Shown here piece by piece: positions 1-64,000 of a DNA stretch of 64,000 nt. Numbering within the stretch: position 1 is the first letter of the stretch; each line of letters opens with the position of its first letter. The DNA comes from Pseudomonadota bacterium. GTDB taxonomy: Bacteria > Pseudomonadota > Alphaproteobacteria > Sphingomonadales > Sphingomonadaceae. The stretch is from assembly GCA_046733255.1 (NCBI GenBank), contig JBKPOU010000029.1:5714-69713 (forward strand), in the 5' to 3' direction. A model generated the notes under the pieces. That model was not told the origin of the DNA, ran no database searches, and saw only the letters and a list, made by a program, of their open reading frames with translations. Made by a program: the position numbers and the translations under genes.

Positions 1-643
1 CGATCCGATGATATTTCTCGACGGTCGCCCGAGTATCGTCATTAGGGCTTGCGACATGGTCGATGATCCCGACCACCGCGCCCGGCTTCATCGCGGCGTA
101 CAGAGCCTTCAGCCACATGTCCGGATCCATCTGCGGGATGTGCCGCTCCGGGTTCTGCCAATAGACGTCGTGATAATCCATGTTCATGATCAGGAAGTCG
201 TAGCGGTTGGTCCCGAGCAGCGGGTTCTCGAATGGGCTCGAGATCAAGGCGACATTCGGTTGATTCGCGGCGAACTGGGAAAACTCGGTCTTCCGCTTGT
301 CGTTCATGAACTGCGTCGGTTGCCAGACGACGACCGATCCCTGCGGCCCGACGACCGGCGCCATGATCTCCGACCAGTAGCGGTTGGCACCGAACATATC
401 GATCGCGTTCATGCCCGGCTTGAGACCGAAGAATTCGAGGACTTCAGCCGGCTTCCGGGACTCGTCCAGTTTCACATTGTCCGCTGTCCGCGAAGCGTTC
501 GCCACCGCGGCAGAGATCGCATTGTCCGGAACCGTGACATTGGCCGTCGCGCCCGGCGGAAGGTCGGCGCCCTGCGGCTGTGCCGTCGCCGCGCCCGGCA
601 CAAGCGTAAGAACTGCACAAAGAGATAAAGCCGGCTTCAACAT
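1..643 (-). CDS. Exported class I SAM-dependent methyltransferase-like protein (COG4798-like); 3' end runs off the window
   Basis: Not in the ORF track because it is truncated. Manual translation: MLKPALSLCAVLTLVPGAATAQ (signal peptide)...KPGMNAIDMFGANRYWSEIM...NMDYHD...IIDH...KYHRI. GAGGAG Shine-Dalgarno upstream. Paralogous to 28348..29127. Confidence 0.8.
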   Translation of the reverse strand, partial: MLKPALSLCAVLTLVPGAATAQPQGADLPPGATANVTVPDNAISAAVANASRTADNVKLDESRKPAEVLEFFGLKPGMNAIDMFGANRYWSEIMAPVVGPQGSVVVWQPTQFMNDKRKTEFSQFAANQPNVALISSPFENPLLGTNRYDFLIMNMDYHDVYWQNPERHIPQMDPDMWLKALYAAMKPGAVVGIIDHVASPNDDTRATVEKYHRI

Positions 644-781
644 GCGGTCGCTCCTCGCTGGAAACGATGGCTTATCGCGCCAACGTAACGAGCGCCAGCA
701 GGCGCGTCACAATGTCGCTTTCCCGACTTCGCGAATGACGCTAGATCTTCATTCTTAGCCGGGCATTTCGGGGGATTCGCC

Positions 782-1534
782 ATGGCCACCGTTGCAGCAC
801 CGCCTGTCGACCGCAAGTCAGCCGAGCGTAAATTCTACACGCGAATGGCGCTATTCCTGGTGTTCGTCGCATTCGCCGGCTTCGCGCCCAGCTTCTACCT
901 GCGCGGGATCGTGCCGGCCTATCCGCGACCCAACCCGACGCTTCCACCGGCGGTCATATTCCACGGGCTCGTTTTCACGGCCTGGATGGGCCTCCTAATC
1001 GTGCAGACGCAGCTGATCGCCGCCAGGAAACATGCCGTCCACATGATGCTCGGCAAGCTCGGGATGCTCTTCGCGATCTTGATGATCCCCGTCATGTACG
1101 TGACCGCTGTCTGGCAGGTCGCCCGTGCGAACCAGCCGCCGTTCACCGATCCGCTGACCTGGACCATCGTTCCGCTCGCAGTGATCTTTCCCTTCGCGAT
1201 CCTCGTCTGGAGCGGTTGGCAAAAGCGCCGCGACGCGCCCTGGCACAAGAGGCTGATGCTTTGTGCAGCGACCCTCGTCGTGATGGGGCCTGCATTCGGA
1301 CGATTGCCGATCGCCCCGCCGACGCTCGTCGGCTTCACGGTGCAGGTCCTGGCAAGCTTCGTCTTGTTCGTTCCGCTGATCATCTGGGACCGGCGGAGCC
1401 TGGGCCATGTCCACCCGGCAACGAAGTTCGGGATATCCATGGCGGCCTTGTGGGCCGTCGTCCCGCTCGCCGTCTATTGGGTCGGAATCGACTGGGCCGC
1501 ATTTGCCCGCAATCTCCCGGGAGTTGCGCCCTAG
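782..1534 (+). CDS. Polytopic membrane protein of unknown function with conserved-looking His residues
   Basis: 250 aa with about 6-7 hydrophobic segments; GGGGA RBS; motifs FHGLVF, HMMLGKLG, WHKRLML. Confidence 0.75.
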   Translation: MATVAAPPVDRKSAERKFYTRMALFLVFVAFAGFAPSFYLRGIVPAYPRPNPTLPPAVIFHGLVFTAWMGLLIVQTQLIAARKHAVHMMLGKLGMLFAILMIPVMYVTAVWQVARANQPPFTDPLTWTIVPLAVIFPFAILVWSGWQKRRDAPWHKRLMLCAATLVVMGPAFGRLPIAPPTLVGFTVQVLASFVLFVPLIIWDRRSLGHVHPATKFGISMAALWAVVPLAVYWVGIDWAAFARNLPGVAP

Positions 1535-1998
1535 CCGAACAGCGCCTTTCGCCGCTCGAGGCTGTCCGGCGGCCAGACCTGGCTGCTGTCGTAGTAGGCC
1601 TCAACCGCGAGCGCGCCTTCCGGCAATCGCACCCATGGCAGCTTCGATCGCGTGTAGATGTGGATGTCGGGTTCGACCGCTCCCGGATTATCGAGGGTTC
1701 CGACGCGAACGAAGCGCAGGATATCCGTCGCGCCCCCGTAATTGCTCCAAAGTGCAACTTCGCATTCGGGACAGCGCCAGACCTGCTGGCCCCGGCCGCT
1801 TTCCGTTGGCGTCATCACAGGGATCGGTTCGCCTTGGAGGGTCTCGACCTGGTCGCTTTCGATCAGCGCGTTGATCACGAATGCGCTTCCGGTTTCCGTC
1901 TGGCAGCAGGTGCAGTGGCAGCAATGGACGAACATCGGATCGCGGTTCAGCCGGTAGCGGACCGCCCCGCATGCGCAGCCGCCTTCCATCGCGCTCAT
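1531..1998 (-). CDS. GFA / CENP-V family zinc-binding protein
   Basis: GGCACGAVRY, HCCHCTCCQ and CPECE zinc motifs; HIYTRSK. Confidence 0.9.
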   Translation of the reverse strand: MSAMEGGCACGAVRYRLNRDPMFVHCCHCTCCQTETGSAFVINALIESDQVETLQGEPIPVMTPTESGRGQQVWRCPECEVALWSNYGGATDILRFVRVGTLDNPGAVEPDIHIYTRSKLPWVRLPEGALAVEAYYDSSQVWPPDSLERRKALFG

Positions 1999-3575
1999 GC
2001 CGTCGCCGCTCCCGCCTTCTCGGATGCCATCGAGGCGATGAGCTTCAGCGCCTCATGCGCCGAAAGGGCCGCACCTTCCTGCCACGCGGGCTGGAAGCTG
2101 ATGTGCTCGCCCGCGAACACGATCGGACCCTCCGGCTTGAAAAGCTCGGCATAATAGGCCGGGCGCGCGCCCTGGCCGCCGATGCCGGGCCAGCCGGGGC
2201 TGACGCCTTCGGAGTAAGGCGTTCGGCCCCACCGCACGGTAATCGGCTTCGAAAGAAGCTTAGACTTACCCGGATGGAGCGCCTCGATCGACTCGCGAAC
2301 GATCCGGAATTGCTCTTCATTGCTCAGGGCAGCGAAGGCGTCGGGATTGTCCGGGTTCGTCCAGCCGGCGACATAGGCGCCGACAAGAACGCCCTTGTCG
2401 CGATTGAAACCGTCGGACGGATAGATGACGTTCTCGTTCTTCCGATCGGTCCAGCCAAGACCCCCGAAAATCTGGTCGTCCGTTTCCCAGAAGCGAGGGC
2501 TCTCGAACCCGACTTTCACGCTCTTGAAATAAGGCGGCGCACTGGTGATCGCGGCCTTCTTCGCCGCGGAAAAGTCGTTCGGAATCCTCGACAGGAGCGT
2601 GAGCGGAAGCGTGCAGACGCAATAATCCGCCTCTTGTGCCCCTGAACCGTGCTCGATCCTGACTCGGTCGCCTGCCCTGCGTATGGCGGCCACCGTGGTG
2701 CCCAGCCGGACGAGCGGCTTCACCTGATCGTAGATTGCATGGGCGATGCGATCCATTCCGCCCACCGGCTGCAGCATCGTCGCCTGCATGTCGGGAATGA
2801 ACTCGAAAACCTGCGGAAGGCCGACGGCCTGATTAGGCAGGGTTTCGCGGAGGCTCAGCGGCGCAAGATCCTTCGGCTGTTGTCCATAAGCTCCGGGCTC
2901 GACGGCATAGCCGGATGCTGCGCCGACATTCCGATAAGTTCCGTCGGGCCCAAGTCCGCCGTAGAATTGAAGGAATTGCCGGAATTGCGCGAGCTCAGCT
3001 TTCGGCATCGCCTTGTCGAGCGCGTGCTGGTCGATCGCCTTCGCCAGCAGCTCTGCAATATGGCCGTGCAGATCGAGCGCCATCCGGCGGCCGGGCTGGA
3101 CCTTGCCGGCAAAATCCCAGCGCGCGTTCCGGTTGGTATTGACGAAGGTTTCGAGGGGGACTCCGAAGCGGCGCGCATAGCCGAGGATCGCGCGGTGCGA
3201 TGAGGGTATCCGGGCGGCGCCCGCATTGAAGTAGAGCCCCTGGTCGAACTCGGCCCGCTGCATCGGCATTCCGAACTGTTCGATCGCGTCGCCGCCGCGG
3301 ATCGTCCAGACTCGCCCGCCGACGCGGTTCCGCGCCTCCAAAACGGTCACGTCGTAGCCCGCCCGCTGCAATTCGTAGGCGGAGACGAGCCCCGCGATTC
3401 CGGCGCCGAGGATGACCACCGATTTGCCGTTTCCGCTGGCGGGCGGAAGCTCGAAATTCTCCGCATTCGCCGGCGTCGGGATTGCGAGCCCGAGGGCCTC
3501 CATCGCGAAATAGGCGGCTCCCGCGCCGCCAACCGCGCCGATCCGGTGAAGCAGGTTCCGACGAGTGAGAGTCAT
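1995..3575 (-). CDS. Flavin monoamine oxidase / L-amino acid oxidase family protein with Tat-like signal
   Basis: Start re-set to ATG at 3575 (MTLTRRNLL...ANA). GAGIAGL dinucleotide fold, RVGGR, C-terminal FAGEH...WQEGA. Confidence 0.9.
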   Translation of the reverse strand: MTLTRRNLLHRIGAVGGAGAAYFAMEALGLAIPTPANAENFELPPASGNGKSVVILGAGIAGLVSAYELQRAGYDVTVLEARNRVGGRVWTIRGGDAIEQFGMPMQRAEFDQGLYFNAGAARIPSSHRAILGYARRFGVPLETFVNTNRNARWDFAGKVQPGRRMALDLHGHIAELLAKAIDQHALDKAMPKAELAQFRQFLQFYGGLGPDGTYRNVGAASGYAVEPGAYGQQPKDLAPLSLRETLPNQAVGLPQVFEFIPDMQATMLQPVGGMDRIAHAIYDQVKPLVRLGTTVAAIRRAGDRVRIEHGSGAQEADYCVCTLPLTLLSRIPNDFSAAKKAAITSAPPYFKSVKVGFESPRFWETDDQIFGGLGWTDRKNENVIYPSDGFNRDKGVLVGAYVAGWTNPDNPDAFAALSNEEQFRIVRESIEALHPGKSKLLSKPITVRWGRTPYSEGVSPGWPGIGGQGARPAYYAELFKPEGPIVFAGEHISFQPAWQEGAALSAHEALKLIASMASEKAGAATA

Positions 3576-3641
3576 GGCCGCTGTCCCCCTTCGGCCAGAC
3601 TGCATCGAATCCCGTTGTACCGCAATTTTTCTTGGAAAGGC

Positions 3642-3666
3642 GCATCGCCCTGCGCGCTGGGGCGTT
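3642..3666 (+). promoter_or_regulatory. Weak candidate EcfG (general stress sigma) promoter
   Basis: GCATC-N16-CGTT upstream of the PA2169-family gene; the -35 matches GGAAC at only 3 of 5 positions. Confidence 0.3.
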
Positions 3667-3701
3667 CTTGCACGGAGCCCTTCCCACCAAGGAGAATTTC
3701 T

Positions 3702-4157
3702 ATGGACAATGACTCACAGGTATCAGCGCTGAAGACGCTGACGACCACACTTATCGACAGCATCAACGGCTATGACGAGGCAGCCGAGAATACCGAAAAC
3801 CAGCGCTTCAAGCAGCTCTTCCGCGAGCATGCGCAGGATCGCCGTCAGGTCGCTGACGACCTGAGCTCGGAAATCCGCAGGCTCGGCGGCGACGCTCCCG
3901 ACGACGGATCGTTCATGGGCAAGACCCACCAGGCCTGGCTCGACCTCAAGGCAGCGGTGACCGGCCAGGACGATGAAAGGGTCATCAACTCGGTCGAGGC
4001 CGGAGAGGATTACCTCAAGGAGAAGTTCGAGACCGCGCTCGACAGCGACGAGCTTACCGGCGAAGTGCGCCAGGCGGTCGAACGCGCCTATCAGTCGGTC
4101 CGCTCAGGCCATGACCAGATCAGCCGGATCAAGCATCAGATGGACGCGAACGACTGA
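3702..4157 (+). CDS. PA2169 family / DUF2383 ferritin-like four-helix bundle protein
   Basis: Start at ATG 3702 after AAGGAG; LIDSINGY, HQAWLDLK, EAGEDYLKEKF. Confidence 0.88.
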   Translation: MDNDSQVSALKTLTTTLIDSINGYDEAAENTENQRFKQLFREHAQDRRQVADDLSSEIRRLGGDAPDDGSFMGKTHQAWLDLKAAVTGQDDERVINSVEAGEDYLKEKFETALDSDELTGEVRQAVERAYQSVRSGHDQISRIKHQMDAND

Positions 4158-4165
4158 GGCGTCGG

Positions 4166-4831
4166 TTAGCCGCCGAAGGCGAGCCGAATGTGCTGGCGGA
4201 ACAACCTGGTCTGCCTACCCATGAGGCCAGCGTCTTCGAGAGCTTTCGAAAGGATGATGGCGCCCTCGACGATGGCCGTGAGGTTGTCGGCGAGGGCGTC
4301 CATGTCCGTTTCCAGCCGCGGTGGGTAAAGCGACGCAATCTCTTGCAGCCACCTCGAAAAGCGGCTGCGCATCCGAAGCAGGTAATCGACGTTCATTCGC
4401 CGAACCTCGGAATCGAACAGCCGGTCCTGGTATGTGACGCTCGCGACCATGCAGCCGGGATGGAGCGTCTCCATGTCGTCCATCATCTGCGCGTAGAGGT
4501 TGAGGAAGATCAGGAAGCTTTGGAGCGGATCGTCGCTGAGCGCCCTCGCCCTTTTCTCCAGCGTTTCGATGATGGTCTCATCCTCGGTGAGGAAGCGGTC
4601 GAACAGCTGCCGCGCGAGATCGTTCTTGTCCTTGAAATGATAGAAAAATCCGCTCTTCGTAATTCCAGCGGCTTCGACCAGCTCCTCGATCGAGGTCGCT
4701 GCGAACCCCTTCTGCACGATCGCCTCATAGGCGAAATCGAGGATCCGCTCCCGAGTTCGCTCGCCCTTCGACTGGGCGGAGGATTCCAACTGTACCGAAG
4801 GTCCAGTTTTCTCGACGAGCTTCTGGATCAT
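4166..4831 (-). CDS. TetR/AcrR family transcriptional regulator (alternative TTG start at 4789)
   Basis: HTH region TSIEELVEAAGITKSGFFYHFKDKNDL. Confidence 0.92.
   Translation of the reverse strand: MIQKLVEKTGPSVQLESSAQSKGERTRERILDFAYEAIVQKGFAATSIEELVEAAGITKSGFFYHFKDKNDLARQLFDRFLTEDETIIETLEKRARALSDDPLQSFLIFLNLYAQMMDDMETLHPGCMVASVTYQDRLFDSEVRRMNVDYLLRMRSRFSRWLQEIASLYPPRLETDMDALADNLTAIVEGAIILSKALEDAGLMGRQTRLFRQHIRLAFGG
4788..4808. promoter_or_regulatory. Candidate TetR operator (21-bp imperfect palindrome)
   Basis: AACTGTACC-GAA-GGTCCAGTT, 8 of 9 arm positions pair; related half-site AACTGCACCG at 4901-4910. Confidence 0.5.
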
Positions 4832-4980
4832 GTCGCTCAGCCCCGATGTTCAGGAGTGCAAAATAGCATGGAAAACCGCGCTTCCTAAGCGGGCGGAGGA
4901 AACTGCACCGCGCGCCCGCTAGAGCTGCTATCGTCCAATGCACTAGTTGCGTCCCCCATCGGAAAGACACGGGGACCAGG

Positions 4981-5703
4981 ATGATCGGCCTTTATCACTA
5001 CGTCGCACTGTCGATGTTCACCGGCTTCGCCTTGCTCGAGCTTCTGTCGCGCGGGCGCAATTTCCCGGAAGTGACTCGATGGCGCCTGAAGGGCAGTGCC
5101 TTTACCCTGCTCTATTTTGCGATCGGCACCTACGCCCCTTTGCTCTGGGACGAATGGCTCGGAAGCCATCGTCTCTTCGCTGCGGACACGCTTCCGCTCT
5201 GGGCGCAGATCGTCGGCGGTTTCTTCGCTCTCGAGGCAGGGATCTATGCGTGGCACCGGACGATGCACAACACTCCGTTCCTGTGGCGTTGGTTCCACCA
5301 GATGCACCACAGCGCAGAACGCGTGGATATCTGGGGAGCTTTATACTTCCACCCCTTCGACAGCATCGGCTGGTCATTGCTCGGAAGCTTTGCCCTGGTG
5401 CTTGTCTTCGGTGTCAGCGCCGACGCGGCAATCATCATCAACTTCGCGGCGACGTTCATGGGCATGTTCCAGCACGCCAACATCAAGACTCCGCTCTGGG
5501 TCGGCTATTTCATCCAGCGGCCGGAAAGCCATTCGGCGCACCACGAGCGCGGAGTGCACGCCCGCAACTACGGCGACCTGCCGCTGTTCGACATGATATT
5601 CGGGACATTCCACAATCCGCAGAGCTTCAACGGCCAGTGCGGATTCTTTGACGGTGGATCCAAACGCGTCGGTGAGATGCTGATCGGGCGAGAGATCGCC
5701 TAA
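4981..5703 (+). CDS. Sterol desaturase / fatty acid hydroxylase family membrane di-iron enzyme
   Basis: His boxes WHRTMH, HQMHH, FQHAN, HSAHH; transmembrane segments. Confidence 0.9.
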   Translation: MIGLYHYVALSMFTGFALLELLSRGRNFPEVTRWRLKGSAFTLLYFAIGTYAPLLWDEWLGSHRLFAADTLPLWAQIVGGFFALEAGIYAWHRTMHNTPFLWRWFHQMHHSAERVDIWGALYFHPFDSIGWSLLGSFALVLVFGVSADAAIIINFAATFMGMFQHANIKTPLWVGYFIQRPESHSAHHERGVHARNYGDLPLFDMIFGTFHNPQSFNGQCGFFDGGSKRVGEMLIGREIA

Positions 5704-5706
5704 GCG

Positions 5707-6996
5707 TCAGTTAGAGCCGCTGCCGCTGTCGCTCGTTTCATCGTCATCACTCGCGACCGGCGTCGGCGCTCCCAGCGAATCGATCTTGAGCCAGTCCTTG
5801 AACGGCCGGTGATAGATCATGTCCATCACTTCGAACTCAAGGCCGCCGGGCTGGTTCGTATTGCTGTTCCAGAGGGCAACGACTCCGCTCTTCTTGATGG
5901 GGTCGAACAGGATCAGGGAGCGGTAACCGTCGACTCCGCCACGGTGGCCGACGACGACGTGTCCTCCATAATCGTAGCTTCGCCAGCCATAGCCGTACCA
6001 GGCGCTCTCCAGCGGTTCGCTCGGCATGTGCAGCCGACCGCGCTCGTTCGGAGTCCTCGCGAGCCTGGAGTGCAGCGCTTTGAGCACGCGCGGTGAGATC
6101 ACGTCCGGCATCTCGCCCATCTGGGCGACCATCCACAGCGCCATGTCCTTGATATCGCTGTTCACGCCGCCGGCCGCCGGGACCTTGTAGTAAGCGTCGG
6201 AGAGATCGATTTCGCGCCGCCCGGCATTATGCGGACGTGCCCAGCTCTTCGAATTCATGAGGCCGTCGCGCGACACGCTGGCGCTGGTCATTCCGATCGG
6301 GTCGAAGAGCCTCCGCTTCAGCGCCTTCTCGTAGGACTTGCCGGTCTCATGCTCGACGATCTCGGAAGCCGCGTCGAACGCGACATTCTCGTAATTCCAG
6401 CAGGTCCCAGGCTGACAGACGAGACTGAGAGCGCCGATGTCGTTTCGTATCGTTTGCGGGTCGATCCCGTCCTCGAGGCGCTCATCATAGGCGTTGTGAT
6501 AGATACCGAGCCGGTGGCTGAGCAGGTCGCTCACGGTCGCGCGCTGCTCGGCGCTGCCCGGAAGCCTCAGCGTCGTCTTGTAGACTGAGATGGGCGCGTC
6601 GAGATCGACCTTGCCTTGCTCCGCGAGCTTGGCGACCATCGTCGCCGCCACACCCTTCGAGCACGAGGCCCAGCGGAAAACCGTCTCGGCAGTCACCGGA
6701 TCGCCGGAGCGGGCGAGCGTTTCCCCATAGCCCTTGAGGAAGGTGATCCGCCCGTTCTCGACGACCCCGATGGCCATGCCGACCATTGTCGGCCGGTCCA
6801 TCAGGCGGGTCAGCCGAGCGTCGAGCAGCTTGTAATTGACATCGTGGCGGGCCGCCGGCGTAACCTGCGCAAGCCGCGCATGCGCGATCTGGGCCCTTTT
6901 TTCCTGCTCGTCAGTCGAACCCGGCCGTGTGGCGACGAGCGCAGATCCGGCGACCAGCGCGACGGTTCCAATTGCGATTTTGTGCGATAATTTCAA
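5707..6996 (-). CDS. Serine hydrolase, beta-lactamase class C / esterase family, with N-terminal anchor or signal
   Basis: SxxK motif (SCSK), YxN motif (YEN), HRGG. TTG start at 6996 after GGGGAG is preferred over the ORF-track start at 7125. Confidence 0.82.
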   Translation of the reverse strand: MKLSHKIAIGTVALVAGSALVATRPGSTDEQEKRAQIAHARLAQVTPAARHDVNYKLLDARLTRLMDRPTMVGMAIGVVENGRITFLKGYGETLARSGDPVTAETVFRWASCSKGVAATMVAKLAEQGKVDLDAPISVYKTTLRLPGSAEQRATVSDLLSHRLGIYHNAYDERLEDGIDPQTIRNDIGALSLVCQPGTCWNYENVAFDAASEIVEHETGKSYEKALKRRLFDPIGMTSASVSRDGLMNSKSWARPHNAGRREIDLSDAYYKVPAAGGVNSDIKDMALWMVAQMGEMPDVISPRVLKALHSRLARTPNERGRLHMPSEPLESAWYGYGWRSYDYGGHVVVGHRGGVDGYRSLILFDPIKKSGVVALWNSNTNQPGGLEFEVMDMIYHRPFKDWLKIDSLGAPTPVASDDDETSDSGSGSN

Positions 6997-7169
6997 ACAA
7001 CCACTCCCCACGCGCCCCTGCGCGGTGTTGCCCCGAGTGAAACGTTGCTCAACACGACAAGCTGCGCTGTGCGACGAACCGACGACTAAGCACGACGAAC
7101 GCTGCCGAGGCATCGCTCTGGCCAATGGCGCGACGCTCGCTTAAGGCGCTGGTCGCGGGAGGGCGGCCG

Positions 7170-7442
7170 ATGCGGTTCTTGAAGACCCTTTTCTGGATCG
7201 TCGTCGCTGCTCTGGTGACGCTGTTCGCAGCGCGCAACTGGCGGGACGTGACCGTAGATCTCTGGGGCAAGCTCCAGGCCGACATAAAATTGCCTGTGCT
7301 CCTGCTGCTGGTCTTCCTGATCGGCTTCATCCCCACATGGCTGACTTTCCGTGCCAGGCTGTGGCGCGTGACCAACAGAGTCAGCATGGCCCAGCGTGAC
7401 CTTGGCCGCCCCTATGAAGAGGAGCTGGAAACGACCGAATGA
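7170..7442 (+). CDS. lapA: LapA family (DUF1049) small membrane protein
   Basis: MRFLKTLFW...FAARNWRDVTVDLW...LPVLLLLVFLIG, two hydrophobic segments; lies directly upstream of pyrF. Confidence 0.7.
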   Translation: MRFLKTLFWIVVAALVTLFAARNWRDVTVDLWGKLQADIKLPVLLLLVFLIGFIPTWLTFRARLWRVTNRVSMAQRDLGRPYEEELETTE

Positions 7443-8110
7443 AGTCCATCTTCGTCGCCATCGACACACCCGACCTGGACCACGCGCGAACCCTCGCCAA
7501 TGCCGTCAGATCCTCGGCGGGCGGAGTGAAGCTGGGCCTGGAATTCTTTTGCGCGAACGGTCCGGGCGGGGTTCACGAGATCGCTTCGTCGGGGCTTCCG
7601 ATCTTCCTCGACTTGAAGCTCCACGACATTCCGAACACGGTTGCAAAGGCGGTGCAGGCGCTCCGCCCGCTGGCGCCTGCGGTCCTCACCGTTCACGCCG
7701 CAGGTGGCAGGGCGATGCTGGAGGAGGCAAAGGCGGCCGCTCCGGAAAAGACGAAGGTGGTCGCGGTCACGGTGCTGACGAGCCTCGATGAGAACGACCT
7801 CAAATCGGCCGGCGTCTCCTCCAAACCGGCCGAGCAGGTTGCGCGGCTGGCATCGCTCGCCCGCGAATCCGGGCTCGACGGAATCGTCTGCTCGGGCGCT
7901 GAGGTCAAAGCGGCAAAGCGCGCCTGGCCGGGTGGTTTTTTCGTCGTTCCCGGAGTGAGGCCCGAAGGAAGCGGCGCGGGCGATCAAAAGCGCGTCGTGA
8001 CTCCGCGCGCCGCGCTCGACGACGGCGCTTCGATCCTCGTGATCGGACGTCCGATCACCGCCGCCGACGATCCGAAGGCCGCTCTGAAGGCCATCGCCGC
8101 GACGCTCTAA
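7439..8110 (+). CDS. pyrF: Orotidine-5'-phosphate decarboxylase
   Basis: [10 protein letters not shown] active-site motif; VPGVRP; VIGRPIT. Confidence 0.97.
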
Positions 8111-8171
8111 CAGGTGGACAACGCGCGCCGCTTCGGCCTACCGCGCGCGGTCACGAAAGGCCCGAGATACG

Positions 8172-9026
8172 ATGAGCTGGCTGAGCCGAGTTCGAAGCGG
8201 AATTCCGTTCCTTCCCAAGCGCCAGTCGCCCGACACCTTGTGGCACAAGTGCGCCAAATGCGGGACGATGGTCTTCCTCAAGGAATGGGAAGACAATCTT
8301 CGGGTTTGCCCGCGGTGCGACTTCCACGACCGCATCGGACCGAAGCATCGCTTCGAGTACATCTTCGACGGCGACGAATATGAGTTGCTGCCCGCGCCGG
8401 AGGTGCGCGAGGATCCGCTAAAGTTCCGGGACAGCAAGCGCTACACCGACCGCCTGAAGGAAGCGCGGTCAAAGACCGGCGAGCGCGACGCGCTTTTGAA
8501 CGCAAAGGGGAAGATCGAGGGGCACGACGTGGTGGTCGGGGTCCAGGACTTCGCCTTCATGGGAGGGTCGATGGGCATCGCCGTCGGCACGGCTTTCATC
8601 AACGGGATCCGCGCGGCAATCGAGGCCAAGGTCCCGTACGTCATATTTACCGCGTCGGGCGGGGCGCGGATGCAGGAAGCGGTTTTGTCGCTGATGCAGC
8701 TTCCGCGAACCACGGTCGCGATTACCCAACTCAGGGAAGCCGGCCTGCCCTACATCGTCATCCTCACCGACCCGACGACCGGCGGAGTGACCGCATCCTA
8801 TGCGATGCTCGGCGACATCCAGATCGCCGAGCCTGGCGCCCTTATCGGTTTCGCTGGCCAGCGCGTGATCGAGCAAACGATCCGTGAGAAGCTGCCCGAA
8901 GGATTCCAACGCGCCGAATATCTCCTCCAGCACGGGATGATCGACATGGTCGTGCCGCGCCAGCAGCTGAAGGAGACGCTGGCGAAAGTCATTGGCTATC
9001 TGATGCCGAAAAAGAAGGCGGCGTGA
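8172..9026 (+). CDS. accD: Acetyl-CoA carboxylase carboxyltransferase beta subunit
   Basis: KCAKC...CPRC zinc finger, [22 protein letters not shown]. Confidence 0.97.
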
Positions 9027-9032
9027 GAAAGC

Positions 9033-9142
9033 TCCCCCTTCCGCAGGCGGGAGGGGGTTGGGGAGTGGGCCTGTGGAGCGCCCATCATGCCCGCCCCGTC
9101 GCCGCCTCGCGGCTCTCCCCCTCTCGCGACCGGGAGCGGGGA
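9033..9142. repeat. Double-hairpin REP/REPIN-like intergenic element
   Basis: Hairpin CCCCCTTCCG-CAGG-CGGGAGGGGG at 9034-9057 and a degenerate inverted partner at 9116-9142; inner GGGAGTGGGC / GCCCGCCCC complementarity. Confidence 0.55.
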
Positions 9143-9144
9143 TA

Positions 9145-10452
9145 GTGGACTTCGCGCGGTCGGACAGCGTCGCGGTCCAGGCCCAGCTCGACCGGCTCGC
9201 CACGCTGTCGCCCGGCGGCGACCGGCTCGGGCTCGACCGGATTTCGCGCCTTCTCGAACGGCTGGGGCGCCCGCAGGACCGACTGCCGCCGGTGCTCCAC
9301 GTCGCGGGGACCAACGGCAAGGGTTCGACCTGCGCCTTTCTTCGCTCGATCCTCGAAGCAGCGGGGCACAGCGTCCACGCGTTCACGAGCCCTCACCTCG
9401 TCCGCTTCAACGAGCGAATCAGGATCGCCGGCAAGCTGATCGACGACGCACTTTTGGCGGCACTCCTGAAGGAAGTGCTCGACGCCAGCCAAGGCATCGA
9501 CCCGAGCTTCTTCGAGGCGACCACCGCGGTCGCCTTCCTCGCCTTTGCTCAGACCGCCGCCGATGCCTGTATCGTCGAGGTCGGCCTGGGAGGGCGCCTG
9601 GACGCGACGAACATCATCGAAAGTCCCCTCGTCTGCGGCATCGCCGGGCTTGGCATCGATCACAGTCAGTGGCTCGGCCGCACGGTGAGCGACATCGCCA
9701 TGGAAAAAGCTTCGATCGCAAAGCGTGGCGCGCCCTTGGTGACGCAACGCTATGTGTCCGCCGCAGCGCATCAGGTGCAGCGCAAGGCGGAGGAAGCGGG
9801 TACCCTCTGGATCGGTCGCGGAGCCTTGTGGGAAATGCGGGTCATTCGCGGGCGTATCCGATACCGCGACCGTGGCGGCGCGCTGGACCTGCCGATGCCA
9901 CGGCTTGCGGGACGGCATCAGGCGGAAAACGCCGCGCTCGCGGTGGCGATGCTCCGGCACCAGGACAAGCTGGCGATCCCCGACGAAGCGTTCGCGGAAG
10001 GGATTGGCAATGCCGACTGGCCCGCGAGGCTGCAGAAGCTCGGACCGGGCCCCCTCGCCAAACGCCTGCCGAGGGCCAGCGAAACATGGGTCGACGGCGG
10101 GCATAACGCGTTGGCGGCGCGGCTGATCGCGGATCACGTCCGCGAGCACTTCGCGCCCGACCTGCCCCTCGTCCTGCTGTTCGCAAGCCTGTCGACCAAG
10201 CATCCGCGCGCGATGCTGAAGCCGTTCCGCGGCCTCGCGGCGGAAGTTCACACCCTCCCGGTCCCCGATCACGACCATTTTCCTCCGGAGCAGCTGGCCG
10301 GCCTCGCGCGCGATCTCGGATTTGAGGCCACAGCCAACTCGACCCTGACCAATGCGCTGGAGCGGGTAAAACAACCCTCACGCGTGCTGATCTTCGGTTC
10401 GCTCTACCTCGCCGGCGAGGTACTGAAAGCCAACGAAGAAATCCCCGATTAG
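9145..10452 (+). CDS. folC: Bifunctional folylpolyglutamate synthase / dihydrofolate synthase
   Basis: HVAGTNGKGS, FTSPHL, EVGLGGRLDATN, DGGHN; GTG start at 9145 preferred. Confidence 0.96.
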   Translation: MDFARSDSVAVQAQLDRLATLSPGGDRLGLDRISRLLERLGRPQDRLPPVLHVAGTNGKGSTCAFLRSILEAAGHSVHAFTSPHLVRFNERIRIAGKLIDDALLAALLKEVLDASQGIDPSFFEATTAVAFLAFAQTAADACIVEVGLGGRLDATNIIESPLVCGIAGLGIDHSQWLGRTVSDIAMEKASIAKRGAPLVTQRYVSAAAHQVQRKAEEAGTLWIGRGALWEMRVIRGRIRYRDRGGALDLPMPRLAGRHQAENAALAVAMLRHQDKLAIPDEAFAEGIGNADWPARLQKLGPGPLAKRLPRASETWVDGGHNALAARLIADHVREHFAPDLPLVLLFASLSTKHPRAMLKPFRGLAAEVHTLPVPDHDHFPPEQLAGLARDLGFEATANSTLTNALERVKQPSRVLIFGSLYLAGEVLKANEEIPD

Positions 10453-11819
10453 GCCCTGGCCGGGACCTCCTCGTCCGGATGCTCGGCGCGGACGTCGCCA
10501 CTGCCCGCCTTCCCGGCGCTTCCTATCGAGCTGTCGATCATTCCCATGCGCATCATGATCCAGAACAGAACGATTCCCGGGACCGCGGCCACGGTCGTCA
10601 GCAGGTAGAAATTCACATAGCCCATGGCCTCGATGAGCGCGCCGGCGGTCGTGCCGGTGAGGAACCGGCCGACAACGCTCGCTGCCGCTGAAATCAGCGC
10701 ATATTGGGCTGCCGTGAAGCGCAGGTCGCAGAGCGCAGAGAAATAGGCGACAACGGTGACTCCGCCGATGCCGCTCGCGACATTCTCGAAGCCGATCGCA
10801 CCGGCCATCCCGATATTGCTGTGACCGCTCGCGGCGAGCAAGGCGAAGCTGAAGTTCGAAACGGCCATCAGGATGAGGCTGATCAGTACCGACCGCTTCA
10901 TGCCGAGCTGAGCGTACAGGATCCCGCCTATGAAGATCCCGATCAGATAGGCCCAGAATCCCAGCCCGACATCGTAGAGCGCGATTTCGTCATTGCTGAA
11001 ATGCAGGTCGTCGAACAGCAGCCGGAACGTCAAATTGGCGAGCGTGTCGCCGATTTTGTGAAGGAGGATGAACAGCAGGACGAGGAAAGCGCCCTTGCGC
11101 GCGAAGAACTCGACGAACGGTTTCCAGATCGCGGCGATGGTCCGCGAAATACCCTTCTTCTCGGCGGGCTCGCGGTGCCGCTTCGGTTCGCCGACCGCAA
11201 GCGCGGTAAGCATCGCCGGAAGCGCAAGCGCGGCGCAGGCCAGATAGGCGGCGTGCCAATCCGCGCGCGCTGCTACGACCAAAGCCAGCGCTCCGGCTCC
11301 CGCCGAGCCGATGCGCCAGCCATATTGCGACATGCCCGAGCCGACGCCGAGCTGCCGAGGCTCGAGGATTTCGATCCGGAAAGCGTCGATCACGATGTCG
11401 AAAGTCGCTCCGGCGATACCGACGAGGATCGCCGCCGTAACCGTCGCTCCGAGGCTCGCAGAAGGATCTACGAGGGCGAGATTGACGACCGCGGCCATGA
11501 CCAGGACCCCGGCCAGCAGCATCCACGAGACGCGTTGGCCGAGACGGCCGAGGACCGGAATCCGGACCCCGTCGACGACCCACGACCAGAGCGGCTTCAA
11601 ATTGTAGATGAGGAAGGCGAGCGTGAAGGCGGTGATGGTCGACTTGTCGATGCCGTCCTGCTTCAGCCGGGTCGTCAGCGTCGCGCCGATCATCGCGTAG
11701 GGGAAGCCGGAAGAAATGCCGAGGAAGAGCGCCGCGATCGGCGCGACCTCGGTATAAGGTCGGACACCAGCCGGCAGCGCATTCCGCCAGCTCCGATCCG
11801 CTTCCGATTGTGCTGCCAT
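10449..11819 (-). CDS. ampG: AmpG family muropeptide MFS transporter
   Basis: LFLGISSGFP, LKPLWSWVVD, GATFDIVIDAFRIE, AQYALISA. Confidence 0.9.
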   Translation of the reverse strand: MAAQSEADRSWRNALPAGVRPYTEVAPIAALFLGISSGFPYAMIGATLTTRLKQDGIDKSTITAFTLAFLIYNLKPLWSWVVDGVRIPVLGRLGQRVSWMLLAGVLVMAAVVNLALVDPSASLGATVTAAILVGIAGATFDIVIDAFRIEILEPRQLGVGSGMSQYGWRIGSAGAGALALVVAARADWHAAYLACAALALPAMLTALAVGEPKRHREPAEKKGISRTIAAIWKPFVEFFARKGAFLVLLFILLHKIGDTLANLTFRLLFDDLHFSNDEIALYDVGLGFWAYLIGIFIGGILYAQLGMKRSVLISLILMAVSNFSFALLAASGHSNIGMAGAIGFENVASGIGGVTVVAYFSALCDLRFTAAQYALISAAASVVGRFLTGTTAGALIEAMGYVNFYLLTTVAAVPGIVLFWIMMRMGMIDSSIGSAGKAGSGDVRAEHPDEEVPARA

Positions 11820-11929
11820 GTGCCGCCCCTCGCTTGTTCGCCGTCACTGCTTAACAGCCCGGACGCGGGTGAACAGGGGGTGAGCGCGACCCTCTTGCGG
11901 GTCCGCCGAGTTGAGCGCACCACTCACCC

Positions 11930-13087
11930 ATGGACGCACCAGCATCCACCCTTCGGCCGAGCGCCGGACAGCGCGCCCTCGCCGACACGCTGGCTCGCGG
12001 CGAAGCGGCTCTCGGAACCGAAGTCCTGGAACTCGACGCGAGCGTCTATACCGATCCAGATCGCTTCGAAGCCGAACGTCGCGAAATATTTGCCAGGTTG
12101 CCGCTGGTGGTCGCGCCGTCTGCCCTGCTCCCCGGGCGCAAGCGCGCATTCACTCATGACGGGTTCGGAGTCCCGCTCCTCGTAACCCGCGACGGAGACG
12201 GCGAGGTTCACTTCATGGCGAACGTCTGCCGCCATCGCGGAACTCGGCTCGTCGACAGCGATGACGTTGTCCCCGCCAAGGGGATAGCCTGCCCCTACCA
12301 CGCCTGGACCTACGGGCCCGACGGCGCGCTGAAAGGCCTTCCCCGCGCGGAGTGCTTCCCGGGTCTCAGCAAATCGGAGCACGGCCTTGTCCATTTCGCC
12401 TCGGCCGAATCCGGAGGGTTGATCTGGTTCGCTGGCGAAGAGGCGGCCGATTTCTCAACGTGCCGCGACCTGGCGCCGGACTTCGACGCCTTCGCGCTCG
12501 GCCGGCAGCATCTCTACAGGCGCCACACGCACGAGGTGGCTGCGAACTGGAAGCTCGTCGTCGACGCTTTCCTCGAAAGCTATCATGTCCAGCGGCTTCA
12601 CGCCGGGACGATCGCCGACTTCTTCGCCGACGGAATCACAGCCGCCGATCATGTGGGGCCGCACCAGCGGGCGGCGGTCGGTCGCGCGGATTATCTCGCC
12701 GCCATCGACCGCGACGATTGGGCGCAGCTCCGTCGAGCCGTCACCTACACTTATTTCCTGTTTCCTTCGGCGATCCTCATCGTCAGCCCGGATTATGTGA
12801 ACCTGCTCGTCGTCATGCCGCAAGGCGTCCGCTCCTCGCTGGTCGAAGACTTCATGCTCATCCCCGAACCGCCATCGACTCCGGAAGCCGAGGGTCATTG
12901 GCGCAAGAGCTGGGAGTTGCTCGACGAAGGCACGTTCGGCGGCGAGGATTTCCGTGCGGCTGGACTATGCCAGCGGGGCCTCAATTCCGGACTCTTGCAA
13001 AAAGTCACCCTGGGCACTCTGGAAACCGGCATTGCCGGATTCCACCAGCGCGTCGAAGCGGCGCTTCAGCTTTCGACGCGAGGATAG
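11930..13087 (+). CDS. Rieske non-heme iron oxygenase alpha subunit (Glu-bridged, CntA/choline monooxygenase-like)
   Basis: Rieske motif CRH-x18-CPYH; mononuclear iron site ESYHVQRLH...ED; NWKLVVD. Confidence 0.88.
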   Translation: MDAPASTLRPSAGQRALADTLARGEAALGTEVLELDASVYTDPDRFEAERREIFARLPLVVAPSALLPGRKRAFTHDGFGVPLLVTRDGDGEVHFMANVCRHRGTRLVDSDDVVPAKGIACPYHAWTYGPDGALKGLPRAECFPGLSKSEHGLVHFASAESGGLIWFAGEEAADFSTCRDLAPDFDAFALGRQHLYRRHTHEVAANWKLVVDAFLESYHVQRLHAGTIADFFADGITAADHVGPHQRAAVGRADYLAAIDRDDWAQLRRAVTYTYFLFPSAILIVSPDYVNLLVVMPQGVRSSLVEDFMLIPEPPSTPEAEGHWRKSWELLDEGTFGGEDFRAAGLCQRGLNSGLLQKVTLGTLETGIAGFHQRVEAALQLSTRG

Positions 13088-13500
13088 AGGTCCAGCCCCT
13101 TCGGCGATTTCACCTGTTCGCCGGCAAGCACCTTGTCGACTGCCTCGAGAGCGTTCTTCAGCTGCCGCTCGGTGTAGGGCTTTTTCAGACAGCCGACCGC
13201 CACTTCCTTCGATTCGTCCGGAAGCTGATGGCCTGTCGCAAAGAGAACGGGAATCCCGCGGTGCTTGGCGGCTCGAGCGAGATCGATTCCGTTCCTCTTG
13301 CCGCTGAGTCTCAGGTCGCTGAGGATAAGATCGACGTCCTCGCTGTCGAGGCGCTCGATCGCGTCGGCGTACCTGTCGAGCGTGGCGACGACCTCATAGC
13401 CGAGGTCGGCCAGCATCACTTCATTGTCGAAAGCCGTCAGCGGCTCATCCTCCACGATGAGGATGCGCTTGACGATACGCTTACGCTTGCCGAACAGCAT
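13066..13500 (-). CDS. Single-domain response regulator (SdrG/MrrA-like receiver)
   Basis: ILIVEDEPL, LILSD (phosphoacceptor), FATGH, KKPY; ATG start at 13500. Confidence 0.88.
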   Translation of the reverse strand: MLFGKRKRIVKRILIVEDEPLTAFDNEVMLADLGYEVVATLDRYADAIERLDSEDVDLILSDLRLSGKRNGIDLARAAKHRGIPVLFATGHQLPDESKEVAVGCLKKPYTERQLKNALEAVDKVLAGEQVKSPKGLDLYPRVES

Positions 13501-13523
13501 CTTGCCCCCACGAGGAACACAAC

Positions 13524-14312
13524 TTGCCACCGCAACGAACGAAGCGCCATCCAGTGCCGCACAAAGGCGGGCGCTCGACAGACTCCAAAGACGGCGGGCC
13601 GCAGAGGATCGCGAAGCTCCTCGCCCGAGCGGGTGTCGCCTCCCGCCGCGAAGTGGAACGCATGATTGCCGAAGGCCGGATTGCGGTCGATGGCGAGACG
13701 TTGATCACGCCGGCGACCTTGCTGGAGAACCTCGGCGGCGTCACGGTGGACGGAAAGCCCGTCAAGGCGCCGCAGTCCGCGCGCCTGTTCCGCTTCTACA
13801 AGCCGCAGCGCGCGATCACGGCCGAGCGCGATCCGAAGGGTCGGCCGACGATCTACGACAATCTGCCCCAGGGGCTACCGAGGCTAATGCCGGTTGGCCG
13901 TCTCGACTTCATGACCGAAGGATTGCTGCTGCTCACCAACGACGGCGAGCTGAAGCGCAAGCTGGAGCTTCCGAGCTCCGCCGTCGTCCGCCGCTATCGG
14001 GCGCGGGCTTTCGGCGACGTCAGTCAGGCAGACCTCGAGAAGCTCGCCGAAGGGGTGACCATTGAGGGCATGCATTACGGGTCGATCAACGCGAATCTCG
14101 AGCGGCGAACGGGTCGCAACTGCTGGATCGAACTCAGCCTCACGGAAGGCAAGAACCGCGAAGTCCGGCGAGTCCTGGCCCATCTTGGACTGCAGGTGTC
14201 GAGGCTGATCCGGATCGCCTATGGCCCGTTCGACGTCGCCGGACTGCAGCCCGGCGACGTCGACGAGGTCCCGCGCGGACCGCTCGGCGCCTTCCTGCCG
14301 ACCCTCAAATGA
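13524..14312 (+). CDS. rRNA pseudouridine synthase (RsuA/RluB family, S4 domain)
   Basis: RIAKLLARAGVASRRE, PVGRLDFMTEGLLLLTNDG, EGKNREVRR; start codon uncertain. Confidence 0.93.
   Translation: MPPQRTKRHPVPHKGGRSTDSKDGGPQRIAKLLARAGVASRREVERMIAEGRIAVDGETLITPATLLENLGGVTVDGKPVKAPQSARLFRFYKPQRAITAERDPKGRPTIYDNLPQGLPRLMPVGRLDFMTEGLLLLTNDGELKRKLELPSSAVVRRYRARAFGDVSQADLEKLAEGVTIEGMHYGSINANLERRTGRNCWIELSLTEGKNREVRRVLAHLGLQVSRLIRIAYGPFDVAGLQPGDVDEVPRGPLGAFLPTLK
13534..13558 (-). promoter_or_regulatory. Candidate EcfG-type promoter for the response regulator
   Basis: GGCAC-N16-CGTT on the minus strand. Confidence 0.5.
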
Positions 14313-14848
14313 GGATCATCGCCGGCGAATGGCGCGGCCGGAAGCTCGTGGCTCCCGAGGGCAACGCAACGCGGCCGACCGGCGACCGCGTCCGCGAGAC
14401 TCTCTTTTCGATGCTTGCGAGCAGGCTGGGGTCGTTCGAGCAGCTTCGCGTTGCCGACCTCTACGCGGGAAGCGGTGCGTTCGGCCTTGAAGCGCTTTCG
14501 CGGGGCGCAGCCTTCGCCTGCTTCGTCGAGCAGGACGCACGAGCGCTGGCTGCCATCCGAGCGAATCTCGAATCCGTCGGAGCTTCCGAGCGAAGCCGAA
14601 TCCTCGCCCGGTCAGCAGACGCGCTCCCAGCCGGGGAGCCCTTCGATCTTGTCTTTGCCGACCCGCCTTATGGGGCGGGTTCAGGAACCGCGGCGCTGGA
14701 GCACATAGTGAAAGCCGGCTGGGCTTCGACCGGGACCTGGATCGCGATCGAAACCGAACGCGGAGAAATGGTCCGTTCGAAGGGGTGCACAGCCGATGCG
14801 GAACGCGACGTCGGCCGCGCTCGAATTACGCTCCTCCGCGCCTCTTAG
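14309..14848 (+). CDS. rsmD: 16S rRNA (guanine(966)-N2)-methyltransferase
   Basis: MRIIAGEWRGRKL, RPTGDRVRE, DLYAGSGAFGLEALSRGA, DPPY. Confidence 0.95.
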   Translation: MRIIAGEWRGRKLVAPEGNATRPTGDRVRETLFSMLASRLGSFEQLRVADLYAGSGAFGLEALSRGAAFACFVEQDARALAAIRANLESVGASERSRILARSADALPAGEPFDLVFADPPYGAGSGTAALEHIVKAGWASTGTWIAIETERGEMVRSKGCTADAERDVGRARITLLRAS

Positions 14849-15236
14849 CCTGTTTCGCCGCCTCGCGGATTTCGTCCCATTCGGCCGAAAGGCGCGCGGT
14901 CATGGCGGTGCCGGCAGCCTTGGCCGCAGTCTTCAGCGCCTGTTTCGACCCGCCCGCGGAACTCTTCGAAAGCCTGTGGTGAGTGAAGGATGCGAGTGCG
15001 GCCGCGGCCCCGGCCGCGAGGATGTCGGCAACAAGCGGGCTTTCCAGAAAACCCGTCAGTGCATCGGCAGCGTTCATCGACTCCTTGTTGGCCCGTTGCG
15101 GGGTACGCGAAGACGCTCGCTTTGCAGGCTTTGAGGACTTGCGCGCAGGGCTTTTCGCACTGGCGGCAGCAGTCGTCCGTCTCGAAGTCTTTGGCCTCTT
15201 TGCCTTCGCGGACCTTTTCGTCACCGTCTTCGCCAT
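14826..15236 (-). CDS. Hypothetical protein with H1-like basic N-terminus and Ala-rich hydrophobic helix
   Basis: 18 K/R and no acidic residue in the first 51 aa; ADILAAGAAAALASF; GAAAGG RBS. Confidence 0.7.
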   Translation of the reverse strand: MAKTVTKRSAKAKRPKTSRRTTAAASAKSPARKSSKPAKRASSRTPQRANKESMNAADALTGFLESPLVADILAAGAAAALASFTHHRLSKSSAGGSKQALKTAAKAAGTAMTARLSAEWDEIREAAKQAKRRGGA

Positions 15237-15267
15237 TTGGAAGCCTTTCGTTCTGCGGTGACGCTGC

Positions 15268-15507
15268 TTAGCGCCGATCCGCCTTTTGCGACATTTCCTT
15301 CTTTTGCCGGATGTGGGCGAGATACCGGAAGCCCATGCCCAATATTGAAGTCGCCATTCCGGCGATCAGCGCCGGCGGCACCCAGGCAGGATCGCCGGGT
15401 TTCGGCCACGCTATCGCGCCCAGCAGGAGCACGCTCACCATGGAGGTGAGATAGCCTGCCGCCTTCCAGTCCATCCCCGCGAAATCTTTGACGTCATCCT
15501 TCTTCAT
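15268..15507 (-). CDS. Small two-TM membrane protein (start 15507 or 15522)
   Basis: Two hydrophobic segments (YLTSMVSVLLLGAIAW and ALIAGMATSILGMGF) and a basic tail. Confidence 0.6.
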   Translation of the reverse strand: MKKDDVKDFAGMDWKAAGYLTSMVSVLLLGAIAWPKPGDPAWVPPALIAGMATSILGMGFRYLAHIRQKKEMSQKADRR

Positions 15508-15515
15508 AGGCTTCA

Positions 15516-15541
15516 GGAACATCCGTCAGCACCAATCGGTT
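15516..15541 (+). promoter_or_regulatory. Candidate EcfG-type promoter for the hemerythrin gene
   Basis: GGAAC-N17-GGTT followed by a short leader containing GAGGAGG. Confidence 0.5.
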
Positions 15542-15565
15542 TCTGCCGTCGAGGAGGAATTTTCG

Positions 15566-16075
15566 ATGGCCGAAACGAAACCGGACGCGATCGCGCTTCT
15601 GAAAAAAGACCATGACGAGGTCGAGGAGCTCTTCGAGCAGTTCACCAAGGCGAGCGGCGATGGCCGCAAGGAAAAGCTTGCCCGGCAGATCTGTCGCGAG
15701 CTGACCATCCACGCGATGATCGAGGAAGAAATTTTCTACCCGGCCTGCGACGGGAAGGTCGACGAGGACCTCCTGAAGGAAGGCTATGTCGAGCATGACG
15801 CCGCCAAGCTGATGATCGCGGAGATCGAGGCCGGAGAGCCGAGCGATGAATTCTACGACGCCAAGATGAAGGTCCTCTGCGAAGAAATCGAACACCACAT
15901 CGAGGAAGAAGAGAAAAGGATGGAAGGCCTGTTCGCGCAGGCGAAGAAGGCCGGGCTCGACATGGACGCGCTTGGCGAGCAACTGGCGCAGCGCAAGACC
16001 GAGCTCCTGGCGCAGGCGGAAGGCGGCAACTTGCCGAAGCCGGAGCTGACGACGATGGACGAGGCCAGCGCTTAA
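15566..16075 (+). CDS. Hemerythrin domain protein
   Basis: DHDEV, LTIHAMIEEEIFYP, VEHDAAK, HHIEEEE; ATG at 15566 after GAGGAGG. Confidence 0.9.
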   Translation: MAETKPDAIALLKKDHDEVEELFEQFTKASGDGRKEKLARQICRELTIHAMIEEEIFYPACDGKVDEDLLKEGYVEHDAAKLMIAEIEAGEPSDEFYDAKMKVLCEEIEHHIEEEEKRMEGLFAQAKKAGLDMDALGEQLAQRKTELLAQAEGGNLPKPELTTMDEASA

Positions 16076-16099
16076 AGAGACAGGCCTAAAAGGGCGGCG

Positions 16100-17455
16100 C
16101 TACTTTCCCGAAGCGACGCGGGAGTCGCCGCCCGGATCCAGATTGTAGATATCCTTGACGAAGGTCAGCTGCCCATTCTCGGGCTGGGCCGTCAGGTACG
16201 TCACATAGATCGGCACGCCGCGCGGCATCTGCTCGGGAAACTCCGCCTCGGAGCTTGCCGCCACCGGCGGATGGCCAAGCAGCCATGTCGCGAGGCGCGG
16301 CGCGTCCTCGAGCCTGATGCAGCCGTTGCTACGGGTGCGCTCGGAGTAGCTGAACAGCTTCCGATCCTCGTTGTCGGTATCGTGGAGGTAGATGCCCTCC
16401 GGGTTCTCGAACGGCAGCTTGAGCGCGCCCATGAAATTGTCGGGACCGGGATCCTGCCGGATACGAGGATTGAGCTTGCCGGCTTTGACCGCCTTCCAGT
16501 CGATCGAGCTCGCCGGCAGGATCGTGGCGTTCTTCGTCCAGTCCGACATGACGTTGTAGCCGCGATATTTGAAATATTTGTCGCCCTCGGCGAGATATCT
16601 CGGCGCGATGTTCTTGCGGACTAGGAAGTCCGGCGCGTTCCAGTAAGGGTTGTGGATCACGTAGAACATGACGCTCGTGACCAGCGGCGTCGGCATCCAG
16701 CGCGGGATGTACTTGTTATAGTCGCCGACGACGACCTTCATCGACCCCACGGGCACGTTGTTATCGTACATGTAGAGCATCTGGGTCGCCGAATTGACCA
16801 TCACGAACTTGCCCTTGGCGGGCATTCCGCGCGCCCGCTCCAGGTTGGCGACGACCCGCGGGTCGGCAATCGTCGAGCCGGTCGACTGCATCTGCTGCCA
16901 TGCGGCGTCGCGGATCCCGACATAGATGGAATTCGGGTTGGCGACCTGCAGGAGATAGGCCTGCAGCGACGGAACGGCCGATGCGAGCCGAAGCACTTCC
17001 GCGGCCGATGGCGGCTTCGGCCGCATATATTCGTAGCCGTAGATCATGTTCGGAACCGGCCGCTCCATCGCCTGCGCGTAGAGGACCAGGGCTTCCGACA
17101 GGGAATGCTCGGCATAGGAAATGGCTTGCGGATTGCCGCTCGCTGCCTGCTGCAGAGCTGCCTGCAGCTGCGTGGCATATTGCGGGCCTCCGGAGATGCC
17201 GTCGAGCGACGACCGCTGGATGATCTGGATGAGCTCGGCGGCCTCGGGCTTGGCAGCGTTCCCGTTGAACCAGATGGGAGCGTATCGCCAGCCGCGGTAA
17301 AATGCCTGGACCTCGGCCGAAGTCGGCAAGCCCGCCGACTGGTACTGCCCCTGGAGCAGCGCCATCGGAGCCGGGTCCGCCCCGCTGCTGGCTTCGGCAA
17401 TGCCGGGTTGAAAGACTAGCGCTGCAAGCGCGGCGGAAAGGATCCCCGTTTTCAT
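16100..17455 (-). CDS. L,D-transpeptidase (YcbB-like, exported)
   Basis: Signal peptide MKTGILSAALAALV...AEA; VVVG; IYLHDT...RSNGCIRL. Confidence 0.88.
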   Translation of the reverse strand: MKTGILSAALAALVFQPGIAEASSGADPAPMALLQGQYQSAGLPTSAEVQAFYRGWRYAPIWFNGNAAKPEAAELIQIIQRSSLDGISGGPQYATQLQAALQQAASGNPQAISYAEHSLSEALVLYAQAMERPVPNMIYGYEYMRPKPPSAAEVLRLASAVPSLQAYLLQVANPNSIYVGIRDAAWQQMQSTGSTIADPRVVANLERARGMPAKGKFVMVNSATQMLYMYDNNVPVGSMKVVVGDYNKYIPRWMPTPLVTSVMFYVIHNPYWNAPDFLVRKNIAPRYLAEGDKYFKYRGYNVMSDWTKNATILPASSIDWKAVKAGKLNPRIRQDPGPDNFMGALKLPFENPEGIYLHDTDNEDRKLFSYSERTRSNGCIRLEDAPRLATWLLGHPPVAASSEAEFPEQMPRGVPIYVTYLTAQPENGQLTFVKDIYNLDPGGDSRVASGK

Positions 17456-17540
17456 AATGTTTGGATAAATGAAGGGGTGGCGCTGAACAACGGATGAGCA
17501 ACCCGGAGTTTCGGCAAATCCTTGAAACAGTGACATGAAA

Positions 17541-17582
17541 GACTCACCGCGCCGACAGGCCGTGCTGCCGGCGCGGTAAGTC
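17541..17582 (-). terminator. 18-bp stem-loop between the two L,D-transpeptidase genes
   Basis: On the minus strand an 18-bp stem (two G-U pairs) with a 6-nt loop, followed by TTTC. Confidence 0.6.
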
Positions 17583-17599
17583 GTTGGGAGCTTACGCGC

Positions 17600-18151
17600 T
17601 TACGCCCCGATCAGAACCGTCGTTCCCACGTCCGTGGTGGTGTAGAGCTTCTTGGCGAAAGCCGTCGGTAGCCGGATGCAGCCGTGCGATGCGGGATGCC
17701 CGGGGTTGGGCCCGGCGTGCAGCGCCACGCCGTAGTCGGTAATGAACTGCGCGAAAGGCATGGGCGCGTTGTCGTATTTTTTCGAATGGTACATCGGCGT
17801 CTTCCCGAGCACCTGGAACACACCGGCAGGGCTTTCCTTGCCGTCCATGCCCGTCGAGATCGACGCCGCCGCGATCATCTGGTCGCCGCGATAAAGGAAG
17901 GCGAGCTGGTTATCGAGGCTGATGACCACGCGCTGGTCGCCGGCGACCTCATCGGCATCGTCGCGCCACACATAGTCGCCGGGTTCGAGGTAATCTCTTC
18001 CGAAAACCATCATCATGTCGGCCAGTGCTGCACGGGAGGCTGCCGAAGCCGTAACTCGGGCTTCGTAGCTTTGGGTTGCATGGGCAGGGAACGCCGGAAC
18101 AGCGAGCGCGAACGCGCCCGTTACCGCCAGCGCAAAAGCTAGCTGTTTCAT
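17600..18151 (-). CDS. L,D-transpeptidase (YkuD family, short, exported)
   Basis: Signal peptide; ISTG...SPAGVF; VALHAG...SHGCIRL. Confidence 0.9.
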   Translation of the reverse strand: MKQLAFALAVTGAFALAVPAFPAHATQSYEARVTASAASRAALADMMMVFGRDYLEPGDYVWRDDADEVAGDQRVVISLDNQLAFLYRGDQMIAAASISTGMDGKESPAGVFQVLGKTPMYHSKKYDNAPMPFAQFITDYGVALHAGPNPGHPASHGCIRLPTAFAKKLYTTTDVGTTVLIGA

Positions 18152-18239
18152 TTTCCATCACCTGAACTTTTATATTGACTTTCGCGGAATCAATGCTCCG
18201 CCGCCGAGTCGGGTTCCCCAGAGGGGCCTTTTACTTCCC

Positions 18240-19436
18240 TTAATAGAGGAGGAAAGGCTTGCGCTGCTCGTCCCAAGCGCGCTCGTCCGGGGCTGTCGAC
18301 GCGTCGAGATCGGAAGCCGGCGCATCGCCGTCGACCCACTCGCGAAGCAGCGGCGAGCCGTTGATCACGTCGATGGGCAGCTTCCCGAACGCATATTCGT
18401 AGGGAAAATCGCGCCACAGGTCGTAATCGGGATAGAGCCGGCGGATCGCCTTGAACGCCGCAGACTGCAACCGCCACGGCTTGAACGCCTCGTGGTCGTA
18501 GAAGCGGCCCTCGGCGTGGATCATGACGCCGTTGCAGAGCTTGCCGACATGCTTGTGGAAGGTCGGCTCGAAGTGCGTTTCGCGCAATTTGCAGCCGGCC
18601 AGCCAGTCGGGCGCGAGCCGCTCCATCTCCTGGATCACTCTGCGGGGCTCGATGTCCGGGGCACCGAACAGCTCTAGAGGGCGCGTCGTGCCCCTGCCCT
18701 CGCTCAGCGTCGTGCCTTCCAGCATCACCGTGCCGGCGTAGCACCGCGCCATGTTGAGGTTCGCCGCGTTCGGGCTGGGATTGATCCAGATGCGGTCCTC
18801 CGGCCAGCCGTAGCCGGGTCCGTCGTTCGGGGCCCAGCCGTCCATCTCGATCACCCGATAATCGACGTCGAGCTTGAAATGGTCGACGAACCAGTTGCCG
18901 AGCTCGCCGAGCGTCAAACCGTGTCTCATCGGGATCGGACCCGCGCCGACGAAGCTTTCCCAGCCTTCGCGGAGCGCCAGCCCCTCGACCGGGCGACCGG
19001 CTGGGTTGGGCCGGTCCAGGACCCAGACGCTCTTGCCCGTCTCGGCTGCGGCTTCAAGCACATAGAGGAGCGTGGTGATGAAGGTGTATATTCGGCAGCC
19101 CAGGTCCTGCAGGTCGATGAGGACGGTGTCGAAGGTCGACAGCATCTGACCAGTCGGCCGGCGGACTTCTCCGTAGAGGCTGAACACCGGGATCTGGTGG
19201 ACCCTGTCGGTGAAGTCTTCCGACTCCACCATATTGTCCTGCTTGTCCCCGCGAAGCCCGTGCTGCGGCCCGAAGGCTGCGGTCAGGTTCACGCCAGCGG
19301 CGGCGAGCGCGTCGAGGCTGTGGGTGAGGTCGGCGGTCACCGAAGCGGGATGTGCGACCAGGGCAACTCGCTTTCCGTCGAGCGGCTTTCGAAGCTCCGG
19401 CTCGGCAAGCAGCCGGTCGATTCCGAATGAAGTCAT
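18240..19436 (-). CDS. namZ: Exo-beta-N-acetylmuramidase NamZ family (DUF1343)
   Basis: FGPQHG, DLQDLGCRIYTF, LDRPNP, PMRHGLTLGE, SPN, LSEGRGT. Confidence 0.88.
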   Translation of the reverse strand: MTSFGIDRLLAEPELRKPLDGKRVALVAHPASVTADLTHSLDALAAAGVNLTAAFGPQHGLRGDKQDNMVESEDFTDRVHQIPVFSLYGEVRRPTGQMLSTFDTVLIDLQDLGCRIYTFITTLLYVLEAAAETGKSVWVLDRPNPAGRPVEGLALREGWESFVGAGPIPMRHGLTLGELGNWFVDHFKLDVDYRVIEMDGWAPNDGPGYGWPEDRIWINPSPNAANLNMARCYAGTVMLEGTTLSEGRGTTRPLELFGAPDIEPRRVIQEMERLAPDWLAGCKLRETHFEPTFHKHVGKLCNGVMIHAEGRFYDHEAFKPWRLQSAAFKAIRRLYPDYDLWRDFPYEYAFGKLPIDVINGSPLLREWVDGDAPASDLDASTAPDERAWDEQRKPFLLY

Positions 19437-19445
19437 GAGCGCTGT

Positions 19446-19985
19446 CTAGGCGAGCTTGGCGGCGAAGCAATCGGCGGCGTGGAAATCGGGCTTGTCGGGA
19501 TCGCTGTGTGCGAGCGCCCAATAGGATTTGGTGCCGTCCTTTTCTTCGAGGACCGCGCTCAGCCCGAGGTGCCATTCGTTCCCCGCTTCGACCGCGATCG
19601 TCGCCCCGACCGCCCACCAGGTGAAATTGTCCTCCATCCTGATGTAGGGCGGATGGTCGACCTGCGCTTTTTGCATATCCTCGCGGTAGCCGGAGAAATC
19701 ATAGGCGGCCCAATTGCCGGTCGGCGCAAAATTCCATTCGCGGTAGCTGTCTTCGCCGGCGGCTTGCAGGAAAGCCTCGAAGCAGGTCGTCTTCCACAAC
19801 TCATCCGCCCGCCACGGCTCCGACAGCCCCGGGATGACGAAGCGGTCAGCGGGCGCCCTGACTCCGAACCAGATGTTGGTCGTCGCGACCGCCCCCAGCG
19901 CCGAGGCGTGATTGACGGTCGCCCAGACCTCAAATGGCCGCCCAGCGGGCGGCGTGGACGGATGCGGGACGAGGGTTAGCTGCAT
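19446..19985 (-). CDS. DOMON-like domain protein
   Basis: MQLTLVPHP...LWKTTCFEAF...YREWNFAP...SYWALAH...PDFH. Start set at 19985 because the ORF-track extension runs through a repeat. Confidence 0.75.
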   Translation of the reverse strand: MQLTLVPHPSTPPAGRPFEVWATVNHASALGAVATTNIWFGVRAPADRFVIPGLSEPWRADELWKTTCFEAFLQAAGEDSYREWNFAPTGNWAAYDFSGYREDMQKAQVDHPPYIRMEDNFTWWAVGATIAVEAGNEWHLGLSAVLEEKDGTKSYWALAHSDPDKPDFHAADCFAAKLA

Positions 19986-19995
19986 TTCCCCATTA

Positions 19996-20070
19996 TCGTC
20001 ATTCCCGCGAAAGCGGGAATCTCGCTTTTTCCGGCAGCTAGCGGGACCCCAGCTTTCGCGGGGGTGACGA
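19996..20070. repeat. CGTC-tagged REP doublet (REPIN/BIME-like)
   Basis: TCGTCATTCCCGCGAAAGCGGGAATC (19996-20021, +) and TCGTCACCCCCGCGAAAGCTGGGGTC (20045-20070, -), separated by 23 bp. Confidence 0.8.
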
Positions 20071-20101
20071 GTTGGGCGCGGGTCATTAAGCAGCCGCACC
20101 A

Positions 20102-21325
20102 ATGACCGCCTACAAATCCGACCTCCTCAAGCTGCTCGACGAGCGCGGGTACATCCACCAGGTCACCGACGCAGCCGCGCTGGACTCGCTTGCTCAGAAG
20201 GGCGTCGTTACCGGATACATCGGGTTCGACGCGACCGCTTCGAGCCTTCACGTCGGCAACCTCGTGTCCATCATGCTGCTGCGCCGCTTGCAGCAGGCTG
20301 GCCACCGCCCGATCGTGCTGATGGGCGGCGGAACGACGAAAGTCGGCGACCCGTCGGGCAAGGACGAGAGCCGAAAGCTTCTCACACACGATGACATCGC
20401 GGCCAACATCGCGTCGATCCGCAAGAATTTCGAGCCGTTCCTGACGTTCGGCGACGGTCCGACCGACGCAATCATGCTCGACAACAGCGAGTGGCTGGAC
20501 GGGCTCGAATACCTGGCGTTCCTGCGCGACGTCGGAACGCACTTCACGATCAACCGAATGCTGACCTTCGACAGCGTCCGGCTTCGGCTCGACCGCGAGC
20601 AGCCGCTGACCTTCCTCGAATTCAATTACATGATCCTCCAGGCCTATGATTTCCTGGAGTTGTCGAGGCGCGCCGAGTGCAGGTTGCAGCTCGGTGGCTC
20701 GGACCAATGGGGAAACATTGTCAACGGCATCGAGCTCGGGCGGCGAATCGACGGCACCGAGTTGTTCGGAGTAACGACGCCGCTCATTACGACGGCCGAC
20801 GGCGCGAAGATGGGCAAGACCGCGAAGGGCGCCGTGTGGCTTAGCGCGGACCTTTTGAGCCCCTACGACTACTGGCAGTTCTGGCGGAACGCCGACGATT
20901 CGGACGTCGGCAAGTTCCTGCGGCTGTTTACCGATATTCCCATCGCCGAGATCGCGCGGCTCGAGACTTTGCCCGGCGCCGAGATCAACCAGGCGAAGAT
21001 CGCCCTCGCCAATGCCGCGACGGCGATGCTTCATGGCGACGCCGCCGCGCGCGCTGCGGCGGAAACGGCTCGAGCAACCTTCGTTACCGGAGGAGCGGGC
21101 GAAGACCTGCCCACCTTGTCCGTCGGCGACGGAATGAACATTGCGCACGCGCTGACCGCGCTCGGCTTCACACCTTCGAACAAGGAGGCGAAACGGAAGA
21201 TAGCGGAGGGCGCAGTCCGGCTGGACGACGAGCCGGTTACCGATCCGGCGCTGATCGCCGAAGTGTCAGGCGGCCCGGTAAAAATCAGTCTCGGCAAGAA
21301 GAGGCACGGACTTCTGGTCCGCTAG
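20102..21325 (+). CDS. tyrS: Tyrosine--tRNA ligase
   Basis: [31 protein letters not shown]-terminal S4 domain. Confidence 0.98.
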
Positions 21326-21765
21326 CCCTTCCGGACGAGGACGACTCCCGCAATTACGAGCGCGGCGCCGGCGACCCGCCCCAGGCTGATCGGGTCGCGC
21401 GGGAGGCCGAGCGCTCCGAAATGGTCGAGGAACAGCGCCACCGCGATTTGGCCGGCGATTCCGACCGTGATCAGCGAGGCGATCCCGATCTTCGGCGCGG
21501 CATAAGCTGCAACGGCAACGAACATCGCGCCATAGAGGCCGCCGATCCACGCGTACCAAGGCAGTCCTGCGAACGCGGCCGATGACGGCCGGTTCGGGGT
21601 CGCTAGCCAGACGAGGAATAGGGCGGCCGTGCCGACCGTGAACGAAATGAGCGCCGCGAGGATTGGCGAGCCGCCGGCCTTGGCAAGGATGGCGTTAGTC
21701 GGCGCCTGGGCCGCAACCATGCCGCCGGCGACGAAGACAAGCAGGATCGGGATGAGAAACGGCAC
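21322..21765 (-). CDS. DMT family transporter (YdcZ/DUF606-like)
   Basis: [31 protein letters not shown]. Confidence 0.88.
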
Positions 21766-21775
21766 CTTGTTCTCC

Positions 21776-23836
21776 TTAGCCGGATCGGATCAGCCCGACC
21801 GCCTGGTCGCGCTCGAACAGATAGAGGCACACGCGAGCGGCTTGCCCGCGCGGGCCGGACAAGCCCCCGTCACGGTCGAGGAGCAGCTGGGCATCGCTCT
21901 GCGCGATCGGGGCCAGTTGTTCGACATCCTCGGGCTTTGCGACCCGGAAGCCTTCTTCGCCGGACTGGCGCGTGCCGAGGATTTCGCCGGGGCCGCGAAG
22001 GCGCAAATCCTCCTCCGCGATCCGGAAACCGTCGTTAGTCTCGCGCATCAGCGCCAGCCGTGCGCGGGCGGTGTCGGTGAGGTTCCCGCCGCGGATCAGC
22101 AGGCAGGTGCTCTTGCCGGTGCCGCGCCCGACGCGCCCACGAAGCTGGTGGAGCTGCGCTAGGCCGAACCGTTCGGCACCTTCGATCACCATCAAAGTCG
22201 AGTTCGGAACGTCGACTCCCACTTCGATCACCGTGGTCGCCACCAGCACCGCCAGACCGCCGCCCGCAAATGCCGCCATGACGGCGTCCTTTTCCGGACC
22301 TTTCATCCGTCCGTGCACCAGCCCGACCTTGTCGTCGCCGAAGCGAAGCTTCAGCACCCGCGCACGTTCTTCCGCAGCGGCGGCATCGCTGGTCTCGCTT
22401 TCCTCGACCAGAGGGCAGACCCAATAAGCCTGGCCGCCCGCGGCGATATGCCGCCCCAGCCCGTCGATAACGTCCGCCAGCTTTTCGTCGCTGATCACGC
22501 GCGTCTCGACCGGCGTTCGTCCGGGAGGCATTTCGTCGATCCGGCTGACGTCCATCTCGCCATATTGGGTAAGCGTCAGGGTCCGCGGGATGGGCGTAGC
22601 CGTCATCACCAGCAAGTGCGGCGGGCGTTCGGCTTTCTGAGCCAGGAGCAGCCGCTGCGACACCCCGAAACGGTGCTGCTCGTCGATCACCGCCAGCCCA
22701 AGGTTCTTGTAGGCCACCTTCTCCTGGAAGATCGCGTGGGTGCCGACGAGGATGTCGATGGAGCCGCCGGCCAGGCCCATGAGCACGCTCTCGCGGGCCC
22801 TTCCCTTCTCGCGGCCGGTGAGGATTCCGATCCGCACTCCCAGCGAATGAAGCTGCTTCGCCAGAGTGTCGAAATGCTGGCGGGCGAGGATTTCGGTCGG
22901 CGCCAGCATCGCCGCCTGTGCGCCGCTCTCCACCGCTGCGAGCATCGCCAGCAGCGCGACGAGCGTCTTCCCCGATCCGACATCGCCCTGAAGCAGGCGA
23001 AGCATCGGCACGCTCTGCGCCATGTCGCCGCGGATTTCGCGAATCACCCGCCGCTGTGCGTCCGTGAGATCGTACGGAAGCTGGAGCTCGCGCGGCAGTT
23101 CGCCAGTCCCGGCGAGCGGGATCGTCCGGTGCCGCCGCTGGGACTCCCGCAGCAGCAGGAGCGCGAGCTGGTTTGCGAAAATCTCGTCATAGGCAAGGCG
23201 TTTCCGGGAGTCCGTCGCGTAAGGATCGCGATGCGCGTCGGCGATCGCGGCCCGCCACGCTCTCCATGCCTCCCGGGCTGCAAGGCTGGGCTCGATCCAT
23301 TCCGGAAGGTCCGGAACACGCTCGACCGCCTGCCGCACAAGCTCGCCGATCCTCTTGTTTGTCAGGCCTTCGGTCAGTGGATAGACGGGCTCGCGGACCG
23401 CTGGCTCGGGACCTTTGCCCGGTTCCGAGACTTCCGGGTGGATGATCTGCCACTCGTCGCCATATTGCTCGAGCTTGCCCGACACGATCCGGACCGAATC
23501 CATCGGCAGGCTACGCTTCGCCCACCCGGGATTGTTGAAATAGACTAGGCTGATCGTGTTGCCGTCGCTGTCCGCGGCGAAAATCCGCGTTGGGCCGCGC
23601 CCTGAACGAGGCTCCCGTATCTGGAACGGCTTCAGCTCGAGGATGACGTTGCGGCCGATCAGCGACGCATCCGCGGCCAGCGCCCTCACCCGGTCGATGA
23701 CTCCGGTTGGAAGGTGATACAGCAGGTCGATCGCGCGAGTGATGTCCAGCCGCTTGAGAAGCTTCGCGACCTGCGGCCCGACCCCCGGCAAGGCCTCCAC
23801 TTCGGCGAAAAGCGGATTGAGGATGTCCGGCCGCAT
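21776..23836 (-). CDS. recG: ATP-dependent DNA helicase RecG
   Basis: [40 protein letters not shown]. Confidence 0.98.
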   Translation of the reverse strand: MRPDILNPLFAEVEALPGVGPQVAKLLKRLDITRAIDLLYHLPTGVIDRVRALAADASLIGRNVILELKPFQIREPRSGRGPTRIFAADSDGNTISLVYFNNPGWAKRSLPMDSVRIVSGKLEQYGDEWQIIHPEVSEPGKGPEPAVREPVYPLTEGLTNKRIGELVRQAVERVPDLPEWIEPSLAAREAWRAWRAAIADAHRDPYATDSRKRLAYDEIFANQLALLLLRESQRRHRTIPLAGTGELPRELQLPYDLTDAQRRVIREIRGDMAQSVPMLRLLQGDVGSGKTLVALLAMLAAVESGAQAAMLAPTEILARQHFDTLAKQLHSLGVRIGILTGREKGRARESVLMGLAGGSIDILVGTHAIFQEKVAYKNLGLAVIDEQHRFGVSQRLLLAQKAERPPHLLVMTATPIPRTLTLTQYGEMDVSRIDEMPPGRTPVETRVISDEKLADVIDGLGRHIAAGGQAYWVCPLVEESETSDAAAAEERARVLKLRFGDDKVGLVHGRMKGPEKDAVMAAFAGGGLAVLVATTVIEVGVDVPNSTLMVIEGAERFGLAQLHQLRGRVGRGTGKSTCLLIRGGNLTDTARARLALMRETNDGFRIAEEDLRLRGPGEILGTRQSGEEGFRVAKPEDVEQLAPIAQSDAQLLLDRDGGLSGPRGQAARVCLYLFERDQAVGLIRSG

Positions 23837-23870
23837 AGTTGCAACTCACTGATGGCGACCGGCGGCCGCG

Positions 23871-24515
23871 TCAAACGAAGGTGAAGTCGACCTTGTCGAA
23901 CAGTTTCTCGTCGAAGGCGTGCTTCGCATAAGGGCCATTGCGATCGACGAAGAACAGGAAGAGGTGCGCCGACCAGCCGTTGGGGTTCGGCTGCATGCGT
24001 CCGTGGGCGTAATGGCTGCCCTGGTAGAGCACCGCATCGCCAACCTGCATTCCGATCGACGCGTGGTCCATCGATCCGAAATCGTCGGACAGCGGATAAA
24101 GCGAATCGATCCGCTCCTTGCCGATCTGAAGGTCCCATACCTCGCCGTCGCTGTAATCGAGCGTCATCGACAGCCCATATTGGCTTGACGGGCGGTCGGA
24201 ATGGACCCGGCAGATGTCGCCCTTCAGATAAATCCTGAAATAGGTGTAGCTCGGCAGAAGGTCGCGGCCGATCAGGCGGCTCATGATCGGAGTCAGACCC
24301 CAGAGGAAGAACTCCATCGGCTTGAAAATCTCCGACGAAACGTCGAACGCGGGATGCTTCAGGACTGCCGGGAAGGGCTGCGGCTTACTGAGTGGAATTG
24401 GCCGTCCCCCCGTCGCTTCCTTCAGCCTCGCCATGAAGGCGCGCGCGACCTCTTCCGGAACAAGGTTCCGGATGTGCGCATATCCGTCGCTGTGAACATT
24501 GCCGACGACTTCCAC
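23871..24515 (-). CDS. Putative 2OG-Fe(II) oxygenase fold protein
   Basis: YFRIY...VHSDRPS (HxD), GDAVLYQG..YAHGR (distal His), HLFLFFV. Confidence 0.65.
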   Translation of the reverse strand: MEVVGNVHSDGYAHIRNLVPEEVARAFMARLKEATGGRPIPLSKPQPFPAVLKHPAFDVSSEIFKPMEFFLWGLTPIMSRLIGRDLLPSYTYFRIYLKGDICRVHSDRPSSQYGLSMTLDYSDGEVWDLQIGKERIDSLYPLSDDFGSMDHASIGMQVGDAVLYQGSHYAHGRMQPNPNGWSAHLFLFFVDRNGPYAKHAFDEKLFDKVDFTFV

Positions 24516-24587
24516 GCCGCGGTTCCTAGGATATGGAAGTTACAGCGGCAACGGCGGCGGCTTTCCTCCTGGTTGGCGGGGCACTAG

Positions 24588-24863
24588 ATGGCGGCAATGC
24601 ATGCCGACGCCGAACTGAAGCGCCTTAGCTGGCGAGCGCACCATCGCGGCACGTTCGAGGCTGACCTGCTCGTCGGCGCCTTCTTCGACGCTCATCACAG
24701 CGCGTGGGATAGCGCCGCCCGGTCGCTGTTCGGCGAGCTTCTCGACGAGCAGGACGTGGATATCATGGCCTGGGCGTACGGAACCGCCGAGGCGCCGGAG
24801 CGCTACCAAGGGCCCATGCTCGAGGCTCTCCAAAAGCTCGATTACATTCCGATCGCCCGATGA
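24588..24863 (+). CDS. sdhE: Succinate dehydrogenase assembly factor 2 (FAD assembly factor)
   Basis: KRLSWRAHHRGTFEADLLVG, LLDEQDVDIMAW; lies between recG and mfd. Confidence 0.9.
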   Translation: MAAMHADAELKRLSWRAHHRGTFEADLLVGAFFDAHHSAWDSAARSLFGELLDEQDVDIMAWAYGTAEAPERYQGPMLEALQKLDYIPIAR

Positions 24864-27800
24864 GCGAACCGCTTCAGCGAATCCTCGACGCGTCGAAGCC
24901 GCTGACGCTCGCCGGCGTCCCTTCGGGATTCCTGCCGTGGCTGGCCGCCGACCTGGCACGCGCCGCTCATGGACGGAGCAAGCCTGTGCGGGCGGTGGTG
25001 ATTGCTGCCGACGAAGCGGCGATGCGCGCGCTCGCGGAGACGATCCCGTTGTTCGCTCCCGAGGTCGACGTCCTGACGCTGCCGGCCTGGGACTGTCTTC
25101 CCTACGACCGCGCCTCACCGGCGCTGAGGGTGATGGCGGAGCGGCTGTCGGCGCTGAACGCGCTCCAGCAACAGCTCAAGAAACCGCAGCTCCTCGTCAT
25201 GACGGCGAACGGCGCAGTCCAGCGGGTGCTGACACCGTTCCGGTCGCGGCAGTTGACCCGGCGGATCGCGGAAGGCGAACGGATCGACCGCGAAACCCTT
25301 GTCGAGCAACTGGTCGCGCTCGGTTACCAGCGCACGGACACGGTCGCTGAGCACGGCGAGTTCGCCGTCCGGGGCTCGCTGATCGACCTGTTCCCGTCGG
25401 GCGAGCAGAATGCGCTTCGGCTCGATTTCTTCGGTGACGAGATCGAAAGCCTCCGCCACTTCGACCCGGCCGACCAGCGCTCCACCGGCAAAGCCGATGG
25501 GTTCACTCTCATGCCGGCGTCGGAGGCGCTTCTCGACGAGGGCAATATCAAGCGCTTCCGCGAACGGTATCGCGAGACGTTCGGGGCGACTGCGACGGGT
25601 GACCCGCTCTACCAGGCGATCTCCGACGGTCGGCGGATGGCCGGGATGGAACATTGGCTCCCGCTCTTCGAAGAGCGCCTCGCGACCCCCTTCGACTATC
25701 TCGGCGACGGCGACATCGTCGTTCGCGATTCCGGAGCGGACGGGGCGCTCGACTCGCGCTGGGAGAGCATCGAGGATTATTTCCAGAACCGCACCAGGGC
25801 GATGCAGGCGGAGCCAGGCGCCTATCGCCCGCTTCCTCCCGATGCGCTTTACCTGTCCAGGGCAGAATGGGACGAGGCAGTGGCGGCCCAGCCGATCCAC
25901 CGAAGCTCGCCCTTCCCCGAGCCCGAGGGCGAAACCACGATCGGCTTCGGCGTCGAAGCGGCGCGGGACTTCGCGCCGGAGCGTGCGCGGAACGACAATG
26001 TCTATGAAGCGGTGGCCGGCCATGTCCTCAAGCTCCGGCGCGCTGGGAAAAAGGTCGTCCTTGCAAGCTACACAAAGGGCTCACGCGAACGCCTGTCAGG
26101 CCTTCTTCACGACCATGGACTCAAGAGCCAGAAGTCCGCGGACAGCTGGCAGGAGGCGCTCGGGAGCAAGACCCAGCCGGCGCTCCTCGTCCTTCCCCTC
26201 GACCACGGCTTTTCGACCGCCGACGTCGCCGTGCTTACCGAGCAGGACATGCTCGGCGACCGTCTCGTGCGCCGCCGCAAGCGGCGCAAGAGCGCGGACG
26301 CCTTCCTCGCCGAGATCGCCTCGCTGTCGCCCGGCGACCTGGTCGTCCACGCAGAGCACGGGATCGGCAAATATGAGGGCCTGACCTCCATACCGGTCGC
26401 CAAGTCGCCGCACGATTGCGTCGCGATCGAATATGCGGGGGGCGACCGGCTCTATCTTCCCGTCGAGAATATCGAGCTTCTCTCCCGCTACGGAAGCGAG
26501 AGCGACGGCGTGAACCTGGACCGCCTGGGCGGAGAGGCGTGGCAGCGGCGCAAGTCACGCATGAAGGAGCGGATCCGCGAGATCGCGGGCGAGCTCATTA
26601 AGCTTGCGGCGATGCGGGCGACACGCCCTGCCCCGGTTGTGCAGGCTGATTCGGCCTTCCCGCAGTTCGTCGATCGCTTTCCCTACGAGGAAACCGACGA
26701 CCAGGAGCGCGCGATCGCCGAGGTCCTCGAGGACCTGGAAGCCGGCAAGCCCATGGACCGGCTGGTCTGCGGCGACGTCGGTTTCGGTAAGACGGAGGTC
26801 GCGCTTCGGGCCGCCTTCGTCGTCGCAATGTCGGGGATGCAGGTCGCCCTCATCTGCCCGACCACGCTCCTCGCCCGCCAGCATTATGCAAATTTCATGG
26901 AGCGCCTTCAGGGGTTCCCCATCGAGGTCGGCCGGCTGTCGCGCCTGGTCCCCGCCGCCGAGGCGAAGCGGACGAAGGAAGGCCTCGAAAAAGGCACCGT
27001 CGACATCGTCATCGGGACCCACGCACTTCTCGCCAAAGGCCTGACGTTCAGGAAGCTCGGCCTCGTCATCGTCGACGAGGAGCAACATTTCGGGGTCGCT
27101 CACAAGGAACGGCTGAAGGCCCTAAAGGCCGACGTCCACGTGCTGACGCTGACGGCGACTCCGATTCCCCGCACGTTGCAGATGGCGATGAGCGGGCTTC
27201 GCGAACTCAGCGTGATCCAGACGCCGCCCGTCGACCGGCTGGCGGTTCGCACCTACGTCACCCCATGGGACGCCGTCGTCATTCGCGAGGCGCTTCTCCG
27301 TGAGCATTATCGCGGCGGGCAGAGCTTCTTCGTCGCTCCGAGGATCGCCGACCTTCCCGACCTCGAAGAATGGCTTCAGAAGCAGGTCCCAGAGGTCAAA
27401 TTCGTCAGCGCTCACGGCCAGATGGCGGCCAGCGAGGTCGAGGAGCGAATGAGCGCCTTCTATGACCGCAAGTATGACGTGCTGCTATCGACCAGCATCG
27501 TCGAAAGCGGCCTCGACATCCCGAGCGCGAATACTTTGGTCGTCCACCGCGCCGACCGCTTCGGCCTCGCCCAGCTCTACCAGCTAAGGGGTCGGGTCGG
27601 CCGCGCGAAGCTGCGCGCCTACGCCTATCTGACGACGCCCGCGAACCGTAACATCACCGACACCGCGGCAAAGCGGCTCCAAGTGCTTGCCGACCTCGAC
27701 AGCCTCGGCGCCGGCTTCCAGCTCGCAAGTCACGACCTCGACATACGCGGCGCCGGCAATCTGCTCGGCGACGAGCAGTCGGGTCACATCAAGGAGGTCG

Positions 27801-28360
27801 GCTTCGAGCTTTACCAGTCGATGCTCGAAGAGGCGATCGTCGAGATCAAGGCCGGCGGAGCGGAGCGGCGTGAGGAATTCTCGCCGCAGATCAGCGTCGA
27901 CGCGCCGATCCTCATCCCCGAACATTATGTGCCCGACCTCGATTTGCGGATGGGCCTCTATCGCCGCCTCGGCGACCTCGAGGACAAGAGCGCCATCGAG
28001 GAGTTTGCGGCAGAATTGATCGACCGCTTCGGGCCGCTTCCCGACGAAACGGCGAACCTCCTCAAGATCGTCGAGACAAAGCTAAACTGCAAAAAGGCGA
28101 TGATCGCCAAGCTCGACACGGGGCCGCGGGGAGCGGTCGTCACTTTCGCCCGGAGCGGATTCCCCGATCTTCAGGGGCTGCTCGGCTATATCGAGCGCCT
28201 GAAAGGCAGTGCGAAGCTGAGGCCCGACAGCAAGCTTGCCGTCTCGCGCGACTGGCGCACGCCGACGGACCGTCTCAACGGCGCTCTGCAGCTCTCGCTC
28301 GGGCTTTCACGCGTCGCGGCAGCAGGCGAAGCGGGGAAGAAGGAGCTTCAGCCCGCCTGA
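24860..28360 (+). CDS. mfd: Transcription-repair coupling factor
   Basis: [50 protein letters not shown]-terminal domain. Confidence 0.98.
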
Positions 28361-29127
28361 CTGGGCTTCACGAACTTGTAGGCGAACTGGCTTGTGTGCC
28401 CGCGGATCGACTTGTCGAAGACGGGGATGTCGAGCGGGTCGGCCGCGTTGTTGAGGACCTTGCTTTCCCCGGCGAAGCGGAAGCCGGCCGCCTCCACCTG
28501 CTTGCGAACGATCGCGGGATCGATCCGGTGCAGTTCCTCCGTATCGGCCATGCCCCGGCCTGGCTTCGCCATGTGGTCGATAATCATATAGGTGCCGCCG
28601 GGCTTCAGGATCTTGAATACAGCCCGGTTCAGCGCATCCGGGTCGGCGTCCTTGCCCATATATTCGTCCGGATAGTCGTGGTAATTTTGCGAGGTCCACA
28701 CGACGTCAAGCGGCTCGGAGGCGGCGAGCACCGCGGTCGGCTGAACCTGAGTCACGATATTTCCATAATATTTATCGGCGGAGAGCTTCTGAAGCTCCTT
28801 CACATTGCCCATCGCGAAACGCGCATAGCTTTGCGGCCAGACCGCATAGACCTTGCCTTCGGGACCGACGACCTTGCTGAAAATGCGCGTCCAGTATCCG
28901 TTGCCCGGTATCAGGTCCAAGACCTTGTCGCCGGGCTTCACGCCCGCGAGCGCGATCAGCGGCCCCGGCTTGCGCCGTTCGTCGGCGGCATCGCGCTGCG
29001 CCTTGCGCTGCGGATCGGCAAGCGCGGAATCGAGCGCCTGCTGTGAGAATTGCCGAGGCGCATCGGACTTCTGGCAGCCTGCAATGAGTGTTGCCGCGAG
29101 CACGAAAGCAAAGCCGGAACGGACCAT
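28348..29127 (-). CDS. Lipoprotein class I SAM-dependent methyltransferase-like protein (COG4798-like)
   Basis: Lipobox LIAGC; KPGDKVLDLIPGNGYW, QNYHD, IIDH, LHRIDP; ATG at 29127. Confidence 0.85.
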   Translation of the reverse strand: MVRSGFAFVLAATLIAGCQKSDAPRQFSQQALDSALADPQRKAQRDAADERRKPGPLIALAGVKPGDKVLDLIPGNGYWTRIFSKVVGPEGKVYAVWPQSYARFAMGNVKELQKLSADKYYGNIVTQVQPTAVLAASEPLDVVWTSQNYHDYPDEYMGKDADPDALNRAVFKILKPGGTYMIIDHMAKPGRGMADTEELHRIDPAIVRKQVEAAGFRFAGESKVLNNAADPLDIPVFDKSIRGHTSQFAYKFVKPSQAG

Positions 29128-29295
29128 ATTCTGCCTCCCATGGATCGATTGGAATGACTGCAGCGTCCTGTCTCCGCAATTTCGATGAACTGCCCGCGAA
29201 GCTTCGACCGATTCGCAGCGACGGTCCATTGCGCTTATGCTCGGAAGGGAGGTTGAAATGCCGGGAGCAAGGTTCTGAGCCCCAACGACGCTTCA

Positions 29296-30099
29296 ATGCC
29301 ATCCGAAGGCGCGAAGGCCGATCTCCGCTCCGCCGGGATCGCGCTGGTCTCTTCGGACAGGGACCTCGCCCAGGCGGCGGAGGCCATGCTTCGCCGCCGG
29401 TACGATTGGGCGGAGTTGGAGACCGCCGGAATCCTGGTCGCGCTTGGCGGCGACGGCTTCATGCTCCACACACTTCACCAGATTCTCGAGGGCGAGCTGC
29501 CCGAGCTTCCAGTGTTTGGGATGAATCGGGGAACCGTCGGCTTCCTGATGAACGACTGGAGGCTGGACAGGCTGGCCGAACGGATTGCGGGCGCCAAGGA
29601 AATCCGAGTCGCCCCGTTGGCGATGACGGCTTGGACAGTCGGCGGCGACGTTTTCACTAACGCAGCCATCAACGAGGTCTCGCTTCTCCGGGAAACCCGC
29701 CAGACCGCGAAGATCGAGGTATCGGTCAACGGGCGCACCGCGATTCCGGAGATCGCCTGCGACGGCATCCTTGTCGCGACTCCCGCCGGATCGACCGCCT
29801 ACAATCTTTCCGCTGGCGGGCCGATCCTTCCGCTCCAGGCGAAGATGCTGGCGCTTACGCCGATCAGCCCTTTCCGGCCGCGGCGCTGGTCGGGCGCGAT
29901 CCTTCCCGACGACACGAGCATCTGCTTCAAGGTGCTGGAGCCGGAGAACCGCCCCGTGTCCGCCGTCGCCGATCAGTTCGAGGTCCGAGAGGTCGCGCAG
30001 GTCGACGTCAAGCTCGACCACCAGCGGTCGCTGACGCTTCTGTTCGATCCCGAGCATGCGCTGGACGAGCGCATCGCGATGGAGCAATTCGCGACCTAA
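29296..30099 (+). CDS. ppnK: NAD kinase
   Basis: LGGDGFML, MNRGTVGFLMN, AINEVSL, DGILVATPAGSTAYNLSAGGP. Confidence 0.96.
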   Translation: MPSEGAKADLRSAGIALVSSDRDLAQAAEAMLRRRYDWAELETAGILVALGGDGFMLHTLHQILEGELPELPVFGMNRGTVGFLMNDWRLDRLAERIAGAKEIRVAPLAMTAWTVGGDVFTNAAINEVSLLRETRQTAKIEVSVNGRTAIPEIACDGILVATPAGSTAYNLSAGGPILPLQAKMLALTPISPFRPRRWSGAILPDDTSICFKVLEPENRPVSAVADQFEVREVAQVDVKLDHQRSLTLLFDPEHALDERIAMEQFAT

Positions 30100-30168
30100 T
30101 GCAGCCAGCGGGGCGCTTGCCTTTGCGCCAAGCTTCGCTATCTAGCCCGCGCTGCCCTCTTGGGCTGC

Positions 30169-30243
30169 TCCCCGGTAGCTCAGCGGTAGAGCATCCGACT
30201 GTTAATCGGACGGCCGCCTGTTCGAATCAGGCCCGGGGAGCCA
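30169..30243 (+). tRNA. trnN: tRNA-Asn (GTT)
   Basis: TCCCCGG/CCGGGGA acceptor stem, GCTC/GAGC D stem, TCCGA-CTGTTAA-TCGGA anticodon arm, GCCTG-TTCGAAT-CAGGC T arm, encoded CCA; 75 nt. Confidence 0.97.
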
Positions 30244-30294
30244 TTCTTCTCCGCACGGTTGCCAACATCGCATCGAGCGGCGCACGAAGTTGAA

Positions 30295-31560
30295 TTAGGC
30301 GGCGCCCCGGCTGTGCCAGCGGGAATCAGTCGGCCACTTCTTCGCGAAGGCCTCGCCCAGACGATCCGGATGCGAAAGCGCCGGACCCGCCGGAAGCGCC
30401 ATGTCCCCCACTGCGCGCAGGTCGGAGTGAACAGGCACGGTCGCGATCAGCGTCGTTCCCGGGCTGCCCCTGCGGAATGTCAGACGGCCCCCGACCTCGC
30501 GGATTCTCTCTTTCATGCTCGAAAGCCCGACGCCTCGGAGGATGTCGACCGGCATTCCTTTGCCATTGTCAGCCACGACGACATGGAGGCTCGCCGCGCG
30601 CTGGATGAGGCTGACGGCCGCATCGGTCGCGTGCGCGTGCCGATGGATGTTCGAAAGCGCTTCCTGGACCAGGCGGTAGATCGCAACCTCGGCGCCCGGA
30701 GACAGATTGAGCGGGGCCTCGTCGCCCCCGACCGTGATCCGCAGTCCGGTCCGGCGGCCGAACCCTTCTGCCAGCTGGCGAAGAGCGGTCCGTATGCCGA
30801 CGTCGCTCAGCTGGGGCGGATGGGCGAGGAAGGAGATGGCCCGAAGCTCGCTCTGCGCCTCGCCAAGCAACTGCTCCATCTCCTCAATAATCTCATCGAC
30901 GGCGCCAAAGCGGCGCGAGCGTTTTAGCTGGCCGATCGAAAGCCCGAGGCCAGCCAGGGACTGCATCGTGGAATCGTGCACTTCCCGAGCGATCCGGCGC
31001 CGTTCCAAGTCCTGGCTTTCGATGAGCGAGTGGCTGAAGCCTTCGCGCATGTGGCGAAGCTGGACGAGCTCCGTGACGTCGTAGCGCGTGACCGTCGCGA
31101 AGCTGCGCCCGCCCACTTCCATTCGATTTACGCACAGTTGGAACGAGCGGCCCTCCCAGCGATCCTTGCCGTGATAGAGGTAGCGGAACGACGCGTCGCC
31201 CGTTTCGTCCATCATGCGCATACCGTCCGCCGCGAGTTTCGCCGGCTTGTGGCCTTCGCGGGCGCGGGCTTCGCAGAATTCGAGATAGTTGGTCCCGACG
31301 CTCAGCTGGTCGTAGCCGTAGACCGCCGCCGTTTTCGTCCAGGCTTCATTGACGGCCAGGATCGTCCATTGATCATCGACGAGCGCGATCTGCTCGGAAA
31401 GGCTGTCGATGATCAGCTGGAAGATTTCGACGAACGAGGGCTGGGCCTGAGCTTCGTCGGAGTGGAATGCCTGATCCGGACCATATGCAGAATGGGTCGG
31501 TTCAGGAGAATCCCCGACGGGCCTCCCAATATGTACGGGTACTTCCGACCCCTGCTCCAA
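30295..31560 (-). CDS. Soluble sensor histidine kinase (PAS-like + HisKA_3 + HATPase; NarX/UhpB type)
   Basis: ERRRIAREVHDSTMQSL, YRLVQEALSNIHRHA, VADNGKG, GVGLSSMKER; no transmembrane segment. Confidence 0.88.
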   Translation of the reverse strand: MEQGSEVPVHIGRPVGDSPEPTHSAYGPDQAFHSDEAQAQPSFVEIFQLIIDSLSEQIALVDDQWTILAVNEAWTKTAAVYGYDQLSVGTNYLEFCEARAREGHKPAKLAADGMRMMDETGDASFRYLYHGKDRWEGRSFQLCVNRMEVGGRSFATVTRYDVTELVQLRHMREGFSHSLIESQDLERRRIAREVHDSTMQSLAGLGLSIGQLKRSRRFGAVDEIIEEMEQLLGEAQSELRAISFLAHPPQLSDVGIRTALRQLAEGFGRRTGLRITVGGDEAPLNLSPGAEVAIYRLVQEALSNIHRHAHATDAAVSLIQRAASLHVVVADNGKGMPVDILRGVGLSSMKERIREVGGRLTFRRGSPGTTLIATVPVHSDLRAVGDMALPAGPALSHPDRLGEAFAKKWPTDSRWHSRGAA

Positions 31561-31618
31561 TCGACTTCCCCCGGCCTCGCCCAGGAAACACGGACTCGGG
31601 CTGCGTTAGCCAACAATA

Positions 31619-32257
31619 TCACAGGTTAGGGGGTGAGGGTAAGTTATCAACATCGGGGGTTGTACCTAGGGGTTTGGCGCTCATGCCGAGCGACCCCTGG
31701 CGACGGAGGCGCTCTGCCACGGCTCTTTGCGCCAGGAAGTCCTCCATGCATTCGGCAACTTCGTCTTCGGGCCCAAGCCGTACCCACGAGTGGGAGCCGT
31801 ACCAGCTGGCCCAGGCCTGACCGCGTTCGCTGCTGAAGACAACCGGAGTCGAGAAACTCGTGTCAGGTCGCCCGGGCCGAAGGGAATTTTCGACGATCCT
31901 CCGTACAGCTTCGACGAGTGCAATGAGGATTCCCGCGGATACGATGAAGATGACGAAGCTGATCTCCTCGACCCTGTCGAACACGAACTGGTAGCGCGGC
32001 ACGACGAACAGGACGCTGGCCACCGCCCACGAACCGAACGCAGCTGCAGCCGCATAAGCCCAGTGGAGAAGGATCGCCGCGACGATGACGAACGGCATGT
32101 AGATAAGGAAGGACAGGTGCCCTGCGAGCAGCGAGTCGAGGATGAGACGAATCGCCGTCGGGACGAGGACCAGTACTGCGCCGAAGAGCAGCGCCCGCAT
32201 TCCCTTGGCAGGCGGCGCAAGCAGCAGCCTGCTGAATTTGTCCATCAATGGCATCAC
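31619..32257 (-). CDS. DUF4118-like membrane protein with an unrecognised C-terminal domain
   Basis: Four hydrophobic segments (AIRLILD...YMPFVIVAAIL...VLFVVP) followed by VVFSSERGQAWASWYGSHSWVRLGP. Confidence 0.65.
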   Translation of the reverse strand: MMPLMDKFSRLLLAPPAKGMRALLFGAVLVLVPTAIRLILDSLLAGHLSFLIYMPFVIVAAILLHWAYAAAAAFGSWAVASVLFVVPRYQFVFDRVEEISFVIFIVSAGILIALVEAVRRIVENSLRPGRPDTSFSTPVVFSSERGQAWASWYGSHSWVRLGPEDEVAECMEDFLAQRAVAERLRRQGSLGMSAKPLGTTPDVDNLPSPPNL

Positions 32258-32364
32258 CGGTGTCCGAGCAATCGAGCGAGCCCGTTCAACAGTCTAGCCT
32301 TCAATTGGCCGAGTTAACATGCCCAGTTGAAGTCGCACTTAAACGCATCAAGACCGGCGCTCGA

Positions 32365-35300
32365 TCAGCCGTCCAGCGCCGCCATCAACGTCGCGTTACC
32401 CCCGGCCGCGGTGGTATCCGTGCAGGTGACGCGCTCTGTCGCGAAACGGGCGACATAGTGCGGCCCGCCGGCTTTCGGGCCGGTCCCGGAAAGTCCCTCG
32501 CCGCCGAACGGCTGGCTTTCTACGACCGCGCCGATCTGGTTGCGGTTGACGTAGAGATTGCCGACGCGGGCATGCTCCTCGACATATTCGCGAACGGTGT
32601 CGATGCGGCTCTGAAGGCCGAGCGTAAGCCCGTACCCGGTCGTATTGATAGCCTCGACGACCTTGTCGAGCTCGTCTCCGGCAAAACGGATGACGTGAAG
32701 AATTGCCCCGAAATTCTCGCGATTCAGTTGGCTTAGCGATTCGATCTCATAGAGAGCTGGAGCAACGAAGCAGCCGTTGGCGGCTTCCTTCGGCGGCTTC
32801 AGCCTGCAGATCTTCTTCGCATTCTTGTCGAGCCACTTGAGGTGCTCGTCGAGAACCTTCTTCGCAGCTTCGTCGATGACCGGACCGACGTCAGTCGACA
32901 GGTCGGAGGGATCGCCCACCTTCAACGCTTCCATCGCGCCGGCAATCATCCTTATCATGCGGTCGGCGACGTCCTCCTGGACGAAGAGGACCCGCAAGGC
33001 CGAGCAGCGTTGGCCGGCGCTCTGGAATGCCGAGGAAATCACGTCGCGCGTCACCTGCTCGGGAAGCGCCGACGAATCGACGATCATCGCATTCTGGCCT
33101 CCCGTTTCGGCAACGAACGGGATGATCGGCCCGTCGCGCTCGGCGAGCGTCCGGTTGATCATGCGCGCCGTCTCGGTCGAGCCGGTGAAGACAACGCCCG
33201 AAATTAGCGGATGTGCGGTGAGCGTTCCGCCGACGACCCTGCCCGAGCCGGGTGCGAGCTGGACCACGTCCTTTGGAATGCCCGCCTGGTGCATCAGCTC
33301 GACGGCCAGCGCCCCGATCAACGGCGTTTGCCCCGCCGGCTTTGCGATCACCGCATTGCCGGCGGCAAGCGGCGCCGACGCCAGGCCGGTGAAGATGGCG
33401 AGCGGGAAATTCCACGGCGAAATGCTTGCGATCACGCCCCGTCCATGCAGGCGCAGCTCGTTCTGCTCCCCCGTCGGGCCAGGAAGCGGAAGCGGCTTCG
33501 TGAACTGGCGTCGTGCCTCGCTCGCATAAAAGCGGAGAAAATCGACCGCCTCGCGCACTTCGAGCACGGCGTCGATCAAGGTCTTCCCGGCTTCACGAAT
33601 GCAGAGCGAGAAGAACTCCTCCGCGTGCGCCTCGTAAAGATCGGCGGTGCGTTCGAGCAGTCTCGCCCGAGCCTCGCCGCCGAGCGCATCCCAGCGGACC
33701 TGTGCGGCATGCCCGGCACGGACCATCCGATCGACCTCGTCGGCCGTCGCCTCGAACGTCGTACCGACCGTTATCCTATGGTCGTGCGGCGACACGATCG
33801 GCCTGGCCTCGCCTTTCCCGAGGCACGGCTTCGCGGTCCAGGTTCGGTCTTCGAGCTTTTTCAGCCGCTCGAGTAGCGGCTCGCGCACCAATGGGTCGCT
33901 GAGGTCGACGCCGGCGCTGTTGCGGCGAGCGGACCCGAACAGGTCCGTCGGCAGGGCGATCTTAGGATTACGCTTGGGCGTCAACGCCTCGAGCTCAGCG
34001 ATCGGATCGCGAACAAGCTCGTCGATCGAGACGTGCTCGTCGGCGATGCGGTTGACGAAGCTCGAATTGGCGCCGTTCTCGAGGAGCCGCCGCACCAGGT
34101 AAGCGAGCAGCTCCTTGTGGCTGCCGACGGGTGCGTAGATCCGCACCGGGGTCGGCCTGTCGCCAAGATGGCGCTCAAGCTCCGCCAGTTCCTCGTAAAG
34201 CTCCTCGCCCATCCCATGCAGGCGCTGGAACTCGAATTCCCTGCCGCCGGCAAGCGCCTTCACCTGGCCGATGGTATTGGCGTTGTGCGTAGCGAAGGCG
34301 GGATACATGACGTCGCTCGCGGCGAGCATTTTCTTCGCGCAGGCGAGATAGGACACGTCGGTCGCGACCTTTCGCGTCCAGACAGGATAATCGGGCAACC
34401 CCCCGACCTGGGCGAGCTTGATCTCGGTGTCCCAATAGGCGCCCTTGACCAGCCGGCACATCAGCTTGCGGCCATGCGCCCGAGCGGCCTCGATGACCCA
34501 ATCGACCAGAGGCGCAGCCCGCTTCTGATAAGCCTGGATCGCGATTCCGAGCCCGCCCCAGCCGTTGGCGAACAGCTCGTCATCGGCGAGCAACGCCTCG
34601 AACACGTCCATCTGCAGCTCGAGCCGGTCGGCTTCTTCGGCATCGATCGTGAAGTGGACGTCGGCCTTCGAGGCTTTCAGGGCCAGTTCGCGAACGACGG
34701 GGATCACCGCCGCCAGCGCCTCCTCGCGATGCGTGAACTCAAAGCGCGGGTGAAGGGCGGTCAGCTTCACCGAAATGCCCGGCGAAGATCGGAATCCGCC
34801 TTTCGCTTCCTTCGAGATGCGATCGAGCGCTCCACGGTAGGACTCAGCATAACGCTCGGCGTCCTCGTAGGTCCTGGCCGCCTCGCCGAGCATGTCGAAG
34901 CTATGGCTGAGGCCCTTGCGGCGCTCCGGTTCGGCGCGCTTGAGCGCCTCGCCGATGGTGCGGCCGAAGACGAAATTGCGGCCGAGGATCTTCATCGCCT
35001 CGCGGACCGCGGTTCGCACGACGGGCTCGCCGAGGCGGCCGACGGCGCGGCCCAGCGCCGCTTTCCAATTGTCGGAGCGGTCCTGAGCGCCTTCCAGTAC
35101 CTTGCCCGTGAGAAGCAGCGAGAAGGTGGCAGCGTTGACGAACGCCGAGTCCGAACGTCCGAGTTTCTCGGACCAGTCAGGCCCTGCCAGCTTGTCGGCG
35201 ATCAGCTCGTCTGCCGTGTGGGCGTCGGGAATCCGAAGGAGTGCCTCGGCGAGGCACATCATCGCGATGCCCTCGTCGGAGCCGAGGTCATAGGCGTGGA

Positions 35301-35487
35301 GGAAAGCGTCGACCCCCGACGGCTTGTGGGCCCGGACGCCCTTGACAAGCGTCCTCGCGGTCGCGGTCGCCTCGCCCGTTTCCGTTGTCGACAGCCGCGC
35401 CTGATCGATCCGATCTCTAGCGGCCTGTTCCTCGTCAGGCCGATAGGCGCGCCTCAGCTCCGTCCGGTCGGTCGGCCGGACCCCCAA
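32365..35487 (-). CDS. putA: Bifunctional proline dehydrogenase / P5C dehydrogenase
   Basis: RLVKGAYWDTEIK, YLVRRLLENGANSSF, ETGGQN, SAGQRCSALR. Start uncertain (TTG at 35487 or 35514). Confidence 0.96.
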   Translation of the reverse strand: MGVRPTDRTELRRAYRPDEEQAARDRIDQARLSTTETGEATATARTLVKGVRAHKPSGVDAFLHAYDLGSDEGIAMMCLAEALLRIPDAHTADELIADKLAGPDWSEKLGRSDSAFVNAATFSLLLTGKVLEGAQDRSDNWKAALGRAVGRLGEPVVRTAVREAMKILGRNFVFGRTIGEALKRAEPERRKGLSHSFDMLGEAARTYEDAERYAESYRGALDRISKEAKGGFRSSPGISVKLTALHPRFEFTHREEALAAVIPVVRELALKASKADVHFTIDAEEADRLELQMDVFEALLADDELFANGWGGLGIAIQAYQKRAAPLVDWVIEAARAHGRKLMCRLVKGAYWDTEIKLAQVGGLPDYPVWTRKVATDVSYLACAKKMLAASDVMYPAFATHNANTIGQVKALAGGREFEFQRLHGMGEELYEELAELERHLGDRPTPVRIYAPVGSHKELLAYLVRRLLENGANSSFVNRIADEHVSIDELVRDPIAELEALTPKRNPKIALPTDLFGSARRNSAGVDLSDPLVREPLLERLKKLEDRTWTAKPCLGKGEARPIVSPHDHRITVGTTFEATADEVDRMVRAGHAAQVRWDALGGEARARLLERTADLYEAHAEEFFSLCIREAGKTLIDAVLEVREAVDFLRFYASEARRQFTKPLPLPGPTGEQNELRLHGRGVIASISPWNFPLAIFTGLASAPLAAGNAVIAKPAGQTPLIGALAVELMHQAGIPKDVVQLAPGSGRVVGGTLTAHPLISGVVFTGSTETARMINRTLAERDGPIIPFVAETGGQNAMIVDSSALPEQVTRDVISSAFQSAGQRCSALRVLFVQEDVADRMIRMIAGAMEALKVGDPSDLSTDVGPVIDEAAKKVLDEHLKWLDKNAKKICRLKPPKEAANGCFVAPALYEIESLSQLNRENFGAILHVIRFAGDELDKVVEAINTTGYGLTLGLQSRIDTVREYVEEHARVGNLYVNRNQIGAVVESQPFGGEGLSGTGPKAGGPHYVARFATERVTCTDTTAAGGNATLMAALDG

Positions 35488-35492
35488 AGGGG

Positions 35493-38222
35493 CTACGCGA
35501 GCTGCCCGTGGCAATGCTTATACTTCTTGCCCGAGCCGCATGGGCACGGCGAGTTGCGGCTGATCGTCGTCGCTCCTGCCTCACCCTGATGCTGCGAGGG
35601 AAGGTCCGGCCGCGGCATCATCGCCGGCCGATTGGACAGGACCGCTCCGGTAGCCGCGTCAATATCTGCTGTGTCGTCCTCGCCCGAGAACGGATCGATA
35701 TGCTGGGTGATGAAGTCCGGCAGCGGCGGCGGCGGCGGCGCCTCGATCTGCAGGCTAGCCCGCATCAGGATCCGAGTGACCTCCTCGCGGATCGACACGA
35801 GCAGCCGCTCGAACAGCAGGAAGGCTTCCTGCTTATACTCGTCGATCGGCTTCTTCTGCGCATAGCTCCTCAGGTGGATGACCTGCCGGAGCGCGTCCAG
35901 CGTAGCGAGGTGGTCCTTCCAGTGATGGTCGAGCGTCTGGATGAGGATGTTCTTCTCGACCTCGGCCCAGCGGTCGGGCTCAACCTCCTCGACCTTCGCG
36001 GCCATGTGGAGATCCGCAAGTCCCTGCAGCCGCTCTATCACCAGCTCCTGCTCGACCGCTTCTTCCTGGAGCCAGTCGTCGACCGGTGGCTGGAGGCCGA
36101 AAATGGCGTCGATGCTTTCCTTGAGGCCGCTGACGTCCCACTGCTCGGGATAGGTTCCCGCGGGGCAGTGCGCCATGACGATCGAAGCGGTCGTGTCGGC
36201 GCGCATCTCGGCGATCACTTCGCTCACGCTGTCCGAATCCATGATGTCCGCGCGCTGCTCGTAGATGACCTTGCGCTGGTCGTTCATCACGTCGTCGAAT
36301 TCGACGACCTGCTTGCGGATATCGTAGTTGCGCGCCTCGACCTTCTTCTGAGCGGTCTCGATCGCCTTGGATATCCACGGGGAAACGATCGCTTCGCCGT
36401 CCTCCAGGTTCTTGTTCATCAGCCGGGCGAACATCGTCTGGGGGCCGAAGATGCGCAGCAGGTCGTCATCGAGGCTTAAGTAGAATTTCGACAGGCCGGG
36501 ATCGCCCTGGCGGCCCGATCGTCCCCGAAGCTGGTTGTCGATGCGGCGGCTCTCGTGCCGCTCGGTGCCGAGCACGTACAGCCCGCCGGCTTCGAGCACC
36601 CGCTGCTTCTCTTCGGCGATCTCGGTGCGGATCTTAGCCGCCTGCGCCTCGAATTCGGGGGTGCCGGCAACCAGGTCCGAAAACTCGTCCAGCATCCGGA
36701 ACTCGAGGTTGCCGCCGAGCTGGATGTCGGTGCCGCGGCCGGCCATGTTCGTCGCGATCGTCACCGCGCCGATGCGGCCGGCCTGGGCGACGATATGCGC
36801 TTCCTGCTCGTGAAAGCGCGCGTTCAGCACCGAATGCTTGATCCCCTCCTTCTGGAGATATTCGGACAGCATTTCCGATTTCTCGATCGAGACGGTGCCG
36901 ACCAGGGACGGCTGGCCTTTTTGCTGCTTGTCCTTCAGCTCCGTGGCGATCGCCGAGAATTTCTCCGTAATGGTCTTGTAGAATTCGTCGTCCTCGTCCT
37001 GTCGCAGCACGGGAACGTTGGTGGGGATGGCCACCACGTTCATCTTGTAGATGTCGAAGAATTCAGGCGCCTCGGTCATCGCCGTTCCGGTCATTCCGGA
37101 AAGCTTCGGATACATCCGGAAATAGTTCTGGAACGTGATGGAGGCGAGGGTCTGGTTCTCCGGCTCGATATAGACGCCTTCCTTCGCCTCCACCGCCTGG
37201 TGGAGCCCGTCGGACCAGCGCCGCCCTTCCATCATGCGGCCGGTGAACTCGTCGATGATGACGACCTTCCCGTCCTTGACGATATAGTCGATGTCCTTCT
37301 TGAACATGACGTTGGCCTTCAACGCCTGGTTCAAGTGGTGGACGGTCTGGGTGTTGACGATGTCGTAGAGGTTGCGGCCCTCGATAAGCCCGGCCTCCTC
37401 CAGCATCCGCTCGGCCTTTTCGGTGCCCTCCTCGGTCAGCACCACGGAACGCTGCTTCTCGTCCTTCTCGTAATCCTCCGCACTGAATGTCTTCACGATC
37501 TGGTCGACCGAGACGTAGAGCTCAGACTTGTCGTCGGTCGGACCGGAAATGATCAGCGGGGTTCGGGCTTCGTCGATGAGGATGGAGTCGACCTCGTCGA
37601 CGATGGCGAAGTTGAAGGGCCGCTGCACCATCTGATCGCGCGTGTACTTCATGTTGTCGCGCAGATAGTCGAAGCCGAATTCGTTGTTCGTCCCGTAGGT
37701 GATGTCCGAGCCGTAGGCAGCGCGGCGCTCCTCGTCGGTCAGGTTCGGAATGATCACGCCGACCGACATCCCGAGGAAATTGTAGATCTGTCCCATCCAG
37801 TCGGCATCGCGGCGGGCGAGATAGTCGTTGACGGTGACGACGTGGACGCCCTTGCCTTCGAGCGCGTTGAGATAGACGGCCAAGGTCGCGACGAGGGTCT
37901 TGCCTTCACCCGTCTTCATCTCGGCGATCTCGCCGCGGTGGAGCGCGATCCCGCCGATCAGCTGAACGTCATAGTGCCGCTGTCCAAGAGTGCGTTTCGC
38001 TGCTTCGCGAACGGTGGCGAAAGCCTCCGGAAGCAGGTCATCCAGGCTTTGGCCATCGGCCAGCCGCTTGCGAAGGATCTCGGTCTGGTTGCGCAGTTCT
38101 TCGTCGGTGAGCGCCTCGATACGCGGCTCGAACGCGTTGACCGCGTCGACATATTTGCCGAGGCTCCGGACATAGCGGTCGTTTGCCGATCCGAAGATGC
38201 TTTTGGCCAGTGCGGCGAACAT
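35493..38222 (-). CDS. secA: Preprotein translocase subunit SecA
   Basis: [51 protein letters not shown]. Confidence 0.99.
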
Positions 38223-38296
38223 GGAATTCCTTTAGATGCTCATGGCGCGCGACGGAACGGCGACCTGCCTCGCCCGCGCGCGAGCGTTGCGGCGGC

Positions 38297-38325
38297 GATG
38301 TAGGAACGGCGCTAGCCTTAGTCAA
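38297..38325 (-). promoter_or_regulatory. Candidate sigma70 promoter for secA
   Basis: TTGACT-N16-CTACATC on the minus strand. Confidence 0.5.
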
Positions 38326-38346
38326 ACGGAGTCATGGCTGATGGGT

Positions 38347-38808
38347 ATGACCGGCGGATGCATGTGCGGCTCGGTGCGGTACGAGCTGCAAAGCGAACCG
38401 TTCGATTGCGGCTGGTGCCACTGCCGAACTTGCCAGCTGAGCAGCGGCGCGCCCGCGCAGGCCTTCGCGAGCGCAAGGCGCGGGGACTGGACGCCAACTT
38501 CGGGCGCCGACAGCATCCGGATGGTGAAGTCGAGCAGCTTCGGTCAGCGCTTCTTCTGCGGCGAGTGCGGCACTCCGCTCTACGTCACCGTGGATCACCA
38601 GCCGAAAACGCTCGATTTCAGCGTAGTCACTCTCGACGACCCCGACGCGGTTCCGCCGGAGTATCACATCTTCTGGTCGAGCAAGATCGCCTGGTTCAAT
38701 CCCGCCGACGATTTGCCGCGGCACGAGCGCTTCCGGCCAAACACCGAGGGCCTCAGGGGCACCGAACCGCCGGACAATTCCTCAATGACCGGAGGAGCAG
38801 AGGTCTAG
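38347..38808 (+). CDS. GFA / CENP-V family protein (second paralog)
   Basis: GGCMCGSVRY, WCHCRTCQ, FCGECG, HIFWSSK. Confidence 0.9.
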   Translation: MTGGCMCGSVRYELQSEPFDCGWCHCRTCQLSSGAPAQAFASARRGDWTPTSGADSIRMVKSSSFGQRFFCGECGTPLYVTVDHQPKTLDFSVVTLDDPDAVPPEYHIFWSSKIAWFNPADDLPRHERFRPNTEGLRGTEPPDNSSMTGGAEV

Positions 38809-39125
38809 AGATTGCCTTCGAGCCACTGCTGGATGTGGCTCCGTGGCGCGGCGCCCACCTTCTGCGCGACCGGCTGCCCATCCTTGAACAGCAGCATAGT
38901 AGGGATTCCGCGCACTCCGTAGCGCGCCGGGACGTCCGGATTCTCGTCGATGTTGAGCTTCGCCACGGTCACCTTTTCGCCGAGGTCGTTTGAAATGTCT
39001 TCGAGCGCCGGCGCGATCATCCGGCACGGGCCGCACCATTCCGCCCAGAAGTCCACCAGCACAGGACCCGATGCGCCGAGCACGTCGCTTGCAAAACTCT
39101 GGTCGGTGACGGTCTTCGTGGCCAT
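38805..39125 (-). CDS. trxA: Thioredoxin
   Basis: DFWAEWCGPC; ATG at 39125 after AGGAG. Confidence 0.97.
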   Translation of the reverse strand: MATKTVTDQSFASDVLGASGPVLVDFWAEWCGPCRMIAPALEDISNDLGEKVTVAKLNIDENPDVPARYGVRGIPTMLLFKDGQPVAQKVGAAPRSHIQQWLEGNL

Positions 39126-39159
39126 GGGCTCTGTCTCCTGAGGGATTCGTTCGGATTCC

Positions 39160-39188
39160 ATATGGGCAGCGAAGGCGCAGTCCTCAAC
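39160..39188 (-). promoter_or_regulatory. Candidate RpoH (sigma32) promoter for trxA
   Basis: GTTGAG-N16-CCCATAT; the -35 overlaps the addA stop codon. Confidence 0.55.
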
Positions 39189-42100
39189 TGCCGAGAGGGA
39201 AGATTTGCGCGCTCGACGTGTAAAGAAGCGCCGCCTCGATGTCCCGATCCGGGAAAATCACCGAAAGCGCCCGCCTATACGCGTCCATCTGCAGCCGGTG
39301 CGCGACCGGAATGTCCTCCGCTCGACCGGGCGCTCGGCCGGTTTTGTAGTCCACGACGAGCACTCTGTGCGGCTCGACGACCAGGCGGTCGACGGTGCCT
39401 GCAATCACCCTCCCGTCCGGAAGAGTCGCCGCAATCGGTGCTTCGGCCAGCGATCCCGGTCCGAACAATGCTTCGAAGCGGTCGTCCGATATGACCTCGC
39501 AAACGGTTCGCGCGATTTCTTCGCGGATGTCGGTATGGGCAATCCCGGCTGAGGTCTCGAGCCAACGCAGCGCCGCCTCCTTGCGTTTCTCCACGGCCAG
39601 AGGCGGAAGCCGTTCGAGGAGCGCGTGGATCATCGTCCCGCGCTCGGCGGCGGCCCGCATCTCCGGCGACGGCGGAGGAGCGGCCTCGCGGTCCTCCGCG
39701 AGGGCCGACGGCGCAAGGGGCCGCGGCGGCCTCGCCTCTGGCGGCGCAGGCTCCTTCACCCAGGCCGGAAGCTCTGCTTTCGGAAGATCCACGGATTTTC
39801 GCCGCCGAGCGCTGACGCGTTCGTCGCTTCCATAGACAAGGCTGACGGTCCCGCCCTCCTCGACCGGCGCGGCACCCGCCGCGAAAAGTCCATCCTGGAC
39901 CGCGCGGTGCCAGCAATTGAGGGGCCGCGGGTCCGATCCGTCCGTTTTCGCCCTGGGCGCGACGCCGCTGACGATGAGCTGGTCGGCGGCCCTTGTCAGC
40001 GCGACGTAGAGCAACCGCCAATGTTCCTGCAGGTCCCGAACGTCCTGCTCGGCAAGCATCGTCTCGAACGGCTCGCGCCTCTCCTCCTTCTTCGGTCTCA
40101 GCAGCGGCGCCTTGCCGAGTTCCGGGATGTCGAAGTCCAGCGTGACCGGCGTGCGTCCGAGCTTCGCCGGGTCGGCGGTGGCGTCGGCGACAATCACAAC
40201 CGGCGACTGCAGCCCCTTCGCGCCGTGAACGGTCATCACCCGCACCTCGTTGGCCGGCGCGCCAGGGTCGCGCTGGACATCGACCTCGCCGCGCGAGAAC
40301 CAGGACAGGAAGCGGTCGAGCGAGGCGACTTCGTTGCGCTCGAACTCGATCGCGCTGTTCATCAGCTCGTCGATCGCATCCCCCGACGCCATTCCGAGCC
40401 GGGAGTAGAGCTTGCGCCGTCCCTGCATCGCCCCGGACAGGATTGTTTCCACGAACCGCGATGGAGGCGTGAAGTCCGCGATCCGGAGCAACTCCGCGAG
40501 CTCCTCGTGCGCTCGGCGGAAGGGATCGCCCTGCCCGGCTCTGTCCCTCAGCTCGCGCCAGAGCGGCCCTTCTCGCCCGTAGGCGAGATCGCGAAGCCGG
40601 TCCTGGTCCCAGCCGACCAGCGGGGAGACCAGCAGGTTGGCAAGGCTGAGGTCGTCGTTCGGCTGGACCGCGAAGCTTACCGCCGCCAGCAAATCCTGCA
40701 CTGCGAGCGGATCGTGAAGATGCAGCCTGTCGACGCCCGCCACCGGCACTCCCCGCGCGAAAAGCCTCGCCACGACCAGCGAGGCCAGCTCTCCCCGGCT
40801 CCGGACCAGCACGAGTATGTCGCCTGGCGTAAGCTTCCGCTGCGTCGAGCCAAGGATCGGAGCCTGTTCGACAAGGTCGGCGATCCGGCCGGCCAGGTGA
40901 TCGGCATAGAGCCGGTCGCGCACGTCGACCCAGCGCTCCTCGCCTTCGTCCGAATCCTCGTCGCTGACCTCTGCCGCGAACGGTTGCCAAAGCTCGACCT
41001 TGCCGGGCCGGCCGGAATGATGCGCGACATGCCGGTCAGGAGAACGCGCGAGCCCCAGCGCTTCATGGCCCAGCTCGCGGATGACGGCATCGACGACGTC
41101 CAGGATCGGCTGGGCGGAACGGAAGCTGGCGCCGATCGAGAGGTCGCGGAACTCACGCGGCTCGACCTGCGGCGCGTCCAGGTCCGCCTCGGCGCGCCGG
41201 AGACCTTCGGCGAGCGCCTGATACTTCGCCCGCGCGCGTTCGAATTGCTGCGGGTCTGTCCCCTGGAAGCCGTAGATCGCCTGCTTGAAGTCACCGACGG
41301 TGAACAGGGTCCGCCACCGCAGATCGGCTTCGCTCGCCCCGGAGAAATATTCCTCGACCAGCTTGTCGATGATCTCCCACTGCGCGGCATTGGTGTCCTG
41401 GGCTTCGTCGACGAGGATGTGATCCACTTGCCGGTCGAGCTTGTAGCGCACCCAATCGCCCATTCCGGGTTTCCTCAGGAGGCGACGCGTCCAGTCAATC
41501 AGGTCGTTGAAGTCGGCGACCCCGGCACTTCGCTTGGCGACAGTGTAGGCGGCGGCGAAAGCCTGGCCCGCGCGCAATCCCGCGGCCATGTCCGACGCGA
41601 GACGAGCGCCGCGCTGGACTGCGAGCAGCTCCGATATTGCACTGGCGAGACGGTCGACATGATTGTCATATGCGGCATCGGCCTTGCGCTGGCCCGCCGA
41701 GACTTTTCGAAGCTCGCCCTTCTGGGTGAATACGATCGCCGCAAGATCGGGAAGCGTCGCCGCCCGCTCCGCCGCGGGTAATCCGAGCCAGCGCTCCACG
41801 GTCTCGACGGCGTCTTTGCCGGTCGAGGTGCCCCACGCGCGATTGGCCTCGGCAATCGCTCGAAGAAGGTCGCAGTCGAAGCCGTCGTCGGCGCATCTCG
41901 AGGCGAGATAGTCTTCGACCGAGCCGTCGGGCAGGCGCATCATCCGCCGGACAAACGGCTCGATCGTCTCGGGAGGACCGAATGCCGCCAGCGCCTCGTG
42001 ACGGCTGGCGCATTCGCGCAGATATTCAACCGCGCCAGCTTCGCCGAGCCGCAGGCTGAGGCATTGCACGTCGGCGAGCAGCTGTCTGTTCCCGGTTGCC

Positions 42101-42612
42101 TCCGCGTCCGAGAGCAGGTCCGCGAGAGTCCGGCGGACCAGCTCCTGCTCCGCCCTGCCCTCGACCGGCTGGAACCCTGGCGCGATCCCTGCCTCGTCAG
42201 GAAAGGCTGCCAACAAGGACTGCGCGAAGGCGTGGATCGTCTGGATCTTGAGGCCGCCCGGGCAATCGAGCACCCGAGCGAACAGCTGCCGCGCGCGCCG
42301 GATTGTCGGCGGATCGTTCATCGCCCGGAGGTTCAGCAGGTCAGTGGCGAGGTCGCTGTTCTTGAGCCGGACCCAGGCGGCCAGCCGGGCGCCGATCCGG
42401 TTGGCCATCTCTGCCGCCGCCGCCTTGGTGAACGTCAGGCAGAGGATCGACTCCGGGGCCGCGCCCTGGAGCAGCAGAAGCAACACGCGAGCCGTCAGGA
42501 CCTCTGTCTTGCCGGTTCCGGCCGATGCCGAAAGCGCCGCATGCGCATGCGGATCCGCCGCACTCGCTTGCGCGCCTTCCAGCCGCGGCAATGGCCGAAA
42601 TCGCCCGCTCAT
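39184..42612 (-). CDS. addA: Double-strand break repair helicase AddA
   Basis: ASAGTGKT, LVDEAQDT, VGDFKQAIY, MTVHGAKG, VDYKTG; start re-set to ATG at 42612. Confidence 0.96.
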   Translation of the reverse strand: MSGRFRPLPRLEGAQASAADPHAHAALSASAGTGKTEVLTARVLLLLLQGAAPESILCLTFTKAAAAEMANRIGARLAAWVRLKNSDLATDLLNLRAMNDPPTIRRARQLFARVLDCPGGLKIQTIHAFAQSLLAAFPDEAGIAPGFQPVEGRAEQELVRRTLADLLSDAEATGNRQLLADVQCLSLRLGEAGAVEYLRECASRHEALAAFGPPETIEPFVRRMMRLPDGSVEDYLASRCADDGFDCDLLRAIAEANRAWGTSTGKDAVETVERWLGLPAAERAATLPDLAAIVFTQKGELRKVSAGQRKADAAYDNHVDRLASAISELLAVQRGARLASDMAAGLRAGQAFAAAYTVAKRSAGVADFNDLIDWTRRLLRKPGMGDWVRYKLDRQVDHILVDEAQDTNAAQWEIIDKLVEEYFSGASEADLRWRTLFTVGDFKQAIYGFQGTDPQQFERARAKYQALAEGLRRAEADLDAPQVEPREFRDLSIGASFRSAQPILDVVDAVIRELGHEALGLARSPDRHVAHHSGRPGKVELWQPFAAEVSDEDSDEGEERWVDVRDRLYADHLAGRIADLVEQAPILGSTQRKLTPGDILVLVRSRGELASLVVARLFARGVPVAGVDRLHLHDPLAVQDLLAAVSFAVQPNDDLSLANLLVSPLVGWDQDRLRDLAYGREGPLWRELRDRAGQGDPFRRAHEELAELLRIADFTPPSRFVETILSGAMQGRRKLYSRLGMASGDAIDELMNSAIEFERNEVASLDRFLSWFSRGEVDVQRDPGAPANEVRVMTVHGAKGLQSPVVIVADATADPAKLGRTPVTLDFDIPELGKAPLLRPKKEERREPFETMLAEQDVRDLQEHWRLLYVALTRAADQLIVSGVAPRAKTDGSDPRPLNCWHRAVQDGLFAAGAAPVEEGGTVSLVYGSDERVSARRRKSVDLPKAELPAWVKEPAPPEARPPRPLAPSALAEDREAAPPPSPEMRAAAERGTMIHALLERLPPLAVEKRKEAALRWLETSAGIAHTDIREEIARTVCEVISDDRFEALFGPGSLAEAPIAATLPDGRVIAGTVDRLVVEPHRVLVVDYKTGRAPGRAEDIPVAHRLQMDAYRRALSVIFPDRDIEAALLYTSSAQIFPLGS

Positions 42613-42650
42613 GCTTCCAAACCCGGCTCGAAGCCCATAGAGAAAGCGGA

Positions 42651-42797
42651 ATGACCGAGCGAGACGAAGACGACAGAGCGAGCGAGGAGCGCCGCGCCAA
42701 ATTCGTGAAGGCCGGGGTCGCGGTGGGCATCGGTTCGGCGGCGATCGTCGCCGCTCTGCTGTACGCCTCCAAGGCCAAGAAGAAGCCCCGCACCTAG
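42651..42797 (+). CDS. 48-aa single-TM small protein, antisense within the addB-addA gap
   Basis: MTERDEDDRASEERRAKFVKAGVAVGIGSAAIVAALLYASKAKKKPRT; fills most of the 187-bp gap; its stop lies 2 bp from the addB stop. Confidence 0.6.
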   Translation: MTERDEDDRASEERRAKFVKAGVAVGIGSAAIVAALLYASKAKKKPRT

Positions 42798-42799
42798 GC

Positions 42800-45727
42800 T
42801 CATTTGCGGCCGTACCATTCCTGCAGCCGCATAAGCTGGTCGTAATCGCCATAGGGAGCGTAGGCCGGATTGAGCTTTGCAGTGAACGGCCCATTGCCGG
42901 TCAGCCACTTCGCCGCTGCTTCAGCGAAATTACGGTAGGCGTGGTCAAGGAACTCCTCGGGCCCCATGTCCTTGTCCGCTCGGACGCATTTGCCGAAGCC
43001 GTCGCGATCGCGGACGAGCGACCAATATTCGAAGGCCTCCGGATTGCCTTTGGCATTGGCGAATCCGCCGTCCCTTGCGAGCAGCCCGAGCAGCCCGAGC
43101 TGCAGCGCAAAGCCTGCTTCTATCGCCTTCTTTGCCGGCGGCTTGCCCGTCTTGTAATCGATGATTGCGAGGCCGCCGCCCGGAAGGCGGTCGATTCGGT
43201 CGGCCCGGCCGTGGACGAGGATTCCCGCGAGCGGCACTTCACCTTTTGCTTCGGCCGCGAGCGGCTTCCTGCCGGACGCGCGGTTGTCCCGTTCCAGCCC
43301 GGCCATCCAGTCGATGGCCTCCAACAAGCGTGGCGCCCAGAGCACCCGAAGCATTGGATGAATGGTCTCGTCGGCAAGCAAGGCCTCGGCGCGCGGCCTC
43401 AGCTTTTCAGGGTCGCAACCATCATCTCGAAGCCAGCGCTCGAAAACCTTGTGAACGGCATCGCCTTTCCAGCGCGCACTATGGTCGGCGTCGACTGCAT
43501 CCAGCTCGCGAAGATTTAGGATTTGCTGCGCGTAAAAGGCAAAGGGGTCGGCTTTCAAACGGTCGACGGCCGTAACCGAGATCCGCTTGGGCCTCTGGTC
43601 CGCCGGCGGGCACGGCTCCGGACGGCCCACGGGGTCAGGCGGGCCGGGATCGTCGAGCGCGGCCATCATTCGCTCCAGCCGAAAATCGCGCGGCAACCCG
43701 CCCGCAATCGCATCCAGCCGCAGCCAGAAACGCGACGCCACTGTCGGCGACCGCCCGTCGCGCTTCGCCCGAGTGATCAGCACCTCGCGGGCCCCCAGCG
43801 CGCTCGCGAAATCGTGCGCCGCGAGCCCGATCCGATATTCGAGTCCCGGCAGGCCCAGGTTTGCCCGGATCTTCGGCGCGAGCCACGGGTCGGGCGTCGG
43901 CAAGCCGGGCCATACACCTTCATTGAGACCGCCCAGGATCATCAGGTCGGCTTGCTGTAACCGTGCCTCCAGAAGGCCCCAGATGAAAACGCGCGGGTGG
44001 CCGCCATAAGCCGGGCGAACGCTCCGGCTGGCCAGAAGCTCGCGCAACAATGCGACGGCGTCTTCGGCGCTTACCGGTAGCGCCAGCGCCTGTTCCGCCG
44101 ACTGAAGCTCCGCAAGAAGCTCCGCGGCCATCCGCCCATCCTGCCCGCGCCAGCCGCTGTCGCCGGCCAGCCCTTCGGCGCACGCAACCAGTCGCTCGGC
44201 AAGCGCCGCGAGCGAAATCGCACCGTCCAGCTGGCCGTCGAGCGCCTCGACGAATGGCCGGACCCGCTTCCAGGCCACGAGGCAACCCCGGCAGCCCCGC
44301 TCCTTTTCCTGCTCCTCGAAATGACGCTGCAGCCCCGCAAGTCCTGGAGCCGGCCTCGGCCCACGCAAGGCGCGGTCGAGCAGCCGGACGTCGCCGAGCC
44401 ACTGAAGTCTCTCGTCGCCGGCGCCTCCGACCAGTGGGTGCTTGAGCAGCGCGAGAAGCGGAACAGGGGCCAGCTCTTCGGCCATGGCCGATGCAATCGA
44501 AAGGAGCAGGGTCCCAGGCGGGAGCTCGGACAGCGGCTTTCCGGCGCTGTCGTCCGCGTCGATGTCCCAACGGCGAAGGAGCGCCGTCACACGCCTCGCG
44601 AGCGTCCGGTCCGGGGTCACGAGCGCAGCGGTCTTTGCGGGAGTCTCCAGCGCTTCGCGGATGGCCAGCGCAATGGCCTGCGCCTCGGCCGCCGAGTCCG
44701 GAAGAACCGCTGCACGGATACCCGTCAGCCGCCGCTCGGCCGGCTTCAGGACGCTCCATTTGTCGGAGAATTCCGCGGAAGCGAACGCGTTCGCGACTGC
44801 TCGAGCTCGAAGCGGCGTCGAAGCCGCCAACCCAACCCGCGGCCACAGCCTCACTTCCTCACGAGCTACGCCCATCCGGTCGAGCAACAGCCTGAGATGA
44901 AATTGCGGATGAGTCGCCCCGCCTCGCCCGCTTTCATCGGCTGCCAGCGCCTCCCACTCCGCGTTCGGGAGGATCGAAGCCAGTGCGAGGCCCGGGAGCA
45001 CCACCATCCCGTCCGGCATCGCGGATACGCGGGCGAGCAGGCCGGCGACCGCCGGAGCCGCCGTCGTAATTCCGGCTGCGACCGTAAAGCCCGGCGGAGG
45101 CTCGACTGCCCAGCGCATCGAAAGACGGTGCAGAATCAGGTTGCGTCTCTGGGCGAGGTCGATGCGCCCAAACAGGCCGAGCCGCTTGGGCCAGAGACCG
45201 ATGATCGTCTCCAGTCGGTCGAGTGAGACCTGCCAGTGCCGCGCGAGCTCGGGTGCGTCCGCCGCAGCCTCGGCCAGCTCATGCGGGTCCACCTCCTCGA
45301 TCAGGAGCGCATCGAGCGTCCGCCCAAGCTCGGTCGCCATGCGCAGCGCCTCGACGGCCGTCTCGCCGTCGCCCCGGACGAGCTCCGCAAGCGCCAGCAG
45401 GCGGTGCAGAGGCTCGACGGCGGGCGGCGCGGGATCCTGAAGGTCCGCCGGATCGAGCGCTCCTCCAATCCTCTCCTCCAATTCGGGGTCGCCGACCGGA
45501 ATCAGCCGCGGGAGCACCAGTCCCGAACCGCTCGCACGAACGAAAGCCTCGGTGACGCTTCGAACCGCGCGGTTGTTCGGAAGCAGGATTCTTCCGTTTG
45601 CCAGCGACAGCGGGTCGCGGCCGTATTTCGCGATCAGGCCTGCAACGAGGGAGTCCGCGAACGAGCGGTTGGTCGGGATCGTGAATACGGCGCGGCTACG
45701 CAGGGATTCGGTTTCGCCCTCAGGCAT
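42800..45727 (-). CDS. addB: Double-strand break repair protein AddB
   Basis: LLPNNRA, ALVTPDR, GLLEARL, DPFAFYA, GRADRID...IIDYKTG nuclease motif. Confidence 0.95.
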   Translation of the reverse strand: MPEGETESLRSRAVFTIPTNRSFADSLVAGLIAKYGRDPLSLANGRILLPNNRAVRSVTEAFVRASGSGLVLPRLIPVGDPELEERIGGALDPADLQDPAPPAVEPLHRLLALAELVRGDGETAVEALRMATELGRTLDALLIEEVDPHELAEAAADAPELARHWQVSLDRLETIIGLWPKRLGLFGRIDLAQRRNLILHRLSMRWAVEPPPGFTVAAGITTAAPAVAGLLARVSAMPDGMVVLPGLALASILPNAEWEALAADESGRGGATHPQFHLRLLLDRMGVAREEVRLWPRVGLAASTPLRARAVANAFASAEFSDKWSVLKPAERRLTGIRAAVLPDSAAEAQAIALAIREALETPAKTAALVTPDRTLARRVTALLRRWDIDADDSAGKPLSELPPGTLLLSIASAMAEELAPVPLLALLKHPLVGGAGDERLQWLGDVRLLDRALRGPRPAPGLAGLQRHFEEQEKERGCRGCLVAWKRVRPFVEALDGQLDGAISLAALAERLVACAEGLAGDSGWRGQDGRMAAELLAELQSAEQALALPVSAEDAVALLRELLASRSVRPAYGGHPRVFIWGLLEARLQQADLMILGGLNEGVWPGLPTPDPWLAPKIRANLGLPGLEYRIGLAAHDFASALGAREVLITRAKRDGRSPTVASRFWLRLDAIAGGLPRDFRLERMMAALDDPGPPDPVGRPEPCPPADQRPKRISVTAVDRLKADPFAFYAQQILNLRELDAVDADHSARWKGDAVHKVFERWLRDDGCDPEKLRPRAEALLADETIHPMLRVLWAPRLLEAIDWMAGLERDNRASGRKPLAAEAKGEVPLAGILVHGRADRIDRLPGGGLAIIDYKTGKPPAKKAIEAGFALQLGLLGLLARDGGFANAKGNPEAFEYWSLVRDRDGFGKCVRADKDMGPEEFLDHAYRNFAEAAAKWLTGNGPFTAKLNPAYAPYGDYDQLMRLQEWYGRK

Positions 45728-46481
45728 CCTCTAGGGTCAGCTCCGTTGCCTTGATCGACTGAGGAGTGCCGACGTCGAACCACAACCCCTGATGCACCGC
45801 GCCAAAGCAGCGGCCCTCCTCGATGGCCCGGTCCCAGAGGAGGTTCGTCGAGAAGGGTCCGTCGGGCGCCTCCTCCAGCAGCCGCTTCGAGACCATCTGG
45901 ATGCCGGTGTAGACGAAGGGAGCCACTCGGGAGCGCTCCCTGCGGCGCAAGCGCCCCGTCCGTCCCATGTGGAAATCGCCCATGCCGCGGTGGTTCTCCG
46001 CGCGCGCGTGCGGGACGAGGAGCAGCAGCGCGTCCATCCGCTCGCCATCCCAGTGCGACGCCAACAGCTTCAGCGTGTCGGCCGGGCCGTCGACCCACAG
46101 ATTGTCGCTGTTGACGACGAGGAATGGGTCGGAATCGATCAGCGGCGCCGCCTTCACCATGCCGCCGCCGGTTTCGAGCAGCAGCGACCGCTCGTCGGAA
46201 ATCGCAATGTCGAGCCCGTGCGAATTCTTCGCCAGGTGAGCCTCCACCGCGTCGGCCAGATAATGGACGTTCACAACCACCTTCTCGACTCCCGCAGCGC
46301 GGAGACGCTCCAACAGGTGATCGAGCAGGGATTGGCCCGCAACTTCAATCAGCGGCTTCGGCCGGCTGGCGGTCAGCGGCCGCATCCTCTTACCGAGGCC
46401 CGCGGCCAGCACCATCGCGGTCTTCGGAACGTCGCACGCGATCTCGGCTTTCAGCCGGAGCGCCTTCTTCGTCGTCCTCAT
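45720..46481 (-). CDS. murU: N-acetylmuramate alpha-1-phosphate uridylyltransferase (nucleotidyltransferase)
   Basis: MVLAAGLGKRMRPLT..KPL, LETGGG, WFDVGT; follows amgK; ATG at 46481. Confidence 0.85.
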   Translation of the reverse strand: MRTTKKALRLKAEIACDVPKTAMVLAAGLGKRMRPLTASRPKPLIEVAGQSLLDHLLERLRAAGVEKVVVNVHYLADAVEAHLAKNSHGLDIAISDERSLLLETGGGMVKAAPLIDSDPFLVVNSDNLWVDGPADTLKLLASHWDGERMDALLLLVPHARAENHRGMGDFHMGRTGRLRRRERSRVAPFVYTGIQMVSKRLLEEAPDGPFSTNLLWDRAIEEGRCFGAVHQGLWFDVGTPQSIKATELTLEDA

Positions 46482-47464
46482 GCCGCTTCCGCCCAGGGTG
46501 CAGCGCGGTGTTCCGGCGTGATGTTGAGGTCGAACCAGCGGCGGACCGGCTCGAGCCCGGCCTGCGCCAGGTCGCGCTCGAGAAGCCCCCACATGCGCGG
46601 CTGGAAGGCCGTGTAATGCGGTTTGTTGTCGCGCTTCCACAGCCGGGTGAAGACGCCGAGTATCCTTGTATTTCTCTGCGCCGCCAGCGCCCAATAGGCG
46701 CGCTCGAAAGCCTCCCGATTCCCGGTAGCCGCGACATAACGCTCGATCATTGTCCGCTCGATTTCGGGCGGCACGTCGCGGCGAGCGTCCTCGAGGACCG
46801 ACGCGAGATCGTAGGCAGGATGGCCGGACAAGGCGTCCTGGAAATCGAGAAGCCCGAAGTGCCGGACTCCTTCGCGGCCGCGCACCAGCATCACATTCTC
46901 GGCGTGATAGTCGCGAAGCACCGTCACCGGCCCGAGCCCGTCCTTCGCTACCGGCTCCAGCACCTGCATCCACGCAGACCGGAAGCCATCGACATCGACC
47001 GACAGGCCGAGCGCGGGGCAATACCAGTCCGTGAAGAGCGACAGTTCCTCGAGCCACTGGTCCATGCCGTGGACCGGGAGCCCCTCCATCGGCGGATGCC
47101 GGTGCAGGTGGACGAGAACGTCGGTCGCAAGCTCGTACAGCTCAACCTCGCGCGATGGATCGCTGTCGAGGAATTCGCGCAAACGCCAGTCGCCGAAGTC
47201 CCCGAGAAGCAGCAAGCCATGCTCGATATCGCGAGCGAGGATCTCAGGAGCGCTCAAGCCGACCGAGTGAAGCCATTCGGCCACGGCGACGAACGGTCGA
47301 ACGTCCTCGTGAGCGGGCGGCGCGTCCATCAGCACTGCCGTCCGCGGCCCATCCACGACCCTGAAATAGCGGCGGAACGACGCATCGCCGGCAAGCGGAT
47401 CGACGCGCGCTCCCGGCCAGCCGCATCGGGCAAGGAATTCATGGACTTCTGGAGCTGGAGTCAT
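46478..47464 (-). CDS. amgK: Anomeric MurNAc/GlcNAc kinase (aminoglycoside phosphotransferase fold)
   Basis: LAGDASFRRYFR, LMDAPP, RDYHAENVM, LLDFQDA; tsaE-amgK-murU context. Confidence 0.85.
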   Translation of the reverse strand: MTPAPEVHEFLARCGWPGARVDPLAGDASFRRYFRVVDGPRTAVLMDAPPAHEDVRPFVAVAEWLHSVGLSAPEILARDIEHGLLLLGDFGDWRLREFLDSDPSREVELYELATDVLVHLHRHPPMEGLPVHGMDQWLEELSLFTDWYCPALGLSVDVDGFRSAWMQVLEPVAKDGLGPVTVLRDYHAENVMLVRGREGVRHFGLLDFQDALSGHPAYDLASVLEDARRDVPPEIERTMIERYVAATGNREAFERAYWALAAQRNTRILGVFTRLWKRDNKPHYTAFQPRMWGLLERDLAQAGLEPVRRWFDLNITPEHRAAPWAEAA

Positions 47465-47895
47465 CGCGGAGGCCATCGATCCTGCCATGCCGGAGGGACG
47501 TCAGCTGTCAAGCGCCGAGCGGCGCTTTGCGCGAATTCGAGCGTAAGCCGAAGCGCTTCCGGCCAGGCACTCGCGCCCGCTCGTTCCGCCCACTCGACCA
47601 GCAGCACTGCATCGGACGCCGAGTCCAGCCCGAGCTCGTCGATCTCACCCGCTTCCTCGATCCGGTAAAGGTCGACGTGCCACACCGGCAGCTCCAGCTC
47701 GTCGTACGGCTGAACGATCGCAAAGGTCGGGCTCGGGACCTCGCCTTTATGCCCCAGGGAGCCGAGGATCGCCCTCGCAAGCGCGGTCTTGCCGACTCCG
47801 AGGGGCCCGGAAAGCGCGATCACGTCGCCCCGGCGAAGCAAGGGAGCGAGCTTCTCGCCCAACGCCACTGTCGCCCGCTCGTCGGCAAGGATCAT
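47461..47895 (-). CDS. tsaE: tRNA threonylcarbamoyladenosine biosynthesis ATPase
   Basis: GPLGVGKT, VPSPTF, HVDLYR, VEWAE. Confidence 0.96.
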   Translation of the reverse strand: MILADERATVALGEKLAPLLRRGDVIALSGPLGVGKTALARAILGSLGHKGEVPSPTFAIVQPYDELELPVWHVDLYRIEEAGEIDELGLDSASDAVLLVEWAERAGASAWPEALRLTLEFAQSAARRLTADVPPAWQDRWPPR

Positions 47896-50243
47896 TGCGG
47901 TGCGCGCGGGATCGTCAGGGTGACGGTCGTGCCCTTGCCCTTTGTCGAGACGAGGTCGACCTTTCCGCCGTGCGCCTCCGCGAACTGGCGGGCGAGCGGG
48001 AGACCGAGGCCGAGGGCCGCCTCGCCCTGCGACGGGTCCTGTTTCACTCGGTCAAAGCGGTTGAAGACCCGCGGCAAGTCCTTCTTCGCGATCCCCGGGC
48101 CGTTGTCACTGATCTGCACGAAAGCCTGGTCGTCATCGCCCCACGCCTTCACCGCGATCTTCCCGCCGCGCTCGGTATATGCAGCCGCATTCTCCAGGAG
48201 ATGCTCGATGGATTCCCGAAGCCGCCTGGCGTCCCCGACAACCGTTCCGGTTGTCTCCGAAATCTCGCTTGAGAGCTTCTGCCCTTTTTCTTTCGTCCGC
48301 GCTTCGAACTTGTCGACCGCTGTCCGGCACAGCCCTTCCATGTCGACCCGCTCGCGCTCGAGAATGATGCCGACCGAGTCGCCCTGGGTCAGGTCGAGGA
48401 CGTTGTTGATCAGCTTCGACAGGCGCTCCACCGACTCCAGGATCGCTTGAACATAATCCGAAGCGGCTGGGCTGAGCGCGCCGGCGTAACCCTGCGAAAG
48501 CATTTCCGCGAAGCCGCCGATCGAGGTGAGCGGAGTGCGTAGCTCGTAGCTCATGTTGGCGACGAAGTCGGTCTTAACGCGGTCGGCCTGCTCGAGCGCG
48601 GTGGCACGTTCACGCAATGCGGCCTCAATTCGGGTCGAGTCGGTCACATCGACCAAGGTGAAGAGCGCGTTACCGTCGGGGAGGGGCACAGCGGCGAACT
48701 CGAAATGGCGTCCGTCCGTCACCGTGATCCGCCCATTGGCGGGCTCGCGGTCGCTGGTCGTCTTGCGGACCATCTCGCGAATCTGCGCCGCTGCGGTCGG
48801 ATTGACGAGCTTGCGGGCGAGCGCAGGAACCATCTCGTCGACCCGCGGATGCTCGGCCAGCCATTCCTCGTCGAGTCCCCAGACCTGGCTGAATCGGCGG
48901 TTCCAAAGATAGAGCCGCCCATCGCTCGCGAACACGCCGATCGCTTCGAACAGATTGTCGAACGTCGCAGAGCGAACCCGAAGCAATGTGTCGCGCGCCG
49001 AGGCGAGACGCGCCTGCTCGGTCCGGTCCTCAAGAAACAGCCGAAGGCCGCCGTCGGGAAGCGTCTGGGCGACCACCCGCCAATGCTCGCCGCCGGGCAG
49101 CATCCAATCCTCTTCGATGACCTCTTCCGGGCTCGTGAACCAGTCGCGGCGCTCGGCCTTCCAGGTCGGGAAATCGCGGGTCTCCGGGACTCGGTTCTGC
49201 TCGCGCATCCGCTCGATCACCCGGTCGAATTCGGGCTTCTCGTTCAGCCAGTCCGGATCGAGCTGCCCCATCGCCGCGAACGGGCGATTGAAGAAGCTCA
49301 GCGACCGGTCGGCGTCGAATTGCGCCGCGCCCGCGCTCATGCGGTCGACTAGGTCGCGCTGCGACTGGACCTGCCGCGCAAGTTCTGCCCGAGTGTCCTC
49401 GAGATCCTGGACGTCGATCGCGAATCCGGCGACCGCGCCGGTGGGGAGCGGCACGTTCACGATGTTCAGCATGCGCCGCTCGCCGCGGACGATCGCTGCC
49501 TGGCTGCGAGCAGTCGGCTTGCCGCTGTCGAGAGCGGTCATCGCCGCGGCCTTCGCCTCCTCCGTGTCACCGACCAGCTCGCTCGACCGGGCGATGACGT
49601 CGGCCGCATCCCGGCCCTCGACGGCATCGACGAAGGCGCTGTTGACGAGGCCGAGGTTGAGGTCGGGACCCCGGTACCACATCGGAAAGGGCGCGGCTTC
49701 GATCAGCCGAGTGAGGGCGTCGAGCGCCGCTTCGGTCTGGTTGAGGCGAAGCGACAACTTTGAGCGCTCGGCCTCGGCAGTGCTGGAATCGAGCAGCCAC
49801 AGGAGCATCGTGCCGGGAAGTTCGGGGGCAGGAGCCGGCGCACCGCGGACGTCGAAGACCCGGCCCGAGCCGGCGACCCGGACCTGGCACTGCAGCTGGC
49901 TGCCGGACATCGATGCTTCGCGAAGCTGCGCTGCGAGCGTTTCCACGTCTACCGCGACGAGGCCTCTGTCGGTTCCGGCAAGGGCCTTCAGGTCTCGCGG
50001 AAGCTTGTCGATCCCGATCTCGCGGAGCAGCCGCGCATCTGTCTCGATCGAACCGTCGGCGCGGACCACGAGCGGCCGTCCCGGCGAAAGATCGAGCAAT
50101 GTCTGCAAGGAGCGCGCGGCCGACAGAACGCCGCTAGCTGCGCGAAGCCGTCGCGCCGCCATGATCGAAAGGATCGCGGCAATGAGGATCCATAACGCCG
50201 CGAGCGCGGCGGCGAGGACGCCCGTAGTCGCAAGCCCGGCCAC
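47892..50243 (-). CDS. divL: DivL-type PAS pseudo-histidine kinase
   Basis: N-terminal TM helix, multiple PAS domains, H-box reads FVANMSYELRTPL (Tyr in place of His); conserved position upstream of tsaE. Confidence 0.85.
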   Translation of the reverse strand: MAGLATTGVLAAALAALWILIAAILSIMAARRLRAASGVLSAARSLQTLLDLSPGRPLVVRADGSIETDARLLREIGIDKLPRDLKALAGTDRGLVAVDVETLAAQLREASMSGSQLQCQVRVAGSGRVFDVRGAPAPAPELPGTMLLWLLDSSTAEAERSKLSLRLNQTEAALDALTRLIEAAPFPMWYRGPDLNLGLVNSAFVDAVEGRDAADVIARSSELVGDTEEAKAAAMTALDSGKPTARSQAAIVRGERRMLNIVNVPLPTGAVAGFAIDVQDLEDTRAELARQVQSQRDLVDRMSAGAAQFDADRSLSFFNRPFAAMGQLDPDWLNEKPEFDRVIERMREQNRVPETRDFPTWKAERRDWFTSPEEVIEEDWMLPGGEHWRVVAQTLPDGGLRLFLEDRTEQARLASARDTLLRVRSATFDNLFEAIGVFASDGRLYLWNRRFSQVWGLDEEWLAEHPRVDEMVPALARKLVNPTAAAQIREMVRKTTSDREPANGRITVTDGRHFEFAAVPLPDGNALFTLVDVTDSTRIEAALRERATALEQADRVKTDFVANMSYELRTPLTSIGGFAEMLSQGYAGALSPAASDYVQAILESVERLSKLINNVLDLTQGDSVGIILERERVDMEGLCRTAVDKFEARTKEKGQKLSSEISETTGTVVGDARRLRESIEHLLENAAAYTERGGKIAVKAWGDDDQAFVQISDNGPGIAKKDLPRVFNRFDRVKQDPSQGEAALGLGLPLARQFAEAHGGKVDLVSTKGKGTTVTLTIPRAPQ

Positions 50244-50309
50244 GCCTTGTTTATCCCCCGCTACGCATGCCCGGAGAGATTAGACCCTCCGGCAGCGTTG
50301 CAAAGTGCG

Positions 50310-50341
50310 AAAAAAAGGGCCGCCTCCCGTAGGAAGCGCCC
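50310..50341 (-). terminator. Intrinsic terminator of the TonB-dependent receptor gene
   Basis: GGGCGCTTCC-TACG-GGAGGCGGCCC followed by T7 on the minus strand; C(UACG)G tetraloop. Confidence 0.85.
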
Positions 50342-50357
50342 CAAAGGTCGATTTTAC

Positions 50358-53300
50358 TCAGGCGATCAGAACTTTGCCGTCACCGAGGCGAAAATCCGAC
50401 GGCCGAGATAGTCGTACTGGCTGCCGTTGATCGGCGCCCTTCCGATCACGCCTCCGGCCTGGCTTCCAATCGCGGAAACTCGCGCCGGCTTCGTGTCGAA
50501 GATGTTGCGCATGCCGACCGTGAAGTCGAAGCGCGGGCCGACGTTCACCGTGACCGAAGCCGAGTGATAGAATTTCGGCTCGCCCCGGAAGTCCGGGCAA
50601 AGGGTCTTGGCGGGGTTCAAGGCGCTCGGGAAGCAGACGTCTCCGTTGTTTACCAACTCGACGTCGCGGCGGTCGGATGTGCCTCCGACCACGTCGAGAC
50701 CGTAGACGACGGTGAACGGCTGGTAATCCCAGGTGGCGTCGAACTCGCCGACCCACTTCGGATCGCCCATTTCGCCATTGTCGTCCGTTGCGGTTCCACC
50801 GAACAGCTCGAACTTGTCCTTCAGCTGCCACGTCATCTGGGCGAGAAGCGCGAGCTTCCCGTGGCGCCCCATGTCCTGGTTGAACCGGCCGGTAACATCG
50901 ATGCCCCGATTTTGCTGGCTATTGATGTTCAGGAACGGGTCCGAGACGGTGATAATTTGATCATCTCGGGTGGCGCCCGGATCTGTTTCGCGAACGAAGA
51001 GATCGCAAAGCGGGTCATCCGGGAAGAATTCCGAGTTGTAGCAACCCGATAGGATGTTCGCCGGCCCGAGAGTCGCAATCTCGCCCTTCACCTTGATGTC
51101 GAAATAATCGACGGCAACGCTGAACCGCCCGCCGTCCCAGAACCACCTGTCCGGAGTGAGGATCACGCTCACTGTCTTCGCGGTTGAGGTTTCCGGGTCG
51201 AGAAGACCTATGCCGCCGCCGCTGCTGACAAGAGCGGAGCTTGTTCCGCCACCGCTGTAGCCGGCAGGTACGCCGTCGGCCTGGCAATTCGCCTGCAGCC
51301 GCGGGTCATTTGACCTCTCCCAGTGGATGCACGGGTCGATCGCTATCTGGCTGGCAAAGCTCGTTTCGTCGTTCAGGAACGACTCGAACAGGGCCGGAGC
51401 GCGGAAGGATGTGCCGATTGTACCGCGGAAACGCAGCCAGTTGTTGACCTGCCAGTTGCCGCCGATCTTGTAGGTCCAGTTTCCCTTGTCGGAATCGTGT
51501 ACCCCGTCAGCCCGCTCGGAATAGACGTTGGTGAGGCGAGCCGCAGCCGACAGATCGAGCGATTGTGCGAAGGGCATATCGTGGAGAAGCGGAATTTCCG
51601 TTTCGCCGAAAATCTCGCTCGTGGTCTGGTGACCGGCCGTAACGCCGGCTGCAGTCAGGCCCCAAGAATTTCCGGCTTGTGTAGCCGGTCCGGGAACGTC
51701 GTTGATCTCGTCTCGCCGCCACTGCACGCCGAGCGCCAGCTGGACCGGGCCTGCCGGTAGCTCGAACAGGTTGCCCGACGCGGAGGCCTCTCCCGTCAAC
51801 TGCTTGTAAAGGGTGTTGCCCTTGTCCTCGCCGAGCAGGAACGCAGCCTCCTCCGGAGTGAAGTCGCCCCGCAGGACGCGCGGGTCGGTGAAGTCTATGT
51901 CGACGCAGGGCACGCCGCGGATCGACGTGGTCGTTCCCTCGCAGGACTGGGTCCTCAGGTTGAACGTGTCGAACGCGTCCTGGAAGACGATGTCGAACGT
52001 ATAGTCGCCATCCGAACGGCTGTACTGGCCCCAGGTGTTCCACTCCCAGCTTGGCAGCAGGTTTCCGAAATCGCCCTGGGCGCCGACGACTCCACGCCAA
52101 TAGTCGACGTTCGTCCTGGTACCGAAGTGGTCGGTTACGGCCACAGGGATAAGGATGACCTCGCCGCTGAACTCCTGGTTGAACGGGTCGCCCGAGAACA
52201 GGTCACCGCTGTAGCCGAACAGGTACGGGAGAACCGAACTTCCGGTGAACTGTTGCGGGAAAATTTGGCGGCTGCCGTCCGACTTGGTCTTGCGCTTGTT
52301 GTACAGGAATTCGGCGAACAGCTCGGCGTGCGGGCTCAGCTCGATGCCGCCATTCGCATAAACCGTGAAACGGTCCGTCTTGGGGATGATGCTGTCACCG
52401 AGCGGAACCGTGAAATTCGTGATTCCGGTAGAAACCTCGTCGAAGTTGACGGGCAGGACATTGGCTGGTGCGCAGAACTGGATGAAGTTCGTGCAGGGCC
52501 GCAATGGCGGGACAAACGGAGCCGACGGATTGTTCGGATCATTGAACTGAATCGCGGCGACGTCGAACGGAGCACCCGGAAAAGCGCACAGGTTCGAATT
52601 GAAAAACCCGGGCTGCACCAGGCAAGGGTTGTCGAAATCGACGGGAATGCCGAAAGCGTCTGCAACGTCGTTCTGGAAATCCGCCAATGCGATCACCGGG
52701 CCGAAGATGTCGCCTTCGCACGCAGGCTCCCCAGTGCGCGGATCGATGAGGTCGTTGCGATTGCCCTGCTCGTCGAACGTATAGTCTTCGGTGCAGCCAA
52801 GGAAGTCGCGGTCGCCGCGCTCGAGCTCGTTCCGGTGGAAATAGCTTCCGCTGACCAAAACGTGAGCGTTGCCCCAGTCCTTGCCCCAGGTGACGCTAGT
52901 GTCATAGGTCTCGCCGCCGCTCTGGATCGGCGGAGACGCGAAGAGCCGAAGCTCAACGCCGTCCGTGCTTCGGCGAGTGATCACGTTGACGACGCCTGCG
53001 ATCGCGTCCGAACCGTAAATCGAAGAGGCGCCGGTCTTCAGCACTTCCACCGATTCGACGATCGAAGACGGAAGGACGTTGAGGTCGAACGACGCTATCG
53101 AGCCACGCGTACCGGCCGGACCGGCGCGCTTCCCGTTCAGGAGCACGAGGGTGCGCTCGGCGCCGAGCCCGCGCAGCGAAATCGTCTCTGCGCCCGGTCC
53201 GCCGTTGGTCACGAAGTTGGACGAAAGAAACGAGGTGATCTGCGTCGATCCCGCAGCGACGATCGACTGCTGGAGGATTTCCGCGGTGTCGGCACTGCCC

Positions 53301-53662
53301 TGCTTGAGCGACAGCTGGGGATCGATGACCGTGATCGGGTCGGGGCTCGTGAATGCGTTCTTCCGGAGCCGGGAGCCGGTGACGACGATCGCCTGGTCGG
53401 GTGTCTTTTCAGCCTGCTTTTCCGCGACCTCGGGCGGCGGCATGGTGGCCAGCTCGCCTGCTTCGTTGGCGCTCCCTTCCGCTCCGGCCTGCCCCTGGAT
53501 GCAGAGATCGCGGTCCGTTGGATTTGCCAGTTTCGCGCAATCCTGCACTTCGGTGGCGGTCACAGGCGCGGCGGGCGGCTCGTTCTGCGCGAAGGCCGGC
53601 GCGCTGAATGCCAGTGCGGCGACGGATGCGCTGCATAGCAGCAGGCGCGACGAATCGATCAT
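50358..53662 (-). CDS. TonB-dependent outer membrane receptor
   Basis: Signal peptide, IVVTGSRL TonB box, ISLRGLGAERTLVLLNG plug, VEVLKTGASSIYGSDAIAGVVN, C-terminal F; ATG at 53662 after GGGGAG. Confidence 0.96.
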
Positions 53663-53758
53663 TGAACTCTCCCCAAAATCAGCCCTCACCGAAAGTTAGG
53701 CAGGGGAATTGGCGGAACGGAAGCCGTTTGAGTTCGACCGGTTCGGAATCTGAAACTT

Positions 53759-53776
53759 TGTAGCATTAATGCAACA
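53759..53776. promoter_or_regulatory. 18-bp palindrome in the divergent TBDR / sulfotransferase promoter region
   Basis: TGTAGCATTAATGCAACA, one mismatched pair. Confidence 0.45.
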
Positions 53777-53876
53777 TTCAGGTTCTGTCGGTTTCCCGAC
53801 AGTTTCGAGGAGTCGGGAGCGCATTTTCGGTCGCCCCTTTTTTAAACGGTGCCAGCTGGTTACTGGCCCACCCGCG

Positions 53877-55457
53877 ATGACCGGCACCAAGTCCAAAACA
53901 TACCCCAGGCTCGAAGCCGCGGAAGACATGCTGCGCAGCGGTCTCGGTGAAGAGGCTGCTGCCCAAGTGATCGAGCATCTGCGCGACGAAGGAGACGAAC
54001 CGCAGGGCTTCGTTCTGCTGGGCGAGATCGCCTCAAAGGCCGGCGCTTACGTCCAGGCGGAGCAATTCCTTCGCCGCGCGATCGTTCTCGGCGCGGCCAC
54101 CTACGCGGTGCATCGCGACCTTGCCCTCGTGGTCCTGAAGCAGGATCGCCTCGAGGAAGCGCTCGGTGCTTTCACTGCTCTCCAACGGCACGTCGACGAT
54201 CTGGGCCTCAAGGCGACGCGGGCGATGATCCTCGATCGGCTGGGGCGGACGGACGAAGCGCTGGCCGAGCATGAGCGAGTGATCGCCGAATCCCGCGCCG
54301 AACCTCAACATTGGATCGCGTACGGCCATAGCCTGCGCTTTGCAGGCCGGACGGACGAAGCAGTCGCGGCCTACCGTCGCGCACTTTCGCAGGCTCCGGA
54401 CTGCGGCGAAGCCTGGTGGAGCCTTGCCGACGTCAAATCGCAAGGCCTCGCCGACGAAGACCTCGCTGAAATGCAGCGCCAGCTCGGACTGGTTGCCGGC
54501 TCGCCAGAGGCCGCTGCGATTCACATGGCGCTTGGGCGGGGCTGGAACGACCGCGGCGATTTTGCCCGGGCGATGGACGATTACCGTGAGGGAAATCGCA
54601 TACGGGCCGAACGCGCCAATTACGACCCCAACGACCTCACCCGGGAAATCGACCAGTTCATCCACGAAACGGGACCAGGCGAGTTCGGGCCGCCAGCCGA
54701 AAGCGATGTCCCAACGCCGATTTTCCTGGTGAGCCTGCCGCGCTCCGGCTCGACTTTGCTCGAACAAATGCTGGCTCGGCACCCGGACATCGAGGCCGTC
54801 GGAGAACTTCCCTACGTCCGCGCCCTGATGCGCGCGTCAATGGAAGTGCACATGCGGCGGCGCGTACTGGACGTTCCCGAATATGTTGCTCAGCTAGGCG
54901 GCGAAGAAAGAAGCGCTCTCGGGCAGGAATATCTGAGGCGCGCGGCTCAGCATCGCCGAACGGACGCCCGCTATTTCATCGACAAGATGCCGTCCAACTG
55001 GACCGACATCCCTTTCATCCGCGCGATCCTTCCGCAGGCGCGGTTCATCGAGATACGCCGCGACCCGATGGATTGCTGCTTTTCCAACTACACTCACCAT
55101 TTCGGCTCCGCGCTGGCGGCGTCGTTCGACCTCGTCCATCAGGCGCGAGCCTGCGTCGACTACACGCGGCTGATGGATCACCTGCAGCACATCGCGCCCG
55201 GTATGGTCTGCACGATCCGCTACGAACAGCTGGTCGAGACTCCCGAGAGTGAGCTTAGGAAAGCGCTCGATCACCTCGGACTCGAGTGGACGGATGAACT
55301 GTTGCGGTTTCACGAATCGGGCGGTTCGGTCCGGACGCCGAGCACCGAGCAAGTTCGCCAGCCCTTGAACCGGTCGGGCATTGGCCGCTGGAAGGATTAC
55401 GCCGAGTGGCTTCAGCCGCTGCGCGACACGCTCGGGCCGCTAGCCCACCCTCAGTAG
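53877..55457 (+). CDS. TPR-repeat protein with C-terminal PAPS-dependent sulfotransferase domain
   Basis: TPR-like helices in the N-terminal half; 5'-[22 protein letters not shown]; IDKMP; 3'-[14 protein letters not shown]; [12 protein letters not shown]. Start at 53877 or 53928. Confidence 0.9.
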
Positions 55458-56863
55458 CGGTAATGTTCCGGCTTGAACGGGCCGTCCTGCGACACGCCGA
55501 TATAGGCCGCCTGTTTCTCGTTCAACTTCGTCAGGTGCACCCCAAGCTTCTCGAGGTGAAGCCGCGCGACCTTCTCGTCGAGGTGCTTGGGCAATACATA
55601 GACGTCGTTCTTGTATTGGTCGGACTTCGTCCAGAGCTCGATCTGGGCGAGCACCTGGTTGGTGAAGCTGGAGCTCATCACGAAGCTGGGGTGCCCCGTC
55701 GCGCAGCCCAGGTTCACCAGGCGGCCTTTGGCTAGCACGATGATCTTCTTGCCGTCGGGGAACTCGACCTCGTCGACCTGCGGCTTGATCTCCGTCCACT
55801 TCATGTTGGCCAGCGCGCCGATCTGAATTTCTGAATCGAAGTGACCGATGTTCGAGACGATGGCCATGTTCTTCATCGCCCGCATGTGGTCGAGCGTGAT
55901 GACGTCCATGTTGCCGGTCGCGGTGACGAAGATGTCGGCGCGCTTCACCGCCTCCTCCATCGTCACCACCTCATAGCCTTCCATCGCCGCCTGCAGAGCG
56001 CAGATCGGGTCGACTTCGGTGACCAGCACGCGAGCGCCGCCGTTGCGGAGCGATGCCGCCGAGCCCTTGCCGACGTCACCGTAGCCGGCGACGCAGGCGA
56101 CCTTGCCGGCCAGCATCACGTCGGTCGCGCGGCGGATGGCGTCGACCAGCGACTCCTTGCAGCCGTAGAGGTTGTCGAACTTCGACTTGGTGACGCTGTC
56201 GTTGACGTTGATCGCCGGGAACGGGAGCTTGCCCTGCTTGGCGAGGTCGTATAGCCGATGGACGCCCGTCGTCGTCTCCTCGGAAACGCCCTTGATGGCC
56301 TCGACCGTCTTCGTGAGATAGCCCGGACGCTCCTTCAGGAAGCGGTTCAGGGTCGCGGCGAAGATCTCCTCTTCCTCGTTCGAAGGCACGAACAGGCTCT
56401 CGCCCTTCTCGACCCGATAGCCCCACAGCGCGAACATCGTCGCGTCGCCGCCGTCGTCGAGGATCATGTTGCAGGTCTGGTCCTGGCCCCAGTCGAAGAT
56501 TCGGACGACATAGTTCCAATAGTCTTCGAGCGTCTCACCCTTGATCGCGAACACCGGCGTGCCGCCGGCCGCGATCGCCGCCGCCGCATGGTCCTGAGTG
56601 GAGAAGATGTTGCAGCTTGCCCAGCGGACCTCGGCGCCTAGAGCGATCAACGTCTCGATCAGAACAGCGGTCTGAATCGTCATGTGCAGCGAGCCGGTGA
56701 TCCGCGCACCCGTGAGCGGCTTTGCCGCGCCATATTCCTCGCGCAGCGCCATCAGGCCCGGCATCTCCGTCTCGGCGATCTCGATTTCCTTGCGGCCGAA
56801 ATCGGCGAGGGAAATGTCCTTCACGACATAGTCGTTGAAACGCGTCTCAGCCTGGGTCGCCAC
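55451..56863 (-). CDS. ahcY: Adenosylhomocysteinase
   Basis: [51 protein letters not shown]. Confidence 0.99.
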
Positions 56864-56940
56864 GAAAGTCTCCGCAAAAATGTGTTTGCCAAATGGATTT
56901 GGGATGCGCGCGCCCTAGCGATGTAAGGCGTCCAAAGCAA

Positions 56941-56960
56941 ATATAAAGAATTCTTTATAT
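56941..56960. promoter_or_regulatory. Perfect 20-bp palindrome upstream of ahcY; candidate SahR operator
   Basis: ATATAAAGAATTCTTTATAT; core ATAAAG-N4-CTTTAT. Confidence 0.7.
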
Positions 56961-57479
56961 GTTGGAAGGGCTGCTCGCTGAGCCGGGACCCAGAGCACGT
57001 TGCATATAGACAGTGTCGAGCCATCGGTCCTTCTTCCACCCGACTGAGGACAGACGTCCAACAGTCTCGAAGTCGCAGCTCTCGTGAAGCTTCACCGACG
57101 TCGGCTCCGCACCTCCTATGACGGCAATCATTTGTCGGAAGCCGTACGCTTCGGCTCGACGGCACAATTCTTGAAGGAGCGCTTTCCCGATCCCGCGACC
57201 CAGGCTGTCCGCTCGAACGTAGATGCTGTTCTCGCACGTGAAGCGATACGCCGGGCGGTCGCGGAGCTGCTCGGCATAGGAGTAGCCGACCAGCTGATTG
57301 CCTTCGCAGGCAACCAGGAAGGGCCAGGCGCGCGCCGTGATCCTCTCGATCTTGGCTCGAGTGAACGTCACTGACGGCGGTTCGATTTCGTACGATGCCG
57401 TGCCGTTGAGCACGTGGTGCGCATAGATCCCGGCGATCGCCACCGCGTCCTCATTTCGAACGTCCCGTATTTCGATCAC
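56955..57479 (-). CDS. GNAT N-acetyltransferase (YncA/MddA/Pat-like)
   Basis: IYAHHVLNGTASYE, ENSIYV, GRGIGKALL, SVKLHE, VGWKKDRWLD. Confidence 0.88.
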   Translation of the reverse strand: MIEIRDVRNEDAVAIAGIYAHHVLNGTASYEIEPPSVTFTRAKIERITARAWPFLVACEGNQLVGYSYAEQLRDRPAYRFTCENSIYVRADSLGRGIGKALLQELCRRAEAYGFRQMIAVIGGAEPTSVKLHESCDFETVGRLSSVGWKKDRWLDTVYMQRALGPGSASSPSNI

Positions 57480-57533
57480 GGCCGCTGCAAAGCGCCAATC
57501 TGCCCGCTCAGCGCAAGGTGAAGATTTGGCCCG

Positions 57534-58106
57534 CTAAGCGGCTCCAGTCTCGCTCGATAACAGCCGCGGGTCGACTCCGGCGGCCTTGAATGCTGCCGCC
57601 CATCGCTCGTCGGTCGGCGTGTCGAACAGGATCGAGTCGCTTCCGTCCGCGGCGAACCACCCGTGGCGGGTCATTTCGCTGTCGAGCTGTCCTTCCTCCC
57701 AGCCCGCATAGCCGAGCGCCGCTATCCAGCGCGAGGGGCCGCGCCCTTCCGCTATCGCTCGAAGGACGTCGATCGTTCCTGTCATGGCGAACAGCTTTCC
57801 GCCCGGCCCTGCCACCTGCAGGGTGTCCTGCCCGCCCCAGTCGGCCGAGTGGAGAACGAAGCCGCGCCCCGGCTCGACTGGTCCGCCATGGTGGACGGCA
57901 CAGTCCGGCGCCTCGCCCGGATCGATCTCCAGCTGCCTCAAAAGCGCCCGAAAGCGAAGGCCTGCTCGTTTCTGGCCAATGCCAATGCCGACCGCGCCAT
58001 TCTCGTCATGGACGCAAATCGCGATCACCGCCCGCTCGAACCTCGGGTCGGACATGCCCGGCATCGCAAGTAGCAGCTTGCCCGAAAGGAACGGTGCATC
58101 GTCCAT
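57534..58106 (-). CDS. YqgE/AlgH family protein
   Basis: LLLAMPGMSDPRFERAV, GGPVEPGRGFVLH, GYAGWEEGQLDSE; ATG at 58106. Confidence 0.92.
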   Translation of the reverse strand: MDDAPFLSGKLLLAMPGMSDPRFERAVIAICVHDENGAVGIGIGQKRAGLRFRALLRQLEIDPGEAPDCAVHHGGPVEPGRGFVLHSADWGGQDTLQVAGPGGKLFAMTGTIDVLRAIAEGRGPSRWIAALGYAGWEEGQLDSEMTRHGWFAADGSDSILFDTPTDERWAAAFKAAGVDPRLLSSETGAA

Positions 58107-58165
58107 CGGGGCATGATGAAACGGCCGCACCAATGCGGCAAGGCCGCTTCGCCGCGGATTCGCGT

Positions 58166-58194
58166 CTTGAGAGCGCGAACGGCCGACCCTATGT
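58166..58194 (+). promoter_or_regulatory. Candidate RpoH (sigma32) promoter for the peroxiredoxin
   Basis: CTTGAG-N16-CCTATGT. Confidence 0.6.
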
Positions 58195-58228
58195 CGCGCC
58201 CTCAACGGCCCAGCAGGAGACAAGAGAC

Positions 58229-58708
58229 ATGACCATCGAAGTCGGACAGAAGGTTCCCGACGTCCCGATCACGCTTGCCACTTCGGATGGGCCGAAGCCG
58301 ACGACGACCGGCGAATATTTCAGCGGCAAGAAGGTCGCTTTATTCGCGGTCCCCGGCGCCTTCACCCCGACATGCTCGGCGCGGCATTTGCCCTCCTATG
58401 TCGACAAGGCCGGGGATCTGAAGGGCAAAGGAGTTGACGAGATCGCCTGCATCTCCGTGAACGATCCGTTCGTCATGGCCGCGTGGAGCGAACGCGACGG
58501 TTCACAGGACATCACCATGCTCGCCGACGGCAACGGGCAGTTCGCCGACGCGATCGGCCTGGCCATGGACGGCTCGAAGTTCGGCATGGGCAAGCGCAGC
58601 CAACGCTACTCGATGATCGTCGATGACGGCACGGTCGAACAGCTCAATGTCGAGGCTCCCGGCGAGTATAGGGCATCGAGCGCCGAGCATATGCTCGAGC
58701 AGCTTTAA
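58229..58708 (+). CDS. Peroxiredoxin (Prx5 subfamily)
   Basis: FAVPGAFTPTCSARHLP, ISVNDPFVM, RSQRYSMIV; ATG at 58229. Confidence 0.95.
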   Translation: MTIEVGQKVPDVPITLATSDGPKPTTTGEYFSGKKVALFAVPGAFTPTCSARHLPSYVDKAGDLKGKGVDEIACISVNDPFVMAAWSERDGSQDITMLADGNGQFADAIGLAMDGSKFGMGKRSQRYSMIVDDGTVEQLNVEAPGEYRASSAEHMLEQL

Positions 58709-58759
58709 CCGCCCGTTCCGGTCACCCGTCGCTTGGACGCCTCTCCTCGCCGAAGTGCC

Positions 58760-58784
58760 GCAACGGCGCGCTTCCCGGATCGTT
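58760..58784 (+). promoter_or_regulatory. Candidate EcfG-type promoter
   Basis: GCAAC-N16-CGTT, then an AAAGGAG RBS. Confidence 0.6.
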
Positions 58785-58816
58785 GAATCTCCATTGAACT
58801 CAAAGGAGAATTCTTG

Positions 58817-59197
58817 ATGGCGAGGAACAATCAGCGCGGTGGCCGGAACAACAACCCGAGCGGCCGCAACCAGTATAGCAGCGACTGGATGGACAGCGTC
58901 CGCGAGCGTCCGATCGCGAGCGCCGCCGCTGCCGCCGCGGCCGTCGGCGCCGGCGTCTTCCTGTGGTCGAAACGCAACCAGATCAGTGAGCAGATCGGGC
59001 GGCTGAGCGACCAGATCAGCGACTGGAGCGAGCAGCGCGGCTGGAGCAGCGGTTCTGACAGCGAGTTGGCGATGGTTGACGATTCCAACGCGACCGGATC
59101 GTCGGCCACCGGTTCGCGTTCAGGAAGCTCGAGTGGCCGCTCGGCCAAGTCGCGCACCTCGGCCGGACGCGCAATGCCGCAAAGCACGACGATGTGA
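58817..59197 (+). CDS. Small single-TM hypothetical protein with an ElaB/YqjD-like anchor motif
   Basis: RERPIASAAAAAAAVGAGVFLWSKR; Ser/Gly/Arg low-complexity tail; RBS present. Confidence 0.7.
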   Translation: MARNNQRGGRNNNPSGRNQYSSDWMDSVRERPIASAAAAAAAVGAGVFLWSKRNQISEQIGRLSDQISDWSEQRGWSSGSDSELAMVDDSNATGSSATGSRSGSSSGRSAKSRTSAGRAMPQSTTM

Positions 59198-59219
59198 TCA
59201 ACCGGTCCTGGGACCAACA

Positions 59220-59248
59220 GGGGCGCTTCTCCCGGCGCCCCTTCTTTT
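59220..59248 (+). terminator. Intrinsic terminator
   Basis: GGGGCGC-N8-GCGCCCC followed by TTCTTTT. Confidence 0.7.
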
Positions 59249-59278
59249 ACTGCCCCGCTGAGGCGGTGCAGCACCGGA

Positions 59279-59301
59279 CCGTCATGCCGCCGGCATGACG
59301 G
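59279..59301. repeat. Perfect 11-bp inverted repeat (CGTC-tagged)
   Basis: CCGTCATGCCG-C-CGGCATGACGG. Confidence 0.6.
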
Positions 59302-59310
59302 CTGCAGTCG

Positions 59311-61188
59311 CTACCACCCGCACTGCCTGCCCTTGTTCTGCTCCTCCAGCCAAGCCTGCAGCGGAGCGAAATATTCGAGCATCGGCTTGCCCGACATCTC
59401 CCGGCTGCCGGTGAAAGCCTCGAGGGCGTCGGGCCAGGGGTGCGATGCACCCATCGTCAGCATCTGGTTCAGCCGCTGTCCAACCTCTTTGTTTCCGTAG
59501 AAGCTGCAGCGGTGGAGCGGCCCCTTCCAGCCGGCCATGTCGCACGCCGCTTTGTAGAACTGGAACTGCAGGATCCGCGCCAGGAAGTAGCGCGCATAAG
59601 GCGTGTTCGCCGGCACGTGATATTTCGCACCCGGGTCGAAGTCCGCCTCCGTCCGCTCGACGGGAGGGACGATGCCCTGATACTGGAGCCGAAGGTCGTT
59701 CCAGCCCTTCTCGTACCCGGTGCTCGGGATCGACCCGTCGAAGACTCCCCAGCGCCACTTGTCGACCATCAGCCCGAACGGAAGGAAGCCGACCTTGTCC
59801 ATCGCCTGCCGCAGGAGCAGGCCCACGTCCTTGTCGGCGCTCGGGACCTTGCTCCGATCGAGTAGCCCGATCTGCACCAGATATTCAGGGGTCACGGACA
59901 GAGCGATGAAGTCGCCGATGGCCTCGTGGAAACCGTCGTTGGCGCCATTCTTGTAGAGATAGGACTGCTGATTATAGGCGCGCTGATAGAAATTGTGGCC
60001 GAGCTCGTGGTGGATGGTCACGAAATCGTCGGCGTTGACGTGCGTGCACATCTTGATTCTGAGGTCGTTCTGGCTGTCGACGTCCCAGGCCGAGGCGTGA
60101 CAAATGACTTCGCGATCGCGCGGCCTGGTGATCTGCGATTTCTCCCAGAAGCTTTCGGGAAGCGCGGGGAAGCCTAGCGACGTGTAGAAGCGCTCTCCCG
60201 TCTTCACCATTTGGATCGGCGAATAGCCCTTCTTCTCCAGCAGGCTGGTGAGATCGTAGCCGATGTCGCCCGCGCCTTTTGGAGCGACCACGTCGTAGAT
60301 ATTGCCCCACTCCTGCGCCCACATGTTGCCGAGCAGGTCGGCGCGGATCGGCCCGGTCGCGGGCTGGACTTCGTCGCCGTACTTCTGGTTGAGTTTGGCC
60401 CGCGTATAGCAATGCAATTGGTCGTAGAGCAGCTTCATCTCGTTCCAAAGCCGGTCGTACATCGCCGAGAATTCTTCCGGGCTCATGTCATATTGCGACC
60501 GCCACATGGCGCCGGTGTCAGGATAGCCGAGTTCCTTCGCGCCGGCGTTGGCGATCTCGACCATGTGCGCATAGTCGGGGCGCATCGGTCGACCGACATT
60601 GTTGTTCCAGCTCGTCCAGACCTCCTTCAGCTTTGCCGGATCCCGCAGCGTCCCCATCTTCTCTTCGGCGACGTCGCCCGTGATGGTCTTGCCGTCGAGC
60701 GTCGCTCGGCCCTTGCCGTAGGTCGACTGGAGCCGAGTTGCGATCTCGTTCAATTCGGCGGCCGCTCCGGGGGTAGTCGGCGCTGCGAGAACGAGCGCCC
60801 CGCGAAGGATGTTCAGCTTGCGCGCGGTGTCGGGATCGAGCCCCTGGACCTCCGCATAGCGGGCCGCCTGCGACGCATATTTGACGCCCTTTTCGGTGCC
60901 GATCGTGCCGAAATAGGCTGCGAGCGCGTCGGTATCGTCAGTGATGTAGGTCGCATTCACCCATGCCGCCTTGCTGCCGATGATTCCGAAATCGTCCAGA
61001 TCCTTTTCCGCCGCAGCAATGAACTGCTGGGCGCCTTCGGGCGTCAGCGGATAAGGCAGCGCGTCGGCGGAAGCGACCTCTGCAGGCGCTCCCGCGGAAG
61101 CCACGGGCATTTCGGCCTGCGACGGCGGGCTGGTCGCGCACCCAGCAATCGCGAGTGCTGCAAGCGAGACGGACGCGGCAAATCTCAT
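59311..61188 (-). CDS. M2 family zinc metallopeptidase (ACE-like peptidyl-dipeptidase), lipoprotein
   Basis: Lipobox LAIAGC; LLGNMWAQEW, CHASAWD, HHELGH, GFHEAIGD; ATG at 61188. Confidence 0.95.
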   Translation of the reverse strand: MRFAASVSLAALAIAGCATSPPSQAEMPVASAGAPAEVASADALPYPLTPEGAQQFIAAAEKDLDDFGIIGSKAAWVNATYITDDTDALAAYFGTIGTEKGVKYASQAARYAEVQGLDPDTARKLNILRGALVLAAPTTPGAAAELNEIATRLQSTYGKGRATLDGKTITGDVAEEKMGTLRDPAKLKEVWTSWNNNVGRPMRPDYAHMVEIANAGAKELGYPDTGAMWRSQYDMSPEEFSAMYDRLWNEMKLLYDQLHCYTRAKLNQKYGDEVQPATGPIRADLLGNMWAQEWGNIYDVVAPKGAGDIGYDLTSLLEKKGYSPIQMVKTGERFYTSLGFPALPESFWEKSQITRPRDREVICHASAWDVDSQNDLRIKMCTHVNADDFVTIHHELGHNFYQRAYNQQSYLYKNGANDGFHEAIGDFIALSVTPEYLVQIGLLDRSKVPSADKDVGLLLRQAMDKVGFLPFGLMVDKWRWGVFDGSIPSTGYEKGWNDLRLQYQGIVPPVERTEADFDPGAKYHVPANTPYARYFLARILQFQFYKAACDMAGWKGPLHRCSFYGNKEVGQRLNQMLTMGASHPWPDALEAFTGSREMSGKPMLEYFAPLQAWLEEQNKGRQCGW

Positions 61189-61248
61189 TGGTTTCCCCTC
61201 TTCCAACGATTTCGTGAGCCTTAGAAGTGAAAGCTGCGCGCCGCTGAG

Positions 61249-62007
61249 TCAACGCGATGCGAGGAACCGGGCGATCGCCTTGCCCAGCTCCGGCTCGGTG
61301 ACCGAGCTCATGTGCGTGCCCGGCACTTCCTCGAATTTCGCGTCCGGTAACGCTTCGGCCAGCTTTTCGCCCGAGCCGTTGTCATGGTCCTCGCTGCCGC
61401 ACACGACCAGCGTCGGCATCTTGAAAGCGTCGAGCCACTGGTCCTGTGCATCGACGAAGCTGCTGAGCAAATGCTTCGCAGCGACGAGATCGACCTTCAT
61501 CGTTTTCATGAACTGGATCGCCAGCCAGTGCGGGTTGCCGCGCGCAGCGGTGTCGAACTCGTCGATCGCGTCGAGGAAGAATTGCTTGCGGCGGAGCCAG
61601 CCCTTCAAGCCTTCGAGGCCCATTCCGCCAAGCACGCACTTGCCGGGCCTCATCCCTTCGCCAACCGCTTCCACCGTCGTTCGCGCGCCCAGCGAGAATC
61701 CGCCAAGGTCGAAGCTTTCGAGCTGGAGGTGGGCGACGAGTTCGCGAAGGTCGCGGGCCAGCACTCCGGCGGGATAGCAGGCGGGATCGTGCGGTTTTCC
61801 CGATTCCCCATGCGCTCGAAGGTCCGGCATGATCACCCGGAAACCGTCGCCGGCAATGCGGTCCGCGTGACCGAACTTGATCCAGTTCATCTGCGCGTCG
61901 GAAAACAGTCCGTGGACGAGGATCGCCGGCCTGCCCTCGCCTACCTCGTGAAAGGCGAGCTCGACCCCGTCGGATGCCGTCCAGAAGTGGGTCGACGGTT
62001 CAGCCAT
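61249..62007 (-). CDS. Alpha/beta fold hydrolase
   Basis: ILVHG, DLRAHGES, GFSLG nucleophile elbow, GTHMS. Confidence 0.9.
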   Translation of the reverse strand: MAEPSTHFWTASDGVELAFHEVGEGRPAILVHGLFSDAQMNWIKFGHADRIAGDGFRVIMPDLRAHGESGKPHDPACYPAGVLARDLRELVAHLQLESFDLGGFSLGARTTVEAVGEGMRPGKCVLGGMGLEGLKGWLRRKQFFLDAIDEFDTAARGNPHWLAIQFMKTMKVDLVAAKHLLSSFVDAQDQWLDAFKMPTLVVCGSEDHDNGSGEKLAEALPDAKFEEVPGTHMSSVTEPELGKAIARFLASR

Positions 62008-62150
62008 GTTTTTCGCCCTGCCACAGTACCGGGCCTTCAGGACAGCGGTTTCGTAATGCGTTGAATGGCTACGCGCGGCCGCCGCCTTTGGCTTTATTGC
62101 TTTTTTTTAACTGGCGTGGTCCGTTAGCTTGGGGTCACTCTTCCAATCCC

Positions 62151-62879
62151 ATGTGCCCAGTAGCATTCGGAGGGCTAGTGCCATCGTTCACCAAGTTGTC
62201 GACGAAATATGTCGGCCACATCGCCGACGACTATGAACGCGTGCGCACGGGCAAGAAGTGGGATTCGGAAAACGAGGGCATTTCACAGCTCCTCAACTAT
62301 GTCGAGCAGGGATCCAAAACTCTGGATATTCCGGTCGGAACCGGGCGTCTCTTTTCCTATTTCGACGAGCGATCGTTCGACATTTACGGACTCGACATTT
62401 CGACGGACATGATGGCGCAGGCGAAAGCCCACGCGGAGAAGATCGGCGCCAATGCCCGAATCGAAAAGGCCGACATCCGCTCCATCCCCTATCCTGACGG
62501 TTTCTTCGACCTGGTGGTATGCATCCGCTTCTTGAACATGATCGATGACCGGGGCGTGGATCAGGTGATCCGCGAGCTGGCCCGGGCCAGCAGCGACAAG
62601 CTCCTGATCGGCGTCCGCTACGTCACGCCCCTCTCCGATCTCCGGGCTCGGCCATCCGATTGGCCGCGGTTGCTTGCCCGCCCTGTTCGAGTGCTTCGCC
62701 GCTTCGCACACTTGTTCGTTGGCCGCCGCTGGGACGGGATGGCGCACGAAAAGGCCTTCCTCACGCAATTGTTCGCGGACGTCGGCCTTCAGGTCCTTCA
62801 AACGCGGTACGTCGAACGGCGGTGGGACAATACCGATTACGTCTTATGGCTGCTGGGCAAGGAAACTGCCGCCGACTAG
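62151..62879 (+). CDS. Class I SAM-dependent methyltransferase (start uncertain: 62151 or downstream)
   Basis: TLDIPVGTGRL motif I, GLDISTDMM, ADIRSIPYPDGFFDLVVCIRFL. Confidence 0.85.
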   Translation: MCPVAFGGLVPSFTKLSTKYVGHIADDYERVRTGKKWDSENEGISQLLNYVEQGSKTLDIPVGTGRLFSYFDERSFDIYGLDISTDMMAQAKAHAEKIGANARIEKADIRSIPYPDGFFDLVVCIRFLNMIDDRGVDQVIRELARASSDKLLIGVRYVTPLSDLRARPSDWPRLLARPVRVLRRFAHLFVGRRWDGMAHEKAFLTQLFADVGLQVLQTRYVERRWDNTDYVLWLLGKETAAD

Positions 62880-64000
62880 GCGCTCGCGGTCTTGCCTTCC
62901 GTTTTCGAGAGGTCCGGAATTCGGTCTTCCGCTGCTCCGGCGAGCTGCTCAGCTTTCGGAAGCTCGATGACCGCGGAGAGGCCGGGATCCGCATTTTTCA
63001 GCACCAGCCGCCCGTCGTGCAGCTTCGCGACCGCGCGCACGAGATTGAGTCCGAGTCCGTAGCCGGGCGTGCTTCGGCTTGTTTCCAGCCTGGAAAATCG
63101 CTTCGGCATGCTCCCCAGCTCCCGCGCGGGAACGCCGGGACCGTCGTCCGTGACCTGGACGAAAGCTGTGGTCGCCGACGAGGTCAGAGTCAGCCGGATA
63201 GAGCTTCCGCGAGGCGTGTGACGCTGCGCATTCTCGACGAGGTTTATGACCGCCTGGGCCAACAGCTCACGGTCGCCCTCGACCGCGACCGCCGTCTCCA
63301 TCGATGACTGCAAGGTCCGTCCGCCGTCCTCGATGGCGGGAGCATAGCTTTCCGCGAGTTCCGTCAGCAGGTCGCTGAGGTCGACCGCCTTGAAGTAGCG
63401 GCGCGTCTGCCCGGCCTCGACCTCGGCGATCCTGAGGATTGCCGCGAAGAGCGAGAGGACTTCGTCGACGTTGCCGATCGATTCCTCGATGACCGCAGCG
63501 GTCGATTCGCCATTGGCTGCTTTCAGGGCGCCTTCCTCGAGACGCGTGCGCAGCCGCGCGAGCGGAGTCCTCAAGTCATGCGCGACGTCGCTCGACACTT
63601 GCCGCAAATTCTCGAGCAGCCCCTCGATCCTGTCCAGCATCCGGTTCAGGGTCAAAGCGAGATTGTCGAATTCGTCGCGCCGGTCGCCGATCGGCATCCG
63701 CATTCGAACATTGCCGCCGATGATCGCCTCGGCCGCGCGGCTGATCGATTGGAGCCGCCGCCTCAGATATCGGGCGAGAAACAACGCCCCTGCCAGCCCG
63801 AGTGCGCAGGCGGAGCCGAACGCGATTGCAAAATAGGCGATAACCGTCCGGTCGATACGCTCTATCCAGTCGGCGTCGGCGGCGACGAGAAGCCGCTCGT
63901 CCGGCGACAGGTCGACAGCGACTCCGCGCGCGCTGTCTGCGCCCTCGCGAGGATCGACGAACATGATCGAATGAACGCCGAGTTCGGGCCGGGGCGTGTT
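62876..64000 (-). CDS. Membrane sensor histidine kinase (HAMP-HisKA-HATPase); 5' end lies beyond the window
   Basis: TM helix and HAMP domain, VAHDLRTPLARL, NLVENAQRHTP, DDGPGV, GYGLGL; frame stays open to the window edge. Confidence 0.92.
   Translation of the reverse strand, partial: NTPRPELGVHSIMFVDPREGADSARGVAVDLSPDERLLVAADADWIERIDRTVIAYFAIAFGSACALGLAGALFLARYLRRRLQSISRAAEAIIGGNVRMRMPIGDRRDEFDNLALTLNRMLDRIEGLLENLRQVSSDVAHDLRTPLARLRTRLEEGALKAANGESTAAVIEESIGNVDEVLSLFAAILRIAEVEAGQTRRYFKAVDLSDLLTELAESYAPAIEDGGRTLQSSMETAVAVEGDRELLAQAVINLVENAQRHTPRGSSIRLTLTSSATTAFVQVTDDGPGVPARELGSMPKRFSRLETSRSTPGYGLGLNLVRAVAKLHDGRLVLKNADPGLSAVIELPKAEQLAGAAEDRIPDLSKTEGKTASA

Follow-up and report, generated by a model that had tools for sequence, protein, structure and literature searches.

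What is a cytoplasmic sulfotransferase with a TPR array doing beside the gene of a TonB-dependent receptor, and on what would it act? The two genes were found in a 64,000-nucleotide stretch of DNA from a soil sphingomonad of the Sphingomonadaceae (the window), where a two-gene cassette, made up of the TonB-dependent receptor gene (TBDR, minus strand) and the divergent TPR-sulfotransferase gene (ST, plus strand), is flanked by ahcY and the gene of a DivL-type kinase. A sequence-only reading of this DNA had proposed that the pair imports or senses a ligand and modifies it, and the physical elements that it listed are all present, with several details corrected here. I give a probability of roughly 45% to a different answer, namely that the ST O-sulfates the neighbouring surface protein before export, and the same weight to the view that the cassette exemplifies a module of two parts found in many bacteria, in which a cytoplasmic TPR-TPST-type enzyme is paired with the gene of an exported surface protein.

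The two genes and their surroundings

The left flank is a DivL-type histidine kinase gene (47892..50243, minus strand; PAS, HisKA and HATPase domains) with the motif SYELRTPL, in which Tyr replaces the phospho-His, a substitution that I take to be the hallmark of DivL. The right flank is ahcY, coding for adenosylhomocysteinase (55451..56863, minus strand; TIGR00936, 609 bits), whose end shares 7 nt with the 3' end of the ST gene. Immediately past the TBDR stop codon, a consensus scan of the sequence marked an intrinsic-terminator-like element (50310..50342, minus strand) composed of a hairpin (50317-50342) and a T-run (50310-50316). A "strong terminator" had been claimed at this place: it is there and credible, but with a 66-nt stretch folding at -24 kcal/mol (z = -2.1) it is not exceptional.

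The TBDR ORF spans 50366-53689 on the minus strand, and the ATG at 53662 is its probable start, supported by a separate gene call on a 99%-identical contig, giving a gene (50366..53662) for 1098 aa with a C-terminal Phe (...SVTAKF). The protein begins with a predicted Sec signal peptide (53588-53662, residues 1-25, MIDSSRLLLCSASVAALAFSAPAFA|QNE), followed by a low-complexity extension of 65 residues with one Cys pair (Cys42/Cys54, 53501-53539) ahead of the TonB box DQAIVVTGSR (53369-53398, residues 89-98), in which I92, V94, T95, G96, and R98 are invariant or nearly so in the clade alignment. Plug (about 52991-53350; PF07715, 64.2 bits) and barrel (about 50504-52120; PF00593 / TonB_dep_Rec_b-barrel, 103 bits) both score above their gathering scores. 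The Cys pair before the TonB box, singled out earlier as unusual, proved real: it is kept in a 74%-identical ortholog and absent from the wider clade. The mature receptor has 16 Cys in 8 sequence-adjacent pairs, five of which are invariant across the clade; the description as a Cys-rich protein of about 1100 aa was right as to size, but a Cys content of 1.5% is normal for this clade (range 8-21 Cys). None of the curated NCBIfam TBDR subfamilies scored above cut-off for this receptor. A FecA-type signalling TBDR was rejected, given that Pfam returned plug and barrel only, with no signalling domain, and no FecA-type sigma/anti-sigma pair is found among the neighbours (divL, ST, ahcY). A SusC/SusD locus was rejected as well (TIGR04056, 22.5 bits vs a cut-off of 368; no SusD-like neighbour).

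The start of the ST had been placed at 53769, which is 36 codons too early. These codons are unconserved in comparison with a 69%-identical ortholog, where 'MQHSG' alone matches and lies within a conserved DNA block, and the gene calls of relatives give 523-530 aa, which together place the start at 53877 (53877..55457, plus strand, 526 aa). The protein is composed of a TPR solenoid (53904-54668, residues 10-264) and a TPST-like catalytic domain (54714-55445, residues 280-523) that contains the 5'-phosphosulfate-binding loop PRSGST (54738-54755, residues 288-293). Pfam assigns TPR matches and Sulfotransfer_3 (PF13469; E 1e-46, 160.5 bits vs a cut-off of 27), and among solved structures the human protein-tyrosine sulfotransferases TPST2 and TPST1 come nearest in sequence (E about 2e-13, across the whole domain). 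PRSGST, GE, DK, RRD..S, RYEQLV, and PSTEQV align to their TPST2 counterparts and are all invariant among 24 family members; their roles (5'-phosphosulfate loop, 3'-phosphate motif, catalytic Glu/Lys/Ser) are presumably those of the TPST2 residues after which they were assigned. The AF2 model (pLDDT 88, pTM 0.87) has TPST1 with a bound peptide as its top Foldseek match in the PDB (E 3e-8, target-normalised TM-score 0.65), while its TPR part matches SPINDLY (SPY) and OGT in both Foldseek and phmmer. No signal peptide was found in the ST or in 23 distant homologs, and the enzyme is predicted to be cytoplasmic. The earlier picture of a cytoplasmic TPR protein with intact PAPS-binding motifs is borne out in this way, as is that of an enzyme of the bacterial protein sulfotransferase type, for which TPST likeness in sequence and predicted fold suggests a peptide or protein substrate.

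The divergent intergenic region (53663..53876, 214 bp) shares three blocks with the ortholog L084 (53680-53706, 53712-53724, and 53765-53782), which are candidate promoter or operator sites. The last block, ATTAATGCAACATTCAGG, is a partial 6-3-6 palindrome and includes the 53769 ATG previously taken as the ST start. The region matched no Rfam family, and no RNA structure in it was significant. Against the ortholog, dN/dS is 0.17 for the ST and 0.16 for the TBDR, showing by computation that purifying selection acts on both genes alike.

Co-occurrence and origin of the pair

Pairing of an ST with a TBDR recurs in hundreds of bacteria. A TBDR ORF lies at most 1 kb from the ST in 53 of the 56 genome loci that were testable, i.e. 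had an ST homolog with adequate flanks, against a background of just 10 other TBDR-like ORFs across the 1.36 Mb of those loci, and the partner ORFs are true TBDRs. ST and TBDR are also the only conserved families at ST loci, present in 61 and 62 of 71 loci, respectively, with the next family reaching 10. At three of the 56 testable loci an exported partner is not evident. In the reverse direction, a TPR-ST and/or X, the second, small sulfotransferase-like gene of related cassettes, which lacks TPR, adjoins 28 of 34 TBDRs that are at least 36% identical to the one at 50366-53662, compared to none of 15 TBDRs below 36% with any sulfotransferase-like neighbour. ST subfamilies follow TBDR clades. 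Co-conservation of the two gene kinds, the lack of which the sequence-only reading would have counted against itself, held in both directions, and the two gene kinds are functionally linked. Orphan STs occur at L020, L028, and L044.

Further genes accompany the pair in places. The loci of TBDR relatives contain a Trp halogenase in 6/80 cases and an exported S9 peptidase in 22/80 (signal peptides present), and M20 and S9 peptidases recur by another TBDR class. In an Asticcacaulis locus the gene order is TBDR, small ST, Asp/Asn beta-hydroxylase, TPR-ST, and the hydroxylase between two STs made an earlier pointer to 2OG oxygenases apt. My search of the literature returned no paper on TPR-sulfotransferase/TBDR pairing.

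A genomic island or recent insertion was rejected as the origin of the cassette, since other Sphingomonadaceae have related cassettes at this very place, with ahcY on one side and the DivL-type kinase gene (or tsaE) on the other. GC content is 0.59-0.66 in the cassette vs 0.63-0.70 in the flanks; there is no integrase, and flanking repeats do not exceed chance level, as had been noted before. What had been called a 5.1-kb insert is what is left of an older cassette that is widespread in Sphingomonadaceae: a TBDR-X-ST operon that has lost its own TBDR and X, neither of which is present in the window. The ST nests in the 'after-X' ST clade, and the TBDR at 50366-53662 belongs to a sister clade that elsewhere has another ST subfamily. 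The ST descends from the third gene of such an operon, with the divergent arrangement being secondary; the shared control region posited earlier does exist as a 214-bp region with three conserved blocks, but arose secondarily. The same reduced layout is found in an ortholog with 69% (ST) and 74% (TBDR) identity. With the original TBDR deleted, the ST would now act on the neighbouring TBDR of the sister clade or on TBDRs whose genes lie in other places, and the link between the ST and its present neighbour in the window is the weakest part of the argument.

Exported neighbours and competing readings

ST homologs were also surveyed in a small, hand-picked set of 17 annotated plasmid or chromid systems. 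In 12 of these the ST adjoins an exported protein, of five kinds: a TBDR (Novosphingobium, Pseudoalteromonas, Asticcacaulis, Komagataeibacter), an autotransporter (Enterobacter/Lelliottia, Thalassospira, Pacificitalea, and Ralstonia, where the APS kinase gene cysC comes next), a porin (Cereibacter), a type I secretion substrate (Sulfitobacter and Comamonas, where the ST lies between a giant adhesin gene and TolC/ABC/HlyD), or a flagellin (Paroceanicella). The exported partner is not evident in the other five. The feature common to the ST neighbours is an exported protein, not import, and the position of ST homologs beside exported proteins that import nothing points to modification of the exported neighbour.

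This tells against the direction proposed by the sequence-only reading. Worked out in more detail, the TBDR would import a peptide or phenolic ligand, a transporter encoded elsewhere would take it across the inner membrane, and the ST, after capture by the TPR array, would O-sulfate and so activate, inactivate or trap it. The adjacency to a TBDR, the S9 and M20 peptidases near TBDRs, which suggest peptide ligands, and the fit of a TPST-like domain plus TPR array to peptides favour such a route, but the module has no conserved transporter for the inner membrane, it is not obvious what a cell would gain by spending PAPS on a nutrient, and the homologs next to the four kinds of exported protein other than TBDRs are left unexplained. 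Ligand modification after import is unlikely on this balance.

Somewhat less probable still, the ST could be a leftover of the deleted TBDR-X-ST operon that acts on other TBDRs or other proteins encoded elsewhere, its adjacency to the TBDR being historical rather than functional. The placement of the two genes in non-matching clades, the missing X and original TBDR, and the existence of orphan STs are in keeping with this; against it, the reduced layout is kept in the ortholog with both genes under purifying selection, the intergenic blocks are conserved, and the clade of the present neighbour is itself ST-associated.

The poorest of the alternatives is that the ST, with X, halogenases, and hydroxylases in relatives, tailors a metabolite made from an amino acid or peptide, to be released and re-imported through the TBDR in the manner of a siderophore or signal: this follows a prediction for TBDR/JmjC/Trp-halogenase/SapC clusters (Iyer et al. 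2010; PMC2938197) and agrees with X and Trp halogenase near relatives of this TBDR, with the Asticcacaulis TBDR accompanied by two STs and an Asp/Asn hydroxylase, and with the other TBDR class scoring best, below cut-off, against a TonB-siderophore subfamily model, but scaffold genes (NRPS, NIS, precursor peptide) and an exporter are not conserved, internal gaps of the module are too short for a scaffold or precursor gene, Fur boxes are not enriched ahead of ST->TBDR operons, a single genome or locus can hold several paralogous modules, and non-TBDR partners go unexplained. Iyer et al. read similar TBDR/halogenase/hydroxylase clusters as metabolite biosynthesis, with TBDRs likewise tied to cytoplasmic tailoring-type enzymes, and did not describe a TPR-sulfotransferase/TBDR pair (PMC2938197). 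Assignment of the locus to that neighbourhood type was rejected, as the window contains no halogenase, SapC or JmjC gene.

Proposed sulfation before export

Sulfation of the neighbour before export has several partial precedents. TPST1/TPST2 (PDB 5wrj, 3ap1), nearest among solved structures in sequence and predicted fold, share the PRSG(S/T)T loop, the GE catalytic-base position, the Lys, the 3'-phosphate-binding R...S, and the C-terminal (P/R)ST(E/D)QV at only 20-24% identity; they are Golgi type II membrane proteins, whereas the ST, which has an N-terminal TPR solenoid of 260 residues, is predicted to be a soluble enzyme of the cytoplasm. The Rax system of Xanthomonas oryzae is the one system for protein tyrosine sulfation in bacteria that is regarded as established. 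RaxST/RaxX-RaxA-RaxB likewise combines a cytoplasmic PAPS-dependent enzyme with an adjacently encoded exported polypeptide substrate. RaxST reportedly sulfates RaxX (PMC4892823) and also Omp1X, a protein of the outer membrane (PMC4892823; PMC6637879). A few distant ST homologs do lie in type I secretion operons (Comamonas, Sulfitobacter), the Comamonas one in a setting like that of Rax. A RaxX-RaxSTAB-type system was rejected for the locus itself: the window has no peptidase-ABC exporter/adaptor and, in line with what had been observed earlier, no precursor peptide gene. RaxST, compared here by description, is not known to have a TPR domain, unlike the ST. OGT, SPINDLY, and Caulobacter FlmG, a TPR-glycosyltransferase acting on flagellins, do combine an N-terminal TPR solenoid recruiting protein substrates with a C-terminal transferase, but they transfer glycosyl groups by an unrelated catalytic fold. 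Aah/AIDA-I, TibC/TibA, and HMW1C/HMW1 are adjacently encoded cytoplasmic modifiers and their exported beta-barrel substrates, modified before export; these enzymes, unlike the ST, are glycosyltransferases.

What I infer for the substrate (the neighbour), the acceptor residue, and the effect on the receptor is the following. In the cytoplasm, the TPR solenoid would capture the neighbouring outer-membrane protein as a precursor that has yet to fold, and the catalytic domain would move sulfate from PAPS onto hydroxyl side chains, with TPST likeness suggesting Tyr as the acceptor and Ser/Thr being possible as well. The sulfated precursor would then leave through Sec and BAM, and the receptor would show fixed negative charges that may tune ligand or partner binding and presumably sit on its surface loops or on the N-terminal extension in the periplasm. 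The TBDR contains two acidic-Tyr sites (EDYTFDE and DGDYTFD), which are not kept in relatives; no conserved acceptor motif of this acidic-Tyr kind was found in ST partners, nor were such motifs found in autotransporter passengers. To my knowledge, no sulfated TBDR or autotransporter has ever been reported. The X gene of the Sphingomonadaceae cassette, and the Trp halogenases and exported S9 peptidases added in relatives, also speak against sulfation of the neighbour.

Cytoplasmic TPR-TPST enzymes fill >6,000 clusters at 50% identity. It is conceivable, if a little less probable than the reading for the cassette itself, that bacteria possess a large unrecognised protein O-sulfation system, in which each such enzyme is dedicated to its neighbouring exported protein. 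The system would target TBDRs above all, with autotransporters, porins, adhesins of type I secretion, and flagellins as further substrates. Sulfation of an exported neighbour would be a kind of protein modification not yet described in bacteria. In Proteobacteria of soil and water, sulfate esters would then be present on many outer-membrane receptors and would influence how these capture ligands or are recognised by phages, bacteriocins or hosts.

The receptor/sulfotransferase locus

The receptor and sulfotransferase genes lie between a DivL-type kinase gene and ahcY. The kinase (47892-50243, minus strand) combines PAS, HisKA and HATPase domains, and its motif SYELRTPL places tyrosine at the usual phospho-histidine site. 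This replacement of the phospho-accepting histidine is the DivL signature and bears out the name divL given by the sequence-only reading. The protein from the TonB-dependent receptor (TBDR) gene (50366-53662, minus strand) starts with a signal peptide, carries an extension of 65 residues, the TonB box DQAIVVTGSR and Plug and barrel domains, and ends in phenylalanine; a hairpin and a T-run directly follow the stop codon of its gene. The gene of the cytoplasmic TPR-sulfotransferase (ST; 53877-55457, plus strand) is divergent from it, and ahcY (55451-56863, minus strand) forms the far flank. ST and ahcY are convergent, their 3' ends overlapping by 7 nt (55451-55457) without a terminator in between. 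A gene at 59311-61206 matches the Pfam family Peptidase_M2, of angiotensin-converting-enzyme-like peptidases, over its full length (722 bits), and the syntenic region of relatives contains M28 and S9 peptidases.

A soil metagenome contig with 99% identity also has the pair, its genes being called at 1098 and 526 aa, and the window sequence turned up in no fewer than 20 metagenome runs from soil and rhizosphere. Metatranscriptomes contributed a single short exact contig for each gene, too thin for an argument on co-regulation. The closest named relatives are Sphingomonadaceae. Searching the window for a second sulfotransferase, a homolog of X (a small sulfotransferase-like protein encoded beside related receptors), another TBDR or an APS kinase yielded none.

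The ST start had been placed at 53769, but the ortholog at locus L084 (69% identical) does not preserve the 36 extra codons. What is conserved around that ATG is only a DNA block of 18 nt, ATTAATGCAACATTCAGG (53765-53782), a partial 6-3-6 palindrome with a perfect match in L084 amid otherwise diverged intergenic DNA. Two more intergenic blocks are conserved (53680-53706 and 53712-53724), and all three are candidate operator or promoter sites. Rfam gave no match at E ≤ 1 over 50000-57000, and the predicted RNA fold of the ST leader was non-significant (z = -0.41).

Conservation and history of the pair

The pair is genuine and has been conserved in evolution. Scanning one genome per species for ST produced 80 loci from Sphingomonadales, Caulobacterales, Hyphomonadaceae, Steroidobacterales, Lysobacterales, Alteromonadales and others. 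Where at least 3.5 kb was available on both sides, a TBDR ORF lay within 1 kb of ST in 53 of 56 loci, and the remaining 1.36 Mb of these loci held only 10 other TBDR-like ORFs. The partners are true TBDRs with Plug and barrel, the commonest layout being ST (~650 aa) then TBDR (~810 aa) on the same strand; in the three loci lacking an adjoining TBDR, ST is surrounded by housekeeping genes. Gene families were clustered on greedy non-overlapping ORFs (high-GC DNA gives spurious overlapping ones), and ST and TBDR were the only conserved genes. The reverse scan, of metagenomes with the TBDR clade alignment, gave another 80 loci (L087-L166): given adequate flanks, a sulfotransferase-like gene adjoined 28 of 34 receptors at least 36% identical to that of the window, but none of the 15 below 36%. 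The link between receptor and sulfotransferase drawn by the sequence-only reading thus holds in both directions. At L106 (1-11102) and L102, ST/TBDR modules of different subfamilies sit side by side, which argues for whole-module duplication and diversification.

The commonest partner in the reverse loci was X, a conserved cytoplasmic protein of 262 aa whose sulfotransferase-like loop reads PKSG(T/S)H and which also has an RDP motif (L082:9206-9994; L085:7590-8378; and ~38 of loci L087-L166). Its matches to Pfam sulfotransferases were sub-threshold only, and PDB sequences gave no significant match. In many bacteria of soil and sea, the X gene directly follows that of a TBDR of this clade, whether or not a TPR-ST is present; the gene order in Sphingomonadaceae is TBDR, X, TPR-ST.

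The pair had been described as an insert between ahcY and divL, but Sphingomonas flavescens and several metagenomic sphingomonads carry related cassettes in the same slot, so the window cassette is not a recent insertion. The absence of flanking repeats did hold, the repeat search returning chance-level matches only. In the receptor tree, the window TBDR groups with its L084 ortholog and a Croceicoccus paralog as the sister group of the X-linked TBDRs, whereas the window ST branches within the 'after-X' STs, at a great distance from those found with the sister TBDR clade elsewhere. The simplest history would be that the middle TBDR and X disappeared from the TBDR(-) / TBDR-X-ST(+) arrangement of a Croceicoccus-like ancestor. 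Having thereby lost its original partner, the window ST has a tie to the present TBDR that is the least secure step of the argument. The reduced form is kept in L084 (TBDR 74%, ST 69% identical), with dN/dS between the two loci of 0.16 for TBDR, 0.17 for ST and 0.08 for ahcY. Orthology of the window TBDR to the minus-strand TBDR in L085/L086 was considered and rejected: the two are only 25-28% identical, and the trees correct the placement.

The enzyme and the receptors

ST matches Sulfotransfer_3 (E 1e-46) and TPR families in Pfam. Against all PDB sequences, the best matches of its catalytic half were human TPST2 and TPST1 (E about 2e-13, full domain); sulfotransferases of the CurM, olefin-synthase and heparan sulfate types ranked below them. 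All PAPS loops and TPST2 catalytic positions align, and they are invariant in 24 homologs. An AF2 model (pLDDT 88, pTM 0.87) predicts an alpha/beta domain preceded by ~15 TPR-type helices; Foldseek ranked TPST1 with bound peptide first, and the TPR part matched SPINDLY and OGT. No signal peptide was detected in ST or in 23 distant homologs. At E ≤ 1e-30, the catalytic-domain family is very large, taking in 6,452 clusters out of 1.84 billion representatives; members are often 500-700 aa and some have 2 to 6 ST domains. Giant proteins of 1,000-2,800 aa (P0121-P0130) were seen with 2 to 6 copies. NCBI names ST by its domains only, and no curated NCBIfam name reached cut-off for ST, TBDR, the partner TBDR class or X.

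The receptor had been called Cys-rich, but the 16 cysteines of its mature form are ordinary for the clade; they form eight sequence-adjacent pairs, five of them invariant. The cysteine pair noted ahead of the TonB box (C42/C54) is real and recurs in the 74%-identical ortholog, but is absent from the wider clade. Among Steroidobacterales-like gammaproteobacteria, ST-linked TBDRs have in common an N-terminal motif, MTRSRxRKLxR..., that is strongly basic, unusually long and placed ahead of the signal peptide's hydrophobic core (L027, L033, L053, L054, L063, L068, L079 and L080); it is possibly a recognition element.

Exported partners and the proposed sulfation of surface proteins

In a small hand-picked survey of annotated plasmid and chromid records, ST lay beside an exported-protein gene in 12 of 17 distinct systems. 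The partner is a TBDR in Novosphingobium pLA3, Pseudoalteromonas, Komagataeibacter and Asticcacaulis (the last with a small ST and an Asp/Asn beta-hydroxylase between TBDR and ST); an autotransporter in Enterobacter 638 and Lelliottia, Thalassospira, Pacificitalea and the Ralstonia solanacearum megaplasmid; a porin in Cereibacter; a type I secretion substrate in Sulfitobacter and Comamonas, where ST has the gene of a giant cadherin-domain protein on one side and TolC/ABC/HlyD on the other; and a flagellin in Paroceanicella. The R. solanacearum genes (L168:2447-10155) form an apparent operon of autotransporter, TPR-ST, TPR protein and cysC (APS kinase); the plasmid table leaves all but one of them without annotation, and cysC points to a dedicated PAPS supply beside the enzyme. 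These partners span four or five export routes, and all are synthesised in the cytoplasm and exported unfolded.

Together with the TPR array and the TPST-like domain, such partners favour a reading, given a probability of roughly 45%, in which ST would sulfate the neighbouring protein before its export. ST would then be a dedicated modification enzyme encoded beside its surface-protein substrate. Acidic-tyrosine sites in the window TBDR (residues 294 and 554) are not conserved across the clade, and acidic-tyrosine enrichment was sought and absent in the partner autotransporters and porin; with no acceptor motif found, tyrosine as acceptor is argued from TPST likeness only. The pre-export logic is that of RaxST/RaxX, and Aah/AIDA-I, TibC/TibA, HMW1C/HMW1 and FlmG/flagellin follow it for other modifications. 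RaxST is reported to sulfate Omp1X too (PMC4892823).

Uptake of a ligand by the TBDR followed by its sulfation by ST is an unlikely alternative. Peptidase neighbours suit it: exported S9 (prolyl-oligopeptidase family) peptidases adjoin clade TBDRs in 22 of loci L087-L166 (e.g. L134:3557-5611), including receptors without any sulfotransferase, which hints at peptide ligands. However, the non-TBDR partners import nothing, and there is no conserved inner-membrane transporter. Less likely still is the release of a tailored metabolite and its retrieval via the TBDR, after Iyer et al. 2010 (PMC2938197), as scaffold genes and an exporter are lacking, and Fur-box matches upstream of 68 ST->TBDR operons were distributed as in shuffled sequence; no 9-mer was enriched there. 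Tryptophan halogenases occur near clade TBDRs in six loci (L158:1772-7247, L136, L121, L128, L130 and L132), either as TBDR, X, halogenase or upstream of TBDR, which ties the clade to the unexplained TBDR/halogenase clusters of Iyer et al. 2010.

That survey of TBDR/hydroxylase/halogenase neighbourhoods is the nearest published work. Full-text searches found no description of a TPR-sulfotransferase paired with a TBDR or autotransporter, nor did literature on sulfotransferases or tyrosine sulfation with TPR, tryptophan halogenase/SapC or particular genera. Both proteins belong to known families; the pairing and the proposed sulfation of surface proteins are what appears undescribed.

Essentially a single system of bacterial protein sulfation is on record, RaxST/RaxX. 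If TPR-TPST enzymes do sulfate adjoining receptors and adhesins, sulfation would be a common and overlooked modification of bacterial surfaces, and TBDRs would carry a chemical feature missing from ligand-binding studies and structural models, in the TBDR-rich lineages, namely Sphingomonadales, Caulobacterales, Steroidobacterales, Lysobacterales and Alteromonadales. Cultivated carriers include Sphingomonas flavescens, Novosphingobium pentaromativorans US6-1 (pLA3, genes JI59_RS19735-45), Ralstonia solanacearum (megaplasmid) and Enterobacter sp. 638 (pENTE01). Such sulfation would also offer a testable explanation for an old puzzle, the clustering of cytoplasmic enzymes of the tailoring kind (halogenases, hydroxylases and sulfotransferases) with TBDR genes.
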